DNA from: Octopus vulgaris
Taxonomy: Eukaryota
Assembly: GCA_951406725.2 (NCBI GenBank)
Contig: OX597818.1
Location: 33,542,001-33,606,000 of the forward strand
Reading direction: 5' to 3'
Length of the DNA stretch: 64,000 nt
Both the position numbers and the translations under genes were made by a program. This document shows positions 1-64,000 of the stretch, one piece after another. Position 1 is the first letter of the stretch; each line of letters begins with the position of its first letter. Under the pieces are notes generated by a model, which did no database searches, was not told the origin of the DNA, and was given only the letters and a program-made list of their open reading frames with translations.

Positions 1-176
1 TACTATTGGATTTTACTCACAAGTTTTTGGAATCTTATATGTATACCATTCTGCCTAAATAATGGATCTACAAATGCAATATCTCTGCATATCTCACACC
101 TATTTTCATTCCTCCTCATCACTCTCTATTTCGTATCTCATCTAGATTAACTATTGCTTAACCATTTTCTCATACC

Positions 177-224
177 GTCTGCGATGATGGGATATAATAA
201 ATATCCTGGAAACAACTGTAATAC
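177..224 (+). ncRNA. Degenerate type I hammerhead-ribozyme-like motif
   Basis: gtct-GCGATGA-tgggatat/atatcctg hairpin-GAAA-caactg-TA-atac. Core and stems I/III carry mismatches. Confidence 0.4.
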
Positions 225-254
225 CTATTTATAAAAGTTCTAAAATTTTCACAG

Positions 255-679
255 CTTTACTCTTTACTCTTTTACTTGTTTCAGTCATTTGACTGCGGCC
301 ATGCCGGAGCACCGCCTTTAATCGAGCAACTCGACCCCGGGACTTATTCTTTTGTAAGCTCAGTACTTATTCTATCGGTCTCTTTTGCCGAACTACTAGG
401 TAACGGGGACATAAACACACCAGCATCAGTTGTCAAGCAATGCTCGGAGGACAAACACAGACACACAAACACATACACATACGTACATACAGATATATAT
501 ATATATATATATATACGACAGGCTTCTTTCAGTTTCCGTCTACCAAATTCACTCAGAAGGCTTTGGTCGGCCCGAGGCTATAGTAGAAGACACTTGCCCA
601 ATGTGCCACGCAGTGGGACTGAACCCAGAACCACGTGGTCGGTTAACAAGCTACTTACCACACAGCCACACGTGCGCCT
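255..679 (-). mobile_element. tRNA-derived SINE family A, full length
   Basis: Minus strand reads a tRNA-like head (GTGGCTGTGTGGTAAG ... GGGTTCAGTCCCAC), conserved body, internal CA/TA microsatellite and a tail ending (GAGTAAA)n. Matches copies at 9950, 31545, 42195 and 49196. Confidence 0.9.
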
Positions 680-708
680 TGTTTTTTTTTCTCATTCTGA
701 AAAAAATT

Positions 709-944
<236 letters not shown>

Positions 945-1060
945 CAAACAAGGGAGTCAGAGAAACGCAGAATGCTACTTATATCTGAACACTACTACAG
1001 AAATATTCTTTTAAAAAAACTTTTCTTCTAATTTTTCTAAATTTAATTATTTAATCGTTA

Positions 1061-1098
1061 CAGTTGAAAAGGTCTCAAAATGACCGAAACCGGTACTG
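1061..1098 (+). ncRNA. Degenerate minimal type I hammerhead-like motif
   Basis: cag-TTGAAAA-GGTC(tcaaaat)GACC-GAAA-CCGG-TA-ctg. Stems I, II and palindromic III are present; the core differs from CUGANGA at two positions. Confidence 0.5.
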
Positions 1099-2267
1099 AA
1101 AGATTCACTATAAAATTATCTTAGCATTTTCTATTTTTGACTTGTTTTTTCATATATATATATATATATATACATGGCATGGAGAGAGAAAGTAAGAGAC
1201 AGGTAAATGCAGTTGATAGATAAAGCGTGAAGTAAAAGAAGGCGAAGGCGTAGAGTAGTAAAATGAGTGAAGAGAAAAGAGTGGGAAATACGTAAGGAAC
1301 AAATGTACGCGTTTCGAATGTCAATGAGTGAAATGGAATATAAATGCGGACAGTAATTCTGACCATGCCTAATACTGTAATGCCTTTATGGTACACAAAC
1401 TAATTCAGAAAATATGTGTGTGTATATATGCACTTGTTCCTGTTTGTCCATCCGTATGTATGTATGTGATCATGTGCATATGTGCATGTGCCTTAGGCTG
1501 TAGGTTTGTTATTTTCTTTAAGAGTTCTATGTATGAATGTGAGTTCCCGCGTGTGGTTATATGTGTGTGCCTCTTTTGGATTTTATAGGAGTGTTATGCT
1601 TTGCTTGTTTGTGTTAATGCATATTTGTGTATGCTTGTGTAAGTGAATGCAGTGTGGTCTCGGGTAGTATTGTTCAGGAGAATGTGCGTGTCTGTCTTGT
1701 GTTATGACTTGTATTTTCGTAGCAAACATCCAGTCGTTCGCTCACTAACACTCACACACACATACACACACACACACACACACACTCATATATCTATGTG
1801 TGTGTGTATGTGTGTGTGTGAGCGTGCGTACGCGTGTGTGTGTGTGTTTGTGTACTTCCATTTTTGCTTTATGGTTTTTTCGTTCTTCGTTTTATTTCTT
1901 CGAACTTCTCAGCAGTGAAAAAAGCTGCATTCTTCATTAGACACCAAAATTGTTATTGGAATTTGGACGACATCAAGCATCAAGAAAATTCCGAAGTTTT
2001 GAGGCATGTAGACTCCTTTGAAGTAACTCCAGGCGCAAGAGTTATATCCAAGCATACGTTGATCGAAATATTTTATACTCACAAAAATTTGCTTCGACTA
2101 AAATATTTGAAGCCTTATACAAAGAGAATTTCAATTTTAGTTGTGTGCGAACTGGTTTTAGTATTGCTGGGCTGATGTTTTCCGTTTTATATTCATGCAT
2201 TAATCGACCATCTGACGTTCAAATCGACAGAACTGTGTTCTTTTAGTTGTAATATATGCATGACATA

Positions 2268-2853
2268 AGGCGGCGAGCTGGCAGAAACATTAGCACACCG
2301 GGCGAAATGTCTAGCGGTATTTCGTTTGCCGTTACGTTCTGAGTTCAAATTCCGCCGAGGTCGACTTTACCTTTCATCCTTTCGGGGTCGATTAAATAAG
2401 TACCAGTTACGCACTGGGGTCGATATAATCGACTTAATCCGGTTGTCTGCCTTTGTTTGTCCCTTCTGTGTTTAGCCCCTTGTGGGTAGTAAAGAGATAG
2501 GTATTTCGTCTGCCGTTACGTTGTGAGTTCAAATTCCGCCGTGGTCGACTTTGCCTTTCATCCTTTCGGGGTCGATTAAATAAGTACCAGTTATGCACTG
2601 AGGTCGATTTAATCGACTTAATCCTGCTGTCTCCCCTTGCTTGTCCCCTCTTTGTTTAGCCCGTTGTGGGTAGTAAAGAAATAGGTATTTCGTCTGCCAA
2701 TACTTTCTGAGTTGAAATTCCGCCGAGGTCAAAATTGCTCTTCATCCTTTCGGGGTCGATAAATTAAGTACCGGTTGCATACGGAGGTCTATCAAATCAA
2801 CTGACCACCTCCCTCAAAATTTCAGGCCTTGTGCCTAGAACAGAAAATAATAA
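2268..2853 (+). mobile_element. tRNA-derived SINE family B, trimeric copy with TSD
   Basis: Head GGCGGCGAGCTGGCAGAA, then three modules starting GGTATTTCGT at about 2316, 2500 and 2684. Flanked by ATGCATGACATA at 2256-2267 and 2854-2865. Confidence 0.9.
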
Positions 2854-3093
2854 ATGCATGACATATGCGAGCTTTAATTGTCGGGCGCCTAAGGGAAACA
2901 GTATATGCATTTTGTCCTACTTGCAGTGATACTTATGATGAGTTTCGAACCACCACGCCCGGATTTCCTGGCTCAGAGCCACGGTCTATCATACTGCTAT
3001 AGAAAAGTATCCATTCTGAAAATTAATTGTGTCTTTATGAACAGCATTATCGCCGTATCAAACATGTTTTGACAAAACATAAGTGAGCTGCAG

Positions 3094-3152
<59 letters not shown>

Positions 3153-3264
3153 CCGAAATTGCGAGAATGATCTGGTTCTTGACTGAGGATAGAAAGCTTC
3201 GAATGACCCGTCCTTCTTGTTTTACATCGTCTATCTGGATGTTTTGCGTTCTTGTCCCATTTTG

Positions 3265-3306
<42 letters not shown>

Positions 3307-3930
3307 TTGGAGTTATAACGTTGATTGATGTAATTATTGCGGAACACTGATGAGGTTAGGTGCTTATTTGCATTACATTTCCACCACTGTTATACAATTC
3401 GGCATTTTACTGTCCCACAAAGCAGTGACTACCACGCCTATTTTTGGTTTATTATTGTTCGTTCTACTACGTGGCACGTATTCCACACAATGATGTCCCG
3501 TGCCGTATTTCGCTTGATACAAGAGTATAGCTAGAAACTCGCTACTCACGCCGAATTTTGTTTGCGCATCGCAATTTACTGTGCGTCTTTTCCGATACGT
3601 GTATGTGTGCGAGCACCCGCGCGGCGTGTGTGTGTGCGTGTGTGCTGTGTATCTATGTGTGTGTGCCTTATAATATATATGGATATATGAAGAGAGAAAG
3701 AGGGGCAGACAGACTGAGAGAATGTGATAGGGTGAGAAAGACAGAGAGAGAAGAGAGTTTTGTACTGTTCTGTTTTGGCGTACACGTTAGCTGATGTTTT
3801 TATTTCACATTTATCAAATATTTAAGGATATGAAGATGAAAGGAGAATATATTTAGTTCACCTTTAATAGTGCATCAAAATGTATACGATAGATTGTAGT
3901 GTTGTTAAATGAGGAGGCTGATAGCGAGGG

Positions 3931-4171
3931 TGAAGAAGAAGAAGAAGAAGAAGAAGAAGAAGAAGAAGAAGAAGAAGAAGAAGAAGAAGAAAAGGAGAAG
4001 AAGAGACGGAAGAAGAAGAAGAAGAAGAAGAAGAAGAAGAGACGGAAGAAGAAGGAGAAGAAGAAGAAGAAAAGGAGAAGAAGAGACGGAAGAAGAAGAA
4101 GAAGAAGAAGAAGAAGAGACGGAAGAAGAAGAAGGAGAAGAAGAAGAAGAAGAAGAAGAAGAAGAAGAAGA
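3931..4171. repeat. Compound (GAA)n purine tract
   Basis: GAA repeats with recurring AAGGAGAAG and GAGACG interruptions. Confidence 0.95.
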
Positions 4172-4209
4172 TCAAATGCCTTAAACGTTTTCTGAAAAAT
4201 ATTTCCCGT

Positions 4210-4560
4210 TACCTGTTATTGTCTTCAGATCACGGCCATCCGGGGGCACCTACTTGAAGAATCTTTGGTAGAACAGATCAACCACAGTATTTATCTTTTT
4301 TAAAGCATGTTGCTTATTCTATCGCAAAGTTACGGGGAAATAAACACATTAATACCAGTCGACAAGAGGTGGTAGAGGACACAGAAAGATACGCACATAT
4401 TATACATGTACAACGGGCTTATTTCACTTTCCGTCTACCAAATACACTCACAAGTTTGTGGTGAGCCCGAGGCTGTATTGGAAGACACTTGTCCAAGGGG
4501 GCCACGTAGTGATATTTAAACCAGGTACAAACTTCTTATCACACGACCACGCATGCGCCT
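4210..4560 (-). mobile_element. SINE family A, old diverged copy
   Basis: Diverged but collinear with 255-679 (ttccgtctacca, gaagacacttgtccaagg, gcgcct end). Confidence 0.75.
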
Positions 4561-4624
4561 ATGTTGAATTTGGAAAATATAACTGAATCTGAACTTTTGG
4601 TTGGTTAGCCAAAATCATTTCTAC

Positions 4625-5034
4625 TCGAGCCAAAATCTTTCCTACTCGAGACACAATGTCCGAAATTTTGGGGGAGAGGGCCAGTCGATTATATTGACCC
4701 CAGTACTGTATTGGTACTTAATTGATCAACCCCGAAAGGATGAAAGGCAAAGTCGATCTCGGCGGAATTTGAACTCAGAACGTAGAGGCAGACGAAATAC
4801 ATATTTCTTTACTACCCACAAGGAGCTAAACACAAAGAAGACAAACACGGACAGACAGACGGATTAAGTCGATTACATCGACCCCAGTGCGTAACTGCTA
4901 CTTAATTTATCGACCCCGAAAGGATGAAAGGCAAAGTCAACCTCGGCGAAATTTGAACTCAGAACGTAGCTGCAGACGAAATAGCGCTAAGCATTTCGCC
5001 TGGCGTGGTAACGTTTCCGCCAGCTCACCACCTT
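4625..5034 (-). mobile_element. SINE family B, dimeric copy
   Basis: Two cores CCCCGAAAGGATGAAAGGCAAAGTC; head at about 5034. Confidence 0.9.
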
Positions 5035-5359
5035 CCACGTAGTGATATTGAAGCCAGGCCCAAGTTTCTTCTCAGAGAGATACGCATGCGCCTATGTTAA
5101 ATTTGGAAACTATAACTGATTCCGTACTTTTGTGTGGTTGGTCAAACTCAAGGAGCAGCACTATTTTTAAACAAATTGTAAGCCAGAGTAAAGCGTTAAG
5201 AACATAAAATTATACATCGATACACGCATACACTCACACATGCGCACGCACACACATGCATATACAAATATATGTGTATAAATATAAATATATACATAGA
5301 CACACACACACATATATACATATATATATACATATACATATATATATAGACATATATGT

Positions 5360-5394
<35 letters not shown>

Positions 5395-6160
5395 CATATA
5401 TATACATACATACATACATACACACACAAACATACTGGCATAACATATATACATGCATTCTTACGTACGCATGTATGCACGTAGGTACATACGAACATAC
5501 GTATGTACAAGTGTATGTAAGGATATATATGAACACTAAGATATACAGTGTATCAAAGTCGTAAAGACAATAATTTAAGAGAGCAGTATTTCTATCATGC
5601 GATGCTAACGTCAGTTATAAAGGGAAATAACCACCTTTAGTGAATTTAATTTCCGGCCGTCTACTCGTGTCGCCAGGGAAACATTTGATTAAATGGTTTA
5701 GCAATGTGCAATAAGTAAAATTACGATGTCAAAATAAGTGTCGAAAGTGATAACATATTAAAGTAGTTTAACTGAGTATTAAACATTATGAAATATTCAG
5801 GAACATGGAATGACTAAACGTAGCAATCGTAATGTATGTCTGTATATATTTATTTATTCTTTTATTTGTGTTAGTCATTGGATGCGGGCATACTGAGCGA
5901 TCCGCCTTCAAAGGTCTTAACTGATTAAATGACCTAACATCGACCTTACGCTTTACTGGTCTGGTATTAATTCTATAGCTTTCACGTTTTACGAACCGAT
6001 AAAATACGAGAACATAAACAAACTTACACCGGTAACCAAATGCTGACACGAACACAAACACACACTCAGGCTCCCATGGGTACACTTACTCCACTATCGT
6101 TTCTTTCTTGCGGAAGACACAATAGTGGAGTGAGTGTATATACGTATACATACATACATT

Positions 6161-6193
<33 letters not shown>

Positions 6194-6197
<4 letters not shown>

Positions 6198-6745
6198 CAC
6201 TGCTCCTAACTATGGTCACCACACAATATAAAGTTAACAGCAGAACTCGAAGCAATCCAACGAAGCTACACTAAAATCGTCTCAATGCAGCATATCAGCT
6301 ACTGAGAAAGACGGAAAGTATCAAAACTCTTCTCCCTGGAGCGAAGTCGGAAGAGATATGCAGTGATATACATCTGAAAAATCCTGGAGGGTCTTGTCCC
6401 GAATTTTGGTATTGAAAGTTACCCCAACAGCAGAACGGGGCGCCACTGCATGGTGCCAAAGATCCCAACATCACCATCAAAATATAGGACCAGATACTGC
6501 AACATCTTGGATTTCATAGGACCACAGCTCTTCAATATTCTTCCTAAATGCCTGAGAGACCTGCATGGTGTGGATGTGGGTTTCTTTAAAACTAAACAGG
6601 AAACACAGATGCGGCAGCGGCGTCGAACACCCTTGTTGACCAAGTGCCACGTATCGGAGGTGGTTTCACATACTAGCGTAGCTCATTCAACGGTGGTGCC
6701 CCAGCATGGCCGCAGCGTTCGGGCTGAAACATTTTTAAGAATTTA
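6194..6745 (+). mobile_element. 3' fragment of CR1-group LINE, including 3' UTR
   Basis: Encodes VPKIPTSPSKYRTRYCN...GPQLFNILPKCLRDLHGVDV, near-identical to the C-terminus at 22053-22160. Ends GGTGGTGCCCCAGCATGGCCGCAG...CTGAAAC. Confidence 0.85.
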
Positions 6746-6769
6746 AAGATTATATATATATATATTTAA

Positions 6770-6771
<2 letters not shown>

Positions 6772-6836
<65 letters not shown>
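6772..6836. repeat. (TG)n microsatellite
   Basis: Seen directly. Confidence 0.95.
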
Positions 6837-6840
<4 letters not shown>

Positions 6841-7938
6841 CATGTGTGTCTGTGTGTATGTATACATATACATATGTTCATATATACATATATACATAAA
6901 AAGAGAAATTTTCTCATTGGAATTTTTCACAAAATATTCCGCTGCCTTTCATGTAACGGATCTTCAGACAGAAGTCTGAATATCGGTTGCGTCAAACCCT
7001 CGATAAAACTTTGGTAAGTTTCTCAGCTTCAATATACCTCTCAATGCTTAGGCCTACCTTTACCATTCCAGTGTTATTTTCTCCATCAGGTTCTGTACTT
7101 GTGTGCTCTCAACAATTGTGTAGTCGTGTATGTTTGCGTATGCGTAACTGCATACTTTATCTATGTGAATACACACACACATCATAAGCAATATTAAATA
7201 TATTTGCATATATTCAATCTACTTTTTTTATGTAAAATGAAAGCACATAAATTGTAACAATATAAGTAATGTAATATTATTGAACACACAAAAACTCGGG
7301 ACACCGAAACAATCCTTTGATGTTTTCCTATAACAAAAGGAAACATGATTAAAGAAAATTACAATGGCGTATGCACATGTGCATGTGTGTGTTTACATAC
7401 GCACTTCAAAATAGTCATCCATCTACTCACGCGGACGAATACACACACAAACACGCATGTATGTATGTATCTATGTATGTATGTATGTATGTATGTATGT
7501 ATTATGTACGTATGTATGTATGAAGATGCTTTTGTATTCTTAAATATATGCTATACGAAATCATCTGTATGTATGAATATGTACATATATTAATGCGAAC
7601 GTAGTTATGAATATGTGTGTGTCTGTGTGTCCGTGTATCTGAATATATACGTTTATGTCTAATTTTACGTGTGAATATACGCTTATACGTATCTCTTTGT
7701 ATTGTTAAATGCTTTTATGTATGCGCAGGCTTCCATGTATATAAATGTTTTCAGTTATACTATTACAAACCTACCTCAGGAACTACTTCCATTATCTTTA
7801 CTTTTTGAAAAAATATTTTTGTCGGTTTTACATTACAGATTCCTTCGTTCACATTTTAATGTACCATTATAATAGTTTTTTAATCATTCTAATACGCCAT
7901 AGAAATACATAAATACATACATATGAGTGGCACGTTTG

Positions 7939-7956
7939 TATCTATCAATCTATCTG

Positions 7957-8029
<73 letters not shown>

Positions 8030-8084
8030 ATATTAATATATCTATCTATCAATCTATCTATCTATTAATCTATTAATCTCTGTC

Positions 8085-8154
<70 letters not shown>

Positions 8155-8184
8155 AATCAATCTATCTATCTATTAATCTATTAA

Positions 8185-8237
<53 letters not shown>

Positions 8238-8240
8238 ATA
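7939..8240. repeat. (TATC)n/(TC)n/(TA)n compound microsatellite
   Basis: Seen directly. Confidence 0.95.
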
Positions 8241-9949
8241 TAATTATATATACATGTGCGTGTGTATATATGTGTGTGTATGTATATGTGTATATATTAT
8301 GTATATTTGTATAAATATATATATTTATACATGTGTATAAATATGAATGTGTGTCTGTGTGCGTGAGCTTTTTGCATGTGTGCGTGTGTATACATATATA
8401 TATATATTCATATTCACATACATGCATATTTCGACGATAATGAAAGTAAAGGAAACATTTAGTAATAGTATTAATAGTATTGTATTTTACGTTGTATTTG
8501 CGTCTACTTTTATATATCGATTGTGAGAACGTGAACATCTGCCAGTAAGTATATGTATGTAATAAGTATATTCAACTGAAAACTATATATGAAATTGTGG
8601 CTATTTATAAGCAGTGTAGTAAGAGTGTCTGTTGGGTCGATGGCTACCATATTTTGTTGATGTATCCAATTGTCAATTCGGGTGTGAGCAGTTCGAATTT
8701 TGTTATGGACTTTGCTATTTTCTACATATCATTATTTTGCAGTGTTTTTTCTTTGTTTTGTTCCTCTCCCAACATGTGAATATACTTACACTTTATTTCT
8801 TTGGCCAATACATTTTAACTAAAGTTACATGATACGATGGTGGTTTTAGCAGTGGATGAAAATGTTTTGCGCCAACTCCAAATTTTTGTCTCCGAAGTTC
8901 AGATCCAGTAGTGGCCCTCTGTTGGTCGATTTCATTCTTCGCCTGGCTTAATACCACTGTCTAACTCTCAGGTACATTTATCAGAGTCTACTCTGATTTA
9001 AGTTTAGGTCTTTAGTTTTAAGACGCCTCGCTCTCAGATAACAAGTTAAATCTTTCAAAGTAAACCTTATCATAAATAACATTTAGGTTACTATTCAGGA
9101 CATTTTAACAAATCTTGAAACAACAAGTTCGAAGGGAAACTATGAACTGATATATTTGTTGGGATTTGAAACCGTTTCTTTAATTCCGAATAATAATTAG
9201 ATTTGATGTCTACAAAACTTATATGTCACAGCTTATTAGACATTATATGTGAATCTCAATCTTGATTCTAACCAATTAAATCGTACACAAGACACGTGTC
9301 TCTCAGAGTAAAGAACTGTTGAAACAAACTTTAAACTTTTGCGGAACAAGGAATATTTCTTTCCAATATTACACCACATAGAAGTTTTCAAACATTTTCA
9401 GGGGAGACGTTTATATCAAAGAAATACAAAACTCTAATTTCCTTCCAAGTAAGATCTGACTTCAATGCACTTGTTTCGCTCCAGTCAATTCGTAAAGGCC
9501 CCATGGAAGTCCTCCAAAAAGAAGGCACTCGAGCACTCGAGCATTGGGAACAAACTTTTCACAAATCATGCGCATGTTCAGGTCTTTACGAATAATTGTG
9601 CGTACAAATGCCACACCAATTCAAAACTTTATTCTTATTTTGAATATAAACACACGACAGTCTTAATCTAGAAAATTGCAAATCTTCTCATCCAGGCCTG
9701 ATTTTCTGACATTCCTATCTCCTCATCGTCTATCGCCTTCGCTCTGCTCTACTCTTGTGATAGGTTTCGTAGTGCTTTTGCCCTGTTTAATATAAAACGT
9801 TATTTGCAAATTGAGCTGCCAAACGTTCTCACTGCTTTCAGCAAACTAGCGAGATGTGACAAGCAGGATTTTTAGTAAGGTGTATTCAAAATGCTGTTAC
9901 AGCTGTCTCCTTTAATCTAGAATAACAACTGTTAGCAGATCAAGTGTTA

Positions 9950-10328
9950 GGAACAGGAGTGGTTGTGTGGTAAGTGGCTTGTTTACCAACAACATGGTTC
10001 AGGGTTCACTCCCACTGCATGGTACTGCACCACCAAAGCCTTGTGAGTGGATTTAGTAGACGGAAACTGAAAGAAAACCGTCGTATATATGTATATGTAT
10101 ATATATGTGTGTGTTTGTTTGTGTGTCTGTGCTTGTTTCCCCAACATCACTTGTCAACTGATGCTGGTGTGTTTACCTCCCCGTAACTTGGCGGTTCGGC
10201 AAAAGATCCCGATAGAATAAGTACTAGGCTAACACAGAATAAGTCCTGGGGGCGATTTGCTAAACTAAAGGCGGTGCTCCAGCATGGCCGCAGTCAAATG
10301 ACTGAAACAAGTAAAAGAGTAAAAGAGA
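9950..10328 (+). mobile_element. SINE family A
   Basis: Head GGAGTGGTTGTGTGGTAAG, body GCCTTGTGAGTGGATTTAGTAGACGGAAACTGAAAG, tail GGCGGTGCTCCAGCATGGCCGCAGTCAAATGACTGAAACAAGTAAAAGAG. Confidence 0.9.
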
Positions 10329-10640
10329 TCAGTTTATTAGACGTATTGTTTGTGGTGTTATGCTAAACTTACAATGATCTACGACAGTTATAGCTGTCTC
10401 TCTTAAAAACAAGTTGCGAAACTTCCGGACTGCGCCTCATAAAGTTATTCTGCATTATCCAATAAACTAAGTCTGATGACCGAACCCTGTAAACTCTTTT
10501 CATTTCTCAGTTGAAAATATTTCCCTGTTATTCTTTCTAAATTGTATTTAACCTTCAAGCAATGTTCCATAAATCCTTTAGTTCACAGGACTTCTTTAAT
10601 TAGTTGATGCCTAATATTAAGGAAAGTTATGTAAATATTT

Positions 10641-10845
10641 CGGCAGAATCGTTAGCACTCCGTATTTCGTTTGCCGTTACGTTCTGAGTTCATATGCCGC
10701 CGAGGTCGACTTTGCCTTTCATCCTTTCGGGGTCGATAAATAAAGTACCAGTTACGCACTGGGGTAGATGTAATCGACTTAATCTGTTTGTCTGTCTTTC
10801 TTTGTCCCCTCTATGCTTAGTCCTTTGTGGGCAATAAAGAAATAT
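10641..10845 (+). mobile_element. SINE family B, monomer
   Basis: Core GAGGTCGACTTTGCCTTTCATCCTTTCGGGGTCGATAAA. Confidence 0.85.
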
Positions 10846-11984
10846 ATTATCGATTTTATTGGTACTATGCAAGAATAACTCTATCGTAGAATTTTCAGAT
10901 TTTAAGAACTACTTTCTTTGCAACTAAACTTCAGGTTAAATTTAGCATCGTACTTTTCTATAACATGATTAATGTTTAATGTTGCAATGAAATTTGTCTC
11001 ATCGAATTTCTATAACTGTCTTTATTACAGAAACTGTGATCAAAAGATCCTTGAAGCAGGATATTACCACAGGAAGAAAAATGTGTTTCCTTGTATGTAC
11101 ACTTGCTAATTGTACATTACTAGTTTATTATAAGACATGTAATTAGTCCTTTAGTTAAATCAACAATTCATAATATTTTGTCATCTGTTTAAATGTAATT
11201 ATAGTAGCAGAGCAACTGAAACGGATATTTAGAGATAATCTTGTTTGTGGTTTCCATGCAAATCGAATTGAGAAAATAATTATACCAAATTACAGATAAT
11301 CGTTTATGAAGACAGGATTGTATGGAATATGTTTATTTTTCCTTAAGAATCGTTTTCAGTAAATGCTGCTTATCTATACGTTAAGAAATTTGCAATAGGC
11401 TTCAGTTTGCTATTATCCATTCACATGAGTAATATTTCACATCGTTTTAGTATAAATGTGGTTTAAGTGTATCTGTGCGAACAAAATTTGTCATGGATAG
11501 AAACATATGGAACAGATCTGAAAATGTCAATTTCTCAAGGTTTTCTTCTTGCACTTATGATAGAAGGAAAGAAATCCAAGTATAACTACACATGTTGTTG
11601 GACAATTTTATGAAAGTAGCAAATAAGCATGCCAATGAGAATCTAGGTTTGAATATTTCCACTGTCTCAGATCCTAAATTTAGCCATTGTAGCGTTTAGC
11701 TGTGTGTTTAGGGTTATTAGAGAAAAGCAATACAGGTGAAATAACATCATGCATTGGTGAAGAAGGGAGACAACTATGGATATTGTCATGAATAAGACTA
11801 CTTCAGCAAACTATAAGTATTGTATTTTACTTGCTAACACTGTAGAAAAATAACCTACATCATAAAATAATTATCAAGACATCGAGTAACGTCGGAAAAT
11901 GCGATGAAGTGCAAATGTAATGAAAATGAGACAAAGAAATTCCTTCATCCCATTGTGTTTCAAATCTGTCTTAGGTGGGAATAT

Positions 11985-12379
11985 ATTCTTTTCTGCTATA
12001 GGCACAAGGCCTATAATTTGGGAGTGGGGGATAGTCAATTTCATCTACTCCAGTGCGTAAATGGTACTTATTTCATCGACCCAGAAATGATGAAAGGCAA
12101 AGTCGACCTCGGCGGAATTTGAACTCAGAACGTAATGGCAGACGAAATACCTATTTCTTTACTACCCACAAGGGGCTAAATACAGAGAGGACAAACAAGG
12201 ACAGACAAACGGATTAAGTCGATTATATCGACCCCAGTGCGTAACTGGTACGTATTTAATCGACCCCGAAAGAATGAAAGGCAAAGTGGACCTCGGCAGA
12301 ATTTGAACTCAGAACGTAGCGGCAGACGAAATACCACTAATCATTTCGCCCGGCGTGCTAACGACTCTGCCACCTCGCC
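11985..12379 (-). mobile_element. SINE family B, dimeric copy
   Basis: Two reverse-complement cores; head at about 12379. Confidence 0.9.
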
Positions 12380-12403
12380 GGCTTAGAGTGGGTATATATT
12401 ATC

Positions 12404-12632
12404 GGCGAGCTGGTAGAAACGTTAGCACGCCGGGCGAAATGCTTAGCGGTATTTCGTCTGCGTTACGTTGTGAGTTCAAATTCCGCCGAGGTCGACTTTG
12501 CCTTTCATCCTTTCGGGGTCGATACATTAAGTACCAGTTACGCACTGGGGTCGATGTAATCGACTTAATACCTATGTCTGTCCTTGTTTGTCCCCTCTGT
12601 GTTTAGCCCCTTGTGGGTAATAAAGAAATAGG
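12404..12632 (+). mobile_element. SINE family B, monomer with TSD
   Basis: Flanked by GGTATATATTATCG at 12391-12404 and 12631-12644. Confidence 0.9.
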
Positions 12633-12992
12633 TATATATTATCGCACGCATTAAGCGATGAAAAAGAGACATTTTAAGCAGCTTCACAGATTTCTCTCCG
12701 ATTTTCTCTCTTTTTCTCTCTCTCTCTCTCTAAATATATATATACACACACCACACACGCTCATACACACACATAAGTGTGCGTGAGCGCGCGTGTGTGT
12801 GTGAGTGTGTGTGTGTACGTATATGGGTTAATGCAGAACTAAGTCACAAAATGGTAATGCAAATGTTTAGCGGCCATGACACGTATAGGATACCCCTCTG
12901 GTTCCTTTGCTCATCTGTCTGTATGTATGCACGTATATGTGATATATATATATATACACCCAAACACACACACACACACATATATATGTATG

Positions 12993-13094
<102 letters not shown>

Positions 13095-13174
13095 TAGATA
13101 TACATATGGTTGTGGGGCGTTTGAGTCTGTGTGCATCGATGTATATGTAGATACACACATAGAAATATATGGGC

Positions 13175-13221
<47 letters not shown>

Positions 13222-13639
13222 GTGAGGAGAAAGTGATCGAGGTAGATTTTTCATTTGACTGGTAATATTTAATATAATTGCCTTCAAAAGTATATATGCA
13301 ATTGTGAACAATTGTGAAATGATAATTACTAAGGAAGAATGACAGAATGTAAAAAAATAGTTCTATTTAGATCTATTCATTTTAAGAGCAATTCAATGCA
13401 TGTAATATTCTCAGACTAAACCAAGTGCCAGTTAACTTTTTGAAAAGCAAGAAAAATGCATTGTGGTAAAGTTAATTCAAATTTTGTAAAATATAATAAT
13501 GCATTTTTAATCAAATTAAAATTGTTAAATTTCGAAACTTATTTTATATGTGACAAAAATGAATAGCATGTAGAAAGTTCTGGACATAGATAGTTACACC
13601 GACAGCTTCAAGAGTCCTGATTGGTACAGAGGGTAGTTT

Positions 13640-14560
13640 TCTTTGAGTGCGCTGCAAAACGAAAAGGAAAACCTGTCAAAGTGCAGAACAGCAACCGGAC
13701 GGGAGTGATCTCTAGTCTTTGGGTTGACAACTCTCAGGGAGAACGAAAACTCTGATGTAAAAGCTGTGACTTCATTTACATCCAGTTATGTAGACTAGCT
13801 CTGAACAAATACATATGTTCCTTCGAGATTGGGAATGGACATGTGCATGACCTATTTTTTACATTAGAAAGTGTGAGGCACAAGTTACCATTGATTTTAA
13901 CAGTAGAACTCTTGATTGTCGGCCTGATCGTCGTCAATGACTTCTCGATGGACATTACTACATTTCCAAAGGTCTTCTAGATCACGCATCGTCTTCTAGA
14001 GACATACTTCCGCTTTGGGAGCGCCCATACCACTCGAATCATTGCATACAACCCATTCCCACGTTGCCGTAAGCTTTCCGAAGCCTGCTCCCTGTTGCTG
14101 TAGCAGACGCCCCAAACGCAATATTTCACGTTGGCTCTTTGTTTCTGTCCATGACAAAATCGCAGACAATAGCAAAAAACACAAATTTCACATATTAAGT
14201 GACAAGCACAGCGATCTCACTTGGCACATTGCCTCATGAAGGTTACTGCAATCGCTCATTACGCATGCAACCTTGTGCTGCCAACTGTAGGCTCACTACA
14301 GAGCTAGTCCGGGAACTTCTTGATACTATTGCAGGCCGCAGTTGTAAGCGACACAATGGAAAATTTTATGATGGAAAAAGGGCATGTACCAGTGTGGGTT
14401 GTATCAGTCTAAATAGCTGCTGCAAGGGCAACTTTTCAATGCCACATCCATGCAAAAGTGTATAGGTCTATAGGATATAGGTCTCTAGTGGCACCGAAAA
14501 TCTTCATCCATGTTGCTTTAACAGACAATGCCGATATAGCATTGCACGAAATCGAATTGC
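13640..14560 (+). mobile_element. Possible highly decayed RTE-clade LINE remnant
   Basis: GC-richer island. GGAGAACGAAAACTCTGA resembles an RTE 5' motif; peptides TTELVRELL, RACTSVGCISL and PKIFI loosely follow RTE RT order. Weak. Confidence 0.3.
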
Positions 14561-14664
14561 AGTCAGGATGTATGCATGTATTGTGTATACACATACAGTT
14601 ACACAATGATATATGCGTATATCAGTGTATGTGTGTGTTTGTTTACGTGCGCATGCGCGCGCGC

Positions 14665-14706
<42 letters not shown>

Positions 14707-15149
14707 GTGTGTACAAAATGAAAACATGAAAGATAATGAAAACCCATTGAAACGTGAATTTACTTTACTTACCTTCCAGCATCCAACAATAATTGGATCA
14801 ACTTACTTTCGTTTTCATTTCATATCTTTCACCTAAGAATGGTTTCTTGTTCTAAGGAAACGTTACATTATTACATTTTGCAATTATTACGTCTAATATA
14901 ACACGAAAAGTTAATTTGTAAAGTATCACTGAGTGTTTTAAATTAATTATATACTATTTATGAGTTATTCCGCCTTGCAGATTTTAGATTTTCTGCTGTT
15001 TCGAGACTTATTTCAAGTTATTATCAAATAGATAGGTGAACACCTAATATATTTTAATTCTGCATTTCTGTAAGATGGTTTAAAATTACTTTTGATGGTA
15101 GGCCTTAATATGTAAATATACCGAATAAGTAAGTATCTGTTTTAACATC

Positions 15150-16150
15150 ATCAGTACATTGGTGCCTTTAGGAAACATTCAGGCCACATCCACGTGTCCT
15201 CTTGTATTGCCTTAATAGGTATTGATTTTCATCAAATTAGGCTCACAATGAATCGCACCACTCTTAGGAAGCCTGGAAATGTGAATCCAGTTTCGGAAGG
15301 TTAAATTTTTATTATATGTAAATTCTTCATTGTTTCTTCACTAAGAGTTTTGAACGTGTGTGGCATACCTATATAGCACACTATTGCTCTAGTTTGAATT
15401 CCACATCATCAAAGTCACCGTAAATTCAAGATATAGTGATCCGTCGCATCATCGTCAATAAGGAATGGTCCAGCTAATCTTTGGACGATAAGTCGTAACT
15501 CCTAGTAAATTAAAAAGATGCTCTCCAGAAATTGAGCATTCTCAGGTTCACAATATATATTTGTGATAGTTAATTAAGTCATTAATTTAATTGTAGCCTC
15601 AAGACTCCAAACAATCTTTTTTAGAAAATATCATCTTCTTCACGTTTTGGTGCTTTGGATATTATACCAGAAATTTGCGATTTTAAGTAGGGTTCCTGTA
15701 GGGGATCGCAGTCGTCAGTTGACACTCAGAGAAAATCAATAAAATGATAGATAGGTGAGTGACCCTTCCTGAAGCAATTAAAATCAAGCAGACAGAACAT
15801 CTCTCTGCTTTCATGCTGAATAATTCAGTTGTTAGAGCAAGTGAACGAGTTTCCAATTGTATAAATGTGTAAATAGTTGAATTTTCTACACAACACGTAT
15901 TTTTCAAGTAATCGTCAAACGGAATAACATAATACAATGATGGAAAAGGTTGTCCATTTTGAATTACTGTCACATTCTATCAACCCAATACCAGTCGTAA
16001 GGTTTGGATCCAAGTGTATATGCAGGATCTCATTACTGCAAAACTATGCCTGCCTTCTACCCCACGAAGCAATGCTGAAGATGATTTTAGGAATCATGCT
16101 GAAATAAGACTTATTCGACCTTCCAAGCCAATATAGTTTCCAAACTGCCA
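15150..16150 (-). mobile_element. Possible decayed Helitron Pif1-like helicase remnant
   Basis: Minus-strand fragments in the expected order: SALLRG..RHSF, SQISGIISKAPKREE, PENAQF, LPKSGAI..PNL...GNTR. Heavily frameshifted. Confidence 0.35.
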
Positions 16151-17255
16151 TTAAAAAATGAGAATCATGGTAATGTGCTATGAAAATATAGTAGTAAAAT
16201 AAGAAATGATTTGCACATTAGAAGAGATAAATATTGTACGTTTCATTGCTGTTCTAAGATCACTTTTACGTGGAAAATCTCTGGAAATTGTGAGAAATGC
16301 GCAATTTTAGGAAATCGAGGCCCAGTTTGGTTAGGAATAAGAACACTACATATTACTGTATGGATATTTTATGTTCTAGACTAACAGAAACATCTTCCGT
16401 TTCCGAGGTTATCGGCATTATGATGTAACTATGTGCAAAATTCTATTTGTGTATTTCATATATTATCTAGAAAGTTGTGAATTATTCTAGCCAATAGTAT
16501 TCCCCTATGTTTCCATTTCGGTGAAGTTGAAGTTGGTTTATAATAGATACTTGCTTAGATATTCCCATCTGTATCAATTTATCGAGTTTATATTCTATTA
16601 AATATTTCGTATACAATGTTCAAATTTTACTTCATATTTTGTTGATATCTACGCAGTTTTTAGTATGATATATATGTCTGCATATTTTGTCCGCATTATT
16701 GAATAAATGTAACATTTGAAATTGTTGTATGAAATGAAGGCGTTATTATTACTCATAAGCTTAGATATATTTATAGAAGACAAAATTTAAATCCTTTGAC
16801 AAACCACATACTATGTTACTGTTAATTTAAATGTCAGGGCTATTTAGAGCCACATACTATATCATTGTTAATTAAAAGCGCATCAGGTGTTACGGAAAGT
16901 GTCAAGGAATTGTGTCATTCTTGTCTATTCCATTAAAGTTTAGCTGTGGTGTAAGAAAGCAGCTTAATTGCCATTAAACATTGGGCGGAATGTTTGATGT
17001 ATTTACTCAATGCATCGCAGATATTGCAATAGCAGTAGTATTCTCCAACTTAAAATTTTGAGATAATTAAACATAGGTCCATGTTCATATGTTTACAATA
17101 CATGAAACAATTTACAGTCGAGAAAATCTGAAGAATTATGCGCATTAATTTGATTGGTTATTAAACTACAGCATATGTACGTTGATTCATTTTATTCCAG
17201 CAAAGGGAAGGTTCCGCAGTGGACCTGATAGAGATCGCAACATAGCAGAGCAAAT

Positions 17256-17632
17256 GGATGGATGGAAGCACTCCGTCGGTTACGACGACGAGGGTTCCGG
17301 TTGATCAGAATCAACGGAACAGCCTGCTCGTGAAATTAACGTGCAAGTGGCTGAGCACTCCACAGACACGTGTACCCTTAACGTAGTTCTCGGGGATATT
17401 CAGCGTGACAAGGCCGGCCCTTTGAAATACGGGTACAACAGAAACAGGAAGTAAGAGTGAGAGAAAGTTGTGGTGAAAGAGTACAGCAGAGATCACCACC
17501 ATCCCTGCCGGATGCCTCGTGGAACTTTAGGTGTTTTCGCTCAATAAACACTCACAACGCCCGGTCTGGGAATCGAAACCGCGATCCTACGACCGCGAGT
17601 CCGCTGCCCTAACCACTGGGCCATTGCGCCTC
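17256..17632 (-). mobile_element. tRNA-derived SINE family C, full length with TSD
   Basis: Minus head GGAGGCGCAATGGCCCAGTGGTTAGGGCAGCGGACTCGCGGTCGTAGGATCGCGGTTTCGATTCCC (A and B boxes, TCG at the anticodon-like position). Tail (CCAT)n. TSD CATAGCAGAGCAAAT at 17241-17255 and 17633-17647. Confidence 0.9.
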
Positions 17633-18132
17633 CATAGCAGAGCAAATAATATTTATTGGATAATATTTTCCTCTATATATGTAGACAAAAGCGTGATGGT
17701 CACAATTAGAATGGCTTTAATCATAGTTTTTAATCAAATTTCACTTACATTTAAACACCAGCAATGAAAGCAAGAGCACTTAGATTTATTTATTGATTTC
17801 ATGTAAATATGAAATATATCTTCTACATACGCGGCTTATTCAACACACACAGGTCATAAATTACTCCACTAACAAACTTGATCAGTTATCAATTTGAAGC
17901 TTAATGAATTGAACTAATTACAAAGAGAGCATGCCTTATTCCATATTTGTAATGCTTCTTGACATAAAGCATTGCGTCTACTTCATAGAATCAAATTAAG
18001 TTCGTGGTACGGAGCTCTTAATACGTGTCGAATGCATATGCTTGCAGAAAATTTGAGAGAAACGGAGTATTTTACGTTTATCCCAGTCTGGATACACAAA
18101 CAATATCTGCACGTTTTAACTATGCAACCCAA

Positions 18133-18306
18133 CCTCCCGCTCTCTCTCTCTCTCTCTCTCATCTTCCCCCTTGTCTATCCCTTGCCTACCTCTCCCTTTC
18201 TCTCTCCCCCTCTGCTGATTTGTCACTCTCCTTCTCTCTTTCTCTCTTTCTGGTAAATCTCCTTGTCTCACAGTTTCCTCTCTTTGTCCCTCCCCACTTC
18301 GCTCTT

Positions 18307-18340
<34 letters not shown>

Positions 18341-18550
18341 GCACCTCTGCTTCGCTCGCTCTTTCTCTCTTACCCTATCAACCTCCCTCTGCAAACTTGT
18401 CACCTTCTTTCCCTCTCTGCCTTTCTCTTTCTCTCCTTCTCATGTCAGCCCCCTTCTCTCTCCTCCTCTCTCTGTTCCTCTATTTCGCTCTGTCCCTTCC
18501 TTTCTCTCTCCGTATCCCTCCCAGATCCTCTTTACTTCTCTCTCCCTATT
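18133..18550. repeat. CT-rich low-complexity polypyrimidine tract
   Basis: About 420 nt of degenerate (CT)n immediately 5' of the LINE. Confidence 0.9.
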
Positions 18551-18554
18551 CGTG

Positions 18555-21500
18555 AACGCATGGAAATCTCTGAAGGTGACCCACCCAACATCATTGCAGT
18601 GGCACTTAAAAGTAGTAATTTTTTCTAGAACTACAGCCCAGGTAGAGCGCAAAAAACACGAATTACTCCGTTCTTATTCTCTAATTAGACAGCATATAGA
18701 CACACTAGACCTCATCCTGGGAGGAAACTGCTCCAAGGATGACAGAAAAGAATGAAAGAAACCTCCAGAGCCCAACAATCCCTCGAAGGAAGAAAACAAA
18801 AGCCACGTCTGAGGGGCCTGCAAATGAGTGAAACAATGATACTGGTTCGGCCTCCATCACGCCAGAAGACCAAAGAGGTGTGAGAGCCGAAAGAAGAAAA
18901 TATGAAGACAAACCCAACAAAATAAAAGCTGTCAAAAGCAACGAAGAACGAAGAGTCAAAGAAAGGAAACAGGAGAAACAACCGAATATGCTGATACGAA
19001 ATGGAGGTTCCCCAACAGAAGCTACAGGAGTTGGAAGGGCAAAAGCAGGAACTCTTGCAAATTCTACCAGCAAGTACACTGCTGGTACGGTGCTGATGAT
19101 GCAAACTGTCGCTTTGCACACTGGAAGCCCTGCCAAAACCACATGGGCCCCAGACAACACTCCCTTCCCCGAAGAGGACAAAAGGAAAGGCACCAAAGTA
19201 GTAAAAATAGCACACTGTCTACTTCAGAAAGACAATATGCAGACGCAGTGCGCGGTCCAGCAAACGGCTAGCTTCATCCAGGTGTGAAAAGGGTGGCAGC
19301 TGAATAGCAATCTTTTATGTGCATGGCACAAAAGATTGTCCAGCATCTGACCTGGCTTCAAACCCAAGCCTAGAACTACGCCACCAACACCACCAACAGA
19401 TACAGGATGGCAACCACTAACACCAACACACACATTACAAAGATATATCTTTTGAATACAGGAGGGCTGTTACATGGCAACAGTAAATCAAAAATCTCAT
19501 TCCTGAGAGACCTTGCGACATGCAATCAAGCTTTATGCATGACACTTGTAGAAATGCATCTTAGACATGATATAGGGGATGCCACAATATGTTGTCATAC
19601 GCTCAAACAGAAAGGAGAGGAGCCATGGTGGAGTTGCTGTGTACATCCGAGAGGACCTCACGCCCTAGGTCCTGCTGTTATATTCTAATTCAGTGTGTGA
19701 CACTCTAATTGTACACATAAGACAACTTAATATTGTTATATGTACTACACATCGCCCACCAGATGCTCTGAGTCATACAGACAAATTTGAAGACTGCTTA
19801 GTAAAGATAGGAGAAGTTCTCATCAAACTGGAATAACACATTAATGTATTCCTTTTGGGTGACTTTAACATCCCAAACATAGAATGGAATGGTTTGGAGG
19901 ATAGATTCTCCCAGGAATGACACACCAACAGCAAACACAAGCAGAGTCCCTGCTCCAACTTACAAATCCCTCTTCCATGGAACAAAACATGCTGCAACCA
20001 GCCAGGGCAAATAATATACCGGATCTCAGCTTCACAAACAATATGGACATTATCCATAATGCTAAAGTGACACCGACGCTGATCTCGGATCACATTATAA
20101 TAGAACTGTCTATGTATGGACCAAAAGCTACTGCAGACATGCAGCCTATACGAAGCACCCAAAATCTCTCCAAACTAAACTTTCACAAAGTAAATTGGAA
20201 GCTGATTGAGAAAGAGATCCTCAAGCAGGATTGCCCTAAATGTCTCTCCACACCAGACATTGATATGAAACACAAACATTTCATGTCCATAATACAAGCA
20301 TTGTATGACAAATCTGTCCCATTGTGCAAGGCCAACATACACAAAAACGGGATCCCCAGAGAAATAAAAATTCTTATGAGACGATGGACAAAGATTACGA
20401 ACCGCCTGAGCAAGCATCCCAAAAGTGGCGATAAATCTCGTCTGGAGAGAGTGCTATTGGAAACTGAGAAATGCCTGCATCAGTCTCATGAAAATGAGAG
20501 AGCAGATAAAGAAGCTTTGTTTATAGAAAATATCAAGTCAAACTCTAAAGCCTTCTTTACGTTTGCCAATAAACACCCTTGATACGCCACAAGATAGGAC
20601 CCCTCTTCCAAAAAGGAAACCCCATGAGGGTAAGTGAAATATTGAACGAACAGTTCCAAAGTGTACTCACTATACCGCTGTAATACAGGCTAGTGAACAA
20701 ACCAGTGGAATTCTTTGACACATTACCTAAAACCAAAGAGGTTGGAAAAATTGAGTACATAAACATTGAAGAAGATGTAATTCTGGCCATAGATGAGGTT
20801 GACACAAACTCAGCGGCTGGCGTGAATGGGTTTCCGGCGTTCCTACTCAAATCATGAAGCATGCTCTTACAAAACCACAGCAGTTTTTCTTACAGAGCTT
20901 CAATGCAAGAGGTAAGCTCCTAGAGAAATTGAAGGAAGGAATAATATGCCCTATCCATAAGGAAGGAAGCAGAGCAGATGCTAAAAATTATAGGCCTATA
21001 TCTCTGACCTCATACATCAGTAAAGTCAAGGAACGAATAGTCCGCGAGTAACTAATCACATTCCTAGAAGAAAATGACTTGCTGACTGACACCCAGCATG
21101 GATTTCGTCCAGGTGGAAAATGACTCAAGTGTGGATGTAATATATCTCGACTTTGCAAAAGCCTTTCATAAAATTCACTATGGTATGATATGTCACAAAC
21201 TGCGCGATCTCGGCATATGCAGAAAACTTGGAGAATGGCTGCACAACATTCTAAAGGATAGACGTGAGACAGTAGTGGCAAATGGAGCCACCTCCAAGGA
21301 AACGCAAATTGCAAGTGGTGTTCCACAGGGCACTGTCTTGGGGCCACTGCTGTTCATAGTAGCCCTCTAAGACATGCCCTCGGCTGCTCAGCTAGCCACC
21401 CTTGCTAGGTATGCAGATGACACAAAAGTCTCTCAAACAGTACAAAATCCTGCAAATATTGCACATCTGCAACGGGAGTTGGACGCAATATACAAGTGGG

Positions 21501-22160
21501 CTGAGGATGACAACATGCAGTTCAATGCAGGAAAATTCCAGGCCCTACGCTACCAGCACACGAAGCTAAACAACATGCAGACAGGATACACTGGCCTAGG
21601 AGGAACTGAAATGCCTCAAATCAGTGCGTGACCTGGACAATGACATGAGCAATGATGCATCTTTCCAAGTGCATATTACCAATTTGGTAATAAAATGCAG
21701 ATGGCTCGCTGGCTGGATCCTCTGAACTTTCCAAACAAGAGAAAAAGTGACATTGATTATCCTTTGGAGGAAATACGTTCTCAGCCGCTTAGACTATTGC
21801 TCCCAACAATGGTTACCACACGATAAAAAATTCACGGCGGAAGCCGAAACAATCAGACGGAGCTACATTAAGAAAATCGTCTCCATGCAACATGTCAGCA
21901 ACCGGAAAAGACTTAAAGAATTAAAACTCTTCTTTCTGGAAAGAAGGTAGGAGAGATATGCAGTTGTATACATCTGGAAAATCCTAGAAGGCCCTGTAAT
22001 AGACTTTAGCTTTGAAAGTTACTCAAACTCTAGAACGGGGCTCCACCGCGTAGTGCCAAAGATTCCAGCATCGCCATCAAAATACAGGACCAAATACTGC
22101 AACAGCTTGGGTATCAAGGGCTCACAGCTCTTTAATATCCTTCCAAAATGCCTGAGAGAC
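18555..22160 (+). mobile_element. Nearly full-length decayed CR1-group LINE (ORF1 remnant, APE endonuclease, reverse transcriptase)
   Basis: APE motifs LNTGGL, SHGGVAVYIREDL, HRPPD, LLGDFNIPNIEW, SDH. RT motifs NYRPISLTS, QHGFRPG, VDVIYLDFAKAF, SGVPQGTVLGPLLF, YADDTKV, MQFNAGKF, SRLDYCS. Many stops and frameshifts; 3' UTR missing. Confidence 0.92.
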
Positions 22161-22209
22161 TTTTCATTCTTTTTTTGTCTTACCATTTCTATCTATCTAT
22201 CTATCTATA

Positions 22210-22297
<88 letters not shown>

Positions 22298-22329
22298 CAA
22301 AATTAGCAACAGAATATCAAGGGGTGATG

Positions 22330-22408
22330 CAGTACGACCGTATCAAGCGGCTCCATTTCATTGAACCATGTAATCATTACATCAATTTAAATGGAAGGCT
22401 GTCCTCAG

Positions 22409-22411
<3 letters not shown>
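22330..22411 (-). ncRNA. Degenerate type I hammerhead-like motif with long stem II
   Basis: Minus strand: tag-CTGAGGA-cagccttccattt...aaatggagccgctt-GATA-cggtcg-TA-ctg. GAAA is mutated to GATA. Confidence 0.5.
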
Positions 22412-22467
<56 letters not shown>

Positions 22468-22669
22468 CAGACAGACAGACAGACAAACTGAGATCGATAG
22501 ATTGATAAAAATATAGATAGGAAGATGTGTTCTCTGTATTCGTGTACAAGTATGTGCATGTGAATGTGTACATGTGTGTGTGTGTATGTGTGCATGTGTG
22601 TGTGTGTGTCTGTCAGCGTGTGTAAATATATAGCTTCAATATTTTAGGAAACACTACAACTTACAGAAA

Positions 22670-22730
<61 letters not shown>

Positions 22731-23323
22731 GCAGACTATAAAACTGGAGAAATTCATATGTATGCATAGATATGGAAGCCAAATAACTTATATATATATA
22801 AGAAGAAAAACCTGAATTTAAAGAGTGGAGAAGAAAAGGAACGTAGTTTCCATAGAAACGTAGACCGCTCGTTGTCCACGAGAAGAACTGCCAGGAACAA
22901 TAATCTTCCGCAGTTCCAATGCTTGCCATTCTTGTGTCAGGTAATTTCTCTAGTTTCTCCATAATTAGGTTGATTTACACGGGCGACTACAGTTAAGACG
23001 CTTTCTAACATATCGACCGGAAGAAGGACTAGAAAATGTATTTCGTATGTGTATGTGAATATATATTACTATATATGTGTTGTTATGCCTATGTATGCCT
23101 GTAGGTTTATGCGTGTGAAGTTGTATCAAAATTGCACATCTACAAATTGACAGGTATAGATGTGTATTCATACATTTATACATAAAATATAACAATATAA
23201 TTATAAAATAAATAAATATGTATGTATATATATATATATATATATATATAGTAAATTCAGGGTGAATACTTGATAAATGTGAGCACCTGTATATGCTGTA
23301 TATGCCAGCTAGTAGCAGAGGTG

Positions 23324-23410
23324 AAAGGATATATGTATCAAATGAAATAAAAAACAGACATCCTTTGTGTTCTGTTTTTTATTTCATTTGATACATATAT
23401 ATGTCCTTTT
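23324..23410. repeat. About 35-bp inverted repeat (hairpin)
   Basis: AAAGGATATATGTATCAAATGAAATAAAAAACAGA, short spacer, then TCTGTTTTTTATTTCATTTGATACATATAT. Confidence 0.9.
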
Positions 23411-23979
23411 TTGTGTTCCTAGCACTAGGCTTCCTTATTTGGGAGCCCTTAATTATATTTCTATAAGAATAATATTTTTCTGTATGAATAATATTTTGTC
23501 TAATGACTAATTCGTCTTTTGTGCTAGGCCACTGGTAATAATAATCTATGTTATTACCCTTTTTGATTATATTCACATATTACTTGATAGATTTGTTCGT
23601 AAATATGTTGCGTCTGCACAGAGGTTTGAAAAGTTAAGATTTACAAAATGTTTAGATCGACACATGGTCTAACACTCTGTGCATCTAGAATTAACAAAGG
23701 CGTCCCGCTGATGAACCTGGCCTTGGCAAACTTATTCTGTCTATTTTGCTAGAAAGAGGTAGAAACTGATCAGTCCGGGATATATCATTAATGGTAAATG
23801 CTTTTGATTTTCACTCTCGATGAACTTATCCCTTTTTGTGTCCCTAGCACAAGGCCTCCTTATTTGGGAGCCCTTAATTATATTTCTATATGAATAATAT
23901 TTTGTCTAATGACTAATTCGTCTTTTGTGCTTGGCCACTGGTAATAATAATCTATGTTATTACCCTTTTTGATTATATT

Positions 23980-23983
<4 letters not shown>
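23404..23983 (+). mobile_element. Direct-repeat module (about 155-175 bp repeats, period about 425 bp) enclosing a hammerhead; Penelope pLTR-like or retrozyme-like
   Basis: 23404-23577 is repeated at 23830-23983 with the hammerhead between them. Confidence 0.7.
23702..23781 (+). ncRNA. Type I hammerhead ribozyme, near-canonical
   Basis: GTCCCG-CTGATGA-ACCT...AGGT-a-GAAA-CTGATCAG-TC-CGGGAT. Six-bp stem I, intact core, palindromic stem III, GUC cleavage triplet; one extra A before GAAA. Confidence 0.8.
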
Positions 23984-24040
<57 letters not shown>

Positions 24041-24369
24041 TCTTTAACATGTTTCAGTCCAATGACTGTGGCCATGCTGGAGCACCGCCATTGTAATCAT
24101 CTTTTCACTTTCCACCTTTCGGAGCGGCTTTTGGTGAAGGATGGAGTTCGATGTTACTGCCCTCTTTTGAGTTTCTTCCTTAGATATTGGCTCATCCGGG
24201 ATCTCGGCGAGCCAGAGGTCAAGCCCACGTTTGAAAATGTTTACATCCACTCCATGGAGGCTCCTCAGATTCTTCGGCAGACAGTTAAACAACTGTGGGT
24301 TCTTGAAACCCAAGCTATTGCAGTACATCGTCCTTGCCCGAGATGAAGCAGTCGGCACAATGGGGGCAG

Positions 24370-24372
<3 letters not shown>
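24041..24372 (-). mobile_element. 3' fragment of CR1-group LINE
   Basis: Encodes RTMYCNSLGFKNPQLFNCLPKNLRSLHGVDVNIFKRGLDLWLAEIPDEP; ends GGCGGTGCTCCAGCATGGCCACAGTCATTGGACTGAAAC. Confidence 0.85.
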
Positions 24373-24407
<35 letters not shown>

Positions 24408-25114
24408 CGTACTCGCATATATGTTCAAGCATATGTACATATATATATGTGGGTGTACATGCATGTGTTCCACGGGAGTCTGTGTGAGCATATAGGATGC
24501 ACGTATTTTTAGAGGGGTATTTGAATATAACTGTGCGCGTATGGTTATGAGCACGTGTGTCTGTGTATGTGTGCGCGCGCGCGTGTGTGTAGATATGTAT
24601 ACGTGTACATGCAAGATTGCATATATATATGTGCATCTATTGGCGTATGTGTGGGTGCGCATGTGTGTGTGTGTTTCATGCGTATGAGAGTAAGCATATG
24701 CGTACGTGGGTGTGCTTGCGCGCATGTGTATGTATTACGCGATTGCTATGAGCATTTATACTCCTTTACTGTTTACTTCCGCCCCTTCGGTTTTTCTATT
24801 ATTCTAATAGCAATTTTGTCTTAATAACAGTCAATTTACATAGTAATTTCCCTTTGATTAACGGGCAGTTTCATAGAATACTTTGATTGCTTCGATAACT
24901 GAAGTGATGCCGGTGCAGGTTTCTACGCCTACATCCAAAACTCGGAGTTTTATTATGGTAACCGAATAATTGTCACATATTATGTTACAGATAAATTCCT
25001 CTATTTACATAATATCGAGGTCTCTTTCATTCTTTTGTTGTTTTACCATTACTATTAATATACATAATATATATATATATATATATATAATGTACTTATA
25101 TATATATCTATATC

Positions 25115-25162
<48 letters not shown>

Positions 25163-25385
25163 CATATATACATATATATTATATTTATCTCTGAACCATC
25201 TACACATCATCGTTCTAAGATTAAATTTAAGTATTAAAGCTTATTTCGTATTATAAATCCATAAAATAGTTTTGAGTGTGTTTTGGTTGCTATTTGTAAT
25301 AACTCGAGCGGTTAATGGCCCTAATTCATTTATTTATTTGCAGGTCGCTCGTTCCTAGATATGTCATTGATATATACAAACCACT

Positions 25386-25592
25386 AAGGGGATGAGCAGG
25401 CAAAAATCGTTAGCACGCCGGGTGAAATACTTAGTTGCATTTCGTCCGTTTTTGTGTTCTGGTTTAAAATTCTGTCGAGGTCGACTTTACCTTTCGTGGT
25501 TGATAAAATAAGCGCCAGTTGAACAATGGGGTCAATGTAATCGACTCAACCCCTTCCCCGAAATTACTGGCCTTGTGCTAAAATTTGAAATC
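25386..25592 (+). mobile_element. SINE family B, diverged
   Basis: ATCGTTAGCACGCCGGGTGAAA, GAGGTCGACTTT, GGCCTTGTGC tail. Confidence 0.8.
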
Positions 25593-25774
25593 AGTATATG
25601 CAAACTGTAGTGCATATCTGTTGTATGATTTTTCTTGCGATGCAAAATAAATATATTGAACTTCAAATCAGACATTTGAAGAATCGAGCTGCCAGGTACG
25701 GTTTAGTCAAGTGTTTCACTGTTTTTCATATAGAACGACTTTTCTTATTGAGCATCTTTTAACTTGCTTTGATA

Positions 25775-25975
25775 TTGGTTTCAAATTTTGGCACGACGCC
25801 AGCATTTTAGAAAGCAAGTAAGTCGATTGCATCGAACCCAGTGTTCAAGTGGTACTTATTTATCGAACCCCAGAAAGGTGAAAAGCAAAGTCGACCTCGA
25901 CGGACTTTGAACTCAGATTCTAAAGACGAACAAAGTGACACTACAGCGCGCTAATGATTCTACCTGCTCACTGCC
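25775..25975 (-). mobile_element. SINE family B, diverged
   Basis: Reverse-complement core GAAAGGTGAAAAGCAAAGTCGACCTCG. Confidence 0.8.
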
Positions 25976-26007
25976 CTTTAACTACCTCTAATATTATCAA
26001 CAAGAAA

Positions 26008-26300
26008 AGCGGTGAGCTGGCAGAATCGTTAGCACACCGGGCGAAATGCTTAGTGGTATTTCCTCTGTCTTTATGTTCTGAGTTGAAATTCCACCGAGGT
26101 CGACTTTGCCTTTGAGCCTTTTGGGATCGATAAATTAAGTACCAGTTGTGTACTGGAGTCGATCTAATCGACTGGCCCCTTCCCCCAAAATTTCGGGCCT
26201 TGCGCCTACAGTTGAAAAGAGTCGTTAGCACACCCGACAAAATGCTTAGCGTCATTTCATCTATCTTTGCGTTATGTGTTCAGATTCCGCAGAGGTCGAC
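26008..26300 (+). mobile_element. SINE family B copy followed by the head of a second copy
   Basis: GCGGTGAGCTGGCAGAATCGTTAGCAC at 26008; second GTCGTTAGCAC at 26221. Confidence 0.85.
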
Positions 26301-26807
26301 TTTACCTTTCATCATTTCGGAGTCGAGCATTGGGATCGATGTAATCGCCCAGCTCCCTCCCCCGAAATTGCTGGCCTGGTGCCCTAATTTGAAACCTATA
26401 TTACCAACAACAAGTGTGAAATAAATATATTTACCTGTCATCATTTCGGAGTCGAGCGTTGGGATCGATGTAATTGCCTAGCTCCCACTCCCGAAATTGC
26501 TGGCCTGGTGCCCTAATTTGAAACCTATATTACCAACAACAAGTTTGAAATAAATATATTTACCTGTCATCATTTCGGAGTCGAGCGTTGGGATCGATGT
26601 AATTGCCTAGCTCCCTCCACCGAAATTGCTGGCCTGGTGCCCTAATTTGAAACCGATATTACCAACAACAGGTGTGAAATAAATATATTTACCTTTCATC
26701 ATTTCGGAGTCGAGCATTGGGATCGATGTTATCGCCTAGCTCCCTCCACCGAAATTGCTGGCCTGGTGCCCTAATTTGAAACCGATATTACCAACAACAA
26801 GTGTGAA
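26301..26807 (+). repeat. 129-bp tandem array, about 3.9 copies, derived from SINE-B 3' half plus flank
   Basis: Units start TTTACC at 26301, 26430, 26559 and 26688 and are near-identical. Confidence 0.95.
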
Positions 26808-27403
26808 TCATTGCGGGATTCTCTATTTGTACGCTTTCTTTTTAGAATGGAAGCTTATAATGGATCATGCAATGTGCAAAAAAAAAACTGTGCCTGAATT
26901 AATTAAAGCACCAACAACTATATCAGTTACAAGGGCAACAAACATTTCGCCTAATAAACACGATAGGCATACATACACACAAATGCACACGCATATCTAA
27001 AACATTTTAGATCATTCTACTTATATTTAAAATCAATATCCAGCTGTAGTAATTAAACCAGCAACAATAATATATAAAAATAATAAATAGAGATTAATTA
27101 TATTTAGTAAGGTAGCAGATATGAAAATATGAAACAAAATTGTTATTTCGAAAATTAACGAAGCCAATACATTAATATCACACAGTTAAACTACATAACT
27201 GGATTGTATGATCATTCACAGAATGTGAAAGACAATGTTTAATGCATCCTTAACCTGCTTTCTTGTAGAAGTCATTATTTTTAACAGCTGCAGCTCAATG
27301 GGGTGGGAGGATGGGGCTGAGGGGAATGCCGTACTGCTGCTAAGAACAATGATACACACACAGAAGCATACGCACGCACACACACACACATACATACATA
27401 CAT

Positions 27404-27635
27404 ATTTCTTTGCTACCCACAAGAGGCTAAACACAGAGGGGACAAACAAGGACAGACAAACGGATTAAGTCGATTATATCGACCCCAGTGCGTAACTGGT
27501 ACTTATTTAATCGACCCCGAGAGGATGAAAGGCAAAGTCGACCTCGGCGGAATTTGAACTCAGAACGTAGCGGCAGACGAAATACCGCCAAGCATTTCGC
27601 CTGGAGTGCTAATGATTCTGCCAGCTCGCCGCCTT
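27404..27635 (-). mobile_element. SINE family B, monomer
   Basis: Close match to the reverse complement of 12404-12632. Confidence 0.9.
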
Positions 27636-28189
27636 ACACACACATATATACATACATATAGATTCACACAAACATGGGCGCAAACTCAAGCGCACATAAG
27701 GATACACATCATAGAAAAGCAGAATGGAGGGGGCGGAGCAAGAGCACACAGGAAAACGATGTGTCGTTGAAGATGTCACAAATGTATGACGAAAGATTTT
27801 CAGGACAATAGACATGAGTTAAAGTAAGTACAGTAATAAACGAATGAGGAACAAATATATAGTGCGTGTGTTTATTTGGCAAAAACAAGAAAAAATGACC
27901 GTCCCGAAATACAACAACAAATGTTATTTTTTTTATAACTATTACGAGGAGTACGACTGTGATTTGAATGATTAAAATAGCCCCCCTGGGTCATAAATGA
28001 CCGTTCGATTCCACCTAGAAAGTTATCCTATAAGGCAACTTTCTTTGTTGAATGAGATTCTGCAAGAAGTTCTTTGAAGATGGCAAACACTTGTTCTTGA
28101 ATGAGCTCTCATAGCCCTCACTGTAAAATTAACGCAGGATCTAACACCGAGCAAAGTTTGTTTATGGAAAGCCAGCAGTTATCTATGCA

Positions 28190-28312
28190 TAGCGGCCACC
28201 CTCTCCACGCCGTTGATGTTTATCCAAGTGAAACGCAAAGGAATACAGTTTGGCACCAATGACGTCGCAACTCATTTCTACAGCTGAGTGGACTCGAGCA
28301 ACGTGAAATACC
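28190..28312 (-). mobile_element. Fragment of a fourth SINE family (CORE-like)
   Basis: CTCATTTCTACAGCTGAGTGGACTCGAGCAACGTGAAATA resembles a reverse-complement CORE domain. Only one copy in the window. Confidence 0.45.
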
Positions 28313-28345
28313 GTCTTTCAGTGATCATAATGATATTAAAATATC

Positions 28346-28475
28346 ACTTTCAAATTTTGACAAAAGGCCAGAAATTTCGGGAGTGGGAGTAAGTCGATTA
28401 CTTCGATCCTAGTATTCAACTCGTATTGACGCCCGAAAGGATGAAAGTGCAAAGTGACCGCAGCGGTATTTGAAT
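28346..28475 (-). mobile_element. SINE family B fragment
   Basis: CCCGAAAGGATGAAAG core, diverged. Confidence 0.7.
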
Positions 28476-28674
28476 GATGTTAAGATATTAAACAACATTT
28501 CTACCGATTTTCGTTGTGGGAAGAGTAACAGGTTTCTTTTCTCGGATCTGTTGTGGGTTCAACTTAAACTGTTGTTAATGTTATTGTTATTGTAGATATA
28601 ATTTGGCATTCATAATTCACAGCGTTATGAAGTATTTCTGCAGTCTATGATGTATTTGAAACTCTTAAAGGCAT

Positions 28675-28800
28675 TAATGTTGATGTTGTTGTTGTTGTTG
28701 ATGATGATGATGATGATGAGGGTCGTGATCGTGGTCGTCGTGGTGGTGGTCGTGATCGTGGTCGTTGTCGTGGTGGTCTTGGTGGTCGTGGTGATGATGC
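28675..28800. repeat. Trinucleotide low-complexity tract (GTT/GAT/GTG/GTC)
   Basis: Seen directly. Confidence 0.9.
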
Positions 28801-30309
28801 AGCTGTTGTATTTGGACAGTGGCTCTCGTCTTGCTTTTATGTTGGGGCTACTAATGCATCTGCAGGTTTGAAATTTCTTTTGTTAAATGAGATATTCTGC
28901 AAGACGTTCTTCGAAGATGGTAAACACTAGTTCTTGAATGAGTTAACATAGCCCTCATTGTAAAAATAACGCAGGACCTAAAACACAAGATCGGCAAAAA
29001 ACAAAAACAAAAACACTCCTTACTATGTCAGTCGCTTGAGGTTCCTTGTTCGTGTCCTCATTTCAATACTGATGTATGCTGAAGATGTTACTGACCAACC
29101 CGTGTTAATTATCAACAAGCTTTTGACATCATAAATTTAGTCTAGCAGAAATTCAGCATGGAATTTTCAGAAAACAAGCGTAGAAAATATGACATCGCTC
29201 AGGCTGGCTTATTTTCTCCGAGCTCCGTACAGTACTGTAACTTAATGTTTGAAAGACATTAATTCCTCTTGAAATCTAATCGACAGATACTGATTCTCGT
29301 ATTTACTGCAACAAGCATATATGTTTTCACCCTCATTTTTTATTTATTATATTTTATTTTTATTTCATTCATTGCGCATGGTCGAGCGAAATCCGATGAT
29401 TGCATCCTAAAGGCATAGCGACAGTGATTAGAGACTTTACACTGCATCAGTATCAGATTTTATCTCGGTAAAGAAAATCAATATAATTCTAGTTCAGTGT
29501 AAATACTGTTGAAAATCATCAATTAACGACAAAAATAAACATAAAAAAATACAGCTCTTATAGTGTTTACTTTTTTTTTTATTCAGCTTTGGGGGGAAAT
29601 AATACAAGGAATGCAAAAATATTCCTTACACAGTTAATGCGAATGCGTAAAAGCTTGTATTTCAATGAAAGTTAAGAAGCCTCTTTGTTTCTTTCGTTTT
29701 GCTCAAAGACTTCGTTTTACTTCTGATACTATGGTTTTCGCAGGTAAACAATATTCTTGTTATTAGTTTGTTTTCTCGGATATGTTGAAAATAACGAGGG
29801 AACGAGGGTGATTTCAGAATTTCTATGAACATTAAACAAAGTATCTGGATGTGAGGGGAAATGTGTGGAGTGAAGTGTTTGATTTTATTAAATGAAAAAT
29901 TATTCATAATAATATATCTAGCTATCAATAATATATTGTATGTGAATATGATTGTACTGGGTCTACATTTTTTCATGCCACAGGCAAGCACATACGCACG
30001 CATGTACACATATTCGAGTAAATAATTCGTGTATATATGTATGTGATTATAAATATGTTTATGCATGTGAGTGTGGGTGTATATATATATATATATATAT
30101 CCGTCTCTGTTGCGTTTACATTCGTTTCTTTTACCAAGAGATCTAATGCTCACAGCTTAGTTTTTCCTTGGGGCTGGCCGTGTTGGAGCAAATATCAGAA
30201 TTAATCAGCCGAAATTTGATATGATCCGGTTTCTGACTGAAGATTAAAGGCTTCGAATGACCTGTCTGTTTTCCCTGTTCGTCTCTTTATATATAAACTT
30301 TTATTCCTA

Positions 30310-30386
<77 letters not shown>

Positions 30387-30471
30387 AGTAAATATAAGGA
30401 TAAGCAAGTTAGACAAGTCGATATGCAAAAAAAAAACATTAAATACATTTAATATTTAATATTTTTTGTAT

Positions 30472-30632
30472 AAGGCTGCGAACTGGCAGAAACGTTACCA
30501 CTCCGGGCGAAATGCTTAACAGTATTTCGTCTGTCTTTACGTTTTGAGTTCAAATTCCGCCGAGGTCGACTTTGCCTTTCATCCCTTTTGGGGTTGATAA
30601 ATTAAGTACCAGTTGCGTACTGTGGTCGATCT
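30472..30632 (+). mobile_element. SINE family B, 3'-truncated
   Basis: Head AAGGCTGCGAACTGGCAGAAACG plus core. Confidence 0.85.
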
Positions 30633-31544
30633 ATGTATGTATGTATATATATGTATTTATTTATAATCAGTCCTTAACGGGTTATGCTGAGCTGTCCAGC
30701 CGAAGGCAAAACAAAGAGTACACAGTCGACTATTGGTGGTTGATAGAATATATATTTCAGTCAACTCTACCCAATATATTGAGCTCTCTATTCGGCAAAG
30801 AATATATTTTGATATACTTGCAAACTCTAAACAGTATATGTGAAATGCATGTGCGTGTGTGTATGTGAGTCCTTGTGCGAGTGTGTAGAACTATGTATTT
30901 TCATGCAAGTAACGGATATATTCAGAAACTTCAGGGATTATGTCTTAGATGATGGGTGTGCACTATCTTCAATGCTTGAATATATTATATATAAAGATTC
31001 AGATTATGCACTTTTGTGTATCTATCTCTTTACTAAATTATTGAACTAAACAGATATTTTTGTGCCCGAAAATACACACGCACTACACAAGATATCTCAC
31101 AGCAAGCGATATCTCACAGTCACATAGATGTACACAGACATCCATACATACACACACACACGTACAAAGAGAGATAGCGAGAGAGAGGGGGAACAGAAAA
31201 CGTATCTGGTTTTTGTACTTGATAAAATGTTAACGTGTTTCATTTTGAGGTTTTCCATTATGTGACACAATACAGTCGTCACACTTCGTGAGGATTAGTG
31301 GCAAAAATACAAAACGAGCCTTTGGCGGACTTGCTTTCTCCACTGCAACGTAGTCTTCATTCACACTTTTTCATGCTCTCAATTCCTTCTCCCCATATTC
31401 AAGTTTTCTATATCAACTCAATTGTACTTATTTGTATACTTATGCGTAGAAGGATCGATATCATTGTGTTCTACATTTTTTATCATAATGCCGACGAAGG
31501 TTGCGTTCCGTTGCCTATTGAGCTATTAGGCTCGAGTATTCAAT

Positions 31545-31789
31545 ACTCTTTTACTCCTTTTTACTTGTTTCAATCATTTGAGTGTGGCTATGCTGGAGCA
31601 CTGCCTTTAGTCGAGCAAATCGACCCCAGGACTTATTCTTTGGAAGCCTTGTACTTATTCTATCGGTCTCTTTTGCCGAACCGCTAAGTAACGGGGACGT
31701 AAACACACCAGCATCGGTTGTCAATCGATGCTGGGGGGATAAACAAGGACACACAAACATGTACACACATATACACACACAAACACACA

Positions 31790-31823
<34 letters not shown>

Positions 31824-31832
31824 ACACACACA

Positions 31833-31883
<51 letters not shown>

Positions 31884-32045
31884 CGAGGGGCTTCTTTCAG
31901 TTTCCGTCTACCAAATCCGCTCACAAGGTTTGGTCGGCCCGAGGATATAGTAGAAGACACCTGCCCAAGGTACCACGCAATGGGAATGAGCCCGGAACCA
32001 TGTGGTTCGCAAGCAAGCTACTTACCACACAGCCACTCCTGCGCC
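31545..32045 (-). mobile_element. SINE family A, full length, expanded internal (CA)n(TA)n
   Basis: Collinear with 255-679. Confidence 0.9.
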
Positions 32046-32129
32046 CAATGGAAAAATGTTCTATGATACTTTCTTTTGCTAGTCGCAGACTCTGCAGTGG
32101 AGTTATAAAGGTTCCAATTCTTCATGGTA

Positions 32130-32315
32130 GTTTCAAATTTTGGCACCAGGTCAAAAATTCCTGGGGTGGGCTAAGTCGATTACGTTCACCTCAGTGCTCA
32201 AGTAGATGAAATCCAAAATGGACCCTGGGAGAATTTAAATTCAGAACACGGAGACAGACGAAATGCCGCAAAACATTTTGCACGGCATGCTAACGATTCA
32301 GTTAGCTCACCACCT
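32130..32315 (-). mobile_element. SINE family B, diverged
   Basis: TTTCAAATTTTGGCAC ... CAGACGAAATGCCGC ... GCTAACGATTC. Confidence 0.7.
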
Positions 32316-32373
32316 TGACCAGTCAGTCATATGGAAACTCCATTTACACAGACATACGAGGGATATCTATATT

Positions 32374-32415
<42 letters not shown>

Positions 32416-32674
32416 GCTCTCTCTCCCTTTATATATATATACGCACATACAGAGAGAGACAGACAGACATACAGACAGACAGAGAAGTATAAAAGATGCT
32501 CACGCATATGTAAACTAGTTTTTTTATGAGTTTTTTTTATGAGTCGTGCACGTGAACCGGTCACATGAGCGATTAAAGCATGCACTTGTGCACGAAAAAT
32601 CAACTGCAGGCAATAGGATGTACACATTCAATATATTAGATCTACGCTCAGTAAAAGCTTTGAGTGGAAATATT

Positions 32675-32710
32675 GAAGTTACGTTTCGAGCACGGTTCTT
32701 CGTCAGAAAA
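32675..32710 (-). ncRNA. Minimal hammerhead-like motif
   Basis: Minus strand: CTGACGA-a-GAAC(cgt)GCTC-GAAA-CG-TA. Core intact; stem I poor. Confidence 0.55.
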
Positions 32711-32841
32711 AGAGAAAAATCAGAGAGGAGGAAATAGTTGAAGGAATAGTGCACGCGAAAAACAAATGTATTGTTATCTGGTCCAAAAATAACACACACA
32801 CGCACACATGAACACAAACAGGCACACACACATATAATACA

Positions 32842-32890
<49 letters not shown>

Positions 32891-33500
32891 CTGTGTGTTT
32901 GTGCATATTTATGTGTATGTGAATACATAAATATACACAGAGAGACACAGACACACACACACATATAAGTACATATATGTGTGTGTGTGTTTGTGTGTAT
33001 ATTTATGTACACATTTATATGCGTACGTGTATCTGTAACGATATGTATATGTACGTTTATGTAACTCCTGTAAATGCTTAAATGTTTTGTGTGTGTATTT
33101 ATACGTGACGGGAGATTGGAGGTCGTTGAATGCACTTTTGTGAACATAGGAGCTGCTTTTCATAAGTTACAAAAATATAATATATCCAAATCTATAACCC
33201 TAGTGTATAATATTAGAATTTTCCTAAACAATTATTGAATTAATTAATTTTGAAGTGAATGCTTAACGCAGTAATGTTTGCTTGTTTCTTTCTTTCTTTT
33301 TGTCTTTATTTATTGTGCACTTAGCTGGATCACACAGTTCACATACACGGGCATTGTCACATGTGCACATAATATTATCTATAGAAAAAACCATCTATAG
33401 TAAAAATACTAAACTACAAAGACACATATCCAAGCATAGAAGCAAATACACACACATACATACATACATTCATATATATATATATATATATATAATATTT

Positions 33501-33571
<71 letters not shown>

Positions 33572-34486
33572 ATATATCTGTTTAGTTCAATACTTTAATA
33601 AAGAGATAGATATACATATAACATATATATATATATAAACATATATATAAACATATATATCATTCTTTATAAATAGTTAATAAAGTTCAGCAACTAAAAA
33701 TATATAACTAGCACCAAAGAGAAAAAATTAAATTATGAGAAATTACAAATATTCTATTTATTGAAATAGATTAACAATTAAAAAAAGTTGCTTACAAAAT
33801 TTATTGATTCTCTAATTTAATTAAAAGATTTAATTGAATTTGGATATATATTTTTTTAAATATATGAACAGATTCTTGTAAAATATATATATTAAGTCTT
33901 CCTACGCTCTGTTATAATTCAATGGAATTTTAGCCCTTTTACAATATATAGATAATTTCAAATGGATTTCCAATACTATATCTTTAAGAAGTAAATTCTT
34001 TTTTTAATCCTCTTATTAAATTTATATTTCGAAACTGGATGGACCTCAACCGACTGATATTGTAAGGAGTGCTTTTTTCTTATCTGGAGTTTTAAGTCCT
34101 GCGTTAATTTTACAATGAGGGCTATGTTAACTCGTTCAAGAGCTAGTGTTTGCTATCTTCGAAGAACTTCTTGCAGAATCTCATTCAACAAAGGAAATTT
34201 TAAACATCAGAATTTTAGAATTTCATATATGTAAAATGCGTCTGTGTATATGAGAATATTCCAGTGATCTATGCGACTATAAACCTTTTCATACACTGAC
34301 ATACATACACACTCACACACACATTAAACCGTTTCTCCGAAATTTTCATATATAGAGAGAGGGAGAGAGGGAGAGTGCGAGAGCGAGAGAGATATGGATG
34401 GACAAGATACATATAGACACCTACGTATATTCATACATATATACATGCACAGACACGTGTACACACACACACATCACATACGCACA

Positions 34487-34567
<81 letters not shown>

Positions 34568-34594
34568 CTGTATGTATATATATGGAATGATTTA

Positions 34595-34726
34595 GCCTAA
34601 ACAATCAACCATTGGAGAATCCGTGCATCGATGAGAAAGGCGCGATCCAGAGAGGAGTGGACAGCGTGCTGTGACCAGCGGTGTTAAATGGACGCCTGAC
34701 GGACTGGTCGGTCAAAGTGATCAAAG

Positions 34727-34730
<4 letters not shown>
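34595..34730 (+). mobile_element. Probable RTE-clade LINE extreme 3' end
   Basis: Peptide RKARSREEW...stop followed by a (CAAAGTGAT)x2 tail. Confidence 0.45.
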
Positions 34731-34758
<28 letters not shown>

Positions 34759-35139
34759 GAATTCAATAACAAAATTATTCTCTTTATTTATCCGAGTGTT
34801 GTCATGTTTTAGGATGCATTTTGCATAGCTTTAGCGACGTCGTGTTGGGGATGATAATTTTGGGCAGCTGCTGATAACAGCGAGACTCACTATCCAAATT
34901 CCGATAACACGGTGATACAGTTTCAAAGTAATATGATAGAAAAGGAGATTTCCTTGGATGTCACAGAAAAAAATTCTTTCTAAACAATCACTTCAATTTT
35001 TTTTAAAAGAGACGATCATCCAGTGGTTCGAGACATAAAGCACATAATTCGGCGTATTAAATCTCTAGAAGCTCTCGGGAACATTATTTTTCTGTCAACT
35101 TAAGAGATTATATTACGCTTCTAATCAATAATCTAATCG

Positions 35140-35310
35140 ATAAATTGATTACATCAAACCCACTGTTCAAATGGTACTTAATTTCTCGACCCGAAAGAAT
35201 GAAAGGCAAAGTCGCTCTCGACGGAATTTGAATTCAGATCATGAAGAAGGATGAAAAAGCGCTAATGCATTTTGCCCGGTGTGCTAACGAGTTTGTTGGT
35301 CCACTGTCTT
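35140..35310 (-). mobile_element. SINE family B, diverged
   Basis: CCCGAAAGAATGAAAGGCAAAGTCG core. Confidence 0.8.
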
Positions 35311-37082
35311 CATAATCGAACAGATATAAACAATGAATACGCAGATATAAGCATCAAGTGAAATATCTCAGAGATATTGGATGCTAGTCCTGTTTATGGC
35401 TCGCAACGAGGATCTCTTATTACTCGTTACACCGTGGATGTCCGCTGGCTGTTGATCCAAATAACCGGTTCAAGGATGTGTTAGTGATCAATACATTCGA
35501 AGAGGAGAAGTACTTCAATATTCAAGAGTGATTATCTTTGGTAATTACCGTTCGTATCGTTAGCCTCACTGTTACTGGTTTGCAGATATTGGAAAAGAAA
35601 CGGTCGCAACACAAACAAGAGATTAAGAAAAGTGTTATGTATGTAGTGTATTGCAATGTCTCCTCAGCTACAGTAAAGTGTAGGATGTACAGTCATTGAA
35701 GGGGAACATGGTCTTGTGATCAAGATTTTATATGTTGGGCGATTGGATGTAACACCTCTATTTTGCTTTCTACAGTCATATAAGTTAAACAAACAACTAT
35801 TCCAAATTCAGCCATCTCCTTGACAGGTTATAAAACCTGTTTGTGCTTGCGCGCGCGCGCGTGTGTGTGTGTGCGCGCATGCATCAACATGTGTGTATAT
35901 AACATTGATATGTATTCATCTAGTGCAGCAAAAGTGTTCGAAGCTTTTATTTATTGCAATTCAGATGACCGACCTCCCGACCAAAATACAGGGCGTCTTC
36001 CTAATAGCGCCACTTACATATATCTTAACTAATAATAATTACACCACATTTAGTATAGTGTTTCAGATAATTTTGCTGTCCCTTACTCCACAGTTAAAGC
36101 TCTGTCCTATAACTGTCTATATTTAAAACAGGAATTATCCACAAAAGCAAGGAGTGTTTTAAATTAAGAACTGTGGTCTAAATATAATGGTATTGGACAA
36201 TTATAAGCCCTTGTCTCGGACAAACTCGTGTCTCCAGCGTTGATCGCGCAACAGATATTAGACCACATACAAACGATGGTAGACGCACTGTAATGTAAAA
36301 CATTAATGGCCTAAAGATTATTCCAATTAATTTTATATTAAGGAGGTTATGAATTTACTTTTCTCTTTGAGTGCAAATTCTCCATAGGTACTTTTTCACA
36401 CAAGCAGCAATGTATATATATATATGGACATGTGTGTGTGTGTGTGTGTGTATACACGCATATATGCCTACATTGTAGGTAAATATATGTGTGTGTGTTG
36501 TGTATATGTGTGTATATGTGTGTATATGTATGTATCTAGCTATCTATCTTAAGTAGTGATAACCCTAAACATATGTTTTCAATAACGCGTATGTAAATTT
36601 CTTAGACATACTTTATAAATATGCTCGTCGACTTGTACCGAAGTATGAACCGTTAAGCTGGTGCATTTGTTGGCAAACGAAGATAACCGGTAGACAGCTT
36701 TAACAAGTTTGAAATGCTCTTTATTAATCCAGGAATTTCCATTTATAAATACGTATCTGATATATGACTAGATATATTTATAAGATTAGCAATCAGCTTT
36801 CACTTCATTAGTCTTAATAATACATTAATATAGAAAAAAATATATTCATTTGACATTTATCTGTGAGGCTATTAACTTAATTATCATTTTATACTAGAGA
36901 CAAGAGTATTGCTATCAAAAGCGATGGTTTAATACCGTGTCCTTTGGATTAAGCTGGATTAATTTCAAGTGGAAGAATAAACAGGTCAGACTTTCAAGAT
37001 GTTACATTAGAGAACGTTTGACATTTGCCAACTATCAAAATTTATGAAGGCGCATATGTGTTAACGTAACATAAATTCTTTA

Positions 37083-37246
37083 TGGACTCGCGGTCGTAAG
37101 AACGCAATTTCGATTTCCAGACCGGGCATTGTGAGTGTTTATTGAGCAAAAACACTTAAACTCCATAACGCTCCGGCATAGGGTAGTGGTGAACCCCGCT
37201 GTACTCTTTCACCACAACTTTCTCTCACTCTTTCTTCCTATTTCTG
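37083..37246 (+). mobile_element. SINE family C, 5' half
   Basis: Reverse complement of about 17440-17605 (GGACTCGCGGTCGTAAG...CTGTACTCTTTCACCACAACTTTCTCTCACTC). Confidence 0.85.
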
Positions 37247-37531
37247 CCACAAAGCAGAGGCACCATGGTGTAACCCACGATGGTGTGGTAAACTTTCAGA
37301 CCCTAGTCTAGATTGCGAATCCTCTGTACCACAGGATGGTTCAGCTCTCCAACCGTTAAAAGCCACCGTTTACGGTATGAGGGTAACAACGTAGCTTTCG
37401 CGCCCGTGCAACCACCAGTCTATCGCGTGTGGTGGGTGGATCTTCAAGTTGCCACACGCATTCTTAGTAGCTTAGAGTAGGCTCGAATTAGAGATTATTC
37501 TTCGTGGCTAATAGTGTGAGTCCTGACACTG

Positions 37532-37689
37532 GAAGAAGCAGAAGAAGAAGAAGAAGAAGAAGAAGAAGAAGAAGAAGAAGAAGAAGAAGAAGAAGAAGAA
37601 GAAGAAGAAGAAGAAGAAGAAGAAGAAGAAGAAGAAGAAGAAGAAGAAGAAGAAGAAGAAGAAGAAGAAGAAGAAGAAGAAGAAGAAGA
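37532..37689. repeat. Near-pure (GAA)n tract, about 50 units
   Basis: Seen directly. Confidence 0.97.
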
Positions 37690-38309
37690 TTTGGATGAGG
37701 TGGGTGAAGAGAAAAAATATAATATAATAAAATATAATAGAATATATGGGAGCATGTGTTTCGGTATTTATTATAATGTAGCATATGCTTGTAATTATTA
37801 AATATTAGCTAAATAAATATGTAAATTAGAGATTACTTTATTTTAAGTAGGAATAGCGTATTGCGTAATAATGAGAAAAACGGAATATTTATCATTATGA
37901 ATTATGATCGATTTTTGCTAAGGTATATTAAAACTATTTAGTAGTTAAACCGAATATTGATATCTAAAGATAACTAAACAAATATGAATTACAATATAAT
38001 TTAATTTACTCTGGAAAAGTAAGAAAGAAATAACATATATGCAAGAATTTTATAGGTAGGGAAATATTATCTACGTATATTACGAAAGAAATAATATTGA
38101 ATGATTCTTAGAATATAACTGTTTATATATATATGCATATGTTAGAAATTAGTATATTTATGCAAGATATTATTTATTTTATGTTGTATAAAATTTTAGA
38201 TATAAAGGCTAATATAAGAATCTAATTAATTCAAATTTAGTAAAAATATTAATGGTAAATAAAGAACCTAATAATTAATGATATTAATAATTAAAGGATG
38301 ATTTATCTT

Positions 38310-40340
38310 ATTTATAGAATAGATACTTAAGAGTGTGTAGGCAAAGCGAGAATTTTTAAACTCTCTCGTTTAATAATTTGCTGCTAGAAAAAAGAATATT
38401 ATAGCACTCCGATGTGTAGAGTTGGCAAATTCTATCTGGTGTATGATAAGCTTTTGAAGAACATATAATCTTCCAGCTAATCTTCTAACTGATATTATTG
38501 TCTTTTAGTTTCTAGATGAATTTACTAAGACTAGTCGAAGAACTTTTGGTGTGGCTTCTAAAAGTATACTCATGGTTGACCAATCTAAGTTTCATATATG
38601 ATTCCGTAGAACCAACGTAGAGAAAGAGTTTATCTTCAGCTTCAAGTATAGCTTGGTATACTTAATTCTTCCGTTTGCAATAATTATTAAATTCACAGTG
38701 CTCTTTACCCTGCAATCACAGAACTTACTAAGACGAATACTAGAATTAGAAGATGGGTTATGTGCAGTAGACTCCCTTTGATTGTTCATATTAGAATATC
38801 CTGACTTTGGTATAACTGTTATATTATGTATTTGTTTATTGAGAATATTATGTTTACGTTTAACGGAAAAATTATCTAATTTAGCATAATTCATAGAAAT
38901 AATTACGGGAAACAGAATGACCAATACTAAAATTCCTACTCTGAATTATGTCACTACATTTGATTTTATGACGGGAGAAGTGTTTGCTTATTATCCGACG
39001 TATGATTTTAATTAAGTTTGTTTTTACTTACTTAACCAGATAATATTCTCCTTTATTTTTACCAGAATTGGGATTAAGTTTGTTATAGTGGATTTTTATA
39101 TAAGATATATATTTTAAATTTCTTTTTATATTGTAAATAATGCTAATGTTGCTATTATTATTGTATGGTCTCATGTTCGTAATGACCTTTTCAGAGGCTA
39201 ATTTATTATTTATATTTTCTGATTTTGGTCATAACTTGCTTTTGGTTTGATATGTTTAGGGAGTAATATATGAATGTTTATATTGTTATCATCAATATCG
39301 AGATAAGCGCTAGTCTTCAGGTCTCTCTTTATCGTTTCTACTACCCTATTTCCATGCTGGTTATTTTTGTTCAGTATACAGTTATTATATAATCTATTAG
39401 TTCTTTTATCGGTATTTACTTTGTTAATCATAGCTTTAGTCTTAAGTCTTTTTGTATCTAGGTTATATTTTCCATCTTGTAGAAGCTTTTGCTTGTTATT
39501 AATCATATGTGAACCATTCTTGATATGTTTAATTTTTTTGTTTGTACCCTGTTTTACCCAGTGTAGTATTATATAATTACTTCTTATCGTTAAAGATATC
39601 TTCGTTAGATGAGAGGTAATTTATTCTTTTTTCGATGTTGTTGACTAAACAAATTAAAATAGACTTTGGTTGATTACTTTTTGTATTAATATAGGGTATT
39701 GTGGAGTTAAGCTTATGGTATTGCAAATAATTTCCAATATTCAGGTTTAAATTCACATGTAATTAACTGAGCTATTCTCTGTTCCATTTGAAATATCAAA
39801 TCCAAATCGGTTAAAGAACTGCTAGAATTTTTTCTTGTATAATTCTAGCTTTCTATTTGAAGGTTTATTTTAGCTAAATGCATAAGCATTATATATAGGA
39901 TCTAACTTCTTAAACTTATTGGTAAATTGCCTGCATCCTTTCAAGAAATATGTTAACCTTAGTTCTATAAGCTCATAAACCCTGACGAGTTTCTACCCCA
40001 TACAGTTGAAAATGATACCAATTCTTAGCAAATACTTAGAATTACGTATCAGCAAGGGGCATGAATCGAAACATATGTGTTGGTTTTTGGCATCTGCCAT
40101 TTCTGTTAGAGCTTTACAATTCATAATATATTTGTATTGTTTTTATAAAAAATTTCAACATCTTTGTATCTTACAAATGAATTATTTATATTTCCATTAT
40201 ACTCCATTTTCTTTCATTCAAGATATATATATATATTTATAACTAACGTTTCTGAGAATTTACTCTCATTATCGTCGGTTATGGAACTTACAAGTAAAAT
40301 AGAACCGCTATTTTGGAATTCATCTTTGTTCATTATTAAA
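38310..40340 (-). mobile_element. Decayed Penelope-like retroelement (RT thumb plus GIY-YIG endonuclease)
   Basis: Minus strand about 39830-39520: FFNRFGFDI...YHKLNSTIPYINTKSNQPKSI...RINYLSSNEDIF...YNTTLGKTGY. About 38730-38320: CDCRVKS..LNNYC..VYQA..LYVGSTESYMKLRLVNHEYTF..STSLSKFI.KLK..ISWKII..CQLYTSE..LLNE. Multiple stops; outer boundaries approximate. Confidence 0.85.
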
Positions 40341-40568
40341 ATGATAAAAGGTGGTTATTTTCTAATTTACATATATATATATATATATATAGTATATTAT
40401 CATATAGTATATTATCATATAGTATATTATATTTTGTGAAATTTGATTTAGTATTTCTAAATTGAATTTTTCCCTGTAAGTTTGGAATAATATTCCCTCA
40501 TTTGATATATATATTTATATATGTATGTGTGTGTGTGTCATATCATATGTATGAGTAAATATGCAAAT

Positions 40569-40610
<42 letters not shown>

Positions 40611-40613
<3 letters not shown>

Positions 40614-40800
40614 ACAATTGAGGGTAAAATTAATTAATCAATTTCACCAAGTGTTCAGTATGTAAAAGGACCATTTAAGGCGAATTCAAAATATTACATT
40701 ATATAATTAGGGCTTAGTAAAATAAATTACTTTGCCACATACTGAACTTAGTAGAAATAGCAGCCAAAAAGAATTTTTTTAGCCATTTCTACTACTTAAA
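40611..40800. mobile_element. Interspersed repeat related to 63266-63460, probable Penelope terminal-repeat fragment
   Basis: Shares AGGGT-AAATTAATTAAT, CAATT-CACCAAGT, ATGTAAAAG, TAGAAATAGCAG-CAAA and TTCTACTA with 63266-63460. Confidence 0.6.
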
Positions 40801-40937
40801 AAAAATTTTAATATATATATACATACATACATACATATGTATGCAGAAAATGTAAGTTTAATATATAGATAAATAGATTCGCTCGTTAATAGAGAGATAA
40901 ATAAAGAAAAAGGGAGTGGCGAGCGAGACAGAGGGGA

Positions 40938-40994
<57 letters not shown>

Positions 40995-41305
40995 TGAGAG
41001 AGAGAGAGAGAGTGAGAGAGAGAGAGAGAGAGAGATATCGGGATCGGACATAGAAGTATGAAACGCAGGACTGCAAGGTATTCAGACCTTTACTTGTCTA
41101 TTTCGCACCACCCAAACTCCTTCATAATTGTATCAGAAATTAATCATAAAAAGAAGCATAAGGTCAGAGAAGCAATTTATAAAACTTCTTTCACATAAAA
41201 TGTAAGTTAATATTAATGTAAACTAATTTTAAAATGCACTTTAATATCTTTCCATATTAAATTATGTTTAAATGCTTCCAGACATACGTGCATATATACA
41301 TGTAA

Positions 41306-41383
<78 letters not shown>

Positions 41384-41720
41384 GTATATATATCCTCAGT
41401 TATGTAGCTGCCTATATATGCGTATACGTACAGAAATTTTCTGAGATGATTAGTTATTTTACATTATTGAAATAGGCTCAATTCCAACTTCTAAAGTTAT
41501 CAATGTATCTATTATATCTACCAAACGTCCATGCACAAACACTTGTATACTTGTATGTGTGTCTACATGTGTGAGTGTGTGTGTTTGTGTGTGTGTGTGC
41601 GCGTGCGTGTGCGTGTATACATGCATATATGCTTACACACACAGGCGCACAAACACACAGGCGCACAAACACACACGCGTATATATATATATATACATAT
41701 ATAAATATATACGTATACTT

Positions 41721-42100
41721 GCAAAACGTTAGCACGCTGGGCGAAATGCTTTGCGATATTTCGTCTGCCGCTACCTTCTGAGTCCAAATTCCGCCGAGGT
41801 CGACTTTGCCTTCCATCCTTTCGGGGTCGATTAAATAAGTACCAGTTACGCACTGGGGTCGATGTAATCGACTTAATCCGTTTGTCTGTCCTTCTTGGCC
41901 CTCTGTGTTTAGCCACTTGTGGATTGTAAAGAAATAGGTATCACCTCTGTCTTAACGTTCTGAGATCAAATTCCGCCGAGTTCGACTTTGCCTTTCATCA
42001 TTTCGGTGTCGATAAATTAAGTACCAGTTGTGCACTAGGGTAGATCTAATCGACTGGCGCGCTCCCCCAAAATTTCGGGCCTTGTGCCTTGAGTAGAAAC
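41721..42100 (+). mobile_element. SINE family B, dimeric copy
   Basis: Two cores; terminal CCCCCAAAATTTCGGGCCTTGTGCC tail. Confidence 0.9.
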
Positions 42101-42194
42101 GAATATACTACAAAGTGTATTAAAGGTTTATAAGTCAATTCCGTGACTACTATGAGTTCACATTTCGATTCAATGTAACCTTTTTTTTTCTTCG

Positions 42195-42571
42195 CTTTAT
42201 TCTTTCACTTGTTTCAGTCATTTGGACTGCGGCTATACTGGAGCATTGCCTTTAGTCGAGCAAATCAACAACAGGACTTATTCTTTGTTAGCCTAGTACT
42301 TATTCTATTGATATCTTTTGCCGAACCGCTAGGTTACGGGAACGTAAACACACCACCATACGTTGCCGAGTGATGTTGGGGGAACAAACAGACATAGACA
42401 CACAACACATATACGACGGGCTTCTTTCAGTTACTGTCTACCAGACCCGATCACAAGGCTTTTGTCGGCGCGAAGCTATAGTGGAAGACGCTTGCCCAAG
42501 GTAACACGCAGTGGGACTGAACCCGGAACCATGTGTTTGGTATGCAAGCTACTTACCACACAGCCACTCCT
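42195..42571 (-). mobile_element. SINE family A
   Basis: Collinear with 255-679. Confidence 0.9.
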
Positions 42572-42866
42572 TCGATTATCTCTAACAAACGATGAGGATT
42601 GCTAAGTCAAGGCGATGGATAAATTATTCTGAACGTTTAAGGAGACGAGTTTATGAAGAGACAGTTTAGTCTTTGCGAAGGTAGTAGTCAGAAAGATGAA
42701 TTCCCTTTCGCCACGTGGCAGCGACGATAGAGTCGAAGAGGAGGAGTGAGAAAGATGGAACGGTGAAGGGGAGAGGATAAGAATAAGGAAGAGTGGGAGA
42801 GAAAAGCAGAAAGGATGAAGAACAATATAGGGAGAGAGATAGACAGAGAATAGATAGTAAAGAAGA

Positions 42867-43092
42867 GTGCGCATCGTAATTAAGATAAAACTTACTTGGA
42901 AAAGAATGCGTGGCGTTCGATCATAAAATAATATGCACGTGTATATATATATATATATATATATGTAGGCATGTACATATATATGCATATATTTATATAT
43001 GCATATATTTATATATTATTTATATTATTATATGATCGAACACCACGCATCCTTTTCCAAGTAAGTTTTATCTTATTAATTACGATGTACAC
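42867..43092. repeat. About 67-bp inverted repeat flanking a TA-rich spacer
   Basis: 42867-42933 is the near reverse complement of 43022-43092. Confidence 0.9.
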
Positions 43093-43440
43093 TAACTATG
43101 AAATCATAGGATTTGCGACTGAATCTGTTTTTAAGAGACGACTTCCAAGTTGCATTCCCTCGCTGTCGGTACACTGTATAATTATTAAGGTAGTTTTGGC
43201 TTTAAGAGTCCCTTATAGCGTGAGGTCATTACGTGTAGTAATGCCCTTAATATAATAAATGTATTTAAAAAGGAATAAATTAATTATATATCTTGTATTA
43301 ATTTTCCCTTAACTGGTTTTTCACGCTAACTACTTGATAGATTCTTTTATTAGATATTATCCTTAATATTTTAACTTTAAATAAAACATTTGATCACTTG
43401 CTTTCTTTATTCAAAATTCGGACGGAACTCATGGGACGAC

Positions 43441-43485
<45 letters not shown>

Positions 43486-43570
43486 GGAGAGTTTACGAAA
43501 GAAAAAAGACGAAGACGGGCGGTGTACAAAACAAACAGATGTATTAGTATAACGCTCAGGAATAGAAAAT

Positions 43571-43608
43571 GTCATTACGTTTCGAGCCTACGCTCTTCTA
43601 CAGGAAGG
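43571..43608 (-). ncRNA. Minimal hammerhead-like motif, variant core
   Basis: Minus strand: CTGTAGA-a-GAGC(gtag)GCTC-GAAA-CG-TA. Confidence 0.5.
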
Positions 43609-43686
43609 AACAGAAAAAAAAACCAGGAGATAAACAAAGAGAGAAAAAAATGTGTGTAGTGGCTAACGGTCTATCATGTCGACTGA

Positions 43687-43742
<56 letters not shown>

Positions 43743-43745
<3 letters not shown>

Positions 43746-43845
43746 CAAAGAATAAGTCCTGAGTTCGATTTCTGCGTCTGAAAATTCCTTAAAGTCGGTG
43801 TTTCATCATGGCCGTAGTCAACTGACCGAAACAAGTAAAACAATA
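43743..43845 (+). mobile_element. SINE family A 3' fragment
   Basis: TACAAAGAATAAGTCCTG ... CATGGCCGTAGTCAACTGACCGAAACAAGTAAAA. Confidence 0.75.
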
Positions 43846-44425
43846 AGAGAAAACATATTTACATACGCATATACAAACAAACATACCCATGCAAGCATTC
43901 ATACATATATATATATATACACACCTACATACATACACACACATACATGCATACATGCTGACATACATAAACGGTTCTGTGCATATGTATATGTATATAT
44001 GTATGTACATACATGTATGCTATCTGTGTGGTGTTTTATGCATAGACTTATGTATATGTTAATGTCCGTGAACAAAATACATACCATATGAGATACGGCT
44101 AGTATATGTTGGCAACAAAAAGTTGCAATTTTAGCGAAAGGCATTTGCCAAAAATAAAAATATTACCATCCATCATTTAAAATATATGGAGAAAGTATAT
44201 AGATTTATTTTGATTTGTAGCTGTAAACTATGAATGCATTTGTGGGCACATATTTACATATACAGAAGCAGACACACACATATACGCATGCGCCCCATCA
44301 CACAAAGTTTTATATGATGTTTGTGTGTGTGGTTCTGTATGTGTCTGTGTGCATGTATGTGCATATTTATATATATATATACGTGTGTATGTGTGTGTGT
44401 GTGTGTGTGTGTGCATGTATATATC

Positions 44426-44481
<56 letters not shown>

Positions 44482-44487
44482 TATATG

Positions 44488-44524
<37 letters not shown>

Positions 44525-44651
44525 ATGTAAGTATATATATATATATATATATATATATACGTACATATACATGTATATGTATGAATATTCTTGTATATGT
44601 ATACTTCCATATGCGCGTATGTAAGCAAGTATTTATGTTTTAAAGTGAGGA

Positions 44652-44698
<47 letters not shown>

Positions 44699-45135
44699 CG
44701 GAAGTGAAGAGGGAGACAGAGACAGAGAGAGTCAGGGGCAGAGAGAGCAGGAGTGTGTGAGTAGCACGGAGACTAACAAAACTTGTGAAAGAAGATATAT
44801 TTGTCTTCTAGAAAGCAAACAAAAAAAATCAGAAAAACGGATTACTTTATCAGAAAATTCTGACGCAAATGAATGATTTTTTAAAATAAATATTTTAGCA
44901 CTCTATTTTATATATTATTTTTTTTAGAATTAGTTATCAGTTCTATCATATTTTTCACATATTTTTTAAATCACAATTTTGAAATCCGTTAAAGTAACGT
45001 CTGTGTTTGTTTTTGGTTATATTATACAAAATCAGCAATGATGCGGACATTAATATAATACAGTTCTTTATGTGTTTCGTTTTAAAAAAATTTGTAGATA
45101 AATTCAAAATTATTACAGACACGATGCTGATGATA

Positions 45136-45393
45136 TTGGACTGGTGCACAATTATTGCGGCTTTTTTTTTTTTTCAAGCAATTGCATTCAACAAAAACAA
45201 TAACAACATGTAACAAAAACATCTTTAAATGATTATTCCGAAGCATATTCACCATCTACTTCAAATACTGAATCTCATTTGCTTGGCAGACGATCAGACC
45301 GTCATTTTAAAATGTTTCTTTTAAATATTATTATTTTTTTGTTGAAGAAATTTTGTTAAAAAAAAAAGCCGCAATAATTATGCACCAACCTAA
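45136..45393 (-). mobile_element. Mariner internal-deletion derivative (MITE-like)
   Basis: TIR TTAGGTTGGTGCATAATTATTGCGGC (Hsmar1-like) at both ends with TA flanks. Internal minus-strand DRLPSK*DSVFEVDGEYASE* matches a mariner transposase C-terminus. Confidence 0.85.
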
Positions 45394-45579
45394 TAGTAAC
45401 CATGTTGATAATGATGAGAAGGAGGATGAGGGATAATGCGGTTGTTCTGTACGATCACAATCACGAACAAAAATATCAATAATAATATAAGTAATATTTG
45501 GTATCTGTTTTGCTATCATCATTAAGAACAAAACAGCATGATCATCAGTATCAACATCATCAGTGACAATAATAATCCT

Positions 45580-45798
45580 TTCTACTTTAAGCACGAAGGC
45601 CAGAAATTTCCTTGTCTGTGGGACTAGACGATTACATCTACCCCAGTGTTTCTCCGGTCCTTAATTTATCGACTTCGAAAGGATGAAAGACAAAGTCGAC
45701 CTTGGTTGAATTTGAACTCACAGCATAAAGACGGGCGAAATGCCGCGAGCGAAGCATCTCACCCGGCGTGCTAACGATTCTGCCAGCTGGCAGCCTTA
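45580..45798 (-). mobile_element. SINE family B, diverged
   Basis: CGAAAGGATGAAAGACAAAGTCGACC core; head at about 45798. Confidence 0.8.
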
Positions 45799-47484
45799 CC
45801 AACAATAATGAGAACAATATCTTTTTCTTGGTCAGAAGTACCAGAGAAACGAGGACTGAGAAGAAGTTTTACACCGAGGAAGAGGTAAAATGAACGAGAG
45901 AGATATATCGATGAGTAATAGCAAAAAGTATAAAAATAACAAAACAGAACAAGAAAAATAAACCAGAAAATATGAATACGGCAACCACAAAGGTGACCTG
46001 AAGCGCGCCACACACACACACACAACCCTAACCCAAACCTGAAAGTAAGTGGTTAAATTCGCCTTGCACATAAGGATATAATTTCAGCTAATGATGTTGA
46101 TATTACATATCTCAATCACCTGTATTATGCTTCCGCGAAGATTTCAACGATTCTATGTGATGAAAAGATTAGAAAGCGAAAACATTCCCAGAAGAGTGTA
46201 TTCGACACAAAATTCAGCTACTAAGGTCTGACATAGAATGTTTAAAAAACCTTTAGTTTGACAAAACTATCAAACCCACAAAAATCCGAAAATTAAAGAA
46301 AAAGTATAATATAAAAACCATACTTGACATCGATACCACCATCGAAACCAACAAGCAAAATGTATGTGCTAAAGCTGCCCGCATATCACGATTTGAAAGG
46401 CACTTTTTATTCTTCAAGGACAACAACATGTTCAAAAATAACCCCATAAACTTTTACAGGAAGATAAGGAAAATACCAGTTAAAGTAAAGTATGTTCCAC
46501 CAAAAGAAGAAGTGCAGGAATTTTGGAATAAAGTTTGGGAAGAAGTAAAAGGGCGGCTTCGATTGATAGAATATCTACTGACTTAGACTCCTTAGAGGAG
46601 CAAAAGTGGGAGGGTATCAAGGTAGAGGATGTAAAATCTGCTCTCAGGAAGTCAAGCAAATGGAAATCCCCAAGAAATCCCCAGGAAAGGATGAAATTCT
46701 TAACTTCTGGTTGAATGCCTTCCCAGAGAGACATGAACTGCTAACAAAACTTTACAACAATGTTTTGCAACAACCTAGTATGATTCCCTTTTGGCTAATT
46801 AATGGTGTTATATTCCTACTTCCAAAAAAATGAAGGAACAATAACAACAATGTATAAATTTCTAACATCCCGTCTTGACTAAATATACCAAATTTTTTAA
46901 TAGAAAGTGGCATATTCTCTAATGTGCAAAAAGGATTTAAATGTTAGTCCTATGGTTGTAAAGATCAGATACTCATCAACAAGATGATCTTGGAAGATTG
47001 TCACACACGACGCAAAAATCTTGTCGATAGCCTGGATAGACTATAAAAAAGCTTTTGATAGTCTACCACATATCTGGATTAAGCAATGTCTGGAAGTGTA
47101 TAGAATTGCACCTTCTCTGCGAAACTTATTGTCTGTAAGTATGAGATCATGGAGAATGACACTGACTTTGAACAGTAACAATGAATCTCTCAATGCTGGA
47201 GATGTAAAAATTCAATGTGGAATTTTCCATGGTGACTCTCCATCACCAGTCCTCTTTTGTCTAGCCTTAATACCTTTCTCGAAATTGCTCGATGGTGTAC
47301 AATATTGCTATAAAATGTCTGATAAAAATATAAATCATCTCTTTTACATGAATGATTTAGAGCCCTTTGTGATAAATGACCAACAACTACAGGGATTACT
47401 AGCAATTGTTAAACAATTCAGTGATGACATTAGCATATGCCAATACACACAGACAGAGAAATTAAAGCGAATAGGCCAGATATA

Positions 47485-47697
47485 CAGTTCTATATTTAAG
47501 AGATGAGGAACTATGTACATTATTTAATATATAATAATAACATCAACAACAACATCGAAAAATACCTTAGAAATGAGAACCCAGGTTCGAAATTTCCCCA
47601 AGACACCTGATGAAGGCTAGAGGGTATATCAACCGAAACGTTGTGTGTTAACAACAAACAAGATGAGGACAAAATCCGTCAAAATGTAAATAATGTA
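47485..47697 (+). mobile_element. About 213-bp hammerhead-containing insertion inside the R4/Dong element
   Basis: Interrupts the NRPDI|VV coding run. Flanked by AATAGGCCAGATATA (47470-47484) and AATAAGGCTAGATATA (47698-47713). Confidence 0.8.
47603..47646 (+). ncRNA. Minimal type I hammerhead ribozyme
   Basis: ACAC-CTGATGA-a-GGCTAG...CAACC-GAAA-CG-TT-GTGT. Intact core, AACGTT palindrome, imperfect stem II. Confidence 0.7.
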
Positions 47698-48127
47698 AAT
47701 AAGGCTAGATATAGTTGTCAGAGGTCATGAAGAAAAAAATGCTTTCTAATTGTTGTATCAATACCAGCTGATGACAAACGTTTCTCTAAAAGAAATGGAG
47801 AAACTTTCAAAATAAAAAGACCTGGAAATAGAGGTAACTCGAATGTGGAATCTAAAAACAGAAACAATTCCTATCATAGTGGTTGCATTAGCTATGATAA
47901 AAAAATATTCAGACAAATACATAGCAAAAAAACACCAGGACTTACAAATATATATAACATACAGAAAATTGCACTAGTGGGCACTGCACACATCCTACGC
48001 AGAACACTTTCAATACAGTAACCATAAGAGCATCACAGCAAACCACAGCATATACCCAAGACACACAGAGCTGCGCTCGGTAGTGAAATGAAAGCACGTT
48101 ATAAAAATAAAACTACCGAATAATAAA

Positions 48128-48696
48128 TATAGATGTTTACGATCTAATTGGATTCTTTGCCGTCAAATTGAATTATTTGCAATCAAATTTGAATTTTTCA
48201 ATTGGTGCTCAAGCCTTGAAAATAAAGAGAGTTAAACTACATCAGCCGTAAGGGAATACATGTCTATCTTATCTAACTCATCCAGTAGAGCCCACTAATT
48301 GATATCTGAAAAGTTCGATGAAATAACTCATGAACACTGCGATAGCTTCTACCAAAAGATGCTCCGTTACGTCGACCGGTCTGACAAGGGAAGATAATAG
48401 AAAAATAATCATTCGTTTATGATCTCCCCTTGTTCAGATCGTTCGATGTAACGGAGCATCTTTTGGTAGAAGCTATCGCCGTGTTCATGAGTTATTTCAT
48501 CGAACTTTTTAGATATCAATTAGTCGGCTCTACTGGATGAGTTAGATAAGATAGACATGCATTCCCTTACGGCCGATGTAGTTTAACTCTCTTTATTTTT
48601 TTTCAAGGCTTGAGCAGCAATTGAAAAATTCAAATTTGATTACAAAGATTTCAAATTTGCTGGCGAAGAATCCAAACTAGATCGAAAACATCTATA
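48128..48696. mobile_element. Foldback MITE, about 570 bp, with about 270-bp imperfect inverted arms
   Basis: Starts TATAGATGTTT and ends AAACATCTATA. Arms are complementary throughout, e.g. TAGCTTCTACCAAAAGATGCTCCGTTAC versus GTAACGGAGCATCTTTTGGTAGAAGCTA. TA at both termini. Confidence 0.9.
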
Positions 48697-48699
48697 ATA

Positions 48700-48711
48700 A
48701 TGATTAATATT

Positions 48712-48774
<63 letters not shown>

Positions 48775-48866
48775 GAGAAAGAAATCAAACGATGCTGTGC
48801 AAAGACAACAACAACAACGACAATAATAACAATAACAACAACAACAATAATAATAACAACAACAAC
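48700..48866. repeat. (ATT)n and (AAC/AAT)n microsatellites
   Basis: Seen directly. Confidence 0.9.
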
Positions 48867-49195
48867 AGTTTCAAACTCTGGCACAAGGCGATCAAGTTTT
48901 AAAGGGGAAATATTGATTACAACAGTTCCTGTGTATGAGTGGTTCAGTATTTTATCAACACCTAAACGACCAAAACAACGTCGGCGTTGCTGGTATATGA
49001 AGGCATAATGCAAAGAAGCTAAGCATTTTGTCCGGGGTGCCAACGATGCTGCTTGCTTGCTGCTTGAGGATTTCTACAAAAATAATCACCATTGTAATAG
49101 CTTTTCTAAGTACCGGCACCAACAGATTTGGTAGTTTCGTTATTTAAGCTAGTGAATCTACAAACACATGTTCCATTAGTACAGAAACCTTCTCG

Positions 49196-49340
49196 TGTGG
49201 TAAGTAGCTTGCTTACGAACCACATGGTTTCGGGTTCAGTCCCACTGCGTGGCACGTTGGACAAGTGTCTTCTACTATAGCCTCGGGCCGACCAAAACCT
49301 TGTGAGTGGATTTGGTAGACGGAAACTGAAAAAAGCCCGT

Positions 49341-49392
<52 letters not shown>

Positions 49393-49608
49393 CGTGTATA
49401 TGTTTGTGTGTCTGTGTTCCCCCTCCCCCAACATCGCTTCACAACCGATGCTGGTGTATTTACTTCCCCGTAACTTAGCGGTTCGGCAAAAAGAGACCGA
49501 TAGAATAAGTACTAGGCTTACAAAGAATAAGTCCTGGGGTCGATTTGCTCGACTAAAGGCAGTGCTCCAGCATGGCAACAGCCAAATGACTGAAAGAAGT
49601 AAAAGAGT
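49196..49608 (+). mobile_element. SINE family A
   Basis: TGTGGTAAGTAGCTTGC head through GACTGAAAGAAGTAAAAGAGTA tail. Confidence 0.9.
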
Positions 49609-49953
49609 ACTGGGAACAGTAAGAATTATAAGAAAGGTGATCGGTGTTTAAAAAAAACGAGTTATGACCCGGTACAGAGACATTAATTTCAAATGTAACA
49701 CATTCGTACATACCATTTATTATAATAATACAGAAAAACGATTTTTCTGTCAAAAATAATTATATACTCAATGTTAATTTAGTTTAGATATATACACTAC
49801 AATACATATATTACATTTGTGACAGAAACATACACATATAGCATATATATCTTCGATTGTACATATGAAGGCAAATAGATATATGTATTATGTTGAAGCT
49901 AGATTGTGTATATCTACGAAATATATATCTTCATATGAATAGATATATGACTA

Positions 49954-49999
<46 letters not shown>

Positions 50000-50023
50000 C
50001 ATACATATATATATATACATACC

Positions 50024-50074
<51 letters not shown>

Positions 50075-51447
50075 CAAGCAATATATTTTTATAGAGGGAT
50101 ATATTTGTTTAGGTACTTACGCCCCCAAAAAAACTCTATTTCCCTTATCTAATATCCATCTCTGATTATATTCTTTTTGTTTTATATTTTTCTCTCTCGT
50201 CTATCGGTATTAGAAATTACAAGGAAATGCTTGGTGAGTATAAGTATTGAAAAAGTAAGAGCACTGAGGGAAATTAAAAAAGATGAGCAATGAAAGTAGA
50301 AATATAATGAGAGAAGTCAGAGAGTGAAGAAGAGATAAAAATTATTGGTATGTTAGAAGAGACATGAATGATTGCGTACAATTACCGATAAGAAAAGCAT
50401 TAAATTCGGTAAAATCAATGCTTAACCGAAAGCCTACAATGAAGAGCGCTGCACACTGACAAATGCGTATTCATTCAATGCTAACCGCAATTATGACAAC
50501 TTTTATTTTCATCATTTACAAAAAAATAACGAAAAGATTTTTACCAGTAAATTGAATATAGTTACACGTTGCCTGCATTACAATACATTCATATCTTGTG
50601 ACCAAAAAATGTGAATGGAGCATTAAGTTCGATTAATAGTAATACAGACAACCGTTTCTTGTTTTGAAAGGAAAAATATCTCTCAGATTATTAGTCCGAC
50701 TCGCGAAAATTAATGATGGTGCACGTTAGAAAAAATATCAGCTAATAGCATTTGTAATATAAGGTAAGCTTTAGTGATATGGAGCGATATCAAATGTGAT
50801 ATTCGGAACAAACTTTTTTCTAGAAATGCGAGATTATTGTCACGTGAACTTGCTTCATATATGGAACACGAAGTCGCGTATCCATTTTATTTTCTTTGTT
50901 GGTTTTCTTCGATCTTTCACGCTAGAAGTAGTCTATAGGGCTGAGAGAGCTAAAATAGCCAGAAGGAAATTATTATAATCACTGAAGGATTAGATAGATA
51001 AATAGATAGATAGATGGAGGAGATTGATTGTGTTGGGTGAAACAAAGATATTAAAAGTACTCAGAATTAATACAGAGTTTGGTGAGAGGTGCAGAGAAAA
51101 TGATGTATAGAGCGAATAAGAGAGAGAGAGAGAGAGAGAGAGTGATGGAGAGAGAGAGAGATGTACTGCAGCCATAGAGGGGAGATTGGATGAAGGCGGT
51201 GAGGTGTTAAAATAAAAGAAGTATAAAAATTGAAAATATCTTAGTAAGAAGGATAAAGATAGAAAATGAGAGGAGGGAGAGGGAGCAATCCATGCATGAT
51301 ATCGAAGTAGGAGTTGTTCGGAAAGGCAGATAAGAGATTCAGACAAATCTTTATGGAGAGAAACAAGGACAGAGAGAGAGAGAGAGATAGGTAGGAAGGT
51401 AGGTAGGTAGGTAGATACATACATACATACATACATACATACATACA

Positions 51448-51483
<36 letters not shown>

Positions 51484-51835
51484 TACATACATACATACAT
51501 ACATACATACATACATACATACGTAAGTAGTAATTTTATATTCGGGTATAGACTTTGTAGTATGCTGTTTAAAGCCGGTTCTTTGTACTCGGCTACCTGA
51601 TGTGAAAAACAGTATGGAGGTGTACGCCATTAGAATTACTTTAGGAATTCCTTTGTGGTTTTAGAGCTTGTAAAAATATGAGAGAAAGAAAATGGAATTC
51701 ACGAAACTTTTATTCAGAACCACTACGATTGTTTTGATCCAAAGATATATTATGCATATTTAATGTGACAGACAAACCGACTGGCACACAGAAAACTAGA
51801 GAGAGGGAGAGAGATGTGGAGAGAGAGAGAGAGAA

Positions 51836-52437
<602 letters not shown>

Positions 52438-53145
52438 CAGAGGAAATGTATAAGATTCGGTGAATGAATATAGGAATAAAGAAAAAATAACTAGAACATC
52501 GTTAATCAGCTTCAGGATTCATTGACACTACACTCCGGATCAGAACAGACTGCACAGACTGATGTTTAAAGAAATTCCATCCGCGTCTATTTCCTCCTCA
52601 CATCTTAGGCATAGAACACCCAAGACGACATTATTCCTGATGTCCTTTGTTTCGAAGCTGGAAGGTTTTGATTTTAGCCAAATTTAGCCAATAAGTTTTG
52701 TATGTTGTGCGACTACTTAGAAAGTCTGCTAAGAAATAATCTACTCTCTGCCCCTTTACAAACATCACACAGCCGAAGTGAACCGAGAAGTACTGCATAA
52801 AGGGTCCCTGTCATTTTCCCATTGGGATTCTGTTTTTAAAATCAGAATAAAATTGAACAGAATTAAAATGATGTGGGGCGCATTGGCAGTAATCTTATGT
52901 AGGTTTTTGAGTCTTTTTACATCAAGTTGCTCGCCAATCGGAGTTGATCAAGCAGCAACGGACCGTGAAATTTGTTCCCTTATCCTATCGCTTGAAGTAG
53001 CTTTTGGAAGTTTCATTGAAAAGATGTACGCCCCGACCACTTTCTAGTCAAGTGCATTCCATATTAACTCTCGACTGCTCATTCTGACTAGCAAGTAACC
53101 TGACAATCTACAGAGTTATGGGAAACACACAGTCTTTTCTTTGGT

Positions 53146-53265
53146 TATTCTTTTACTTGTTTCAGTGATCTGACAGCGACCATGCTGGAGCACCGCCTTT
53201 AGTCGAACAAATCGACCCCAGGACTTATTCTTTGTAAGCTTAGGCGTAAACACGCCAACATTGGT

Positions 53266-53267
<2 letters not shown>
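53146..53267 (-). mobile_element. SINE family A 3' fragment
   Basis: CATGCTGGAGCACCGCCTTTAGTCGAACAAATCGACCCCAGGACTTATTC. Confidence 0.85.
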
Positions 53268-53547
<280 letters not shown>

Positions 53548-55190
53548 GCGTATACAAAAGTGAGTCTCTTCGCTAAATATCATCATAAATATATGCCACT
53601 GTGTCTTTCTCTGCGCTGCTAACGAGTTTCAAACGAGTTCTATATCAAGGCTGCATCGTCCCCTTGAGTTGAGAAAAATTAAATATATTTTTTTGAGATT
53701 AAATTGTTGTAAAGATTCCAAAGATAACTCAGTAATTATTAATAACCTCTTATCAATGGCAATTATATGTAAAATATAACAATTGTATCTACTCGTTTTT
53801 ACTTTTTTTTTTTGACAAGCAAACGAATGATAAATAGATATCTGAATTTCCATGTTATAAAAAACAAAAATAGACTGTTCGTTTTCGATTTATAATTCCC
53901 TTATTTCTGTGGACTATATTTCTAAATAGAGGATTTGCGCAGAAATTTTCTATAAGGCATAATTTCAATATCAATTCTCTTTACATATATATTTCATTAT
54001 AAATATATGACAAATAGTATATATAAAAGCTGCTGGCTTAAACATTATCAAGATATATGACACATTATATGGAAAAGAAAAAAATTAACAAAGAAATAAG
54101 GCAAGCTTGATATAGAACTCGCATAATTTACAGCAATTATCTAGGAAGGGTTTTCATGTTGGCGAAGTAAACAAGAATAGAGGGAAAGAAATTATTGATG
54201 ACATGATGACAGTAAGAGAGAGAGAGGGGGGGAGAGAGAGATGTTCTGATTGTAATAGGAGCGAAAATATGAAATGTAAAGTAAGTTAAAATGAGACTGA
54301 AGTATATGTAAAAAAAAAAGAGAAAACAAATGTATTTCCTTCATAATTTTTAGCAATTTTCTGATTCCAATCTTTCGAGATTGTGTCGAAAATGATTCAG
54401 CAAAACAAAATTTTATCTACGGAAGGGTAAAGAATACATAATGAGTAAAAAATATCGGTTAAGTTAGAAAACCTTTATGATATACAAGAAAGGAAAGAGA
54501 ATAAATGAAATACAGAAAGTAGATAGACGGAAATGAATGGAAAATAGGATGATGTGAATGGAGAATCAGAAGATAATAAAGAGATAACCAAGTAGATAGA
54601 GAGATAGACTGAAATATATTATATTTTCGAGATTCATAGAGACAACGAAATAACTTCATCATTATATATGTCAGTTCGGGTCGGAATTCCACTGGAAATA
54701 CATTCCATGCTATATTCTAGTATTATATATCACTAACAAACAAGTTATTATTTAAAAATAAAATGATAAATATACTAGAGCAGTGTTAAATATTGATAAT
54801 TTATTTGAGTAGATTAAAGAAAAAATGCATCAATATGGCACATAACTTTTCTTGGTTTGTTATTTAAAAAAATATTGTTCGACTTCTAGATCACATTGAT
54901 CTAGTTTTCCTTTAAAATAATGCAATTGTAAATCGTATTTAAGACGTTAACAAATGAGAAGCTGATTCTGCTACGCAGAGGCGTTTCGATCTACCAGCTA
55001 CTACCTTTACAGTATTGATTGCTTTGATGTAAGCATAGAACTAAGGAATTATATTTCTGTAGTCCTTGAAATCAGCAGTGTCATTGGTAGGGGTAACTAA
55101 TTGACAGTCAGGCTGATGCATATCATAGACACACAATTTTCCTATTTGAGTCAAATTTCATTCGCCTATTAATACATATATGGAACCACT

Positions 55191-56071
55191 AACTAAGGTA
55201 CCCGGTAATTCTCGGTAGCGTGGATATTCCCAGTACCCATTACAATGCCTAATTTCTCTCAGCTGAAAAATGAAATCAAGACATAGGACAGATAATGGAA
55301 GGCATAAGCAAATTCATTCATGAAACAATAATACAAATAAATACCTGTGGAATGAATCGGAAATGGAAATCGTTTTGTCAGATGAATGGAAATCTGCAAA
55401 TATATAATCAATGGAAACATCAAGAAGGGAATTGTAAAGGAGTGCTATGAAAAAAAAAAGAGCATAAAAGTTTGAAAAGTAAGCAAAAAATTATTTAGAG
55501 AATAGGTACTTAATTTGACGACTGTGTTTCATAGGTATAGTTCTACTGATTGTGAGAATCAAATATCGATTGCAACGGTTCGAACCGACAATTCTAAGTG
55601 CAAGTGTTAGGAAAACACATGTCAAAGCAACCTGAGAATGCTGAAACAATTGATGAACATTTTAACCCCACAATAAATTACGCCAAATGTTGTTAATCAG
55701 TTAATCAAAAACCATCTTACGCCTTGCTTAAGTGGCTTAGGTAAAATTTTATTTGTATCAACCCACCCTTAGCGCATATTCCATCTGTGTGTGTATAGAA
55801 TTTGAAGAAAATCGGTTGAAAACTTTAAAAGTTATGGCAGAAAATAACATTCATATGAGAATTTGCATAGGTTTTTGAAAAATTGATACTGGTTAAAAAT
55901 TATCGATTTTTATTTATTCATTTATTTATTTATTTATTTATTTTGCAATTCCAAGTGTGTAAGTTTCATGAAGATCGGTTGGATAATCAAGGATGAGTTA
56001 AAGTAACAAGTTCAAACAGACACGCACACACAGCCACAAACAGATAGACATTGTTATTTATGTATATAGAT
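55191..56071 (+). mobile_element. Non-autonomous Helitron/Helentron-like element
   Basis: 5' AACTAAGGTACCCGGTAATTCTCGG. Two internal AA(G/T)TT..TGAAGA..TCGGTTG-like motifs. 3' ACAGAC-type microsatellite followed by TTTATGTATATAGAT, as in Lep1-like elements. Confidence 0.6.
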
Positions 56072-56347
56072 TTCGAAATACAAAGCAATACATATGAGCT
56101 GTTTATATAAAAATTATTGTCTAAGAAGACTTGCTTTAATGTTTATTTATTTAAGGATTATTAGCCTCATTAATAGAGATAGATATTTCAACGTTTGAAT
56201 TGAACGCTACATTTCGACCGGCGTAACCTCATACCGTTCCCAGCTGTCTCTCTCTGTCTCTCTCTTTCTTTCTCTCTCTCTCTCTCCACACACGCGCACA
56301 CACAGACTCACACACATACATACACAGACACACACACACACACACAT

Positions 56348-56411
<64 letters not shown>

Positions 56412-56417
56412 TGTAGC

Positions 56418-56700
56418 AATAGTGAGTAGGCATCCGTCGGTCTCAAGAGACCATGGATCTGCGACCGAAGAAGTCGTGTCAGCTGCTGATGGTGGTGCAG
56501 CGTCTATTGTGGCTGTATAGGCATACACGGGAGTGGCAGTCACGCATACAGTGACTGCGTTTGAAGGAGCTCTCCTCCGGCGCTACTGGTTTTTCCTTCC
56601 GTCGAGTGCGTTTTTCTTTGGTGGCGAGTTCCTGTTTTTCTTCTGATCTCTTCATCCCATTTTCGCAGTATTTGTCACCAGTGTGGACGTTCATTTGCAA
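56418..56700 (-). mobile_element. RTE/BovB-type LINE 3' end
   Basis: EKRTRRKEK...FKRSHCMRDCHSRVCLYSHNRRC (C-terminal zinc-finger-like motif), then tail CCATGGTCTCTTGAGACCGACGGATGCCTACT. Confidence 0.85.
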
Positions 56701-57124
56701 ACTCCTCCCATCTCAGAGCGACCGGATCAAGCGACTTCATGAATGTGAAAATATATATGGCATGCGTGTGTCTGCATGTATGTGTGTTTGTACCCATTGT
56801 ATACACAAAACATAAAAATCTTTTTTTCTGCGATATAGGCGTTCAGTCAAATCGCTTATTCCGTTGCCACTTATTGTTTACATACACCAAGCTCGCACAT
56901 GATTCGACCCTGCCTTAAGCTTATTTCAACATAACAGCTACATGCAAATCTTCCTTCCTCTTATCTGACGATTTTGCAAAGCTTGGCACAATGTATGATA
57001 TTTAAAGAGAATCTGTAACAAAGAGTTTTTTTTACTCATGATTATATTATATATTTGATTTTCATCTCTGGTCTACTCTGTTGGTTTTTTTCTCTACAGC
57101 TATATTATTTCCTTTTCCTCTTCA

Positions 57125-57127
<3 letters not shown>

Positions 57128-57182
<55 letters not shown>

Positions 57183-57470
57183 TATGTATATGTATATATA
57201 CATATATGTATATATATGTATGTATTTATATATATATATACATATATGTATATATGTATATATATACATATATGTATATATATACATATATATACATATA
57301 TGTATATATATACATATATGTATATATATGTATGTATTTATATGCATATATACATACTTACATACATGTATGCATACATATGTGCGTCTGTGTGTGCATG
57401 TAGGCATATGCATTGATATGTATGTATGTATGCATATATGAATGTATGCATGCTTGTATATACGTATGTA
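57128..57470. repeat. (TA)/(TATG)/(TACA) compound microsatellite
   Basis: Seen directly. Confidence 0.95.
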
Positions 57471-57841
57471 TTTATACTCCACCACAATTTCTAATTCTTT
57501 CTCTGTTAGTTGGGATATTGGCATACTTCCATTGTTTGTTTGCCGTCACCTCTTCCAGATTTGGCGAGAAGCACTTAATTAAAGATTACTGCCAAGTCGC
57601 CCCTATCGTTATGAACATTCTCGAACGTTCCATGGTTACAAGGGGAAGATGCCATTCGAGCACCATTGCCAAGATATACGAAACTGAGTCTCAGTATATA
57701 TATAAGTATACGTTCATTTCTCTCAGAGTTTACTGATAATTGCAGGAAAAATTTCCCGAGATTTATTAAATGCTTCCATTAAATTGCACCTACATCTGTA
57801 CCATTTAATCAAACATGATTGACAAGTATAGATTGACATGC

Positions 57842-57889
<48 letters not shown>

Positions 57890-58143
57890 ATGTATGTATA
57901 TATGTATATATACATACACACATACACACATAAATACATCCATATATACACATACATATTCATATACATTCATATATTTACGTACTTTATGTAGTGTACA
58001 TGTGTGTGCATGTGTGCGTGTTTGTGTGTGTATATATATATATATATACATGCACACACACACACACACATATGTGACCGCGTGTGTACCGTTGGCGATT
58101 TTTTTCCTCTGTCTTCCCTTCTCTGGATCTTTCCTTCTCCTAT

Positions 58144-58178
58144 GTTTCCGACGAAGAGCTCCGCTCGAAACGTTAAAC
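58144..58178 (+). ncRNA. Minimal type I hammerhead-like motif (U4C core)
   Basis: GTTT-CCGACGA-a-GAGC(tcc)GCTC-GAAA-CG-TT-AAAC. All stems pair. Confidence 0.65.
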
Positions 58179-58274
58179 CCTCCTTCTTCCCTTCTTCCCT
58201 GAGCGTCCAATAATACTATACCTGTTCCACGTCCTCGCGTTGTAGTGTTTTTCTTTGTGCTTTCATGTTTGGAT

Positions 58275-58316
<42 letters not shown>

Positions 58317-58459
58317 AAGATTTTATAGTTTGCTTGAAGCATTCTATATGGAATATACTGTTAAAGGATTTAAAATGCCAAACACAATGCAAATAGATTT
58401 TAAGATGAAGTAACGTAAACTAAAATGAAGTTACCTGGTAATCTTTGGTCGTATATATA

Positions 58460-58502
58460 TATCCAATATTTCGGGACATACAAGTCCCTTCTTCAGGAGA
58501 TA
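58460..58502 (-). ncRNA. Minimal type I hammerhead ribozyme
   Basis: Minus strand: TATCTC-CTGAAGA-a-GGGAC(ttgtat)GTCCC-GAAA-TA-TT-GGATA. Intact core, 5-bp stem II, AATATT palindrome. Confidence 0.7.
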
Positions 58503-59229
58503 AAATAATTCTGTGATTATATATACTTGTGTCTGTGTGTGCGTGTGAATGAAGACCAAACGGAAATACTGTTTCAATGCTAATTGAGATATAATATTCG
58601 GCTGGACGCAGACAATTTCCGTAAATTGTTAGTCTGAGTCTGAAGTGAAAAATAAGGCAAATTAATCTATTAGGAAGATTTTAACAATGTAAATAACTTT
58701 TGTCATCTACTTGCTCTCTTTCCGATCGTCACTCTCCAGCACCTCTTCCTCGCCCCGATCTCTCGTATTTTTCATTCCTTATCTTTCCTTCTATTTTTTC
58801 ATTAACTTATAGACGTTTTTTCATTTTATTTAACTTTCGTTAATTTTTGGAGGTAATTGTATTTATTTCCAAACGTATGGTGTTTCTACTCCGAATGAGC
58901 CTTCCATAGATCTTATCATTTTGACTTCTATTGCTTCCGATATATTTCCTAATATTCCATTTTTGCATGTGCACTCGCGTACGTGCATATATGCATACAT
59001 ACATACAAATATCCACTGACATACATACGACTGTATGTATGTGCATACACACACACACACACACATACACACACACACACACATATGATAATTATAATCC
59101 CATATATATCGAAAAGATTTTCATCAACCGTTTTGATGATTAAACCAGTGAAATTTCGGATATAATAATCACTTTTGAAAATTAAGATATCCCCGCATTG
59201 ACTTTGTATACACACACACACACACACAC

Positions 59230-59278
<49 letters not shown>

Positions 59279-60099
59279 CTAGCAATAATGGTGCTGATTA
59301 GTGCCCCAGTTCATTTTACTGACGTATATATTTCTGCCTTTAGGTTGTAAAATTGCAAATTAGCCACCATTATTATTTATAATTTTCACACTACCAATTA
59401 TGAAATCAGCGTATGATTTCAACGGAAATCTTATAAGCTGAGAAGGCGAGATTGAGTTTAACTCTAGGTATGGTGAAAACTACTGATAAGCATTAAAATA
59501 GGTTAAGCATCAGAATGCAGAATCATCGGTGATCTACCTCTAACTGAAGAATAGGGCCTTGTCCACCTTGTCAGCTAATTAAGATAGTGTTTTTGTGGCT
59601 ATTTAGTTGTTTTTGACTCTTATTTATAGCAATACTTTAGTGACCTATATTTTTCAGCCTTTTGGTTGTAAAATTGTGAATCAACCATCCATATTATTTA
59701 TACATACATATACATACATGCATATATACATATATATGTATATATAAGTATGTATATATACACACACATATATATGTATATACACACACTTATATATATA
59801 TATATGGATGTGTCTCTTCTATTTTTTATTATTATTATAAATCTTCCACTGAGGAGGGAACCAGTTTCCAAATAAGATATAAGGCTCTATCTTTGGGATC
59901 TATGTAACAGAGACAAATTCACATTTGGAACTTAAGAAAATTCTTGCATATTTTTACCATTCCACTCACAGATTGGACTTAAAATGTACGAACCAGCCGG
60001 TCAGTTTCTTTTACTGAATATCCCAGTTTATCCAAATTCTCCTTTAAGCATTTAGTAACGAAGCCTAGTATGTATGTATGTATGTATGATGTTTGTATG

Positions 60100-60149
<50 letters not shown>

Positions 60150-60264
60150 CACAATATATATAGGTCACAATGTATGGATTCAACTAATCCGTTAGTACTC
60201 ATAAAGAAAATTCTTTTGTGTGTCGTTCTACAATACATAAAACCATAAAGTGTGTATTAAGTTT

Positions 60265-60329
<65 letters not shown>

Positions 60330-60455
60330 TGTGTGAGAGAGAGAGGGAGAAAGAGAGAGTTAGGTAGCTCGATACATAGAGACAGACAAGCAGACGGACA
60401 CAAGAACAAGCGAGCAGAGAGACAGATAGACAAACAGACAAACAAACAGACAGAC

Positions 60456-60506
<51 letters not shown>

Positions 60507-61687
60507 GCAGTAGACAAGCATACATATATATATAGTTATGTGACTGTTTATTTGTATATATAATGTGTGTGTGTGTGCGTGCGAGAGAGAGAGAGAGAGA
60601 GTTTTATGTATATATACTCACACATGCACACACGCATATGTTATATACATATATGTATATGTGTCTGCCCGCGCGTGACTGCGCTATTTGAATTTATGTA
60701 CATTTATGTTTAACTATTTCACTCACTATTAATTCTGACGTTATTTTTTTCCAACTCTTTATTCCAAATCAATAAATTGCTTTTGTAATATTTCTTTTTT
60801 CGTGATTCTTTGAACAAATTCATATTAGCAATGAGTGTTTCTGTGAATAAAAACTTCATCAATCTACTAGCGACTTTTCTATTTTTGCAAGAATTAATTC
60901 GCTTAAGATTTTTAGATTAAATTCCTTATGTTAGTATTTTCAGACTATATTTCTGCAGTTCATAAAATTCCTAGTTTTTAGTAAAATATTCCTGCGATAA
61001 TTATCCCCGTTTTATTTGTAGTACATAAAAACTGTGGTCGAATAAATTATTTCGGTGCTCGAAATTGTACTTTTGTTATAGTTTAGAATCATATTGAATA
61101 AAATGTTTATTACTAAATATATATCCATAATATATATACTTCAGGTTTCGTTGTGGAAAGACGTGGTTTTTGAGCTCCTGAAAAAATTAAGAGAGTTACC
61201 CCTAAATCGAATAAAAATCTACTAAAACTGACAAAAAACGTAGTACTTGTTATTTCATAACGATTTACCATAATATATTGGTAAAAAAATTTAATATATT
61301 ACATTAAAAGTTCAATATTTTACATTAAAGTAAGTAACGCAAGCCAGAGTTATCCTCGAAGAAAGCACGTACTTTCATTTGCGGTCGCGTGTAACACGAT
61401 TTTTCTTTTAAACCATACTTCTTCGTACAATAACAAGGATTGGAATTCTACTTCTTGGCAATGAGTATCCTACTCATTTTGTTTATTTTGTTTTATGTTT
61501 GGTAATACCGGATGAAAATTTGAGTTTAGACGTATTGTTTATTTACATTTTATTTGAAAATTTACGGCACCTTTTTATTTGAAAATTTACGAAACCTTTA
61601 TTTACAAAACCTTTTTTATTTTCATTTTATCACTATCGTTTTTCCTTTAACTTTTTCTTACAACGACCGTTTCGTTTACATTCTATT

Positions 61688-62190
61688 GTGTTCCACGGGG
61701 CACTGTCTTGGGACCACTGCTTTTCATAGTGGCCTTCACAGATATGCAGACGATACGAAGGCGGGAAAGGTATGCAGTAATACACATCTGGAAGATCTTG
61801 GAAGGTATTGTGCCAAATTTTGGCACTGAAAGCTACACCAATGCCAGAACGGGTCGACACTGTACAGTATCAAAGATCCCAGCAATACCATCGCACTTCA
61901 GGACTAGTTACTGCAACAGCTTAGGTTTCAGGTGCCCCCAGCTTTTTAATATTCTCCCAAAGAACCTGAGGGACCTACACAGAGTGGACGTAGGTGTTAT
62001 CAAATCAATACTGAACCCTTGCTGTCGAGAGTCCCAGATGAACATACCTCGCGGCAAGAGGTGCAAATGAGGGTAGCGACATCAAATTCCCTTATTCACC
62101 AACTGCCACATATTACATATTAGAGGAGGCTCTCAATAATAACAGTATAGCAAAACAGCAGTGCCCCAGTATGGCCGCAGCTCTGAAAAA
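61688..62190 (+). mobile_element. CR1-group LINE 3' fragment with a large internal deletion
   Basis: GTVLGPLLFIVA..YAD is joined directly to RRERYAVIHIWKILEGIVPNFG...YCNSLGFRCPQLFNILPKNLRDL. Ends GTGCCCCAGTATGGCCGCAG. Confidence 0.85.
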
Positions 62191-63142
62191 GATGATATAT
62201 TTTAGTGATATGTTCTATTGACCTCAGACTGTTCGATATCTTATGAGTAAATGTACTTCATTACGCATCTTATCTCCCAATGTAATTCAATGAAAGACTC
62301 TCCTGCGTTCTCCTACTCACACAAATTGCTCACATGACGCAACAATTTAACTCTAAAAATATTTTTGCGTTCTTTTTTCTCTGAAACGAATACGAATTAT
62401 TACAGTATTTTACAAATGTAAAATTTACAATTTATATATACAGAAACATGGCGTATTACATTATTTTACGTATATTTTTAACCTTTAGTATCAAATTATA
62501 TAATAGTATGGCTATTTAAAGATTAATATCAGTGCGGCTATTATTTTATATTCACTTGTTAACAGTAACACTTATTAGTGCTTTTGACTGCATATTGTAT
62601 AAAAATTACATCGCAGCCACGAATGATTATTTTTTTCTTTCGGGTTTTGACTTTTCTCTATTAGTAAATATTTGTCTTTCATAAAATACTCATCTGAAGA
62701 GGTAAATGGTATCGTTGTCATGTGCTTAAACTTAATAAACGCACGACAGAATCAATCGTCTGTTTCTTTTGAAATGACAGCAAGCGGAAAATTCTCATGG
62801 ACGTAGAGTACTCGAGAGACTCGAGCAAAGTCTGACTGAAGTTTGTTGACATTTCAATTCGTTTCGACTTTAACCGTTTAACCTTTTCACAAATAATAAA
62901 ATTTGGTCAATAGAGAAGAATTATTTGGGATCAGTAAACGATTTTAAGTCCTTAACGTTTTAGGGAAAAAAATTGCTTGTCTGTGATTTCTTTTGATATA
63001 ACTCTAATTTAATACAAATTATCAACAAACCAACAAATAAAATGTATATGATAGGAGTAAGATACCATAGACTGAAATTTGAAATCAGTAATTTAAATGA
63101 GGTTAACAAACCACGTACAAACACACGCGTGTGTGTGTGTGC

Positions 63143-63190
<48 letters not shown>

Positions 63191-63224
63191 TTTATATATA
63201 CTTATATATGAATGCATGTATATA

Positions 63225-63268
<44 letters not shown>

Positions 63269-63554
63269 TAATAATAAAGGGTGAAATTAATTAATTAGGG
63301 ATAATTATCAATTACACCAAGTAGATTTCGGCATGTAAAAGCCCCATTCGAGGAAACTTTAAGTAATACTAAGTAATTAAGGGTTTAGCAACGAATTGCC
63401 CAACACACCGAATTTAGAAATAGCAGTCAAAGAGATATAGCTATTCCTTCTACTAAAAGGGGGATCTCAGTAAAAACACAGCACTTGAAAGGCAAACAGA
63501 CAGGTAAGAAAGAAAGAATGAAATGACGGCAATCCATCATGCAATTTTAAGTTA

Positions 63555-63646
63555 CCTACGGACGTACGTTTCGAGATCAAGTTTTAGGATAGCATAAGAA
63601 TTAGAAAATTCTACTTTACCCAAACTTCTTCTCTCGTCGGCGCAGG
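63555..63646 (-). ncRNA. Type I hammerhead-like motif, mirror copy
   Basis: Reverse complement of 63782-63873. Confidence 0.75.
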
Positions 63647-63781
63647 ATACCACAATTATGAATAATTGTATATTAAATTTTGAGATACTAGAATGCATCA
63701 TCTCAACTCAGTGATGATGCATTGAGATGATGCATTCTAGTATCTCAAAATTTAATATACAATTATTCATAATTGTGGTAT

Positions 63782-63873
63782 CCTGCGCCGACGAGAGAAG
63801 AAGTTTGGGTAAAGTAGAATTTTCTAATTCTTATGCTATCCTAAAACTTGATCTCGAAACGTACGTCCGTAGG
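63782..63873 (+). ncRNA. Type I hammerhead-like motif with long stem II (U4C core)
   Basis: CCTGCG-CCGACGA-GAGA..AAGTTTGGG...CCTAAAACTT..TCTC-GAAA-CGTACG-TC-CGTAGG. Six-bp stem I, palindromic stem III, GUC triplet. Confidence 0.75.
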
Positions 63874-64000
63874 TAACTTAAAATTGCATGATGGATTGCC
63901 GTCATTTCATTCTTTCTTTCTTACCTGTCTGTTTGCCTTTCAAGTGCTGTGTTTTTACTGAGATCCCCCTTTTAGTAGAAGGAATAGCTATATCTCTTTG

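Follow-up and report, generated by a model that had tools for sequence, protein, structure and literature searches.

A multi-copy, non-coding repeat with a predicted hammerhead ribozyme in a (TA)n tract of the Octopus vulgaris genome, probably related to Penelope-like elements

We analysed a 64,000-nucleotide stretch of the Octopus vulgaris genome (hereafter the window, whose positions are used throughout) and identified an insert of about 730 bases (23251-23983), non-coding and located within a TA microsatellite tract. The explanation that we find somewhat more probable than not is that the insert represents 1.4 units of a non-coding, multi-copy repeat of about 406 nt with a predicted dimer-type hammerhead ribozyme, likely derived from the pseudo-LTRs of Penelope-like elements (PLEs), and that it was copied into (TA)n by the reverse transcriptase (RT) and endonuclease of an autonomous PLE, along with part of a second repeat family in inverted orientation. 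The ribozyme-bearing family is termed F2 and the second family F1; the parts of the insert and its borders are as follows:

23208..23250, no strand: left (TA)n microsatellite, found with TRF, the likely insertion target
23251..23358, minus strand: inverted 3'-terminal piece of the second multi-copy family, F1, its 3' end abutting (TA)n according to the contig data
23329..23400, no strand: fold-back with arms 23329-23358 and 23371-23400, read from the contigs as a head-to-head inverted junction of two F1 pieces
23357..23402, plus strand: direct F1 piece, preceded by the 3' half of a hammerhead in two contigs of sequencing run X8 (records 19 and 20)
23404..23577, plus strand: A, the 3' part of the F2 unit, a truncated copy on the upstream side in which 19 nt are duplicated at about 23464-23482
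23578..23828, plus strand: X, the rest of the F2 unit, with the hammerhead inside; the A-X junction occurs in contigs of runs X2 (record 6), X8 (record 21) and X9 (record 28)
23702..23781, plus strand: type I hammerhead motif, recognised by core, stem I, helix III, NUH, a descriptor search and its variation in the family
23829..23983, plus strand: A', the second copy of A; the element ends about 203-208 nt past the predicted cut
23980..24040, no strand: right (CA)n(TA)n microsatellite, from tandem-repeat analysis

The direct part of the insert is a partial tandem with the layout A-X-A', in which A and A' are spaced by 425 nt and are identical at 150 of 155 nt when the 19-nt duplication in A is excluded. 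A' and X (251 nt) together measure 406 nt with a GC content of 35%. The initial annotation had proposed about 1.4 tandem units of a roughly 425-bp monomer; the direct repeat and the number of units were found as described, but the monomer is shorter, because the spacing of 425 includes the duplication in A. Its microsatellites on both sides were recovered, as was its lack of an ORF: inside the unit no ORF of at least 120 aa was found, the interval between the repeats A and A' holds no ORF for RT and GIY-YIG, X is without an ORF, no reading frame lies 3' of the hammerhead in the unit, and three stop-free frames that touch or flank the insert edges had no Pfam match. A target-site duplication of at least 8 nt was not found outside simple repeats, BLAST of the region against the 64-kb window returned no further copy, and the window contains no tRNA genes. 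Read in the sense of the hammerhead, the insert has a 3' end on either side, facing the microsatellites. A partial tandem, an inverted 5' copy with a palindrome and a microsatellite target, the features by which a PLE-mobilised insertion is recognised, are all present.

The hammerhead consists of a 6-bp stem I (23702-23707 with 23776-23781), CUGAUGA (23708-23714), GAAA (23762-23765) and GUC (23773-23775), all at the positions already given in the initial annotation, and the cut is predicted after 23775. To call it near-canonical, as had been done, was an overstatement: helix II spans 46 nt (23715-23760) in two tiers (4 bp, a 4x4 internal loop, 8 bp), the G10.1-C11.1 pair is absent and helix II is flanked by A23715 and A23761, the latter an extra A ahead of GAAA, helix III is palindromic, and there is no Rfam match. 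No variant at 23761 occurred among the 40 of 67 difference rows listed. Since the core junction departs from the PLE consensus with its G10.1-C11.1 pair (PMC4209133, in excerpt), activity is uncertain. At the base of helix II (23716-23719) two haplotypes were observed, and one pairing register would put A opposite A at 10.1-11.1.

Helix III is a 10-nt palindrome (23765-23774) of the dimer type, with a predicted self-duplex of -13.6 kcal/mol. The hammerhead is not the minimum-energy fold (z -0.55): it was calculated at -16.1, against -22.5 for an alternative that pairs the core with the palindrome, and because this alternative is the more stable one, the prediction is an inactive ribozyme in a lone copy and an active one in a pair. 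A descriptor comprising the hammerhead core, a 5-bp stem I and a palindromic helix III matched the window twice (23708 and 39982), and only one of 100 dinucleotide-shuffled windows contained any match. At the Rfam gathering score there were no hammerhead matches in the window and neither descriptor site was recognised; up to E 10, 28 weak matches appeared with no hammerhead model among them, mostly microRNA models on the hairpin, which we dismissed as generic hairpin matches. Motif scans of metagenome contigs (two of two) and of viral contigs gave no match, and the single match in a prokaryote genome extends over 22 nt only and was attributed to chance.

A search of sequencing runs listed 24, of which 20, from four coded organisms, hold part of the stretch and none more than a quarter of its words; four of the 24 (X2, X3, X8 and X9, from three organisms) were aligned as contigs, to 23252-23830 only. 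Runs X8 and X9 are presumably RNA and, being available as contigs only, are uninformative on expression, ends or circles. Family contigs were present in all four runs (375, 1024, 11 and 106), and because these numerous contigs are in many cases only 90-95% alike, F2 is a dispersed multi-copy repeat family. X-to-A joints in X2 and X9 measure 424-426 nt in window coordinates, or 405-407 nt without the duplication, and the A-to-X junction is crossed in the three contigs named above; as both unit junctions thus exist in contigs, the unit closes on itself without an ORF. Among the contigs listed, none contained a whole unit or two hammerheads. The 19-nt duplicated form at 23482 accounts for about 45 of a depth of 101,931 in X2 and for 0 of 3,203 in X3, and the duplication looks private to this locus.

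Variation of the hammerhead within the family includes U>C at N7, C>U wobbles at 23705 and 23776 and G>A at 23778 (the stem I changes amount to wobbles or a likely compensation), a cut-site C>A with NUH preserved, and a 2-nt deletion at 23769 after which helix III stays palindromic. The changes in the ribozyme frame, taken from 40 of 67 rows listed and several of them from one X9 contig, therefore appear mostly tolerated, the predicted structure being kept. Multi-copy status, both unit junctions and structure-keeping variation support the original proposal of a reverse-transcribed, ribozyme-bearing repeat of the retrozyme or Penelope type. One X9 contig carries 32 extra letters at 23603 that form a GC-rich hairpin; loose ends at 23598 and 23608 (X3, X9) agree with an insert of about 32 letters there, and some F2 units may measure about 438 nt.

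The depth of the family is strongly biased to its 3' end. Summed depth at 23512-23531 compared with 23692-23711 is 250,030 to 2,884 in X2, 9,769 to 230 in X3 and 1,689 to 34 in X9, i.e., 42-87 times higher near the 3' end (the end of A) than over the core, where summed contig depth does not equal copy number and the 3' excess may partly represent a module common to sister families. Such families are possible, as family contigs hold diverged sequence ahead of 23477. Loose ends behind 23542 and 23549 lead into TA-rich tails. The strong bias argues against random circular permutation, and the depth pattern fits a preferred 3' end better; random circular permutation of the copies, for which the initial annotation had suggested a check, is therefore not supported.

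The fold-back has perfect 30-bp arms, a 12-nt loop and about 6 bp more past a 4-nt bulge, in agreement with the 35-bp inverted repeat noted previously at the left edge, and folded as DNA it reaches z -11.8, with none of 200 shuffles as good. Its earlier assignment to the same module as the hammerhead was not upheld, because the hairpin comes from F1 and its junction to A is near single-copy depth. Single contigs (X2 record 1, X3 record 9) run uninterrupted through 23252-23358 and diverge from the window thereafter; the summed depth of F1 at 23252-23291 is 139,511-171,320 in X2. Loose ends behind 23354 and 23358 read the reverse complement of the hairpin loop, so the F1 family is without the fold-back and the window holds two F1 pieces joined head to head. 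At 23403, the junction of F1 and A, depth is 127 (X2), 34 (X3) and 15 (X9), with neighbouring bins of about 10,000 in X2, which means that this junction is rare.

Just ahead of 23357, two X8 contigs contain GAAA, a palindrome and NUH, i.e., the 3' half of a hammerhead (a 30-nt consensus from one run); the 5' half of this F1 ribozyme was not seen in the two contigs. The predicted F1 cut lies 4-6 nt ahead of the fold-back junction. Thirteen nucleotides of an F1 loose end match the window at 40066-40078. Among F1, F2 and the flank of the hammerhead at 39982, no homology was detectable, and all six local alignments fell in the range of shuffles (z -0.6 to 1.0). A likeness of the left piece to X that was noticed by eye scored 32, within the shuffle range (maximum 39), and was discarded. 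The F1 piece has a 9-nt tandem duplication at 23283-23300 that is absent in a number of family contigs.

The window also contains, at 38300-40370 on the minus strand and 14-16 kb from the insert, a decayed, 5'-truncated PLE of the Neptune/Nematis type. Its tblastn matches cover the end of the RT (39762-39535) and the endonuclease (38712-38311), both on the minus strand, and its coding pieces (38.3-39.8 kb) have 2,275 relatives at E<=0.001, with relatives among them that carry the RT motif YRDD, a cysteine linker and a GIY-YIG-type end. The cysteine linker is a mark of Neptune and Nematis, according to excerpts of PMC8557442. Pfam recognised neither the endonuclease of the remnant nor any of eight long relatives, and the assignment to PLEs is based on the motifs visible in relatives together with tblastn. 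The second descriptor site belongs to this remnant: its core at 39982 and GAAA at 40068 lie on the plus strand, inverted relative to the coding pieces, with a helix II of about 80 nt and a palindromic helix III, about 290 nt ahead of (TA)n, and the inverted piece of the remnant (39.8-40.4 kb) contains the whole hammerhead. Downstream of its ORF no second hammerhead core was found. Local alignment gave no significant homology between F2 and the remnant at 38.3-40.4 kb; the remnant documents suitable machinery, and an inverted architecture like that of the insert, in this genome, and a partnership with F2 is not implied by the sequence.

Other mobile sequences were observed in the window. On the plus strand at 18700-22200 there is a decayed non-LTR retrotransposon that ends near a microsatellite at 22190, with an endonuclease-like part at 19905-20579 (weak Pfam match, E 0.016) and an RT at 21086-21628 (E 5e-18), and a reverse transcriptase fragment lies at 46988-47506 (Pfam RVT_1, E 2.8e-08). 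Two tandem repeats, at 2316-2776 (184 nt, 2.5 copies) and 26301-26807 (129 nt, 3.9 copies), look SINE-derived, and the 184-nt repeat is one that we take to be octopus-like.

For the insert, these observations suggest the following scenario. Tandem F2 units would be transcribed into a multimeric RNA, a PLE endonuclease would nick the (TA)n DNA, and the nick would prime reverse transcription, which would begin at a favoured position some 200 nt downstream of the ribozyme site. The cDNA would then cover 1.4 units and be linked to F1 through a TCCTTT microhomology, in one and the same event (by a template switch and second-strand priming on F1 RNA) or through a second insertion at the TA tract. 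According to the fold predictions, the ribozyme might cut mainly when two copies pair via the 10-nt palindrome, the core of a lone copy being sequestered, and as template we favour an uncut linear multimer over a circle. No autonomous element is tied to F2 by sequence, which counts against this explanation. The 5 differences between A and A' in 155 nt may indicate that later decay or ectopic exchange has reshaped the locus.

Several alternatives have to be weighed against the copying of a linear multimer by a PLE. The insert could be the product of a circle-forming non-LTR retrozyme, in which arrays with at least two hammerheads free a 406-nt monomer that a host ligase circularises, the locus being a rolling-circle cDNA of 1.4 turns. 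The two unit junctions in the contigs would be expected, size and the 35% GC match animal retrozymes such as those of mussel (350-390 nt; excerpts of PMC7229834), and the predicted circle (MFE -89.8, 66% paired, z -2.4, three of 100 shuffles as good) lends mild support. However, the locus has a single hammerhead, too few to free a monomer by two cuts on its own, none of the listed contigs has two, the depth shows a strong 3' bias and not a flat permutation (though a fixed RT start on a circle could give the same), and the ribozyme belongs to the weak, palindromic kind found in PLEs and lacks a canonical helix II base; we consider this origin unlikely. A little less likely still is that the insert is ordinary debris of an autonomous PLE whose ORF was deleted or truncated so that tandem pseudo-LTRs stayed behind, with no independent non-autonomous family. 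Every structural trait is a PLE trait, the ribozyme resembles the minimal hammerheads of PLEs, and among the rows listed loose ends extend only to 30 nt, so ORF-linked copies are possible; but A runs straight into X in contigs of three runs, 7%-diverged copies included, with no ORF between them, and the hammerhead is not followed by a reading frame. That a chance motif arose in a local duplication is largely refuted: it would suit the missing Rfam hammerhead match and a hammerhead that is not the minimum-energy fold, but neither the rarity of matches in shuffled windows (1 of 100) nor a multi-copy family with structure-keeping variation.

For the left part alone, F1 and F2 may have inserted independently, one next to the other in a single (TA)n tract, and not in one chimeric event, to which we give slightly less than an even chance. 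An (AT)4 run lies between F1 and A at 23395-23402, record 19 of X8 matches 23357-23402 with 0 differences, so that F1 copies may end there, and PLEs tend to land beside earlier copies (PMC6765202); against this, the long F1 form and the beginning of A have in common the TCCTTT microhomology on which the junction falls, and the insert has outward-facing 3' ends on both sides, as in a single inverted PLE insertion. A bolder proposal, which we think improbable, is that one event, with one PLE enzyme serving two unrelated hammerhead families, produced the insert as a chimera, that the fold-back lies 4-6 nt from the predicted F1 cut since the RT reached the 5' end of a self-cleaved RNA and fell off, and that F2 is an active variant in spite of its 46-nt helix II without G10.1-C11.1. 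It draws on one junction and the 30-nt consensus of two contigs, and the whole hammerhead in the inverted piece of the remnant (39.8-40.4 kb) counts against it. If true, the insert would be a genomic footprint of ribozyme-cut RNA serving as template in vivo and aiding the inverted ends of PLEs, a role not found by the in vitro work on Poseidon, and mapping inversion junctions against ribozyme cut sites genome-wide would directly test the function of PLE hammerheads.

The family of the insert is likely a non-autonomous, Penelope-derived repeat of the retrozyme type with a predicted ribozyme, a class already known in many animals, and its members are likely ordinary parasites of such retrotransposons; through our analysis, the known class of hammerhead repeats derived from PLEs gains another animal lineage, together with a ribozyme variant whose helix II is very long. 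Among the papers listed on hammerhead ribozymes in octopus, no such element was apparent from title or beginning of the abstract. The repeat annotation of Octopus vulgaris lists active Penelope families, and the word ribozyme is absent from the excerpted passages (PMC13282606).

The published systems are compared here as they are described in excerpts of the cited papers. The metazoan non-LTR retrozymes (Cervera and de la Pena 2020, PMC7229834; Li et al. 2026, bioRxiv 10.64898/2026.07.22.740005) resemble F2 in a non-coding head-to-tail unit of a few hundred nt and low GC, in a type I hammerhead, in being multi-copy and in their co-occurrence with PLEs; they have been argued to derive from PLE pseudo-LTRs (bioRxiv 10.64898/2026.07.22.740005). 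Of the features that define them, F2 has the type I hammerhead in the unit, albeit with a variant helix II base and no Rfam match, a non-coding unit within about 150-450 nt and below 50% GC (406 nt, 35%) and a multi-copy dispersed family (in all four runs), but the locus lacks two or more units in a row that each carry a full hammerhead. With 1.4 units and one ribozyme it falls outside the two-hammerhead definition of an active copy by Li et al., and we therefore file the family as a likely retrozyme member and the locus as a partial copy. It differs further in a helix II of 46 nt, compared with 4 bp in retrozymes, in being joined to a second family, and in a cleavage and a circle that are predicted. 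In the axolotl retrozyme HHR_Amex2, the base of helix II is mismatched as well (PMC7229834), and of nine predicted Xenopus dimers, eight failed to cleave (Li, Clavereau and Pollet 2026, bioRxiv 10.64898/2026.07.22.740005).

The hammerheads in the pseudo-LTRs of PLEs that bear an endonuclease (Cervera and de la Pena 2014, PMC4209133; Frangieh et al. 2024, PMC11167929) are likewise of type I, with a short palindromic helix III that works as a dimer and an enlarged helix II (PMC4209133), and in these elements, as in F2, the end lies 100-200 nt past the ribozyme site. F2 differs from them in having no ORF and a helix II far beyond their 7-8 bp; it shares the palindromic helix III, whereas the conserved G10.1-C11.1 after an unpaired nucleotide (H-G10.1...C11.1 in the PLE consensus) is replaced by A-rich contacts and an extra A before GAAA. 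For Poseidon of anole, fixed internal RT starts downstream of the hammerhead were found in vitro, and cleavage was dispensable for insertion (PMC11167929). PLEs have been described with partial tandems, inverted 5' copies, junction palindromes and microsatellites as targets (Arkhipova et al. 2013, PMC3846280; Craig et al. 2021, PMC8557442), and the insert agrees with such insertions in its upstream truncated copy, its 5' inverted copy with a junction palindrome, its microsatellite target and the absence of a visible target-site duplication. It departs from them in that the family supplying its inverted part shows no detectable homology to the direct one; between the two PLE types studied by Arkhipova et al., cross-mobilisation was not observed (PMC3846280).

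Follow-up and report, generated by a model that had tools for sequence, protein, structure and literature searches.

A hammerhead-bearing insert in an octopus R4/Dong-like LINE as a probable remnant of a 5'-truncated Penelope-like element

The reading frame of a LINE in the genome of Octopus vulgaris is split by a short stretch that carries a hammerhead ribozyme motif, which raises the question of what kind of element made this insertion, and by what route it entered its target. The locus was analysed within a window of 64,000 nucleotides, to which all coordinates refer. It was compared with related proteins and with four public runs, all available as contigs, out of 24 listed, bearing three species labels.

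Host LINE, empty site and target-site duplication

The LINE that received the insert is a dead copy of the REL type, interrupted by stops and frameshifts and lacking about 1.1 kb through an internal deletion; we take it to be R4/Dong-like. Its 5' part, delineated by tblastn at 46191–47484 (+ strand), comprises a decayed RT region followed by the beginning of the endonuclease domain as far as the motif ANRPDI and may extend upstream beyond 46191, while the 3' part at 47714–48126 (+, tblastn) contains the remaining REL endonuclease and the 3' UTR, so that an RT with a C-terminal REL endonuclease is present. Four long relatives (P0005, P0007, P0008 and P0013) matched the host at 31–39% identity in tblastn, covering 46191–47437 and 47702–48015, and the RT piece at 47021–47428 gave 23 protein matches of 40–61% identity, all with RVT_1. 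The internal deletion was deduced from the spacing between SDDI and NRPD, which was 373–384 aa in all seven relatives measured compared to about 40 nt in this copy; its junction lies at 47431–47437 (+), after SDDI and before PIHTDREIK. The order of RT and PD..D endonuclease is common to the host and the R4/Dong-type REL LINEs, as is the (TAA)n 3' end, into which other copies run on past 48126 (loose end behind 48126, run X6), whereas the frameshifts and the internal deletion set the host copy apart.

Several other repeats were observed in the window. A second, more distant RT remnant is present at 20929–21469 (26–38% identity, tblastn), and a repeat translating as QSRPRRNL... occurs at least eight times on both strands between 2437 and 35242 (incidental tblastn matches), being likely an abundant short repeat. 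A 20-bp tandem follows directly 3' of the host LINE at 48142–48202, while 48140–48310 and 48500–48690, including the region around 48600–48660, appear by eye as long inverted arms, possibly of a MITE. A joint from 48126 to 47551 links a LINE 3' end to the (AAT/AAC)n tract of the inserted element.

The host frame ends with ANRPDI at 47484 and resumes with VVR at 47714, the endonuclease motif being split between them, in full agreement with the coordinates given in an earlier sequence-only reading of this DNA. The insert is 213 nt (47485–47697) or 217 nt (to 47701) long and is flanked by a 12-bp target-site duplication, with the left copy at 47473–47484 (+) and the right copy at 47702–47713 (+), identical in 11 of 12 bases with a single C-to-T difference in the right copy. 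An imperfect duplication of about 15 bp had been proposed: a duplication is indeed present, in the form of the 12-mer; the longer version (15/16 nt, with the left copy at 47470–47484) requires one indel and one substitution. A match of 11/12 within ±3 nt arose by chance in 36 of 20,000 random draws, the small number with places less than 30 nt apart being left out. The right boundary lies at 47697 or at 47701–47702, because the element and the host share a few bases there, and the claim that the host sequence defines the boundaries precisely has to be relaxed by these 4 nt.

The empty site was found both in proteins and in DNA. Among the 23 relatives, 11 were without the endonuclease motif, and in all 12 reaching it the second Asp motif followed 14–16 aa after N(R/K)PD, without the insert. 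A joint from 47477 to 47707, skipping 229 nt, was present in two of the four runs (two contigs each) and was not seen in the other two among the joints listed (15 of 327). The loose ends before 47707 consisted of LINE upstream sequence in all four runs, and the loose end behind 47484 in run X6 was the downstream continuation of the host LINE. The former carried C at the position of the C-to-T difference. Both duplication copies have G (47475 and 47704), whereas A is the consensus among the loose ends of other LINE copies; such a shared G would fit duplication of this copy's own target, although a subfamily variant would look identical. These observations support entry of the insert into a pre-existing LINE copy, as the sequence-only reading had it; the segment, whose presence there would have spoken against an insertion, is missing from the uninterrupted LINE both in the relatives and in the runs. 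The locus is a record of a past transposition, not of current mobility: with one mismatch in the duplication and a decayed helix II it was read as an old event, and its earlier presentation as direct evidence of mobility went too far.

Inverted arm, one-sided tail and hammerhead motif

The insert begins with a 42-bp inverted arm at 47485–47526 (- strand), composed of the element 3' end and a tail of 27–31 bp that has no counterpart in the forward arm. It is followed by the inversion junction with an AT-rich (AAT/AAC)n tract at 47527–47553 (+), and by the forward arm, a 5'-truncated pseudo-LTR-like fragment at 47554–47701 (+), which was delineated by run depth and by its matches to P0025, P0028 and P0037; its left end is approximate and its right end ambiguous between 47697 and 47702. 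The 11-mer at 47516–47526 is the reverse complement of 47687–47697, as had been noticed before, but this is only a part of the inverted arm with its tail; the complementarity itself extends to 15 nt (14/15) at 47512–47526 and 47687–47701. The left arm was identified as the element 3' end with a 27–31 nt tail because of an opposite-strand joint from 47526 to 47673, found in all four runs with 11–21 contigs each, and because in P0028 from O. bimaculoides the forward arm is directly followed by the reverse translation of 47524–47483 (12/14 aa identical). The loose ends behind 47526 had continuations that differ in other copies. Among the loose ends listed (24 of 3372), long, heterogeneous and AT-rich ones lie before 47482 (three runs) and behind 47702 (run X2), pointing to two defined termini. 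Joints from 47673 to 47574 and to 47602 possibly reflect a head-to-tail arrangement of element copies in tandem.

Inverted 5'-truncated copies and one-sided tails are described as typical of Penelope-like elements (PLEs; PMC8557442, PMC8969392), the former having a tail of 30–40 bp (PMC8557442). Here the tail is restricted to the inverted arm, and its 27–31 bp match the lower limit of that range or fall slightly short of it. The inverted 5'-junction copy at 47485–47526 and the short target-site duplication are both features of EN+ PLEs, while the EN+ PLE ORF (telomerase-like RT and GIY-YIG endonuclease) is absent from this fragment. For the partial tandem by which EN+ PLEs place two pseudo-LTRs around their ORF, the joint from 47673 to 47574 in run X5 is a possible head-to-tail candidate. 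Pen2/Pen2a of A. vaga (PMC3846280) and the EN+ PLEs of Craig et al. (PMC8557442) share with the insert the inverted 5' arm, the one-sided tail of about 30 bp, the target-site duplication, a pseudo-LTR (pLTR) of about 200 bp with an internal frame start and a non-LTR element as the target. For the A. vaga Penelope, PMC3846280 gives pLTRs of 218 bp, a 31-bp tail, duplications of 8–10 bp and an ORF start inside the pLTR, and mentions one Penelope inserted in a non-LTR element. In contrast, only a pLTR fragment with an inverted arm of 42 bp is present here, and the duplication of 12 bp exceeds 8–10 bp, which counts against a truncated PLE. Two termini bounding the tail, an AT-rich target and a hammerhead near the ORF start are also found in Poseidon of Anolis (PAc; PMC11167929), in which, as described there, the ORF starts at helix II, while in the insert the ATG is located 34 nt before the core.

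The hammerhead is a minimal type I motif at 47603–47646 (+), with the core bases CUGAUGA at 47607–47613, an extra A at 47614, GAAA at 47635–47638, CG at 47639–47640 and UU at 47641–47642; this placement predicts a cut after 47642, the position expected previously. A descriptor composed after the motif had been seen gave this single match in the window and none in 200 shuffled windows. Three of the four marks given in PMC4209133 for PLE minimal hammerheads are present, namely the extra base after A9, the G10.1-C11.1 pair and the palindromic 15.2–16.2, the fourth being covariation. The core bases agree with the description as a minimal hammerhead with intact core, while the helices do not: in helix II only three of the first five pairs are formed and two are broken, the motif does not pass a descriptor demanding four of five, and a stable helix II is lacking. 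The 3' strand of helix I, moreover, contains a duplicated 2-nt stretch. The hammerhead-shaped fold had an energy of +0.3 compared to -6.3 kcal/mol for the minimum-energy fold, and the folding z values were 0.80, 0.29 and -0.86 for three stretches. Rfam produced no match at gathering over the window, and its eight weak matches at E up to 10 over 47400–47800 included no hammerhead.

In most other copies position 47619 was G (about 95–97% of the depth in all four runs), by which one of the broken pairs in helix II is restored; this restoration is known for 47619 only, 47632 not being included among the variant rows listed (40 of 163). The 2-nt helix I duplication, at 47642, was absent in 98–103 contigs per run, and from about 73% of the depth in three runs and 11% in X2. 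The broken helix II is read as decay of this copy, whose hammerhead is, judged by its pairing, probably dead. The minimal hammerheads in metazoan PLE pseudo-LTRs (Cervera and De la Pena, 2014; PMC4209133) have the same core and marks, no helix III and a helix I of 4–5 bp, the broken helix II being the difference of the present copy. They are presented in PMC4209133 mostly as single motifs ascribed to truncated PLEs, and cleavage is reported there as absent for a single motif and weak for dimers.

Minimal-hammerhead motifs are common in this window, since a relaxed descriptor detected four of them compared to 0.003 per shuffled window (300 shuffles). The three further motifs, at 58148 (+), 58496 (-) and 32706 (-), belong to other families and all have the extra A and the palindromic dinucleotide; the motif at 58148 contains C in place of the core U4, and that at 58496 forms helix II as a perfect 5-bp stem. 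Repeat scans around these sites (57950–58750 and 32350–32950) were dominated by microsatellites.

Abundance, other copies and octopus gene models

The summed contig depth over the insert reached 0.4–7.8 million per bin in all four runs, with 37–85 for single listed contigs; as a sum over contigs it is not a copy number, but it indicates a very abundant family, probably with tens of thousands of copies. Other copies were found translated in three named records, P0025 from O. sinensis, in which 23 of the first 25 aa were identical to the element frame, and P0028 and P0037 from O. bimaculoides. Absence of other genomic copies, which the sequence-only reading had named as a possible refutation, was thus not what was observed. 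In the O. vulgaris genome PLEs account for 6.83%, with 190 families (PMC13282606 supplement), and both PLEs and Dong-R4 are described as abundant in octopus (PMC13282606, PMC8967140). Exact DNA patterns of the element had no match in the metagenome, viral or prokaryotic collections, and neither did P0028 in viral contigs. Three metagenomic loci retrieved with P0028 were all unrelated on inspection.

A parent ORF with RT or GIY-YIG could not be linked to the element by protein searches with its frame, which led to no more than host gene models, brief translations and matches that were weak or repetitive (one match from four candidates, five matches, and two matches from three candidates). Pfam detected no RT or GIY-YIG in any of the six proteins scanned (P0025–P0030), and the sole domain of P0037 is PF09068. 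The candidates P0026 and P0027 were discarded as repeat artefacts, and P0029 and P0030 as weak look-alikes, perhaps from other hammerhead families. A literature search for octopus and hammerhead ribozyme returned nothing on this insert family by title or abstract; the family may already be present in Repbase, Dfam, the O. vulgaris repeat library or the supplementary alignments of PMC4209133.

The forward arm includes the start of a short frame (MRTQVRNF...) at 47573–47647 (+), broken here by a TAG stop at 47618–47620 and a frameshift, while in another copy it is open through the hammerhead and the tail, forming the continuous frame of P0028 (51 aa). This frame is possibly the N-terminus of the parent ORF. 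The stretch 47573–47690 of the element was also encountered at or near the N-terminus of two RefSeq models, O. sinensis LOC115224785 (P0025/P0031/P0033) and O. bimaculoides dystrobrevin beta X1 (P0037). Both models leave the element at the same codon, adjoining a GT at 47685 that could, from its position, serve as a splice donor. P0032, the O. vulgaris member of the LOC115224785 cluster, has a different N-terminus. It is conceivable, albeit doubtful, that a very high-copy and possibly non-autonomous PLE family has its hammerhead pseudo-LTR repeatedly recruited as a spliced 5' exon, placing a minimal ribozyme in host mRNAs.

Origin of the insert and route of insertion

Taken as a whole, the insert is probably a heavily 5'-truncated copy of an EN+ PLE, reduced to its hammerhead-bearing pseudo-LTR and inserted in a LINE copy. 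This corresponds to one of the two origins suggested by the sequence-only reading, an extremely truncated Penelope with an inverted end, which fits best, while for the other, a short non-autonomous retroelement, the absence of a linked parent ORF is the observation that bears on it. We are highly confident that the insert behaves like a PLE insertion; as for its parent, a non-autonomous family is a possible alternative to a truncated autonomous element.

This alternative assumes a non-autonomous family of fixed length derived from a PLE pseudo-LTR, either a mini-PLE or a retrozyme-like monomer, which would be transcribed independently and mobilised in trans by the protein of a PLE; the chemistry would be the same as for a truncated PLE with a different parent, and we regard it as a rather unlikely origin. 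It would accommodate the very high depth over a short stretch combined with the missing parent ORF, and the joint from 47673 to 47574, with a depth of 1587 in run X5, could be a head-to-tail tandem. Moreover, pLTRs in cis are reported to be enough for an element to be mobilised in trans (PMC3846280), and animal retrozymes to derive from pLTRs and to occur as monomers (10.64898/2026.07.22.740005). The animal non-LTR retrozymes (PMC7229834, 10.64898/2026.07.22.740005) are, like the insert, short, low in GC, hammerhead-bearing, non-coding and PLE-related, but they are described as tandem units of 150–450 bp with mostly canonical type I hammerheads, while the insert is a monomer whose hammerhead is minimal and whose tail is inverted. 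Expression as circular RNA is a further trait of non-LTR retrozymes. There was no tandem unit at the locus and no second copy of the insert in the 64-kb window, and the frame of P0028 is open through the tail. Inverted-arm joints to 47591, 47648 and 47682 suggest variable truncation instead of a fixed length, with two to three contigs each and sides of 21–26 nt making this a weak sign.

For the truncated PLE, a two-primer route of insertion can be proposed from the geometry of the arms. According to PMC11167929, a PLE protein cuts and extends both strands at AT-rich sites, two internal RT start sites bound the tail and hammerhead cleavage is not required. By analogy, the GIY-YIG endonuclease of the PLE would make one nick per strand in AT-rich DNA, with a distance of 12 nt between the two. 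The 3' end at the bottom-strand nick, on the left edge of the 12-mer, would prime RT at the inner start site and give the forward arm ending near 47701, while the top-strand nick on its right edge would prime at the outer start site, located some 30 nt downstream in the element, and give the 42-nt antisense arm with the tail, beginning at the tail end, that is, as the sequence from 47485 onwards. The two short cDNAs would then be joined head to head, with gap filling producing the duplication. The hammerhead would be a passenger: without helix III it would require a second copy to fold, and in this copy it has decayed. A literature search combining Penelope and 'twin priming' gave no title on PLEs.

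A different sequence of events, which would change the mechanism but not the identity of the element, starts from a full head-to-head palindrome, made for instance by self-priming, from which most of the left arm was deleted later. Palindromic inverted junctions are reported as common in A. vaga Penelope and read there as self-priming (PMC3846280), and the host LINE copy has another large deletion. Yet in element coordinates more than 130 nt separate the inner end of the inverted arm (corresponding to 47687) from the forward-arm 5' end (about 47530–47555), and the two arms are not joined by a palindrome, although a later deletion could have removed it; two-strand priming, furthermore, has been demonstrated in vitro for one PLE (PMC11167929). 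We consider such an original palindrome improbable. Finally, a tRNA-type SINE or a recombination or double-strand-break repair patch, with chance duplication and a chance hammerhead, is largely refuted by the tail and the inverted arm and hardly credible: SINEs make up 11.7% of the O. vulgaris genome (PMC13282606 supplement) and a B-box-like 9-mer lies at 47585, but this 9-mer is at chance level (20/100 shuffles), strict Pol III A and B boxes, a tRNA or tRNA-like head and a poly(A) or simple-repeat 3' end are absent, and neither the hammerhead nor the duplication is easily had by chance in the shuffles and draws given above.

The truncated PLE at this locus is an insertion of a well-described kind and has little significance alone, except that it illustrates known PLE anatomy cleanly: with the empty site fixed by the reading frame of the host, the duplication, the tail and the inversion are readable almost to the base. 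It would gain greater weight if nested copies, collected genome-wide, separated the two mechanisms proposed for PLE inversions; the many nested insertions of this family would allow two-nick priming to be tested against self-priming for the PLE tail, in vivo and at base resolution. If the recruitment as 5' exons proves true, the same family would supply ribozyme-bearing first exons to octopus genes.

Follow-up and report, generated by a model that had tools for sequence, protein, structure and literature searches.

Penelope-like elements (PLEs) are presented in the legend of Figure 2 of Craig et al. 2021 (PMC8557442) with an inverted 5′-truncated copy adjacent to the 5′ end, with hammerheads within their pseudo-LTRs (pLTRs) and with (TA)n targets. 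Head-to-head PLE junctions with palindromes were described by Arkhipova et al. 2013 (PMC3846280), where self-priming on an antisense template was proposed and left open. The hammerheads of PLEs were reported as dual motifs on opposite strands, 100–700 bp apart, with a small palindromic helix III; a single minimal motif did not cleave, and dimers showed low cleavage (Cervera and de la Pena 2014, PMC4209133). The PLE protein of the anole was reported to nick and extend both strands at AT-rich DNA and is a predicted dimer, its hammerhead is protein-assisted, and insertion in vitro proceeded without cleavage (PMC11167929). How PLEs make their inverted ends and what their hammerheads do is called open in PMC3846280, PMC8557442 and PMC11167929. 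Non-LTR retrozymes are non-coding head-to-tail tandems of 150–450 bp whose type I hammerhead has a helix III of only 2 pairs (Cervera and de la Pena 2020, PMC7229834); with such a helix III, monomers showed some cleavage, 22% within one hour, and dimers cleaved to a greater extent (PMC7229834). According to a 2026 preprint (10.64898/2026.07.22.740005), animal retrozymes are derived from PLE pLTRs. Inverted duplications linked to L1 have also been described (10.1101/2024.12.14.628481). Penelope in cephalopods is treated in PMC8967140, and 31 recently active PLE families were counted in Octopus vulgaris (PMC13282606).

The whole stretch of O. vulgaris DNA analyzed here, termed the window, comprises 64,000 nt and ends within a palindrome. 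Probably, this palindrome consists of two head-to-head 5′-truncated copies of a hammerhead-bearing family end, most likely the inverted pseudo-LTR of a young Penelope-like insertion. It shares with the insertions of Adineta vaga Pen2a and other EN+ PLEs the head-to-head copy at the 5′ end, the unequal truncation, the palindromic junction, the AT-rich/(TA)n target and the hammerhead in the repeat. It differs from them by an 11-letter templated insert that is offset by 13 letters, and an ORF, a target duplication and a tail are not visible within the window. In common with the PLE hammerheads presented in PMC4209133 are the type I topology, the small palindromic helix III, the occurrence of two motifs on opposite strands at a distance of 100–700 bp and the high variety within a genome. 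In contrast to these, helix II is an arm of about 60 letters, position 9 is followed directly by 10.1 without an additional letter, and C is found at core position 4 (C4) in most of the depth of the family.

Palindrome geometry and the repeat family

The window is microsatellite-rich animal-type DNA with a G+C content of about 35% and an N count of 0. Around a 15-letter spacer, 63428-63706 and 63722-64000 form arms without a single mismatch (279 of 279 letters, 100% complementary), and the match is still running at the window edge. Thus, the initial annotation, which had proposed arms of at least 279 bp without a mismatch, was confirmed in this respect. The features of the locus are compiled in Table 1.

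Table 1. Features at and around the palindrome, given in window positions.
Feature	Position	Strand	Basis or remark
(TA)n-rich microsatellite, likely insertion target	63146..63265	.	adjoins outer (3′) end of left copy; sequence and (TA)n preference of PLEs as given in PMC8557442
Left copy, 448 letters of the family terminal module (pseudo-LTR-like), 5′-truncated at 63713	63266..63713	−	family contigs in four of four runs
Type I hammerhead motif, left copy; predicted cut after 63561; core position 4 is C	63555..63646	−	exact mirror of the + motif
First 7 spacer letters, family sequence, left copy only	63707..63713	−	contig loose ends behind 63711-63713
11-letter templated insert, reverse complement of 63692-63702	63713..63723	+	overlaps by 1 letter with left copy and 2 with right copy
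Right copy, exact mirror of 63428-63706, ends at window edge	63722..64000	+	mirror of left outer end expected at about 64162
Type I hammerhead motif, right copy; predicted cut after 63867; self-complementary 8-mer 63859-63866	63782..63873	+	sequence, fold, descriptor
Putative spliceosomal intron, GT..AG with pyrimidine tract, starts at the 3′ edge of helix I	63873..63975	+	read by eye; mirror 63555-63453 on −

As in PLEs, an AT-rich/microsatellite target was found at the left end, where the 3′ end of the left copy adjoins (TA)n at 63265/63266, and an inverted 5′-truncated copy lies head-to-head at the 5′ end in the assembly. A small internal inverted repeat is located at 63653-63668 in the arm, upstream of the hammerhead.

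Part of the stretch 60700-63760 was contained in 20 of the 24 public runs listed, which stem from 11 studies. The contig sets of four runs, namely X1, X2 and X4, which carry the same species label and come from three studies, and X15 (RNA by guess), were compared with 63266-63755, and 1685 (X1), 669 (X2), 2320 (X4) and 65 (X15) family contigs were placed. The arm is an abundant dispersed multi-copy repeat with many variant letters, as 669–2320 contigs were obtained per DNA run. Summed contig depth does not equal copy number, and depth shares are approximate. In X2, a contig over 63601-63680 showed 1 difference in 80 letters at a depth of 1502, whereas another contig of X2, 703 letters in length, had a depth of 12.3. 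Taken roughly, this depth ratio suggests a subfamily numbering on the order of 100 near-identical members, and the presence of such a contig in a run from a different study speaks for the youth of the subfamily. The letters of the window at 63590 and 63651 were present in X1 and X2 and absent from X4 (same species label, other study), which hints at a subfamily difference between populations.

In X1, X2 and X4, the family contigs matched to 63711-63713 and then went on with different letters. Thus, the element extends over the first 7 letters of the spacer, which brings the left copy to 448 letters. This also bears on the most improbable notion that, instead of a PLE end, the unit is a MITE-like DNA element of the fold-back type or belongs to the non-LTR retrozymes. 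With its few hundred non-coding letters, its type I hammerhead and its 2-pair helix III, it resembles retrozymes (PMC7229834), and no reading frame was seen. However, retrozymes are arranged in head-to-tail tandems, whereas the copies here are head-to-head with hammerheads on opposite strands, and other copies go on past 63713 with letters that differ from the unit's own 3′ end. A fixed fold-back unit, for its part, would not continue past the centre in other copies, and according to the 2026 preprint, the retrozymes of animals go back to PLE pLTRs in any case.

The palindrome is documented at the assembly level, and the contig sets of the four runs gave no read support across its centre. No contig covered 63725-63729 in any of the four runs, which is an uninformative result, with about 80% of X1 and about 76% of X4 scanned, filtered records and possibly other individuals. 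The X1 depth of 4.69 in the bin 63725-63741 was due to a single contig (depth 6.65) on 63730-63755. A low-depth loop between high-depth repeat nodes would easily be pruned from contigs. One X1 contig (depth 6.65) linked 63755 to 63653 with 4 letters between them, and this may be a variant copy or another fold-back at the 63653-63668 hairpin. A technical fold-back is unlikely. In that case, only one arm would exist in the animal, as a genuine 5′-truncated copy, and its mirror image would stem from a chimeric read or from faulty assembly. Such an artefact would produce arms without any difference, and the far end of the mirror lies outside the window; however, the turn sits inside the 448-letter element, 60–70 letters from the hammerhead on its upstream side, a place at which inversions have been reported for PLEs, and the junction carries an insert templated at an offset of 13 letters instead of a plain turn in a window without N. 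Fold-back reads accounted for about 0.55–0.6% of the Nanopore genomic reads in one survey, but were virtually absent from HiFi reads in the same survey (PMC12870357), which would count against an artefact only if the present assembly was built from HiFi reads.

The left copy (63266-63713) had stops in all six frames, and no RT or GIY-YIG frame tied to the family was found within the window, beyond which the remainder of the element is located. Scans with exact motifs found no locus in prokaryote genomes or metagenome contigs. A single viral match (L001) to an exact motif was attributed to chance, since the likeness was limited to 18 letters. The family was not found in the published literature, and two of its motifs were absent from one supplementary file of PMC8557442; it may already be catalogued in repeat libraries (Repbase, Dfam).

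Hammerhead motifs and predicted RNA folds

In the + motif, helix I is formed by 63782-63787 and 63868-63873 and is followed by the core at 63788-63794 with C at position 4. Helix II begins at 63795, opens with 4 pairs and continues in a long extension to 63855, and GAAA is located at 63856-63859. Helix III consists of 2 pairs with a palindromic loop, and the predicted cut lies behind the GUC site, after 63867. Among the elements of the hammerhead core (C3 U4 G5 A6 N7 G8 A9, G12 A13 A14, NUH and three helices), all were present but U4, which is replaced by C. With the exact mirror of this motif on the − strand, each arm holds an outward-pointing hammerhead motif, as had been annotated initially. 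A type I motif inside a terminal repeat is found in PLEs, too, and the canonical U4 occurs in part of the family.

A relaxed hammerhead descriptor matched once per strand in the window, i.e., at these two copies, and once in 40 Markov-resampled 64-kb sequences. The 116-letter hammerhead region had a fold z of −3.38, and 0 of 200 shuffles were as stable. The minimum-energy fold mispairs the hammerhead core and lies 4.7 kcal/mol below the hammerhead-compatible fold. The Rfam hammerhead models gave no match at the gathering score (0 matches), and none of the 28 matches at E up to 10 was a hammerhead. Rfam matches to miRNA precursors at the E-value level were set aside, being below threshold with scores generic for hairpins.

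Some of the family variants fell into the helices. Both partners of one helix II pair (63805, 63845) are hit by variants; one helix I variant changes G-U to A-U; and a common variant at 63797 (47–92% of depth) breaks a helix II pair at a cost of 6 kcal/mol if it occurs alone. At core position 4, the U4 share of depth was 6560/57468 in X1, 7014/25402 in X2, 10883/30736 in X4 and 14.1/19.4 in X15 (3 contigs). C4 is the majority family state in the three DNA runs, with 65–89% of the summed depth as compared to 11–35% for U4. The proposal that C4 is a defect private to this copy is not supported, given its predominance in the family in these three runs. A natural U4C hammerhead variant has been described with considerably lower activity in vitro, viroid infection still being possible (cited in Perreault et al. 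2011, PMC3088659). The octopus motif shares this core change, but the viroid is an RNA pathogen, whereas here a genomic repeat family with a predicted ribozyme is concerned. Failed cleavage had been named as a refutation of the annotated finding, which does not hold since PLE hammerheads cleave poorly or not at all as monomers (PMC4209133) and the anole hammerhead needs protein (PMC11167929).

The 8 letters 63859-63866 are self-complementary (predicted duplex of −9.8 kcal/mol), a feature permitting a dimeric helix III. Since the two hammerheads lie on opposite strands, dimerisation within one RNA would not occur. When 573 letters were folded in silico, a single hairpin of −505 kcal/mol resulted, in which 0 of 6 helix I pairs were formed, while RNA starting at 63700 or 63722 formed 6 of 6. 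The expectation that the hairpin competes with ribozyme folding was thus supported in silico. It had also been annotated that a transcript from either strand carries one ribozyme and its antisense; in such a head-to-head pair, read-through transcription, whichever side it enters from, yields the antisense arm before the ribozyme arm, giving a long hairpin in which the ribozyme is predicted not to fold. According to the predicted folds, the ribozyme could form only in RNA starting near or after the centre of the palindrome.

Judged from its sequence, the GT..AG stretch at 63873-63975 may be the intron that is usual in PLE ends. Its putative donor is located at the 3′ side of helix I, whereas the intron end of Drosophila virilis maps to the 5′ side of helix I. 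The loose ends of the subfamily diverge at 63454, yet stay pyrimidine-rich on the sense strand. No spliced joint was found among the 65 contigs of X15, a run that is only guessed to be RNA.

The junction and its possible formation

The insert at 63713-63723 is the reverse complement of 63692-63702, and an 11-letter match of this kind was obtained in 13 of 20,000 random spacers of local composition. The initial annotation had described the spacer as containing the reverse complement of the adjacent arm; the match is real, but its length is 11 letters and not 9. The long mirror begins at 63722, which is 13 letters further out on the template than the insert. An insert with this offset is found as two successive priming steps would leave it.

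The following path would yield the junction. First, the endonuclease of the element would nick the (TA)n tract, and the reverse transcriptase would copy the RNA from the 3′ end of the element (63266) to 63713. Second, the free cDNA end would fold back on 1–3 paired letters and copy 10 letters of itself. Third, the end would be released and would re-prime by a 2-letter match at a site 13 letters further out, and copying of the arm from there would generate the mirror. Fourth, the far end would be joined to the target. In the predicted folds, the unextended end formed no stable hairpin (0.0 kcal/mol), and the extended end reached −10.1 kcal/mol.

The + strand alone contains every template that the junction needs. 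When read on the − strand, a second molecule is required for 63707-63713, and both paths need two switches. Thus, fold-back is the simpler reading, although it is not proven. Twin priming, in which both target strands are nicked, two cDNAs are started from the 3′ end of the element and grow toward each other, and one of them slips back 13 letters on its RNA before both are joined on 1 letter of homology, would give an identical product without any fold-back, fits the junction equally well, needs the same number of switches as the fold-back path and has a counterpart in the anole PLE protein, a predicted dimer that cleaves and extends both strands (PMC11167929). It is nevertheless quite unlikely, as it requires a second template, and the arms share every allele at the 28 listed variable sites of a heterogeneous family. 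Two independent RNAs would share all alleles only if one source locus dominates. The 28 sites are all those within the arms among the 40 listed of 51 variable sites, and the arms are identical at each of them, minority letters included, which is as expected from one template.

Neighbouring repeats, age and implications

Several other repeats were observed in the window. On the − strand, 40613-40800 is related to the outer end of the palindrome at 66% identity (score of 155.5 as compared to at most 75.5 in 300 shuffles). Like the left copy, this relative ends on (TA)n; it has TA runs on both sides, is truncated at the putative intron acceptor and lies just upstream of a decayed frame at 38311-39860. 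The decayed retroelement frame (− strand, probably extending to about 40500) contains RT-thumb and GIY-YIG-like parts in order, and it had 2237 homologs at E up to 0.001, with a YRDD RT motif, which were collinear on mapping back. By its motifs, it is a putative PLE, perhaps of the Hydra clade. Neither this frame nor 10 homologs taken from the 150 listed had a relevant Pfam match, and a word-seeded protein search found none. A link of the family to the decayed frame via the upstream relative in the same orientation was rejected, since the relative has its own TA runs on both sides. Likewise, the 3′ flank of the decayed frame showed no similarity to the arm (score of 121 as compared to up to 153 in 30 shuffles), so no link was drawn from it.

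An older palindrome with an 18-letter spacer and AAT-rich ends is located at 48119-48705, and its arms are identical at 259 of 281 letters. It was rejected as a second PLE example, as no hammerhead was found there. A 32-residue frame within it presumably resembles the end of a Tc1/IS630 transposase, and Pfam gave no match for this frame. Head-to-head pairs of an abundant short repeat were found at 12147-12635 and 25821-26173 (arms identical at 211 of 233 and 124 of 151 letters, respectively), and the same repeat occurs near 2266-2855, 4636-5038, 27394-27639 and 41724-42107. A MITE-like element with inverted arms (80 of 94 letters identical) lies at 45134-45395, and units of about 129 letters are repeated in tandem at 26301-26807 (93–95% identity). 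Three LINE-like fragments were present on the + strand, i.e., 46991-47503 (RVT_1, E 2.9e-08), 19908-20579 (weak endonuclease match, E 0.02) and 61654-62067 (no relevant domain match).

The palindromes without a hammerhead in the window raise the question of whether the mirror was made after insertion by host repair of a break within an existing copy, as a fold-back inverted duplication, or whether older arms were homogenised by gene conversion. Templated inverted duplications of about 5–34 bp arise at breaks via microhomology fold-back in yeast (PMC11724301). This origin is very unlikely here: with 259 of 281 letters identical, the arms at 48119-48705 show that arms are not always homogenised in this region, and the near-identical contigs of high depth in the run of another study point to a young subfamily.

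The absence of differences in 279 letters is compatible with an arm divergence of up to 1.07% (95% bound), which corresponds to up to about 1.5 million years if 0.0036 per million years, the rate given in PMC13282606, is applied. Arm identity shows youth with a loosely bounded age and does not show present activity. A very recent insertion by self-primed fold-back synthesis in a family that may be active had been proposed initially. Of this, a PLE end formed by fold-back or template switching fits the junction anatomy and the published architecture, and the X2 contig with 1 difference in 80 letters at high depth supports a young subfamily; "very recent" is only loosely bounded, as identity allows 1.07% divergence, and youth is not activity.

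The instance itself is ordinary, since inverted hammerhead-bearing PLE ends have already been published, and its notable points are the junction footprint and the core with C4 in the majority. We put forward tentatively that the junction is a footprint of PLE second-strand synthesis, in which the first-strand cDNA would snap back, abort after about 10 letters and re-prime without antisense RNA. On the same tentative footing, the family would have spread to a very high copy number mostly as C4 copies, full-strength cleavage being dispensable, and the U4 copies may be the transcribed ones (14.1/19.4, 3 contigs, in the RNA-like run as compared to 11–35% in the DNA runs). Perfect hairpins of this kind would supply long double-stranded RNA. 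With a young and abundant subfamily, fold-back, twin-priming and antisense-template models would become separable by junction statistics. The natural C4/U4 core polymorphism and the clean junctions would be material for a direct test of how inverted ends are formed and of the role of the hammerhead.
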